Program-made: the position numbers and the translations under genes | Notes under the pieces: model-generated | Database searches by the model: none | Told to the model about the DNA's origin: nothing | What the model saw: only the letters and a program-made list of their open reading frames with translations | Shown: in pieces, positions 1 through 24,712 of the stretch | Position numbering within the stretch: the stretch's first letter is position 1 | Layout of the letters: each line of letters starts with the position of its first letter | From: a virus | Lineage: Duplodnaviria; Caudoviricetes | Virus record (IMG/VR): IMGVR_UViG_3300043681_000002 | Span: 1 to 24,712 of that record | Direction: 5' to 3' (one strand) | DNA length: 24,712 bases

Positions 1-409
1 TTTCACTGCCCATGAACACAGCCAACTCAGGCACACCGATGATCACCTTGCCTGCACCATGTTCCTTAGAACGCTCATGGATTATGAGATCAAGGTGTTC
101 AGGCGTCACGCGCGAGTCAACAAAGCCAATGGCATTGTCACCATCATACAGATCACGCACCAAGCTGAGCGCGGTGTTGACACTCGTGGTCTTGCGTGGC
201 TTACCGCTATCACCTACGAGTATAAGATACATGTTCAAGTAAACAGGCGCTCGCGGGCGTGCGACGACTGTGTTCCGCCCGCACGCACATGCGATTGACC
301 ATAGCGCGCACCAGAAATCATAGGCGTGTGCAGTTTCTTGCGTAGCCATATAGCGCAAGTAATGCGCTATATAACTATTCGCAGGAACTTGGTCGTAGTA
401 TGGATTCAC
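1..409 (-). CDS. DUF3987/YfjI-like P-loop ATPase (putative replicative helicase/primase-associated), truncated at window edge
   Basis: Not in the ORF track; translated by hand from GTG at 409 (GTGA overlap with HNH stop): [20 protein letters not shown]...[14 protein letters not shown]...[20 protein letters not shown]..., open to position 1. The LILVGxSGxxRKTT P-loop variant fits DUF3987. Confidence 0.7.
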
Positions 410-870
410 GGAAAGTTTAGCAGTGCAAATTCCCCATGGCATTCTCTTGCTGCTGCATCATAAGCACGTGCAGCTTCCTCTGCTGTATCGAATAAGCCAA
501 GGTTCTTCCTTACCTTGTCTACACTTATACGTGCTTGCCATCTACCACGCATGTCAGTAACACCACGATAGCCAGAACCATACTCGGTCTGTGGTTTGAA
601 TGCATGGATATTATTCTGGGAATATGTTGCTAGTCGTAGATTACTGCGCACATTGTACAGACCATCACCATTCGCATGGTCTATCTTCATCTCCGGTGGT
701 GCCTGTAAAATCACACGATGCATTACAAGATTTGGCTGCTTCCATCGTCCGCTGTGCGCATACCAAACATCGTGTATCTTGTGTGCATACCATGAATAAG
801 GAGCAACTAGGTGGTAGTCCTCATCATCAATGGTTGCAAACTTGTCCTGTGTTAATGGTATCCTTATCAT
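406..870 (-). CDS. HNH homing endonuclease with C-terminal AP2 DNA-binding domain
   Basis: MHRVIL...[20 protein letters not shown] (HNH_3) then GYRGV...WQARI...[18 protein letters not shown]...HGEFALLNF (AP2). ATG at 870 overlaps the polymerase stop (ATGA); the track start is 894. Confidence 0.93.
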
Positions 871-3368
871 TTTATTTTCCTGATCGTGGACCAACGATGA
901 ACACCTTGTTCATCAGGGACGGACACTCCCATTTCTGCTGGCACGATCAGTTCCGTGGGGGCGTCAATCCCACGGAGTCTATTCTGAACTGAATTGATAT
1001 ACAATGGCTGCTCAGCATACTTGCGCATGATCGCGCGCACCGCTGGTCCGTCCTCATGGCGATTGATGGCTATGTTGGCATCGTGCACATTGATTAAGAT
1101 ACGCGCGGATGGAGGCCACTCAGGGTCTTGGTGACATTTGTAGATTACGCCTGACGTATGATCTCCATTCAGGCTTTGTGGTTCGAATGCTACGATCGAC
1201 TCTAGAGCGGCATCGTCCCATCGCTCCATAAGGAGCCATCGTCGTCCTGCGGCAGTTGTAATAGCACGGTCCCTGCGCACGAGTTCAACCAGGTCATCCC
1301 ACCACAGTTGGATTTGTGGGGTTGCCATGTGGTATAGCCGATACGCTTGTTCAGCTTCGACAGGTGCGAGGCCAGTGACGGTGGCGAGTTTGTCTGCTGC
1401 CATGCGGTAGTTAAGCCCGTGCCTGCATCGCTTTGCGATAAAGCGAATGGTAGGTAGACCTCCTCCGTCTCGGTCGTTGTGCGGAACTTGCTCATAGGGC
1501 ACCTTGAACATCTCTGCGGCTAACGCACAATGCGCATCATATGTTCCAGGATGCAAGCGTGCATTCTCGAATTGCTCCAACCACTTAGGTATGTGTGCCA
1601 GTGCAGCCACAATCCGTGCTTCTATTTGCGACATGTCATAGTAGCTGAACTCCCAACCAGTGGGTGCGACAAACATGTTCTTGGCTTGTTCTGGAATGTT
1701 CTGCATGTTCAGCCCGGTTTGCCATGGCGTCTGGCTACTAGACAACCGACCGGGTGCCGACGCTACTCCTGTTTGCTTGTAGGTGCAGCGCCATCTACCG
1801 TCGTCGTCGGCGGTTGCGTTGATGTAGGTAGAGACGAATTTGGATTGGGATAGGTAGTCATCAATGGCTTCGATAAGGCTGCGAGCGTCTGGCCTTGTTC
1901 TTGGATGTTTCTTAATACGATCTCGATTTTCTTTATCTGTACTTGTTCCTCGTCCGACCAAGCCAAGGTCATTAAAGAAGAGCTTAGCAAGCTGTTGATG
2001 ACTTCGTGGATTAAACTCATAGCTGCCATCGCCAAGTGCCTCACGTGCCTTGCTTTGGCATAGTTCATTTGCTTCAACGAGTCCTCGCTCAAGTCGTTCG
2101 CTGAGTTCGGATTTGAGTCGCTCATCTACTTGCACTCCATTGATTGTCATCTCTACGAGTTCAGGTTGCAGACGCATCACATGATTGTGGAACCGATCAT
2201 GTTGTCCACTAGCCAACAACTCCTGCTCCATCTTCTCAGCAGCTATTCGTGTGATACAACAGTCCTTGACATTGTATTCCCAGAATGCATCTATGTCTCC
2301 TTCCTCCTTCCATAATTTGCCTTCGTCCTTGTAATGCGGGTGGTCTGTATACTGAGCCGTGATGAAGCCAAGGTCGTGCGGTAAGCCGGGATATAGAAAA
2401 TGGTGTGCGAGCATCGTGTCGAACCAATGCGGGTTGACACGGATACGATCCTTGAACCATAACCACGTGGCATCATAATGGCCGTTCTGTGCCACAAGCT
2501 GCGTTCTTGGGTTAGCCAAAAGCGATTGTACTTCAAGTCTGATGTCACGTTCTTGTTGCACAGAGTAGTGATTCTCCCCTTGGCTACGAAAGTTAATACA
2601 AATCCCGATACTATTGGTAGGCGCGAAGCCAATACATGCTGTCTCACCAGCCATCGTCTCGATGTCGTAGGCAATCGGTTGATCAAGTGACGATGCATAT
2701 CGTATGAAATCGAACGTCTCACTAACGGTTGGATTGATAAGACATTCGATATGCGGAACACTAAACACTCCATCGCGTAGACGTTGCAGCTTACCCAGGT
2801 CCATGCGGAACACGACTTCCATCCGTGGTTCGCGCATAACATGTGCAGGATTGAACGTGCACAACACCTGGATGACCCGGCCACCTATAACCAAAGGGAA
2901 GACACTCCCCCGTTTGTCGGTTATACCAGTGATGCCGACCAAAGCCTCCAGCGCGTAGTTCCCTAGTGCAACTACGAACTTCAAGTTTGGGAGACGACTC
3001 AGTTCCTCCTGTAGTATGTGTTGCCATATCACCCTCTCGGTTTTGGGAATGGTTTGCTTCTCTTTCTTAGGTGCCAACTCATGGGCACCAGCACTACTCA
3101 CTAGCTTCCGCTTGATCACGTTAGTAATGAATACATCATTCCTGCCTAGCTTGTTCTTGCGTAGAATGTTCCACAAGTAGTGACCTGATCCACCGATCAG
3201 CGGCATACGCTGCTGCACCTCACGATCACCGGGTGCTTCAGCAACAATGGCAATCTCGCTATTAAGATTACCACCACAGCCACAGTCAAACTCGAAGCCC
3301 GCACCATTGACCAAAGCCCTGAGTTCGCTGTTGGCCTCGGCAATGTTCTTGAAAGGTTCTATCATCAT
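867..3368 (-). CDS. polA: Family A DNA polymerase with N-terminal family-4 uracil-DNA-glycosylase-like domain and 3'-5' exonuclease
   Basis: UDG-like AEAPG/FITNVIK/TFNPAH; ExoI YDIET, ExoII QNGHYD, ExoIII YNVKD; GRLSS, NMQNIP, motif A DMSQIEAR, motif [14 protein letters not shown], motif C NVHD. Confidence 0.95.
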
Positions 3369-3373
3369 GTCGA

Positions 3374-3475
3374 TTACAACCTATGGTTTGTTGACAAGAA
3401 ATGGATTGCATCGATATAATATCTCTTCCTTATCCCGCCTACCTGGGATGTTATGCGTTCACGTTGTGTTCTCAT
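3374..3475 (-). CDS. 33-aa small ORF (putative leader peptide of the polymerase)
   Basis: Hand-translated MRTQRERITSQVGGIRKRYYIDAIHFLSTNHRL*; strong SD (TAAGGAG) 6 nt upstream of ATG; fills the helicase-polymerase gap and stops 5 nt before the pol ATG. Confidence 0.6.
   Translation of the reverse strand: MRTQRERITSQVGGIRKRYYIDAIHFLSTNHRL
3391..3420 (+). promoter_or_regulatory. Antisense sigma70-type promoter
   Basis: TTGACA (3391-3396), 18 nt, TATAAT (3415-3420): both hexamers perfect, opposite to all flanking genes. Confidence 0.7.
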
Positions 3476-3491
3476 GGGGTTCTCCTTATTA

Positions 3492-4802
3492 TTAGCCTAC
3501 GTATTTAGTACTTTTCGACAATGACTGCATGTCGGTAAAGACTGTGCACATCTCCCGTGCCCTAGTCACAGCAGTATAGAAGTTACGACGTGATTGTCCC
3601 CATAGTGTGGCCTTATTAATTACATACGCGACATGCTTATACTCAGAGCCCTGACACTTATGTGTAGTCAGCACATAGGCATGATCGATATTCCTACGTG
3701 GATCACCTTCTATCACACGACCATCTTGGTATACTGTCACCACGATAGGCGGAATGATCACAGTGCGATCACCGAAATCAACCTCAACTGAGCCTTCCTC
3801 ATAGTTGATGTTGATCACCTTACCCACTTCACCATTGAATGCATACGCTTGTCCATCACCACTTAGGTCATAGCTGTTTGCAGTATACACTACCTTACTA
3901 CCCACCTGCACACGGATAGGTGGCTGCTGCACATTACCAATACGATACCGTGGTAGTTCAATGAACGGACGTGCACGATCCCAGAACATAGATTGTAGAA
4001 CAGTGTTCAACTTCTGTGTGCCTATCCAACTCTTGTTCATACACGTGATGATCTGGTGTTCGTTGTCGCTATAGTCGTGACCATCACCAAGTGATACTTC
4101 GACAAACTCCTGTATGGCACGCACGGGATTGTCGGTTTGCTTCAGAGCGAAGTCATTAGCAGCGCGCGGCATCCTACCCTGTAGGATCAGTGCACCATTG
4201 TTCGCAATGCCACTGCCTTCATCCTGTCGGTGATTTGTATTCAACACAATACCACCAAACTTCTCCAATGCAGCCATGAATGCAGACGGTTGATCGTTCA
4301 ACCGCTTGTCTTCTTCAATCGGCTTCAACTGATTCACGTCACCGAATACACACAGCCGAGCACCGCTCTTCAGTGCATTGATCAGTGAGCGGTGGATGTC
4401 CTGGTTCACCATGGCATACTCATCACACAGGATGGTGTCGTATGGTAATGGCTTAGCGCGGTCGAACTTCGGACCAGTGCTGACTTGCACAGTCTTGCGT
4501 TCACCCGTCTTCTCGTCATCCACCTCCAGGTCTACTGGCATACCGAAGCCAAGCATACGGTGGTTGGTCATGGCATCGAGGCCAGTGATCTCGCGGATAC
4601 GCTTAGCGGCTTTGCCTGTGGGAGCACTGGTCTGCACACTGTAGCCCATCTCACTCAATCGATCCGATACCTCACGGATGATCAGTGTCTTACCAGTACC
4701 GGCTCTGCCTGTTACAGCGACGATGCGCTTAGTTACATCACAGCAAACATCGATAGCCTTCTGCTGCATGTCGTCGAACACGACTGCATTGGTTGCGTCC
4801 AT
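3492..4802 (-). CDS. RecD/Dda-like superfamily 1B DNA helicase
   Basis: GRAGTGKT, SAPTGKAA, CDEYAMV, GDVNQL, NHRQ, AYVLTTHKCQGSEY, YTAVTRAR. Start taken at the second ATG (AAGGA SD); the track start is 4811. Confidence 0.93.
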   Translation of the reverse strand: MDATNAVVFDDMQQKAIDVCCDVTKRIVAVTGRAGTGKTLIIREVSDRLSEMGYSVQTSAPTGKAAKRIREITGLDAMTNHRMLGFGMPVDLEVDDEKTGERKTVQVSTGPKFDRAKPLPYDTILCDEYAMVNQDIHRSLINALKSGARLCVFGDVNQLKPIEEDKRLNDQPSAFMAALEKFGGIVLNTNHRQDEGSGIANNGALILQGRMPRAANDFALKQTDNPVRAIQEFVEVSLGDGHDYSDNEHQIITCMNKSWIGTQKLNTVLQSMFWDRARPFIELPRYRIGNVQQPPIRVQVGSKVVYTANSYDLSGDGQAYAFNGEVGKVININYEEGSVEVDFGDRTVIIPPIVVTVYQDGRVIEGDPRRNIDHAYVLTTHKCQGSEYKHVAYVINKATLWGQSRRNFYTAVTRAREMCTVFTDMQSLSKSTKYVG

Positions 4803-4832
4803 CTTGTGCATTCCTTGTATACCAAACCTTGG

Positions 4833-4874
4833 AGAAGAAGGCGCACCGCTACATGATAGCGATGCGCTTATTCT
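4833..4874 (-). terminator. Putative intrinsic terminator/attenuator hairpin
   Basis: Minus strand GCGCATCGCTA-TCATG-TAGCGGTGCGC (one G.U) followed by CTTCTTCT, right after a stop codon; U-tract weak. Confidence 0.5.
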
Positions 4875-5144
4875 TTACTCAGCAGCAGCCTTCATCGGCG
4901 TGCCAGGACGTGACACGGGAACGATGCCACGCAAGTAGAATGCGTGTGGATAGTCCTCATTGTCCATCAGTTCCATGATGGCTTCGGCATTACGCTCCAC
5001 CTTCACAAGACGGATACGTGACTTGTCGAAGTGAGTAGGCTCACCGTTGTCATCCAACACTTGGATGACAAAGAACGCGGGCTTAGCTACGCTCGCACTG
5101 CGCTTGCGCTTACGCTTGGCAGGGGCTTCGGTTGTCTCAGACAT
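4875..5144 (-). CDS. Hypothetical protein (89 aa, basic N-terminus)
   Basis: AGGAG SD before MSETTEAPAKRKRKRS; the longer track start (5237) runs through an intergenic hairpin. Confidence 0.75.
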   Translation of the reverse strand: MSETTEAPAKRKRKRSASVAKPAFFVIQVLDDNGEPTHFDKSRIRLVKVERNAEAIMELMDNEDYPHAFYLRGIVPVSRPGTPMKAAAE

Positions 5145-5182
5145 ATTCAACTCCTGTTGGTTTGGTAACAGATGATATATAT

Positions 5183-5234
5183 GACATCCGGTCACATGAC
5201 GCAACCCAAATATCCATCCATGTGACCGGATATC
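5183..5234 (-). other. Long intergenic hairpin
   Basis: Perfect 13-bp inverted repeat ATCCGGTCACATG (5186-5198)/CATGTGACCGGAT (5219-5231), extendable to about 20 bp with G.U pairs on the minus strand. Confidence 0.7.
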
Positions 5235-5241
5235 CACCTAA

Positions 5242-5655
5242 CTAAGCAGCGAGGATACGTGAAATCTGCACGCTTGGTTCGTCACGGAACTGGTTCGGTG
5301 GCTGATGTGTCAAGTCAACCATCGCGGTCAATCCAATGAGCGAGTTGAGATCAACGGTGCGACCAAGCGGACCACCAACCTTCTCCAAGAACACACGCCA
5401 GCGGTGCTTGTTCTGCGGTGTGTCTTCCGTGCGCAGGAAGTTGTAGTAAACAATGACACCATCGGGATCACCATCAGTGAAGTCAGCAGGATAGGACTCC
5501 GCATTGATACGGAATACAATCTGTGCATACTCACCAGCATTACCCTGCTTCTTAATCGCACCGATAATCTCAGCGGGATACGGACCTACGGGAAGCAACG
5601 GTGGCGGCGGTGCATTGGTGATGTCATCGCTGAATGACAGAATGCTTTCAGACAT
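5242..5655 (-). CDS. DUF669-like single-stranded DNA-binding protein
   Basis: LLPVGPYPAEII N-terminus and DLNSLIGLTAMVDL C-terminus typical of this OB-fold type; located after a Sak4-like gene; AAGGAGG SD. Confidence 0.65.
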   Translation of the reverse strand: MSESILSFSDDITNAPPPPLLPVGPYPAEIIGAIKKQGNAGEYAQIVFRINAESYPADFTDGDPDGVIVYYNFLRTEDTPQNKHRWRVFLEKVGGPLGRTVDLNSLIGLTAMVDLTHQPPNQFRDEPSVQISRILAA

Positions 5656-5759
5656 TTGGGCTTGCCCTCCTTGGGCAGATGTACTACATATGAGAGATCA
5701 AACACGCCTCATGCGAGTCATGTTCGGTTGGTTTGTCTTGTTCACACTTGTGCAACTAT

Positions 5760-5792
5760 TAGGCTGCTGTGCAAACGGCAGCCTACTTTTTT
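5760..5792 (+). terminator. Intrinsic terminator in antisense orientation
   Basis: TAGGCTGCTGT-GCAA-ACGGCAGCCTA-CTTTTTT: the 11-bp stem's G.U pair, the GNRA loop and the U6 tract all work only on the plus strand. Confidence 0.65.
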
Positions 5793-6628
5793 ACTCCCTT
5801 GTTAGTGGTTACACGAACAGGTAACGGTAACTTCTTACCGCCTCCTGCCTGCCATGCTCTATACCAGTCGGCTATACCTTCGCCTTCACCAGTATCAGCA
5901 TCGTAATGCCATACGAACTCTGGATGAGTAGACACGAACATGCGTGTCTTCATTGGTGTCCAGAACCTACAAGTTCGCACGGCTATCCTACGCTCAGTGC
6001 CGATGTCTTCGAGATGCCATATCTCGTTGAAGCGCAAACCAACTTGGTTGGCTACGCTATTAGACAACGCCATCTTCACTGAACTAACTACACCATTAGG
6101 CAACTGTGTCTCTGGTCCCTCATGTGTGATGAGGATCAGATGACGTTTGTGTTGTGCACACATACGCATGAGTGCAACCGTGACACGTAGCAATGATTGG
6201 TTGCGAAAGGCCCAACCATTCTGTCCTGGCTGCTCGAACGTGCTGGTTCCTCCTGCTCTTGTAACAGCCTCAGCTAGTGCAACATGTGCCAGCACAGTCA
6301 TACTATCGACAACGACGGTTTCGATATCAGGTCGTGCCTCTAGTATCTTACCCAATCCAAACGGATCAACAGCACGTAGCTGTGCCATGATGATAGCAGG
6401 TGCCGCACCTGTTACATTCAGCGTGCTGATATCATCACGACTAGCTAGTGATAGATCACCACCTGGATCGAACAGGATGAACAGCTTGCGTCCAGGTGCT
6501 GTAGCAGCAAGCGTTGTCTTGCCACTACCACTGTTGCCCCAGATCAACATGTTGAGCTGCATGTCCTGCACAGATGGAGATGAGATAACAAATCCACCTG
6601 CTGCAATCAGTGGCGGCTCTTCATCCAT
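5783..6628 (-). CDS. Sak4-like (AAA_24) recombinase/ATPase
   Basis: MLIWGNSGSGKTTLA Walker A, VVVDSMT Walker B, HLILITHE; context of nuclease and SSB genes. ATG at 6628 with AGGAG SD (track uses TTG at 6634). Confidence 0.85.
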   Translation of the reverse strand: MDEEPPLIAAGGFVISSPSVQDMQLNMLIWGNSGSGKTTLAATAPGRKLFILFDPGGDLSLASRDDISTLNVTGAAPAIIMAQLRAVDPFGLGKILEARPDIETVVVDSMTVLAHVALAEAVTRAGGTSTFEQPGQNGWAFRNQSLLRVTVALMRMCAQHKRHLILITHEGPETQLPNGVVSSVKMALSNSVANQVGLRFNEIWHLEDIGTERRIAVRTCRFWTPMKTRMFVSTHPEFVWHYDADTGEGEGIADWYRAWQAGGGKKLPLPVRVTTNKGVKK

Positions 6629-6786
6629 CAGCAATCTCCTGCATCAACCAACTCCTGTATAGATTTGTTATGCTCAATCAGCACAGCACAGATAACGATC
6701 AGTGCCTCACGTGTATCGTTATCCTCGATTATCTCAACCAGTTTGGTAAGGCTAAGCAATGCACGTTTGATTTGGATTTCATCCAT
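6628..6786 (-). CDS. Hypothetical protein (52 aa)
   Basis: AGGAG SD before MDEIQIKRAL; TGATG coupling to the next gene. Confidence 0.65.
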   Translation of the reverse strand: MDEIQIKRALLSLTKLVEIIEDNDTREALIVICAVLIEHNKSIQELVDAGDC

Positions 6787-6831
6787 TGTCTGCTCCTGTT
6801 TTGCTCGTGTCAATACCACAACATGTGGTGG

Positions 6832-7314
6832 TCAGATGGTGTCGGTTGATACCACCTGTAGATATTCATCACGTGCAGCCACAGCTTCAGCGAGTGTATG
6901 AAACTGTCCAAGATATATCCATCCCTTGTCTCGCCACACCGTGACCTTATACATGCCTGTGTTACGCAGTGTGATATTCCGTTCTCCTGTTTCACCAACC
7001 TGCCATGATCTATTCACCATGGACTGTGACTTATTCACATAGCGTAGATTGTCACGGCTGTTGTTCGTAACACATCTATTGATGTGATCGATCTCATCTC
7101 CTTCCCATATCGGATAACCAATGATCATGTGATGCAAGAACACACGTGGTCGTCGCCGATCAATGTCCACACTGAGTCGCGTATGTGGATAGCCATCATC
7201 GTTGATCGTCCATGTAAATTCTTCCAGCAACCATTGATCCTGTGCATCCACAATGATGTTACGTTCTGCTGCCAGAGCCAGTCTCCTTGCCTTACTGAAT
7301 GGTTCTCCCATCAT
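6832..7314 (-). CDS. HNH homing endonuclease with AP2-like C-terminus
   Basis: LHHMII...IDHINRCVTNNSRDNLRYV...YLGQFHTLAEAVAARD; ATGA overlap with the upstream stop. Confidence 0.9.
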   Translation of the reverse strand: MMGEPFSKARRLALAAERNIIVDAQDQWLLEEFTWTINDDGYPHTRLSVDIDRRRPRVFLHHMIIGYPIWEGDEIDHINRCVTNNSRDNLRYVNKSQSMVNRSWQVGETGERNITLRNTGMYKVTVWRDKGWIYLGQFHTLAEAVAARDEYLQVVSTDTI

Positions 7315-8396
7315 TCATTACCAATGCCATCAAGTATTGGTTTATCTAAGGGGCTCCATTCCTCGTGAGTCATTTCATCTACGATCTTGTGTTGTTCTTC
7401 GTCATCAGCATCGCAGAAGGGGATCATTGGGCATGGACGAAAATATCTATTACAGGAGTGTGTATATTTGGGCGCATCATAAGGGTTAAGCATGTAGCGT
7501 CGAGCAAGTTGAATAGTATGAACTAACCAGGATAACCAACGTGCGTAGTGATAGTCGTGACGGCGCACAACTTCTCTAACATAACCACCATAATCATAAG
7601 TCCTAGGTAAAGGGATAGCCAGACCAAGAATCTCAGCACTGTGCACCGGCTTCTGTATAAATGTTGAGGCAGCTATACAGTATCCTGTAATCTGATGACT
7701 CAATAAGAATGATTGTGCCCATGCATCACCAAGTCTGCTTGCGGTTTTATTATCGTGACAACACAACTCATTGTTCGTGTTGTAATGGATGCCATCGATC
7801 CGACCCGTTAAGCGGAAGACAGTATCACCGCTGATGTCTACCACAAGATCGAACGGTATCTCGATGCCGACATCCGAACATGGATCATTCACATCACGCA
7901 TCCATACAGGATGATCCCATCTCCACCTGTTCACGTATGCATAGATGCATTCCTCCAAGTTGCTTAACGTCCTGCGTTTGTCGCGTGGATCATCGAAGAA
8001 CCCACTCGTCTCCAACACTGCGAGTGCACCGACCTTAGCCACCTCAACATGATCACTACATGCATCGACTGACGTGTTGATATAATCCATACGCTCAGCA
8101 CCAAACAGTCGGTTGCCGTTGTAATCCCATAACTTATCCTGGAACTCAGGCCGACCCACATACTGTTGCATCAGCGATACCATGCGGATGAACGAGAAGC
8201 ATTCATGCATTGCACTGCCAGCCTCCAGTGCCATGGCTCTGCCCTCGGATGGCATAGACTTGTGCATCTGATACTTGAGTATGCCATACGTTGGACATGT
8301 GTTGATTGCGCTCAACTTGGTGTGATCATATGTCTCCAGTAGATAGTCGTCAGCAGTAGCGAGACGAAAGTTAGCGCGTAGGTTTTCCACGTCCAT
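7311..8396 (-). CDS. PD-(D/E)XK Cas4/AddB-like exonuclease, probable Fe-S cluster
   Basis: N-terminal TCP and GSAMHE, IEIPF, GRIDG, HDNKT, QITGY, C-terminal CNRYFRPCPMIPFC (1+3 Cys arrangement). Confidence 0.88.
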   Translation of the reverse strand: MDVENLRANFRLATADDYLLETYDHTKLSAINTCPTYGILKYQMHKSMPSEGRAMALEAGSAMHECFSFIRMVSLMQQYVGRPEFQDKLWDYNGNRLFGAERMDYINTSVDACSDHVEVAKVGALAVLETSGFFDDPRDKRRTLSNLEECIYAYVNRWRWDHPVWMRDVNDPCSDVGIEIPFDLVVDISGDTVFRLTGRIDGIHYNTNNELCCHDNKTASRLGDAWAQSFLLSHQITGYCIAASTFIQKPVHSAEILGLAIPLPRTYDYGGYVREVVRRHDYHYARWLSWLVHTIQLARRYMLNPYDAPKYTHSCNRYFRPCPMIPFCDADDEEQHKIVDEMTHEEWSPLDKPILDGIGNE

Positions 8397-9330
8397 GTCC
8401 CTTCCCAGGTTTAGTCGGCGGCACTGGTGGTGGCGGCGTTGTTATGAATGAGATCGGTAACAGATCAAGGACAGGTCGTAGTGCAAGCACGTCACCGCCT
8501 AGTGGATTGGCTAGGTTCCACACGCTATTACCAATGAAGTTGGTAGGACCAACACTGGTTGGATTGAGTATGCCATAGCCACCAGGATTGTCGTTGACTA
8601 TGGTGTTACCACTGAGCGTGACGTTGTTCGATGCATAAGCCAAGCCTTCTTCACCATACGCAATGATTGCTGGGTTCTGTGTATTAGATCCTTGCTGGAT
8701 CACGTTGTTGCGGATGCTGGCATTGCCACCATTGGGTAAGTCGATAGAGTAGCTGGCACTCCCGTTGTTATCGAAGATGCGGTTGTTCGTGATCGTGTTG
8801 TTCGCAGCACGTGACTTGATCTCATGTCCAACAGCGGTATCGTGTATGTAGCTGTTGGTTATCGTGAAGCTAGCAAGTTGGTTGACGTAGACACCATGCG
8901 TGTGTCCGCTACCATCACCGTTGAATGCAATCTCCAGGTGATCCATGAGGATGTTACCGTTCGGATCGTTCGCACCAAGGACACCTTCCTGATTGTTATA
9001 GAACCAGTCGTCTCGTAGTGTTAGATCACCACCCTCATAGCGTATAGCTGCACCGTTGTTATCAGGCACAGTCACGCCACTGATAGCAAAGCCAGCAATG
9101 GTAACGGCAATGCCTGGAACACCAACGGTAATGGCTGCCTTGCCATTAGGTGGCGACACGCTTGCATCGATACGTGCCAGACCACCTGATGCACTCAGTG
9201 TCATGGACTTGGTGATAGACAAGAACTGATTGGTGTATGTGCCAGCAGCAACCGATACCGTATCGCCTACACCTGCGATGTCGATTGCTGATTGTATGTT
9301 ATCCCCAACTCCGACACTGATAACAGTCAT
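8371..9330 (-). CDS. Right-handed parallel beta-helix (pectin-lyase-like fold) protein
   Basis: IQSAIDIAGVGDTVSVAAGTY N-cap, Asn-ladder repeats (TITNSYIHD, TITNNRIFD, SIRNNVIQ, TLSGNTIVN), GHEIKSRA motif. Confidence 0.88.
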   Translation of the reverse strand: MTVISVGVGDNIQSAIDIAGVGDTVSVAAGTYTNQFLSITKSMTLSASGGLARIDASVSPPNGKAAITVGVPGIAVTIAGFAISGVTVPDNNGAAIRYEGGDLTLRDDWFYNNQEGVLGANDPNGNILMDHLEIAFNGDGSGHTHGVYVNQLASFTITNSYIHDTAVGHEIKSRAANNTITNNRIFDNNGSASYSIDLPNGGNASIRNNVIQQGSNTQNPAIIAYGEEGLAYASNNVTLSGNTIVNDNPGGYGILNPTSVGPTNFIGNSVWNLANPLGGDVLALRPVLDLLPISFITTPPPPVPPTKPGKGHGRGKPTR

Positions 9331-9569
9331 GTGCTGTCTTCCTCTTTGGTGTTACGTTCCAACGCATGGATTTTATTCTGCAACGTGCTACTGATATGCA
9401 GGAACCTCTCCAGTTGTTCGACCATGTTACCCATTACCTCGGCTGCATCACGCAAGTTGCTACGCAATGCACTCACCTCCTCAATCGTAGCCTCAAGTGA
9501 GTGCACAACACCACGCTCGAAGCCCATCTCGGCTACGTTCACGCGCACATCACGCGCTCTGATCGACAT
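9327..9569 (-). CDS. Hypothetical coiled-coil protein
   Basis: AGGAGG SD; heptad-like helical sequence; ATGA coupling downstream. Confidence 0.75.
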   Translation of the reverse strand: MSIRARDVRVNVAEMGFERGVVHSLEATIEEVSALRSNLRDAAEVMGNMVEQLERFLHISSTLQNKIHALERNTKEEDST

Positions 9570-9957
9570 TGTTATCCTCCTGTGTGCTATGCACGATGAA
9601 GTACTTAGGTGTTATGTGTTTCACCTTACCTGTTTTGTTCCAATGCGTAAGACGGCTGCTTGCTGTGCCGATTGGTAGATGTGCAACATCTGCTAGTTCT
9701 CTGGCTGTAAGACCTTTACTACCCGCAGCTTCTAGTGCAAGAGCAATCTCATTATCTGCTCGGCTATATATTGGTCTACCTACCTTATACGATCCACGTT
9801 TCACTGGCTCCGCAACTGGTTGCTGTTCCAACTCCTTGAGCATCTGCGTATACACGTCGATGCGTGCACGTATCGCAGTCATCTCATTGACCAATGCGAT
9901 ACGTTTATCTTCTATCCACTTCTTCACAACGAGTGTGCTTGTCTTGTTCAGTTCCAT
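9550..9957 (-). CDS. Coiled-coil plus winged helix-turn-helix DNA-binding protein
   Basis: C-terminal GLTARELADVAHLPIGTASSRLTHWNKTGKV wHTH pattern; start MELNKTS with AGGA SD (track start 9990). Confidence 0.75.
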   Translation of the reverse strand: MELNKTSTLVVKKWIEDKRIALVNEMTAIRARIDVYTQMLKELEQQPVAEPVKRGSYKVGRPIYSRADNEIALALEAAGSKGLTARELADVAHLPIGTASSRLTHWNKTGKVKHITPKYFIVHSTQEDNNVDQSA

Positions 9958-9967
9958 GTGCTTGTTC

Positions 9968-10249
9968 CTATGCTTGTAACTCGAATGCACGCAGTCGGAC
10001 CTTGTGGATTAGCTGATCCACCTTAGCCTCTTGTTCCGCAAGCCTATCGAGTGCACGTTTGGCTACACCATATGCCTTCTCAAACTGTAGCCATGTGGTT
10101 AGGCGCGCGTCGTCTGCTTTGACTTTGGCTATAGCCTCTAGCTTCTGCACTCTAGCAAGTCGCCGCTCACGTATAGCTGCGAGCATAGCATCGAGTTCAT
10201 CAACTGATAGCTGATTGATAGCAGCACGTTCGGTTGGCGTGTCATTCAC
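9968..10249 (-). CDS. Hypothetical helical protein
   Basis: GGAG SD, GTG start, tight packing in the operon. Confidence 0.75.
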   Translation of the reverse strand: MNDTPTERAAINQLSVDELDAMLAAIRERRLARVQKLEAIAKVKADDARLTTWLQFEKAYGVAKRALDRLAEQEAKVDQLIHKVRLRAFELQA

Positions 10250-10502
10250 TGTTCTCCTCCATTGCGATGATGTGCTTGTTCAACGCATGGATTTGCTTGC
10301 GTGCCTTGACACTAGCACTCTCCAATGTAGGAGCCGAGCCCATGTATGGATAGGTGCGCTTATAGTTTACTGTCCACACCCATTGCTCAGACTTAGGCGC
10401 ACGTGGATCGAACGTGCATGTATACTTCTGTCCACCATGTTCAAACGTCTGTGACTTAGGCGGTATTGGTTTGCGTTCACTCATGTGTATGACCTTGCCC
10501 AC
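10242..10502 (-). CDS. Hypothetical protein
   Basis: GAGGAG SD before GTG; overlaps the next start. Confidence 0.75.
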   Translation of the reverse strand: MGKVIHMSERKPIPPKSQTFEHGGQKYTCTFDPRAPKSEQWVWTVNYKRTYPYMGSAPTLESASVKARKQIHALNKHIIAMEENSE

Positions 10503-10519
10503 TGTGTTGCTCCTCGAAC

Positions 10520-10554
10520 ACGAATAGCACCATGCTACCGAAGCAGCATGGTGC
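10520..10554 (-). terminator. cUUCGg hairpin, putative terminator or processing site
   Basis: Minus strand GCACCATGCTGC-TTCG-GTAGCATGGTGC (12 bp, one G.U) followed by TATTCGTGTT; intergenic. Confidence 0.6.
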
Positions 10555-10573
10555 CTTCTCGACTAGCTTGTGT

Positions 10574-11026
10574 CTAGTCGTCGTTCGTAAGCAAGTAAGT
10601 GGTGAACACATGTGCGGGACGTGACTTGCTTGATGCATGTGCAATGGCTTCCTCCAGTATATCATCTGGAACACCATTCTCAGCCAGATAAGCAAGCAGC
10701 TTGTCTGCATTGACACGCTCAGCAGCATTACTCACTGCTAAACTAATCGACATGATGTCGCCGTTATACACGACAGACTTGCTGCCCTCGGGTTGTGGGT
10801 TCTTCTCCTTGTCGATCAGCACACCAGCTTTCACTGCTGCCTTCTCAGCTTGCTCCTTGCGCTTATTCGCAAGAGCAACAAGTTGCTGAGCAACCCAGTA
10901 GTCATACGCATAGCTGTCTGTGTTGCTCGTGGATGATGGCATCTTAGTGCCGTTGCTCTTACCGATATTGGTAAATGCAGTGTTCACCTTGTCTACAAGT
11001 TTGTTCTTGTCTGATGACGATAGCAT
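10574..11026 (-). CDS. Hypothetical protein (150 aa)
   Basis: Directly downstream of the promoter at 11060-11088; AAGGAAGG SD before MLSSSDKNK (track start 11050). Confidence 0.8.
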   Translation of the reverse strand: MLSSSDKNKLVDKVNTAFTNIGKSNGTKMPSSTSNTDSYAYDYWVAQQLVALANKRKEQAEKAAVKAGVLIDKEKNPQPEGSKSVVYNGDIMSISLAVSNAAERVNADKLLAYLAENGVPDDILEEAIAHASSKSRPAHVFTTYLLTNDD

Positions 11027-11059
11027 TGCTAGGTCCTTCCTTTGCTTCATTACGTAAGT

Positions 11060-11088
11060 ATTATAGCACGTTGTTACGCTTATGTCAA
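11060..11088 (-). promoter_or_regulatory. Consensus sigma70 promoter
   Basis: TTGACA-TAAGCGTAACAACGTGC (17 nt)-TATAAT, intergenic. Confidence 0.9.
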
Positions 11089-11090
11089 GT

Positions 11091-12038
11091 CTACGCCAAC
11101 TCTAGCTGTTTCCACGCCGGTGACTCGATCCACTTAGCCACATTCAACTCACGTTGTAGCATCGTGCTTGCCACAGTGTCCTGTTCAGTAGTTGTCTTAC
11201 GCAATCTGAAGTCACCATCTGCATGGGATGCATAGTATGTCAGTGCACTATACACAGCCCACATGTTTGCACCTCGTGTCTCCTGTTCACGCAGGTATTG
11301 TGTGTTCAGGTTCTCGCGTAGCTTCTCGCTGCTGGCTAATTCCTTGAACAATTCCATTGCAGCACTGTGCTTGATTGGTGTCTCAGTCCACTGCTTCCAC
11401 TTGGTTTGGTTACTAGCGAACGTCTCCAGTGCACGCTCGATGATACGATCCACACCAGCCACGATCAAGCCACTGGTGTGCTTGTTGTAAGACGACTGAT
11501 GCTCACCACTGATGATGCCGTTGGTGCAGAAGAAGTCGATTGCACCGCTGTGTATGCGTAACGCTGAGCCACCGTAACCGTTCTGCACAATGGTGCGGAA
11601 TGCGATGTCTGACTTAGCACCACCACCGAGATGGCACTTGATGTTAGGGAATATGTATTCACGGTAGCACATACGTCCCCAGCCCGATACGCGGTCTTTT
11701 ATTTGAACACCGTCCAAGGTATGTGCAGGCATTACCTTGCGCATGGTTTGCTCCACACGCCCGAATAGTTCACGGTTGTGCACCAGCTTATAGTTGCTGC
11801 CTACCACGCTCAGCACATGCACACTGTCTTCGTTGAGTGTAGCGGGATCACTGTTGTCTGGGATGCGGATGATCGCCTTATGCGTATGGATAGGCTGATA
11901 TCCACCAGCACGTGTCTGCCATCCGGTCTTGCGTTCACCAACTGGGAACATAATGCTGGATGGTTGTGCGTTGTGAGTAGCGAACGGATCGTTATCGTCT
12001 TCAGGGAATTGGTTGATGTTCGTGATGTCGAGTGGCAT
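11091..12038 (-). CDS. DUF932 family protein
   Basis: VLSVVGSNYKLVHNRELF, QNGYGGS, FFCTNG, KHTSG, NMWAVYSALTYYASH match the DUF932 pattern; start MPLDITN by TAATG overlap. Confidence 0.8.
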   Translation of the reverse strand: MPLDITNINQFPEDDNDPFATHNAQPSSIMFPVGERKTGWQTRAGGYQPIHTHKAIIRIPDNSDPATLNEDSVHVLSVVGSNYKLVHNRELFGRVEQTMRKVMPAHTLDGVQIKDRVSGWGRMCYREYIFPNIKCHLGGGAKSDIAFRTIVQNGYGGSALRIHSGAIDFFCTNGIISGEHQSSYNKHTSGLIVAGVDRIIERALETFASNQTKWKQWTETPIKHSAAMELFKELASSEKLRENLNTQYLREQETRGANMWAVYSALTYYASHADGDFRLRKTTTEQDTVASTMLQRELNVAKWIESPAWKQLELA

Positions 12039-12265
12039 TATTCTTCTCCTGTCCACATGTTGGTTTTAGCATCCCACGTATATCCCCACTCAACCATATC
12101 ATGGTTGTTTGGATCATCACACATGCAACTACCATCTCCACGATAGTGTTCAGGCATGAGGATGAAGTGCGGACACTTAGCTATATCCGATTGTTGGATA
12201 TCGCGGATATCGGTTTCGACCGGCTTACCTTGTGCATCAAGTGTTAGTTTGCTGAATCGTGTCAT
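12038..12265 (-). CDS. Small Cys/His-containing hypothetical protein
   Basis: CPH...H...CMCD possible metal site; tight operon packing. Confidence 0.7.
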   Translation of the reverse strand: MTRFSKLTLDAQGKPVETDIRDIQQSDIAKCPHFILMPEHYRGDGSCMCDDPNNHDMVEWGYTWDAKTNMWTGEE

Positions 12266-12266
12266 G

Positions 12267-12452
12267 TCATATACTCAGTTTGGGTTTGCCTTGGATAATT
12301 GCACCAGCAACACGTCTTGGTGTTATCGACTCCAGGCGTTTAGCAGATGGACCATGGAACTTAGGCACATCAGGTTGTTTCAACGACTTGGTTTGCGTAG
12401 AGTTTACCACTGACGGCATACCGCTTATCTGTGGTGATTTAGGGAATGGCAT
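12267..12452 (-). CDS. Small basic hypothetical protein
   Basis: AAAGGA SD; fills the gap in the operon. Confidence 0.6.
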   Translation of the reverse strand: MPFPKSPQISGMPSVVNSTQTKSLKQPDVPKFHGPSAKRLESITPRRVAGAIIQGKPKLSI

Positions 12453-12496
12453 GGCTAGTTGATCCTTTCATTTGCATGTTGGGCGCTGCGGAAGTG

Positions 12497-12718
12497 TCAG
12501 CGCGCGTGTTGTAGGCACGTATCCAGCAGTTGTTGCATTATCGCAGATGTATGTTGTGCACGTTTGTCTACAAACCATATGAGTAGTCCCATGAACATGA
12601 TGTTCATTAGTATAAGCGCGAGGTATTGTGGTCCCAGCGATACGACTATGGACGATCCAAGTTTAGAGAGGGTCGCCATGAGGCCCTGAGGTTGGTCTGA
12701 CACGATAGATGCCTCCAT
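12497..12718 (-). CDS. Small membrane protein
   Basis: Hydrophobic YLALILMNIMFMGLLIWFV segment; the true start may be GTG at 12703 (GGAGG SD). Confidence 0.7.
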   Translation of the reverse strand: MEASIVSDQPQGLMATLSKLGSSIVVSLGPQYLALILMNIMFMGLLIWFVDKRAQHTSAIMQQLLDTCLQHAR

Positions 12719-12737
12719 ACCCCAACGCCGAATGATA

Positions 12738-13205
12738 TCATGGCTCTACGCCGTCTCCTACCGTCTTATGGATGCGTCCGATGGCAATCGCTGAGACCGC
12801 TGTTCGGCTGATGCCGTATAGCTTAGCGATATCTTCCTGTGTCCTCCCTTCAGCGAGCAATGCACGAATTGCACGCACCACGTTCTTAGGCATACCGTGT
12901 CGTTCACGTTCTATAGCATCGTTGGTATTCTCCTCGCGTGTGCCGACACGTAGATGTTTGGGATTGCCGCAACCAGTTGGATAACCTCCACGATCACAAC
13001 TGTGTAGGATTTGTTGATTAGGATTAAGCAACTCACCCGTAACGAGTTCATAGACCCAACGATATGCCATCGTGCGTCGTTTACCAGCAGTGAATGTTGG
13101 TCGCTGTTCACGTGCACGACCTGTCCAGCCACCTAGCCACTGCCAGCATTCATCGCCTGCCTTCATGTCATACAGACGAAACACGTCCTTGGGATCGTTA
13201 GACAT
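12738..13205 (-). CDS. HNH (His-Cys type) endonuclease with C-terminal HTH
   Basis: ECWQWLG, AYRWVY, ILHSCD...CGNPKHLRVGTREEN, then TQEDIAKLYGISRTAVSAI HTH. Start MSNDPK with GGAG SD (track start 13226). Confidence 0.9.
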   Translation of the reverse strand: MSNDPKDVFRLYDMKAGDECWQWLGGWTGRAREQRPTFTAGKRRTMAYRWVYELVTGELLNPNQQILHSCDRGGYPTGCGNPKHLRVGTREENTNDAIERERHGMPKNVVRAIRALLAEGRTQEDIAKLYGISRTAVSAIAIGRIHKTVGDGVEP

Positions 13206-13219
13206 GTCATACTCCAGAC

Positions 13220-13257
13220 ATGCCAATGCACCCTGCTGTTACACAGGGTGCTGGCAT
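13220..13257. other. Intergenic hairpin
   Basis: ATGCCA-(AT)-GCACCCTG-CTGTTACA-CAGGGTGC-TGGCAT: 14 bp with one bulge, no U-tract. Confidence 0.55.
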
Positions 13258-13263
13258 ATTACA

Positions 13264-13641
13264 TTACCACTTCTTGTCTGTGGTATCTACATCAGGCTCA
13301 GGTGCAGGCAGCAACAGGCTCAGCTTGTTACCGTTCTTCATGTCATACATACGCATGACATCCTGGCATGAGCGTGACAGCACTTGTCCTTCGGTATCGG
13401 CTGACTTGTTATAATTCTCACCGATACGCACATCCCAATGTGCCTCATCAGTCCATGACATAACAAACCGACATGAGTTGTTACCCTCATACAAGTTTGG
13501 CTCACTCGCATGCATACGCTTGAACTCATTCTTAATCCGATTGCGGATCAGCAGTTCAAACTCCAGGTCAGTCAGCGCATTAGCCAAGTAGATAGCGAGT
13601 TCAGCACCTTCGTAGTCTACGTTGATTGTCATATCATTCAC
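13264..13641 (-). CDS. Hypothetical protein
   Basis: 125-aa ORF in the early operon; start uncertain. Confidence 0.75.
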   Translation of the reverse strand: MNDMTINVDYEGAELAIYLANALTDLEFELLIRNRIKNEFKRMHASEPNLYEGNNSCRFVMSWTDEAHWDVRIGENYNKSADTEGQVLSRSCQDVMRMYDMKNGNKLSLLLPAPEPDVDTTDKKW

Positions 13642-13650
13642 CTTGTGTTG

Positions 13651-13863
13651 TTACCAGGTATCGTCTGGCCGTTTACCCATGTTGAGTATGTCATTGCGAT
13701 TACGTGATGCATCCAAGCAGATGTCGATGAACAACTGCACCTTGAATGATCTGTCTACCTTCTGGAAACCATATGCAAATTCCCTCGCACATACCTCACG
13801 CATGTGTGCATCATCTAGATCGTTGATGATCGAGGCAACTAGCATATAGTCACGACGTTGCAT
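13651..13863 (-). CDS. Small hypothetical protein, paralog of 14989-15165
   Basis: MQRRDYMLVA...FKVQLFIDIC; 18/49 ungapped identities with the paralog. Confidence 0.8.
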   Translation of the reverse strand: MQRRDYMLVASIINDLDDAHMREVCAREFAYGFQKVDRSFKVQLFIDICLDASRNRNDILNMGKRPDDTW

Positions 13864-13865
13864 GT

Positions 13866-14105
13866 TTACTGCTCACATAGTGATAAGGCATGATCCACAT
13901 ACTCAAGTAAGTATTTGGCATAGCTAAGCACCAACCGATGACCATCGAACGTGATCACGTGGTCATCCGTCATGCCTTCGTCATGGATAGCATGATATAC
14001 ATCCATGTATAAGCGGTTGTGCTTCTCACGTGTCCACTCGATGCCTTGTGTTACGTGCTCAACTGTTTCTTGATTTGTCTTTGTCACTGTGCGTGCTCCA
14101 TCCAT
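13866..14105 (-). CDS. Hypothetical protein
   Basis: ORF in the operon; start uncertain (GTG at 14087 possible). Confidence 0.7.
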   Translation of the reverse strand: MDGARTVTKTNQETVEHVTQGIEWTREKHNRLYMDVYHAIHDEGMTDDHVITFDGHRLVLSYAKYLLEYVDHALSLCEQ

Positions 14106-14370
14106 ATCGGATTGTGTTATCAGTAGGACGAGTTAAGATAATCTCATCTCCCTCGTCAGCGCGTACTGTTATGCGTTCTATCATACCACTGTTGTGACAC
14201 TCCAAGTATGTCCCGTATACGAAGTCGTTAGTAGAAATCCATAACCTCCATCCATGCTCCATACGCACGATGCGTTGTAATCTAGTGCCAACCGGGACAC
14301 CGACAAGACATTGTTCTAGTGTGAGCATTGGATATGGTAGTGTTGCAAAGCCAGCAATCAGCTTACTCAT
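14059..14370 (-). CDS. Hypothetical protein (103 aa)
   Basis: GAAGGA SD before MSKLIAG (the track start 14424 lies inside the HNH gene). Confidence 0.7.
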   Translation of the reverse strand: MSKLIAGFATLPYPMLTLEQCLVGVPVGTRLQRIVRMEHGWRLWISTNDFVYGTYLECHNSGMIERITVRADEGDEIILTRPTDNTIRYGWSTHSDKDKSRNS

Positions 14371-14815
14371 TTTGATCCTTCCATTTCTGTAACACAACAT
14401 CACGTGCCCGTTGTGCATCTTCAAGAAGCACGAATACCCTAGACCAGTTCTCTTGTCCCCTCCTTATGTAGACACAATACTTTCCAGTTGGTGTAAGCAC
14501 GATGTTCAGCATCGGATTGTCTACTCCCTTATGGTTTAAGCGGTTCTGTTGTAGTGATGCATATCGTAGATTACTGCGTCGATTGTTCAACTTGTTGCGG
14601 TCTATATGATCGACTACTACTTCTGCATCCCAAGGTATGCCTACAATAAAATGATGTATTGCTAGATTTCTACGATCACCAATTGTAGTAACAACATATC
14701 CCTTAGTTGATAATGCCCAAGTAAATGTAGACAATAGCCATTCGTCTTCTACATCTACAAGAATACCAAGTTCAGTTGCTCTTACTAATCGTTGATCCAC
14801 TGTCAATTTTGTCAT
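14363..14815 (-). CDS. HNH homing endonuclease with AP2-like C-terminus
   Basis: IHHFIV...VDHIDRNKLNNRRSNLRYA...LEDAQRARD; clear paralog of 6832-7314; visibly AT-richer than its flanks. Confidence 0.9.
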   Translation of the reverse strand: MTKLTVDQRLVRATELGILVDVEDEWLLSTFTWALSTKGYVVTTIGDRRNLAIHHFIVGIPWDAEVVVDHIDRNKLNNRRSNLRYASLQQNRLNHKGVDNPMLNIVLTPTGKYCVYIRRGQENWSRVFVLLEDAQRARDVVLQKWKDQNE

Positions 14816-15005
14816 TGAACGCTCTTTCAAGTGGCGCACCGATTGCAATCAACCCAATACAAGGGAACTCGTTGTCTAACGCATGAATGGATAGCTTCTC
14901 AACGATAGCCTGTATTGCTTCCTCCTTAGTGTCGAACACACGTGGTGATCTACCACGCACACCATTGAAGAATGTAGTGAATGACCACCTAGTTGTTGTC
15001 TGCAT
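14772..15005 (-). CDS. Hypothetical protein
   Basis: GGAGG SD; FDTKEEAI motif common in small phage proteins; 3' end overlaps the HNH gene. Confidence 0.65.
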   Translation of the reverse strand: MQTTTRWSFTTFFNGVRGRSPRVFDTKEEAIQAIVEKLSIHALDNEFPCIGLIAIGAPLERAFNDKIDSGSTISKSN

Positions 15006-15165
15006 TCACATGTCCTCCACATGCAGCTAAGAACGTGTCGATGTTGAATCGTCTGTTATCCTCACGCAGTGCATATGCTATAACACGAGCACATGACATA
15101 CGTATCAGATCGTTGTCGATACTGCGTATTGCAGTAGCCAACAGGATGTAGTCTTTTCTACTCAT
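14989..15165 (-). CDS. 58-aa hypothetical protein, paralog of 13651-13863
   Basis: Below the track cutoff; hand-translated MSRKDYILLATAIRSIDNDLIRMSCARVIAYALREDNRRFNIDTFLAACGGHVNADNN*. Confidence 0.8.
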   Translation of the reverse strand: MSRKDYILLATAIRSIDNDLIRMSCARVIAYALREDNRRFNIDTFLAACGGHVNADNN

Positions 15166-15272
15166 GGCTGAGCCATATAATAGTCATGCAGATTACCGAA
15201 TATGATACCTGCAATAATGAATGGGCCAAATCCTATAGTCAGCATGATGCACCAATGCATTAGCCTATTCAT
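15162..15272 (-). CDS. 36-aa membrane peptide
   Basis: Hand-translated MNRLMHWCIMLTIGFGPFIIAGIIFGNLHDYYMAQP*; GAGGTG SD; ATGA overlap with the next gene. Confidence 0.65.
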   Translation of the reverse strand: MNRLMHWCIMLTIGFGPFIIAGIIFGNLHDYYMAQP

Positions 15273-15456
15273 GTCTAATCACCTCTTCATCTGGAAACCA
15301 GAACCATCCACAGATAGTACAGCCTACTTCACCATCACCTAATGGAACAAAGTTATGATCACATGATCTGTGATCTACTGTTCCGTCAGGTAGTGGTTCA
15401 GCTACGAATTGTGCTACGAGTCGTGGCTTAGGGATACGCATTGTCTTGTTCCTCAA
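15265..15456 (-). CDS. Small putative zinc-ribbon protein
   Basis: CDH...CTICG motif; ATGA-type coupling upstream. Confidence 0.65.
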   Translation of the reverse strand: MRNKTMRIPKPRLVAQFVAEPLPDGTVDHRSCDHNFVPLGDGEVGCTICGWFWFPDEEVIRHE

Positions 15457-15692
15457 GTTTCACTGCTGAGAATGTCCTTGATGTCATCCATTGCGGACTC
15501 AATGCTATCGGCTGCTTGCTCTAGCATGTCGATGATGTGCGTCATGCGTGCACCTTTCTCGCTCTCTTGCATCTTATCGCTAAGTTCGTCGAAGTTTTCT
15601 TGCTGGTCTTCTCGATAGGCATCAAGATATGCCTTGACCTCATCAAGTGCAGCAACTTGTGTGTTGAACATAGCCTTGTTTATTTTGCTCAT
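15453..15692 (-). CDS. Small acidic helical protein
   Basis: AAGGTG SD; first substantial gene after the promoter at 15782-15810. Confidence 0.8.
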   Translation of the reverse strand: MSKINKAMFNTQVAALDEVKAYLDAYREDQQENFDELSDKMQESEKGARMTHIIDMLEQAADSIESAMDDIKDILSSET

Positions 15693-15781
15693 ATTGTGTT
15701 CACCTTTGTGTTAGCTGTCTGGTCTCATATGATGATACATCATGTAGTCATCTGCTACTTCCCTTCCCCAATTGTTCTTGT

Positions 15782-15810
15782 ATAATAGCACATTATTACG
15801 CTTATGTCAA
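15782..15810 (-). promoter_or_regulatory. Sigma70 promoter (twin of 11060-11088)
   Basis: TTGACA-TAAGCGTAATAATGTGC (17 nt)-TATTAT. Confidence 0.85.
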
Positions 15811-15860
15811 GCTTGTTGCAGACATGTATCGTTGCATCAGGTTATGATGTTCTCTTTCTC

Positions 15861-16410
15861 TTATAATATATTATATATAATGAAGTTGTAGCTGGCTCAG
15901 GTTGTGGCTGAGCAGTAGACATGCCTATGCCCATGCAATCTACATAAGTTGTAGATGCCTGTGAGTGTGGACACTGCCGAGGGTTGAGGTTGGGCAATGC
16001 CCACACTCAGAGACGTGCACGGATGCGGGAGCTAACCGCTGACAATTGTCGAGCCCTTGTAGTCTGCACGTTTCACGGCGAATGTCCACACCGAAGTTGA
16101 CCATAGCCTCATTTATTTGTGACGTCCACAGAGACAGAGCCACGGGCCACGGACAAATTGGGGTGCCTGTCGCCCATAATTCGTGGCACATAATGTTGTA
16201 ACATCAAGTTGTTGTGTTGTGGCCTTATATAGATAAAGGGGTTGTCGGCACGGATGATTTCATGGTTGGGATCGTGTGTGGCGAGTAAGTGTGTGCGCTG
16301 CGCTAGTGTCGTTACCTGCATTCGCGTTATCATCGTGACGATGGATATGACTAACGTCATGGATATGGCCGCGCGGCTGCGCCGCGCTGTTTGCTGCCAG
16401 AATGTGGACG
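15861..16410. other. Structured non-coding region (candidate ncRNA or origin)
   Basis: AT-only palindrome followed by at least seven hairpins; no convincing ORF; lies between a terminator and a promoter. Confidence 0.5.
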
Positions 16411-16411
16411 C

Positions 16412-16443
16412 AAAAAAACCCCCGCACCTTTCGATGCGGGGGC
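16412..16443 (-). terminator. Rho-independent terminator
   Basis: Minus strand GCCCCCGCATC-GAAA-GGTGCGGGGGT followed by a T run, about 20 nt after the stop at 16465. Confidence 0.92.
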
Positions 16444-16464
16444 TGGTAGTGTGGCGGTGGTAGG

Positions 16465-17409
16465 CTAGGCTGCCTTAGTCTTCTTCGCCTTCGACTCAGG
16501 CACGATGCGTTCGTCTGCATCCTTCATATCGCGCGGCGTCATCCAGTCGGGACCGGCTTTGAATTCATCATACTTACGCATCATGTCGCTAAGCAGGTTC
16601 CACATTTGCGGGCCATCACAATGACGCATCAAGCTAGTGCCCATGTCCTTAACCATCAGTTGATGCGCCGCAGTGATAAGCGTTGCAAGACTGATACCGT
16701 TCGCAATGTCAGTGACAGTAGCCTTAGCTAAGATAGCTTGCTTCTCAGCCTTGGTTTCCTTGCCTGGTTCGCTGTCCTTCTTCTCTGCGCCTTTCGTCCC
16801 TTCAGTCTTAGGCACAACGCAGTCAAGCATATGCTTAACACTAGCTTGCGTCGTCGCAACAATCTGTGTCTTCGTCATGTATGCGATAGGCGAGCGATCA
16901 AGTGGCAAGCGTTGCTCTTTAGCAAGCCGTGCGATAGGCGTGCAGTCCGCAGGTAATAGCAATTCACTAGGGACCGAATACACTCCCTTGCTGACGTTGA
17001 ATGCGGTATACATAACGTTCTTGCTTGCAAGCACAATTGCGATCCATGCGCCACGCTTAACCAAGTTGGATTTAGTCCGCCATGCGTCAATCTCCTTAGC
17101 ATACTGCGGAACGGGAATGCCTTTGTGATTAGGCATTTTGCCAGCATACTCATGGACCATCTTAGCAAGTATCGTCTTCTTGTGTTCTGCGTTCGTATAA
17201 GCAAGATGCAGACTCACTTGCTTGTTGCCATTAGCAAGCATGTTGCTAATCGTGCATTGCACTACGTATGCCATGCGTTGCTCAGCCGTGCTACGCTTAC
17301 TGTCTGCGGTATTCGTATCAGTGAATGCCAGTTCAGCTTGCTTATGGATTGTCTCATTGCTTGGCAGCATAGCAAGTGAAACAGCCGCTTGTGTTTTCGC
17401 GTCGCTCAT
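16465..17409 (-). CDS. Hypothetical protein (314 aa), monocistronic first early gene
   Basis: Own promoter and terminator; GAGGA SD before MSDAKTQ (track start 17457); no recognisable motif. Confidence 0.85.
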   Translation of the reverse strand: MSDAKTQAAVSLAMLPSNETIHKQAELAFTDTNTADSKRSTAEQRMAYVVQCTISNMLANGNKQVSLHLAYTNAEHKKTILAKMVHEYAGKMPNHKGIPVPQYAKEIDAWRTKSNLVKRGAWIAIVLASKNVMYTAFNVSKGVYSVPSELLLPADCTPIARLAKEQRLPLDRSPIAYMTKTQIVATTQASVKHMLDCVVPKTEGTKGAEKKDSEPGKETKAEKQAILAKATVTDIANGISLATLITAAHQLMVKDMGTSLMRHCDGPQMWNLLSDMMRKYDEFKAGPDWMTPRDMKDADERIVPESKAKKTKAA

Positions 17410-17468
17410 TGGTTCAGTCCTCAGTGATATGCCGATACCAATGCGGTAGGGCTTCAATCACTATGCAT

Positions 17469-17497
17469 ATAATAGGCTTACTCAATCGGTATGTCAA
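17469..17497 (-). promoter_or_regulatory. Sigma70 promoter
   Basis: TTGACA-TACCGATTGAGTAAGCC (17 nt)-TATTAT with A-rich UP-like sequence upstream. Confidence 0.85.
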
Positions 17498-17511
17498 CTA
17501 TTTATTTTACC

Positions 17512-17548
17512 CAATGCAATGCAATGCAACGCTAGGCCATGCAACGCT
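17512..17548. repeat. Short tandem and direct repeats
   Basis: (CAATG)x3 then CAACG; ATGCAACGCT at 17524 and 17539. Confidence 0.7.
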
Positions 17549-17968
17549 TGTCTCAGCACATGAGAGCATAAGGCTTATCCCATAGCATGAGACGGCAATG
17601 CATGTTCTATGGCTATGGGATTATTCTAATAAATAAAATGGCGGTAATGCATAAGGGCTTATATAGTATAGCACATGTAAGCATTGAGTGTATCTGCGTA
17701 CGTTAATGTAATGAGCAAGTACAGGTTGTTCATGGATTCCTGCGCTCGTCATGCTCAGCCTCACATATGCATGACATGATTAGCCACGGGACTGTGCATA
17801 TACTATACCGTTACTTTATCATATCATGTGCAGTGCATAGCATACCATGCCCCCGTGTATCCCCTCCCATTTCCCAAACATGGGTATATTATAAGGCTGC
17901 CACACGCTCTCGCTAGCTTAGCCACCCCCGAGTTACTGCTGAACTTTGCGCTGCATACAACTGCTATT

Positions 17969-17997
17969 TTGCAATGCGTTATACTATTATATAGTAT
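17969..17997 (+). promoter_or_regulatory. Candidate promoter for the packaging arm, overlapped by a palindrome
   Basis: TTGCAA-17 nt-TAGTAT; inverted repeat TATACTAT-TAT-ATAGTATA at 17980-17998. Confidence 0.45.
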
Positions 17998-18136
17998 ATG
18001 GGTTATGGGATTATGTATGTATTAGGGTGTTATTTATCTAGTACAAGATCCTGCCTTTGTTCTTGACATGTGCTAATGCCAGTAGCCGCCACTCATGCGA
18101 TGTGCAATGATCTGAGCAGGAATAAGGAGGATGCAG

Positions 18137-18583
18137 ATGGCTACTTATGGTCTCGGCACGAATGGGTTTGTGCAATTCACTGGATATACGAATACACTTG
18201 GTGCTGGTGCCGCTAATGCCGGTGCGACCACTGGATATGTGCAATTCAATGGTATTCAGCAAGGTGATGACCGCATCGTTAAGATGTTGCGTAATGGAGG
18301 TGGAACGATTGCCTCCACTCGTATCCTGTATACTTTGCTGGGTCAGGCAGTCGGAGTGAATGCGACACAAACTAAGAAGCAGATCAAGTGGGAACAAGGT
18401 TCTCCTGGTGGTTTAATTCCAGTTGAAACCATTAACATCGTCAACCGTGCAACGAATGCGAATGATCTTGCTGCTTGGCAGTCTTTGATCTCGCGTGTGG
18501 TGCAGCCTTCAACTTATCCACCTGACCTGAGTGGTAATGGTGGTGGTGGTAAGCAAGCTATCAGCGGTGGAGGTGCATACTGA
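18137..18583 (+). CDS. Gly-rich hypothetical (possibly virion) protein
   Basis: TAAGGAGG SD 6 nt before ATG 18137; first plus-strand gene; TGATG coupling. Confidence 0.8.
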   Translation: MATYGLGTNGFVQFTGYTNTLGAGAANAGATTGYVQFNGIQQGDDRIVKMLRNGGGTIASTRILYTLLGQAVGVNATQTKKQIKWEQGSPGGLIPVETINIVNRATNANDLAAWQSLISRVVQPSTYPPDLSGNGGGGKQAISGGGAY

Positions 18584-19539
18584 TGCCGCTAATTCCTAAA
18601 TTACAAGGCGTGACTTATGCCGGTTCTGGTCCGCAACCGTATCCGACCAGTCCTGGTCCTGGTGGTAGTGAGTATGGAGGTGAATGGGAAGCACCTATGA
18701 CTACGGGTGGTCCCGTTGTTAGTGGTATTCAGGAATATCTTAGGAAGTTGCAGAGCCAAGGCTTACCGCCTACACCACAGAATGTGAATCGTATTCGTGA
18801 AGCAACGAGTAATGGCGTTACTTTGCCGCGTCCACCTATTCCTCCAACGGAAGGTGCTACGAGTGCGCCACCCTCTCGTTCGATAACACCGAATGCGGCA
18901 AGTGATAGTGCGACACTCGCTTCTGGTGATGTGCGTGTTGGTATGCCACAGGTTGAAACGCCTGCTATATTGCCTGATGCTATGGGCATGATACCTGATA
19001 GTGCTGTTCCTGCTGCTGGTCTTGCTGCTGGTGCGCTTGGTGCTGGTGGATTGGGTGCACTTATTCTAAAGTTGTTGGGTGGTAATGTTCCTGCTATTAC
19101 ACCTACTGGTGCGACTTCGTTACCACCAACTGAAATGTCACCGCGTTTAGGTGGACCTGCGGCTAATCCTGCACTGAATGCACCTGATCCACGACTTGCG
19201 TTGCCTCCTGCTGAGGTATCACCACGTATCGGTGGTCCTGCTATACCGGCACAAGTAGAAGGTGCACGTGCTGGCACACCGCAATTAGCTGCTCCTGGTG
19301 AGCGTCCGCCTATTCCATTAGGTGCTGTGCCAACTGGTGAACCAACAATTCCATTGCCTGGGCCTGGAACAGTGCCGCGAGCAACACCAGAGACAACACC
19401 TAAAGGTCCAGGATTTGATCCTGAAGTTGGTAAGGCTATTGATAAAGCAGTAGAAGAACCACCTACGACACGTGCTAAACCAAGCCAGCGTGGTGCTCCT
19501 GGTAAGACAGCACGTGGGAAACTAAAGGTTCGTATCTAA
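18583..19539 (+). CDS. Pro/Gly/Ala-rich low-complexity protein with central hydrophobic segment
   Basis: 318 aa; GGAGGT SD; GLAAGALGAGGLGALILKLLGG; internal repeat LPPxExSPRxGGPA; coupled at both ends. Confidence 0.8.
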   Translation: MPLIPKLQGVTYAGSGPQPYPTSPGPGGSEYGGEWEAPMTTGGPVVSGIQEYLRKLQSQGLPPTPQNVNRIREATSNGVTLPRPPIPPTEGATSAPPSRSITPNAASDSATLASGDVRVGMPQVETPAILPDAMGMIPDSAVPAAGLAAGALGAGGLGALILKLLGGNVPAITPTGATSLPPTEMSPRLGGPAANPALNAPDPRLALPPAEVSPRIGGPAIPAQVEGARAGTPQLAAPGERPPIPLGAVPTGEPTIPLPGPGTVPRATPETTPKGPGFDPEVGKAIDKAVEEPPTTRAKPSQRGAPGKTARGKLKVRI

Positions 19540-20126
19540 TGCCTATGCCACGTATGAGTGATCCATTACGTTTAGCTGATGGATCGCTCGTTTATCCTGA
19601 TGGTCGTCTGGAAGCCGAAGCGCCTGTGCGTGTCGAGGTGCCGACGCCTGCTGAAGCACAACGCATTGTTGTAGCCGCTCGTCGCAAGCTGAGTGAATTG
19701 CCTGAAGTTCCTAAGACAATGAACGCCGTGAGCGTCATTCTCAGCTATACGCTGTTTGGTTTGGATGAGGAAGAGATCGCAATCGCAACGTCGCTGACCA
19801 TTGACCAGATTGGTCGAATGAAGAAGAGCGATGCGTATCAGCAAATGCATGATGCGATTGTGCGCAGTGTGCTGGATAGTGAAACCAGCGTTGTTCGCGA
19901 CTTGTTTGTGAAGAATGCGAAGAATGCCGCACAGGTGATCGTGCGTGCGATGGATGAAGGCACACGTGCTGATCGTATGGCTGCTGCGAAGGATATACTT
20001 GATCGTAGCGGTCATCGTCCTAGCGATGTGGTGGAACACCGGCATAAACTCGACGGTGGACTTGTGATTGAGATCGTGCGTAAGGAAATATCTACAATGC
20101 CTGTTATCGAGATGGAGAGTGAATGA
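19539..20126 (+). CDS. Putative terminase small subunit
   Basis: HTH-like GLDEEEIAIATSLTIDQI, helical middle, RMAAAKDILDRSG motif, C-terminal beta tail; upstream of TerL. Confidence 0.6.
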   Translation: MPMPRMSDPLRLADGSLVYPDGRLEAEAPVRVEVPTPAEAQRIVVAARRKLSELPEVPKTMNAVSVILSYTLFGLDEEEIAIATSLTIDQIGRMKKSDAYQQMHDAIVRSVLDSETSVVRDLFVKNAKNAAQVIVRAMDEGTRADRMAAAKDILDRSGHRPSDVVEHRHKLDGGLVIEIVRKEISTMPVIEMESE

Positions 20127-20422
20127 TGGCATTCGTTGCATCAGGAACTACTGCGACAATAACGAGCACGGCACTGTTCCCAATACCGAAGATTGCAGAT
20201 GTTAGTGGCAATTGTCCTCCTCTTATATTGTACTCACACGTGCAACTGACAAACACGGTTGCGGCTGGGACACTCACCATGCAAACTGATGCATCTCCTC
20301 AGGTGATCGTGGTTGCTGGTGTTGGTAGTGCAATTGCAGCAGTGCCACCGAATGCAACTACTGTAACCGTAGGAGTAGGAGCAGGAGGTTCTGGCACACT
20401 CATGTTTGGTAGACATTCTTAA
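20123..20422 (+). CDS. Small beta-rich hypothetical protein
   Basis: GGAG SD; ATGA and TAATG overlaps at both ends. Confidence 0.75.
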   Translation: MMAFVASGTTATITSTALFPIPKIADVSGNCPPLILYSHVQLTNTVAAGTLTMQTDASPQVIVVAGVGSAIAAVPPNATTVTVGVGAGGSGTLMFGRHS

Positions 20423-21972
20423 TGAGCACTAAACGATACAAGATAACCGAAGGTGGTATGCATGACCTGTTCCACCAGAGCAGGAAGAAGGTGCAGTTTA
20501 TCGGTGGTGGATTTGGTAATGGCAAAACCGCCGCGACTTGTATCAAGGCGTTGAAGCTATGCAAAGACTACCCAGGGTGCAATGGTCTGATAGCACGTTC
20601 CACTTATCCCAAGCTGAACGACACAATAAGGCGAGAGTTCTTGCAGTGGTGTCCTACTGCGTGGATCAAGCGTATGCCGAGCCGGGACGAAAACACGTTG
20701 CTGTTGAAGAATGGCTCAACAGTGAACTTCAGGTATGTTGCACAGCAAGGGAAACAGACCGAGGACTCCAAATCGAACTTACTTTCAGCCACCTACGATT
20801 GGATTGTGGTGGATCAGCTTGAAGACCCTGAGTTTAGTCACAAGGACTTCATGGATTTGATGGGACGGCTACGCGGCAACACCGAATATATGGGTGATGA
20901 CCCGAATATGCCGCGTGTTGGTCCGCGTTGGTTCATGGCTACGCTAAATCCGACACGGAATTGGTGTTATCGTGAAATCGTCAAGCCGCTGCATGATTTT
21001 ACTGAACGTGGTGTTGTAAATCCCAAGTTGCTTTGTGAAGTCGGTGATAATGGTGAGCCGTTGTTGGTGGATGGCAGGCCGATACCACTGATCGAGTTGT
21101 TTGAGGGCAGCACGTATGAGAATGTGGAGAATGTAGGTGAAGACTACATTCGCGGTATGCTCTCGACGTATACCGGATCGATGCGTGATCGATTTGTGTA
21201 TGGTAAGTGGGGTGCATTGAGCGGATTGATATATCCGCAATTCGATGAGACCGTGCATACGTTCAAGCATGAAGATGCACGCTTGTATCTGAAGCAGATG
21301 CGCATGATGGGCTATCAGCCGACGTTCATAGAAGGCTATGACCATGGCCTGTCACGGCATAGTTGCTATGGGTTGTTCTTCGCTGATGATGACAGCAACA
21401 TCATCCTGCTGGATGGATTTCGTGTAGCCGAGTTGCCTGTTGCTGGTGCAGCTAAGCTGATTGCGTCGATACGCGCTGAATATCGCATCGATGATGACGA
21501 ATTAGAGCCAGTGTTTGCTGATCCTGATGTGTTCAGGCGTAAGACTGGTAATGCACGCACTGTTGGTGAGACGGTTGCGAACATGTTCTTGGAAGAGGGC
21601 ATCAAGATGCAACGCGGTAACAGCGACATCAATGCTGGTATCGCGAAGAACTGGCAGTATCTTACGCCATTGGCGATGCATGAGAATCCGATCAATGGTT
21701 TCCATATGGCACCGCATTTCTACGTGTCAGACAACTGTCAGTGGTTCATTGATGAGATTACGGAGTATTACTTTCAACGCGACGGGAGTGACGAGACTAC
21801 TGATAAACCTGTTGATCGTAATGATCATGCTATGGACATGTGGAAGTATGCGATGAGTAAGCGTCCACGGTTGGCGCGGTATACTGGTAAACCAGATCAG
21901 GTTCCCGCATGGATGGCGTGGCATGAGATTGAGCGTGCTCAACGGAGTGGACCGAAGGCGAGACACAAGTAG
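20422..21972 (+). CDS. terL: Terminase large subunit
   Basis: Walker A GGGFGNGKT, LIARSTY, Walker B-like WIVVDQLED, coupling motif ATLNP, STYEN, GKWG...IYPQF, nuclease acidic residues GYDHG, ADP, DRNDHAMDMWKY. Confidence 0.93.
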   Translation: MSTKRYKITEGGMHDLFHQSRKKVQFIGGGFGNGKTAATCIKALKLCKDYPGCNGLIARSTYPKLNDTIRREFLQWCPTAWIKRMPSRDENTLLLKNGSTVNFRYVAQQGKQTEDSKSNLLSATYDWIVVDQLEDPEFSHKDFMDLMGRLRGNTEYMGDDPNMPRVGPRWFMATLNPTRNWCYREIVKPLHDFTERGVVNPKLLCEVGDNGEPLLVDGRPIPLIELFEGSTYENVENVGEDYIRGMLSTYTGSMRDRFVYGKWGALSGLIYPQFDETVHTFKHEDARLYLKQMRMMGYQPTFIEGYDHGLSRHSCYGLFFADDDSNIILLDGFRVAELPVAGAAKLIASIRAEYRIDDDELEPVFADPDVFRRKTGNARTVGETVANMFLEEGIKMQRGNSDINAGIAKNWQYLTPLAMHENPINGFHMAPHFYVSDNCQWFIDEITEYYFQRDGSDETTDKPVDRNDHAMDMWKYAMSKRPRLARYTGKPDQVPAWMAWHEIERAQRSGPKARHK

Positions 21973-22767
21973 ATGGCTGGCTTCGATGACATTGTTCGCA
22001 TGGCAATGCGTAGTGTTGGGATGGCACCGCCTGAACCTGACCCAAATGTGCCTGATGTGAGTATCGCACCACCGATGCGACAGTATCCTGGTGCACCTGA
22101 GGTTGAGGACGCACGCAAAGCTGATTTCAGCTATGGTAGTGGGAATGAAGGATTCAATGAAGGACGTGTTGCACGTAAATTGCAAATTGATGCACAAGGT
22201 GTTGGTACAAGACAATTAACCGATCCACGATTTGGTAAGACTACTAAGGGTGATCCACAACTGGCGCAGAATTATGAGGCTGCTCAACTTGCAGTTAATC
22301 GTTCACCGATCAGTGCACTTGGTTATGATCCACGAATGATAAATGTGGATGACAAATCTGGCCCGAATGTGAATATGTATGGGGCATACAGTCCTAACAA
22401 CGACGGTGTTTATTCTAATTCATCACAGCCCTCTAACTTGGTGCATGAATCAACACATCGTGGTCTGGAAAAGCTACGCACATCTGGTGTGTTGACACCT
22501 GAATTGGATAAGCGCCTGCCTCGTGATGAGGAAGACATTGTGCGCTATATCATGGCATCACAGATGGGTGATCCAGAAGGCGGTAAGGAAAACAAGTATC
22601 GCAATACCGCATTGTATAAATTCGGTGTGAGTCTAGGCGATCCAACACTGGTTGATCGTGGTGCGTTGAACAGACAACGTGGTGATGATTATCGTGCTGC
22701 ATTGGATGAGTTGACTAAGGCTGCGGCACAGCACCTGTATAAGCTGCATCCAGGAGGACCGAGATGA
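21973..22767 (+). CDS. Protein with zincin-like HExxH motif (putative metallopeptidase)
   Basis: YGAYSPNNDGVY strand, LVHESTHRGL, downstream DEEDIVR candidate third ligand. Confidence 0.65.
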   Translation: MAGFDDIVRMAMRSVGMAPPEPDPNVPDVSIAPPMRQYPGAPEVEDARKADFSYGSGNEGFNEGRVARKLQIDAQGVGTRQLTDPRFGKTTKGDPQLAQNYEAAQLAVNRSPISALGYDPRMINVDDKSGPNVNMYGAYSPNNDGVYSNSSQPSNLVHESTHRGLEKLRTSGVLTPELDKRLPRDEEDIVRYIMASQMGDPEGGKENKYRNTALYKFGVSLGDPTLVDRGALNRQRGDDYRAALDELTKAAAQHLYKLHPGGPR

Positions 22768-22952
22768 TCGACCTACTCGTATCACTGCTTATTCTCATAA
22801 TCGTGTTTGGTCTGATCTATTGGGTCATCACGCTTATACCGTTGCCTGCACCGTTTGCACAGATTGCACAGGTTGTGATCGCAGTGATCTTGTTGATCAT
22901 ACTGCTTAGCATGATCATTGGTATTACACCTCCTGTTGGTAGGTGGCGTTGA
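22764..22952 (+). CDS. Two-helix small membrane protein (holin-like, resembles Thivi_2564-type proteins)
   Basis: Two hydrophobic helices separated by IPLPAPF, basic C-terminus; AGGAGG SD. Confidence 0.8.
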   Translation: MIDLLVSLLILIIVFGLIYWVITLIPLPAPFAQIAQVVIAVILLIILLSMIIGITPPVGRWR

Positions 22953-23326
22953 TGCCCGGCGGTAACAACTTCGATGAGCATATACTCAAAGCATTAGGTC
23001 GTGTGAAATCTGATGCATATACAGAACTCCCAAAGGAATCTGAAGTCGGTATGGATCGAAGAGTGTTCGGTAGTAACGAGCAATCGCTGCAAGCACCATA
23101 CGATGAAGTCGTAAGGACATACGATAATCTATCGCCTATCTGGCTACCATGGAACCAGACCGCATATTTACGTGCAAGCCAAAAACTCAAAGATGCATCA
23201 GCCAATCCTGATTTACCACGCAATCGTATGTATGATCGGTGGCAGAATGAATATGATCAAGGCCAAAGCGACGCAGATATTATTCTGCAAGCTATGACAG
23301 AACGTGAACTGGCAGGACGCAAGTAG
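22952..23326 (+). CDS. Hypothetical protein
   Basis: AGGTGG SD and TGATG overlap (track start 22943). Confidence 0.75.
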   Translation: MPGGNNFDEHILKALGRVKSDAYTELPKESEVGMDRRVFGSNEQSLQAPYDEVVRTYDNLSPIWLPWNQTAYLRASQKLKDASANPDLPRNRMYDRWQNEYDQGQSDADIILQAMTERELAGRK

Positions 23327-24712
23327 ATGAGCGGTAGTTTCGAACAAGACGATCCACAACTTGAACTCGATACGGGCGTTGATCCGCTAGAGCAGTCGCT
23401 TGTTCAAGCAGATGTTGGTTTGCCTGCTGAAGCAGAACCACCTGCTGTGTATAAGGCAATGCCTGACTCGCGCATACCTGTAAGCAGTAAGCGTGGCGGT
23501 ATATGGCGCAGTCGTAGAGATGCAAGCCAGAAGGGCATGAAGGATCTGATCGATGCATGGGATGAAGCTATTCGTTATTATAATCACGACCAGTCTGATC
23601 ACCGTGATGGTACTGATGCTAATGTTGCGGGCAATCGTCATGTTGCTCGTAGGCTGAACGAACGCTTCTCGTCAACCGAGAACATCGTGTTCTCGAATGT
23701 GAATGCGCAAATCCCTGAGTTGTATGCGAAGAACCCTGTCGTTGAAGTCACCGCGCGACCGGATGTTGATCCGACCAAGGATGAACGTGGTGATGCATTC
23801 GCACGTGCGATTGAGAAGTTGATCAATGCGTTGTTCCGAATGAAGAACATTCCAGGTGTAAACATTAAGCCGAAAGCGAAACGCAATGTGATCATTGCAT
23901 TGCTGACAAACAATGCATGGTTTGAAGTTGGGTATACGCAGAAGGATAAGAGCAGTGAACAGGCTGCCATGGATTTGCAGCAGTTATCGGATAAGCTTGC
24001 TGCTGCGAAGGATGACAAGGAGATTAGGGAAGTTGAGGCTGCGCTTACTGCGTTAGAAGAGAAGATCGAGTTCTTGCAGCCGAGTGGTCCATATGTGCGT
24101 ATCCGTTTGCCTCACCAAGTATTGGTTGATCCGAATAGCAGTGATCCCGCTGGTGGTGATGCCAACTGGATGATGATCGAGGATATGCTACCGACTGAGT
24201 ATATCAATGCGATATATGGTGAGAAGGATGATGATAAGGACGAAGTGAAGTCGATATTCGAGCCGACGCATGTGCTGACTGGCGGTGGTGGAGATGGAGA
24301 CGATAAGGAGTTCTCGCTGTTCAGCAAGAAGGACAATGCGTATAGCGCATATGGTTTCGATAGTGCTGATCAGTTTGATAAAGCATGTATGACCAAGATT
24401 TGGTATGTGTGGGATAAGGTCACACGCCGCCTGGAGATGTATGCTGATAACGACTGGAAGTGGCCGATATGGGTATGGGATGATCCGTATAATCTGCAAG
24501 GCTTCTTTCCTCTGACCAAGTTGTGGTTCCATGAGAATCCTGTCGCTATGTATGCAAAAGGTGAAGTCAGCTACTACCTGGATCAGCAAGATCAGATCAA
24601 CGAGATCAACGACGAGAAGCGACGCGCGCTGTTATGGGCCAGACGCAATATCTTTTATAACCCTGAAACCGGAATTACTCAGGAAATCGCAGACAAAATC
24701 CTTAAAGGACCT
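23327..24712 (+). CDS. Portal protein, truncated at window edge
   Basis: Not in the ORF track; open from ATG 23327 to the end (462 codons): MSGSFEQDDP...WDEAIRYYN...NIVFSNVNAQIPELYAKNP...VLVDPN...IWYVWDK...LDQQDQINEI. Motif order and position after TerL fit a P22-type portal. Confidence 0.85.
   Translation, partial: MSGSFEQDDPQLELDTGVDPLEQSLVQADVGLPAEAEPPAVYKAMPDSRIPVSSKRGGIWRSRRDASQKGMKDLIDAWDEAIRYYNHDQSDHRDGTDANVAGNRHVARRLNERFSSTENIVFSNVNAQIPELYAKNPVVEVTARPDVDPTKDERGDAFARAIEKLINALFRMKNIPGVNIKPKAKRNVIIALLTNNAWFEVGYTQKDKSSEQAAMDLQQLSDKLAAAKDDKEIREVEAALTALEEKIEFLQPSGPYVRIRLPHQVLVDPNSSDPAGGDANWMMIEDMLPTEYINAIYGEKDDDKDEVKSIFEPTHVLTGGGGDGDDKEFSLFSKKDNAYSAYGFDSADQFDKACMTKIWYVWDKVTRRLEMYADNDWKWPIWVWDDPYNLQGFFPLTKLWFHENPVAMYAKGEVSYYLDQQDQINEINDEKRRALLWARRNIFYNPETGITQEIADKILKGP

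Follow-up and report, generated by a model that had tools for sequence, protein, structure and literature searches.

The junction and its described counterparts

In plasmid R1, a short upstream reading frame (tap) ends at the start of the replication gene repA and a counter-promoter lies over this leader (PMC12361487; PMC5415839); its RNA, CopA, is described as blocking tap translation and hence RepA (PMC12361487). In Bacillus subtilis, the antisense promoter of ArrA lies just upstream of the replication genes dnaA-dnaN, with an approximately twofold damping of mRNA and protein in the published account (PMC12112137), and among phages, P22 sar and lambda OOP are counter-transcripts over a neighbouring gene's mRNA (PMC5415839). 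The locus considered here resembles each of these in part, and its polymerase resembles the UDG-fused family A phage polymerases, which carry UDG, exonuclease and PolA domains in a single chain (PMC13697223). We found no case of antisense or leader control of a phage family A polymerase in the openly licensed literature and bioRxiv; if true, such a switch would be a compact regulatory circuit born in 123 bases.

The window, meaning the whole 24,712-nt stretch that was analysed, is a 24.7-kb part of a phage detected in soil metagenomes, whose relatives have genomes of about 45 kb. On its minus strand, a Sak4-like gene, an SSB-like gene (a label based on its position and appearance), a 120-aa gene, a helicase gene and a DNA polymerase gene (pol) follow one another, and in the relative G001 a primase gene comes after pol. 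The best named phage records share only about 27% identity with the polymerase. The helicase gene, which ends at 3492 upstream of the spacer, was absent from the original prediction. The features at the junction are:

867-3368, minus strand: pol, a fusion of UDG, 3'-5' exonuclease and family A DNA polymerase, 833 aa (Pfam UDG, DNA_pol_A_exo1, DNA_pol_A); its start reads ATGATG, with the ATG at 3368
3492-4811, minus strand: RecD/Dda-like SF1 helicase, 439 aa, the upstream neighbour of pol
3369-3491: helicase-pol spacer, 123 nt, 41% GC, known only from near-identical copies of the window phage
3374-3475, minus strand: 33-codon open reading frame without a homologue and with codon usage like that of off-frame windows; stop at 3376-3374, 5 nt ahead of the pol ATG
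3482-3488, minus strand: strong, accessible Shine-Dalgarno (SD) sequence of the short frame, TAAGGAG (duplex -9.3 kcal/mol, opening cost 3.5)
3379-3384, minus strand: weak SD of pol (duplex -4.9 kcal/mol, comparable to -4.0 in relatives with a 5-nt gap)
3358-3423, minus strand: imperfect hairpin, by prediction, in which leader codons pair with the pol SD and the two ATGs; its stability does not exceed that of shuffles (z -1.1 to -1.3)
3391-3420, plus strand: 12/12 match to the sigma-70 consensus with an 18-nt spacer, antisense to the operon (TTGACA 3391-3396, TATAAT 3415-3420)
2401-4000: mosaic tract with the spacer at its centre, where identity to G002 and L078 is 62-84%, compared with mostly 91-100% in the flanks

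It had been proposed that pol translation is coupled to the short frame as a leader and repressed by a cis-antisense RNA from the backward promoter, after the model of CopA and sar. The parts themselves were as described: all coordinates of the 33-aa frame (3475-3374, minus strand), its strong SD and its stop 5 nt before the weak-SD pol ATG were confirmed, as was the perfect TTGACA-N18-TATAAT at 3391-3420 on the opposite strand within it. Two CopA-type features are thus found here, a leader stop where pol begins and a counter-promoter consensus directed towards the ribosome binding region of the leader.

Turnover and origin of the spacer

Phage replication operons hold variable slots for accessory and HNH insertions and use stop-start translational coupling. 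We recovered 50 distinct helicase-pol junctions with gaps of 5-1401 nt, and in a 36-row tree built from the initial 870 nt of pol (distant junctions excluded) the window phage is nested in an 11-member clade with support 100/100. Six slot states occur within this clade: empty (four members), a 99-aa Zn-ribbon gene (two), an HNH-AP2 endonuclease gene (two), unrelated frames of 69 aa and 63 aa in one member each, and the 33-aa frame of the window, which is the shortest occupant seen and the sole one with a perfect backward promoter match. A further slot gene of about 190 aa was present in 19 junctions, all outside the clade. Turnover can be seen between very similar polymerases: an empty junction (L004) and one holding 293 nt (L007) show at most 1 difference per 30-nt bin across the initial 600 nt of pol.

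Whatever occupies the slot, the end of the upstream frame lies between -5 and +11 nt from the pol ATG in 11/11 clade members, that is, in the window and 10/10 close relatives. Four of those ten relatives have an empty slot, and in them the helicase stop itself lies at the same -5 before pol, next to a weak pol SD (-4.0 kcal/mol). Across all 50 junctions, 24 upstream ends fall within -10 to +4 of the pol ATG, though distant pol starts are unreliable. Because all clade members have such close ends and the empty-slot helicase stops at -5, close coupling and a weak pol SD are family defaults and do not single out a special leader; that pol is coupled to the short frame stays plausible, but as a generic arrangement.

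The spacer is not an assembly error: in contigs from 8/8 runs examined, no other letter appears where they cover it (X1 is possibly the source itself, and X12 and X16 cover the spacer partially). Its region was present in 20 runs from 17 studies, with at least half its words in 18 runs, and one run additionally contains a relative lacking 118 nt at this place. The copy L077 differs from the window by 1 mismatch in 4963 nt and by none in the spacer, too little variation for power. No homologue of the spacer DNA was found among phages or plasmids, two further 18-mer matches were rejected as chance, and Rfam gave no match. Of 50 loci where RTGATGATHG is preceded by a perfect backward promoter, only an identical copy belongs to the phage family, and a search with the window-type helicase end plus SD returned a single match, again the identical copy.

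The encoded peptide was as private as its DNA. It was found in 0/27 related genomes (a search run without a positive control), had no homologue at near or longer lengths in a 5.8-billion set (a word-limited search, weak for so short a query) or in phage records, PHROGs or Pfam, and reached a best Atlas score of 0.77, below the usable level. The sole phmmer match, P0001, was rejected as a tandem repeat adding up weak matches, with no significant stretch. Conservation of the leader was therefore not borne out, neither spacer DNA nor peptide being found beyond near-identical copies.

Since the tract at 2401-4000 is mosaic, a lineage without a sampled intermediate probably brought the spacer in or gave rise to it. 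The nearest relatives are about 20-35% apart across this tract, all carriers are near-identical and intermediates are absent from the sample, so recent selection on the spacer may still have acted. We looked for a parent sequence. Derivation as a degenerate copy of the helicase 3' end, suggested by an MQSIS/MQSLS look-alike, was rejected: in tests of 20 helicase ends p was 0.03-0.82, with 2/20 below 0.05 uncorrected and at differing spacer positions. Remnants of the ancestral slot gene of about 190 aa (19 sequences) or of HNH-AP2 (10 sequences) were likewise rejected by six-frame profile searches with negative bit scores, a DNA profile search of the spacer for either remnant gave no match, and neither a donor nor a gene from which a stub could derive was identified.

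The short frame, the backward site and the predicted transcript

The start of the short frame is well equipped for initiation, its opening cost of 3.5 being the lowest among 18 window starts tested. When the spacer was shuffled, a frame from the fixed ATG ended within -10 to +4 of the pol ATG in 12% of cases, and given this chance of reaching pol together with the strong, open start, the frame is probably translated. Its codon score of -0.023 falls in the 2nd percentile among gene windows (in-sample) and coincides with the median of off-frame windows, and eight of nine other small genes are gene-like with scores of at least 0.136; such non-adapted codons are equally compatible with a leader peptide and with a stub. 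The hairpin predicted over the pol start (-15.5 kcal/mol, z -1.33, p 0.10) disappears in a model with a terminating ribosome, and at 10.4 the cost of opening the pol start falls in the middle of the range of 5.9-15.7 for 32 junctions.

The backward site is rare for a single window, as 0.010-0.015 perfect sites with spacers of 16-18 are expected per window on both strands and 4.5e-5 of base shuffles of the spacer contain one. In a survey of 347 kb, comprising eight relatives and the window, a 12/12 site is expected 0.03 times per strand. Opposite-strand sites of at least 11/12 are expected 1.1-1.2 times per strand and one was seen, the candidate itself; the other 18 of 19 sites in the survey face the pol strand. 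Those 18 show that the family uses host-type promoters, and they share a style: 17 have a spacer of 17, 17 have Y-A after the -35 box, all 18 have a purine at +6 to +8 and 12 have TG. The candidate departs from the family in all five features (orientation, spacer of 17, Y-A, purine start and TG), and the sole feature in common is a G two bases before the -10 box. The missing purine 6-8 nt downstream of the -10 box had gone unmentioned in the original prediction. A looser promoter pattern across 27 records gave 25/29 matches on the replication strand, the remaining 4 lying in one distant genome, far from the helicase. Promoters with 18-bp spacers are nearly as strong as those with 17 in E. coli, according to one report (PMC8695583), so the site may well fire.

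Conservation of the hexamers was contradicted by relatives. Scanning 300 nt on each side of every junction at a threshold of 10/12, we found an antisense site in 0/39 relatives at 55% helicase identity or more, and in 3/10 more distant ones at unrelated positions. Conserved hairpin controls were retained down to about 45% identity; because selected controls remain visible at 45-100% identity, the absence of the candidate from relatives is informative, but it is no proof against recent selection. The features downstream of the predicted start, near 3427, are:

3431-3450, plus strand: small hairpin at the predicted 5' end of the RNA (-7.4 kcal/mol, z -1.61)
3453-3524, plus strand: 23-codon open reading frame with a hydrophobic middle, overlapping the helicase end; no Pfam family (only Pfam tried)
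4838-4880: hairpin preceding the helicase gene, with a U-tail on each strand; the first strong plus-strand terminator after 3427
5759-5795, plus strand: antisense-oriented terminator between the Sak4-like and SSB-like genes, family-wide

The small hairpin foreseen at the RNA start does fold at 3431-3450, but it is ordinary, 16/200 shuffles being as stable, and over its first 75 and 150 nt the predicted RNA is no more stably folded than shuffled sequences (z -0.27 and 0.07). Within 300 nt we detected no clean plus-strand terminator, the best being a loose fold of -10.7, and a moderate candidate lies near 4080-4140. With no close terminator and an end at 4838-4880, the transcript would probably be about 1.4 kb; such an RNA would be antisense to the first half of the leader and to the whole helicase, and would leave the pol start uncovered. 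The hairpin before the helicase has a sense U-tail in 21/37 relatives and an antisense one in 14/37 at the same loose cut-off, and the terminator preceding the SSB-like gene has the antisense orientation in 38/45 relatives, compared with the sense orientation in 4/45.

Competing readings and comparison with known systems

We regard it as probable, on balance, that the spacer is a lineage-private occupant of a fast-changing slot, with a generic hand-on of ribosomes to pol and a backward promoter that is likely an unselected passenger. The spacer may have arrived together with the mosaic tract, or it may be the stub of a larger insert; ribosomes terminating at 3374 would open the modest hairpin over the pol start and then restart. 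If the plus-strand site fires, the RNA running over the helicase to 4838-4880 would have at most a mild, tolerated damping effect on helicase-pol-primase expression, and the bulk of bacterial antisense RNA has been argued to be noise (PMC4783119). Several findings pull against this reading: a 12/12 site is rare by chance and its 18-bp spacer is of a kind functional in E. coli, the pol start is covered by a predicted hairpin, and no source gene for a stub turned up. The strong, open SD with a frame reaching pol, at a 12% chance, also suggests that the short frame is real. Possible, but in our judgement unlikely, is a real and recently selected private brake that fires early and lowers helicase-pol-primase expression through transcriptional interference and a long antisense RNA, in the manner of ArrA and not of CopA; it would offset the stronger pol translation given by the new SD. 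The rarity of the perfect match, its position inside the single private stretch and a consensus evidently read by the host polymerase argue for such a brake, as do the similarly placed ArrA with its twofold damping (PMC12112137) and the defined antisense RNAs reported in lytic phages (PMC10914365). The plus-strand terminators at 4838-4880 and 5759-5795 would confine its transcript, but the latter is family-wide (38/45) and is therefore not there for this site. The site is, moreover, missing in 39/39 closer relatives and lacks both the family promoter features and a purine start.

A dedicated switch like CopA/tap/repA, in which the leader opens a masked pol start and a small cis-antisense RNA blocks the leader SD, draws on the fitting order and spacing of the parts, on a leader SD that is strong and open beside a weak pol SD, and, as its best argument, on the hairpin at 3358-3423, in which leader codons are paired to the pol SD and ATGs and which is lost with a modelled terminating ribosome. 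We consider it very unlikely, however: neither promoter nor leader is conserved, the masking hairpin is unexceptional (z -1.1 to -1.3, average opening cost), the predicted RNA has neither structure beyond shuffles nor a close terminator, and empty-slot relatives have a weak SD and a -5 spacing by default. Nor was there any sign of a plasmid-like or temperate life needing copy control among 31 G001 proteins, 16 of them unassigned: integrase or repressor families had 0 matches in these 31 scanned of 40 listed reading frames (16/31 without a family), and no prophage relative was found in the genome contigs set using helicase patterns. It is also improbable that a newly evolved antisense switch on the phage DNA polymerase has formed here, with a captured 123-nt spacer serving as pol-unmasking leader and as host-type counter-promoter whose RNA would shut off the leader, timing replication and confined to one clonal soil lineage. 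The site might instead be the promoter of a tiny plus-strand gene at 3453-3524 (23 aa), a backward insertion resembling a moron or a type I toxin; its ATG lies 26 nt past the predicted start and an SD-like GGGA sits within the small hairpin, but this frame runs into the helicase end, the leader's purine-rich SD, read on the complementary strand, gives its hydrophobic codons, and a weak SD with no Pfam family and no terminator leaves this reading highly unlikely. A role of the site in priming or activating a replication origin next to pol is barely credible: the site is placed in the replication module and the spacer is slightly AT-rich (41% GC), but in G001 pol is followed by a primase gene, the relatives replicate with no such spacer and no GC-skew switch occurs at the spacer region.

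Compared with known systems, this locus lacks the small, terminated RNA of the CopA/sar type. CopA is a small, structured, terminated RNA with strong stem-loops and is conserved across IncFII replicons, whereas the window spacer is not conserved and its site would be without a terminator for about 1.4 kb and without a significant fold. The targets differ as well, a phage polymerase here and the rate-limiting initiator in plasmid R1. P22 sar and lambda OOP are small RNAs (OOP is 77 nt) of temperate decision circuits, whereas the window RNA would be long and no such circuit was seen in the window phage. The anatomy of the predicted RNA, that of interference or a long antisense transcript, is closer to ArrA than to CopA. 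Nevertheless, ArrA has been demonstrated in vivo and is partly conserved, and overlaps a 5' UTR as described (PMC12112137), whereas the window site overlaps a leader frame inside an operon. If the slot-occupant reading is correct, the main lesson is that perfect promoter boxes and leader-like reading frames require a conservation test. The closest likeness of the spacer as a private slot occupant is to the insertion slots of phage replication operons, with unrelated small genes and HNH-AP2 endonucleases swapped at the junction and each ending at the pol start; if this reading is true, the spacer is an ordinary case, another occupant of a phage insertion slot.

Promoters, hairpins and an intergenic element

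Three features bear on transcription along the early (minus) strand and the helicase–polymerase operon that it carries:
11088, 15810 and 17497, minus strand: family early promoters
5656–5795: element shared across the family, separating the Sak4-like gene from the SSB-like gene
4838–4880: hairpin with a U-tail, 5′ of the helicase gene

The promoters, all on the early strand, are characterized by TTGACA, Y-A and a 17-nt spacer, with TGTGC often preceding the −10 box. The hairpin at 4838–4880 was terminator-like in the sense direction, that of the operon, in 21 of 37 relatives, and it likely steps expression down from SSB to the helicase and polymerase. The intergenic element comprises, in order, an A-tract, a sequence-variable hairpin, an AGTT..ACATGCAA-like motif, a second hairpin and ATATAGT/ATGTAGT. 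In 38 of 45 relatives it looked like a terminator acting on antisense transcripts, against 4 of 45 in which it looked like one acting on sense transcripts. Late read-through may be what this antisense-oriented terminator stops; a promoter or an origin are other conceivable roles.

The TATAAT −10 box of the antisense promoter match between helicase and polymerase is flanked by the 5-bp arms of a short, interrupted palindrome centred on it (3413–3423); the operator-like look of this palindrome is probably due to chance.

HNH genes, a NosD-like gene and the polymerase

Other genes in the window include:
406–894, 6832–7314, 12738–13226 and 14363–14848: HNH endonuclease genes
8371–9330: beta-helix (NosD-like) gene

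The four HNH genes, three called by family scans and one by inspection, lie within 15 kb. The NosD-like gene, which had no counterpart in the related genome G001 by blastn comparison, is an accessory insert.

The UDG–PolA fusion (867–3368) falls in a large, uncultured clade from soil, and named phages reach at most ~27% identity to it. In a related contig (L038), otherwise near-identical, ~80 nt are missing inside this gene near window positions 2883–2960, shifting the frame, which reflects either an assembly error or a defective variant.

A mosaic tract at the helicase–polymerase junction

The gap between helicase and polymerase is a slot of variable content, which in most distant relatives holds a gene lost from the window's clade:
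2498–3004 of L024, a related contig, and 18 other junctions: ~190-aa gene in the helicase–polymerase gap

This gene encodes a CPxWLRxNPLS-like motif and a basic tail, and a Pfam search returned no family. HNH-AP2 genes occupy the slot in seven junctions. Positions 2401–4000, spanning the N-terminal third of the polymerase and the C-terminal part of the helicase, form a mosaic tract with 62–84% identity to relatives whose flanks mostly match the window at 91–100%. Centred on a slot known to hold HNH-AP2 genes, the tract resembles a co-conversion tract.
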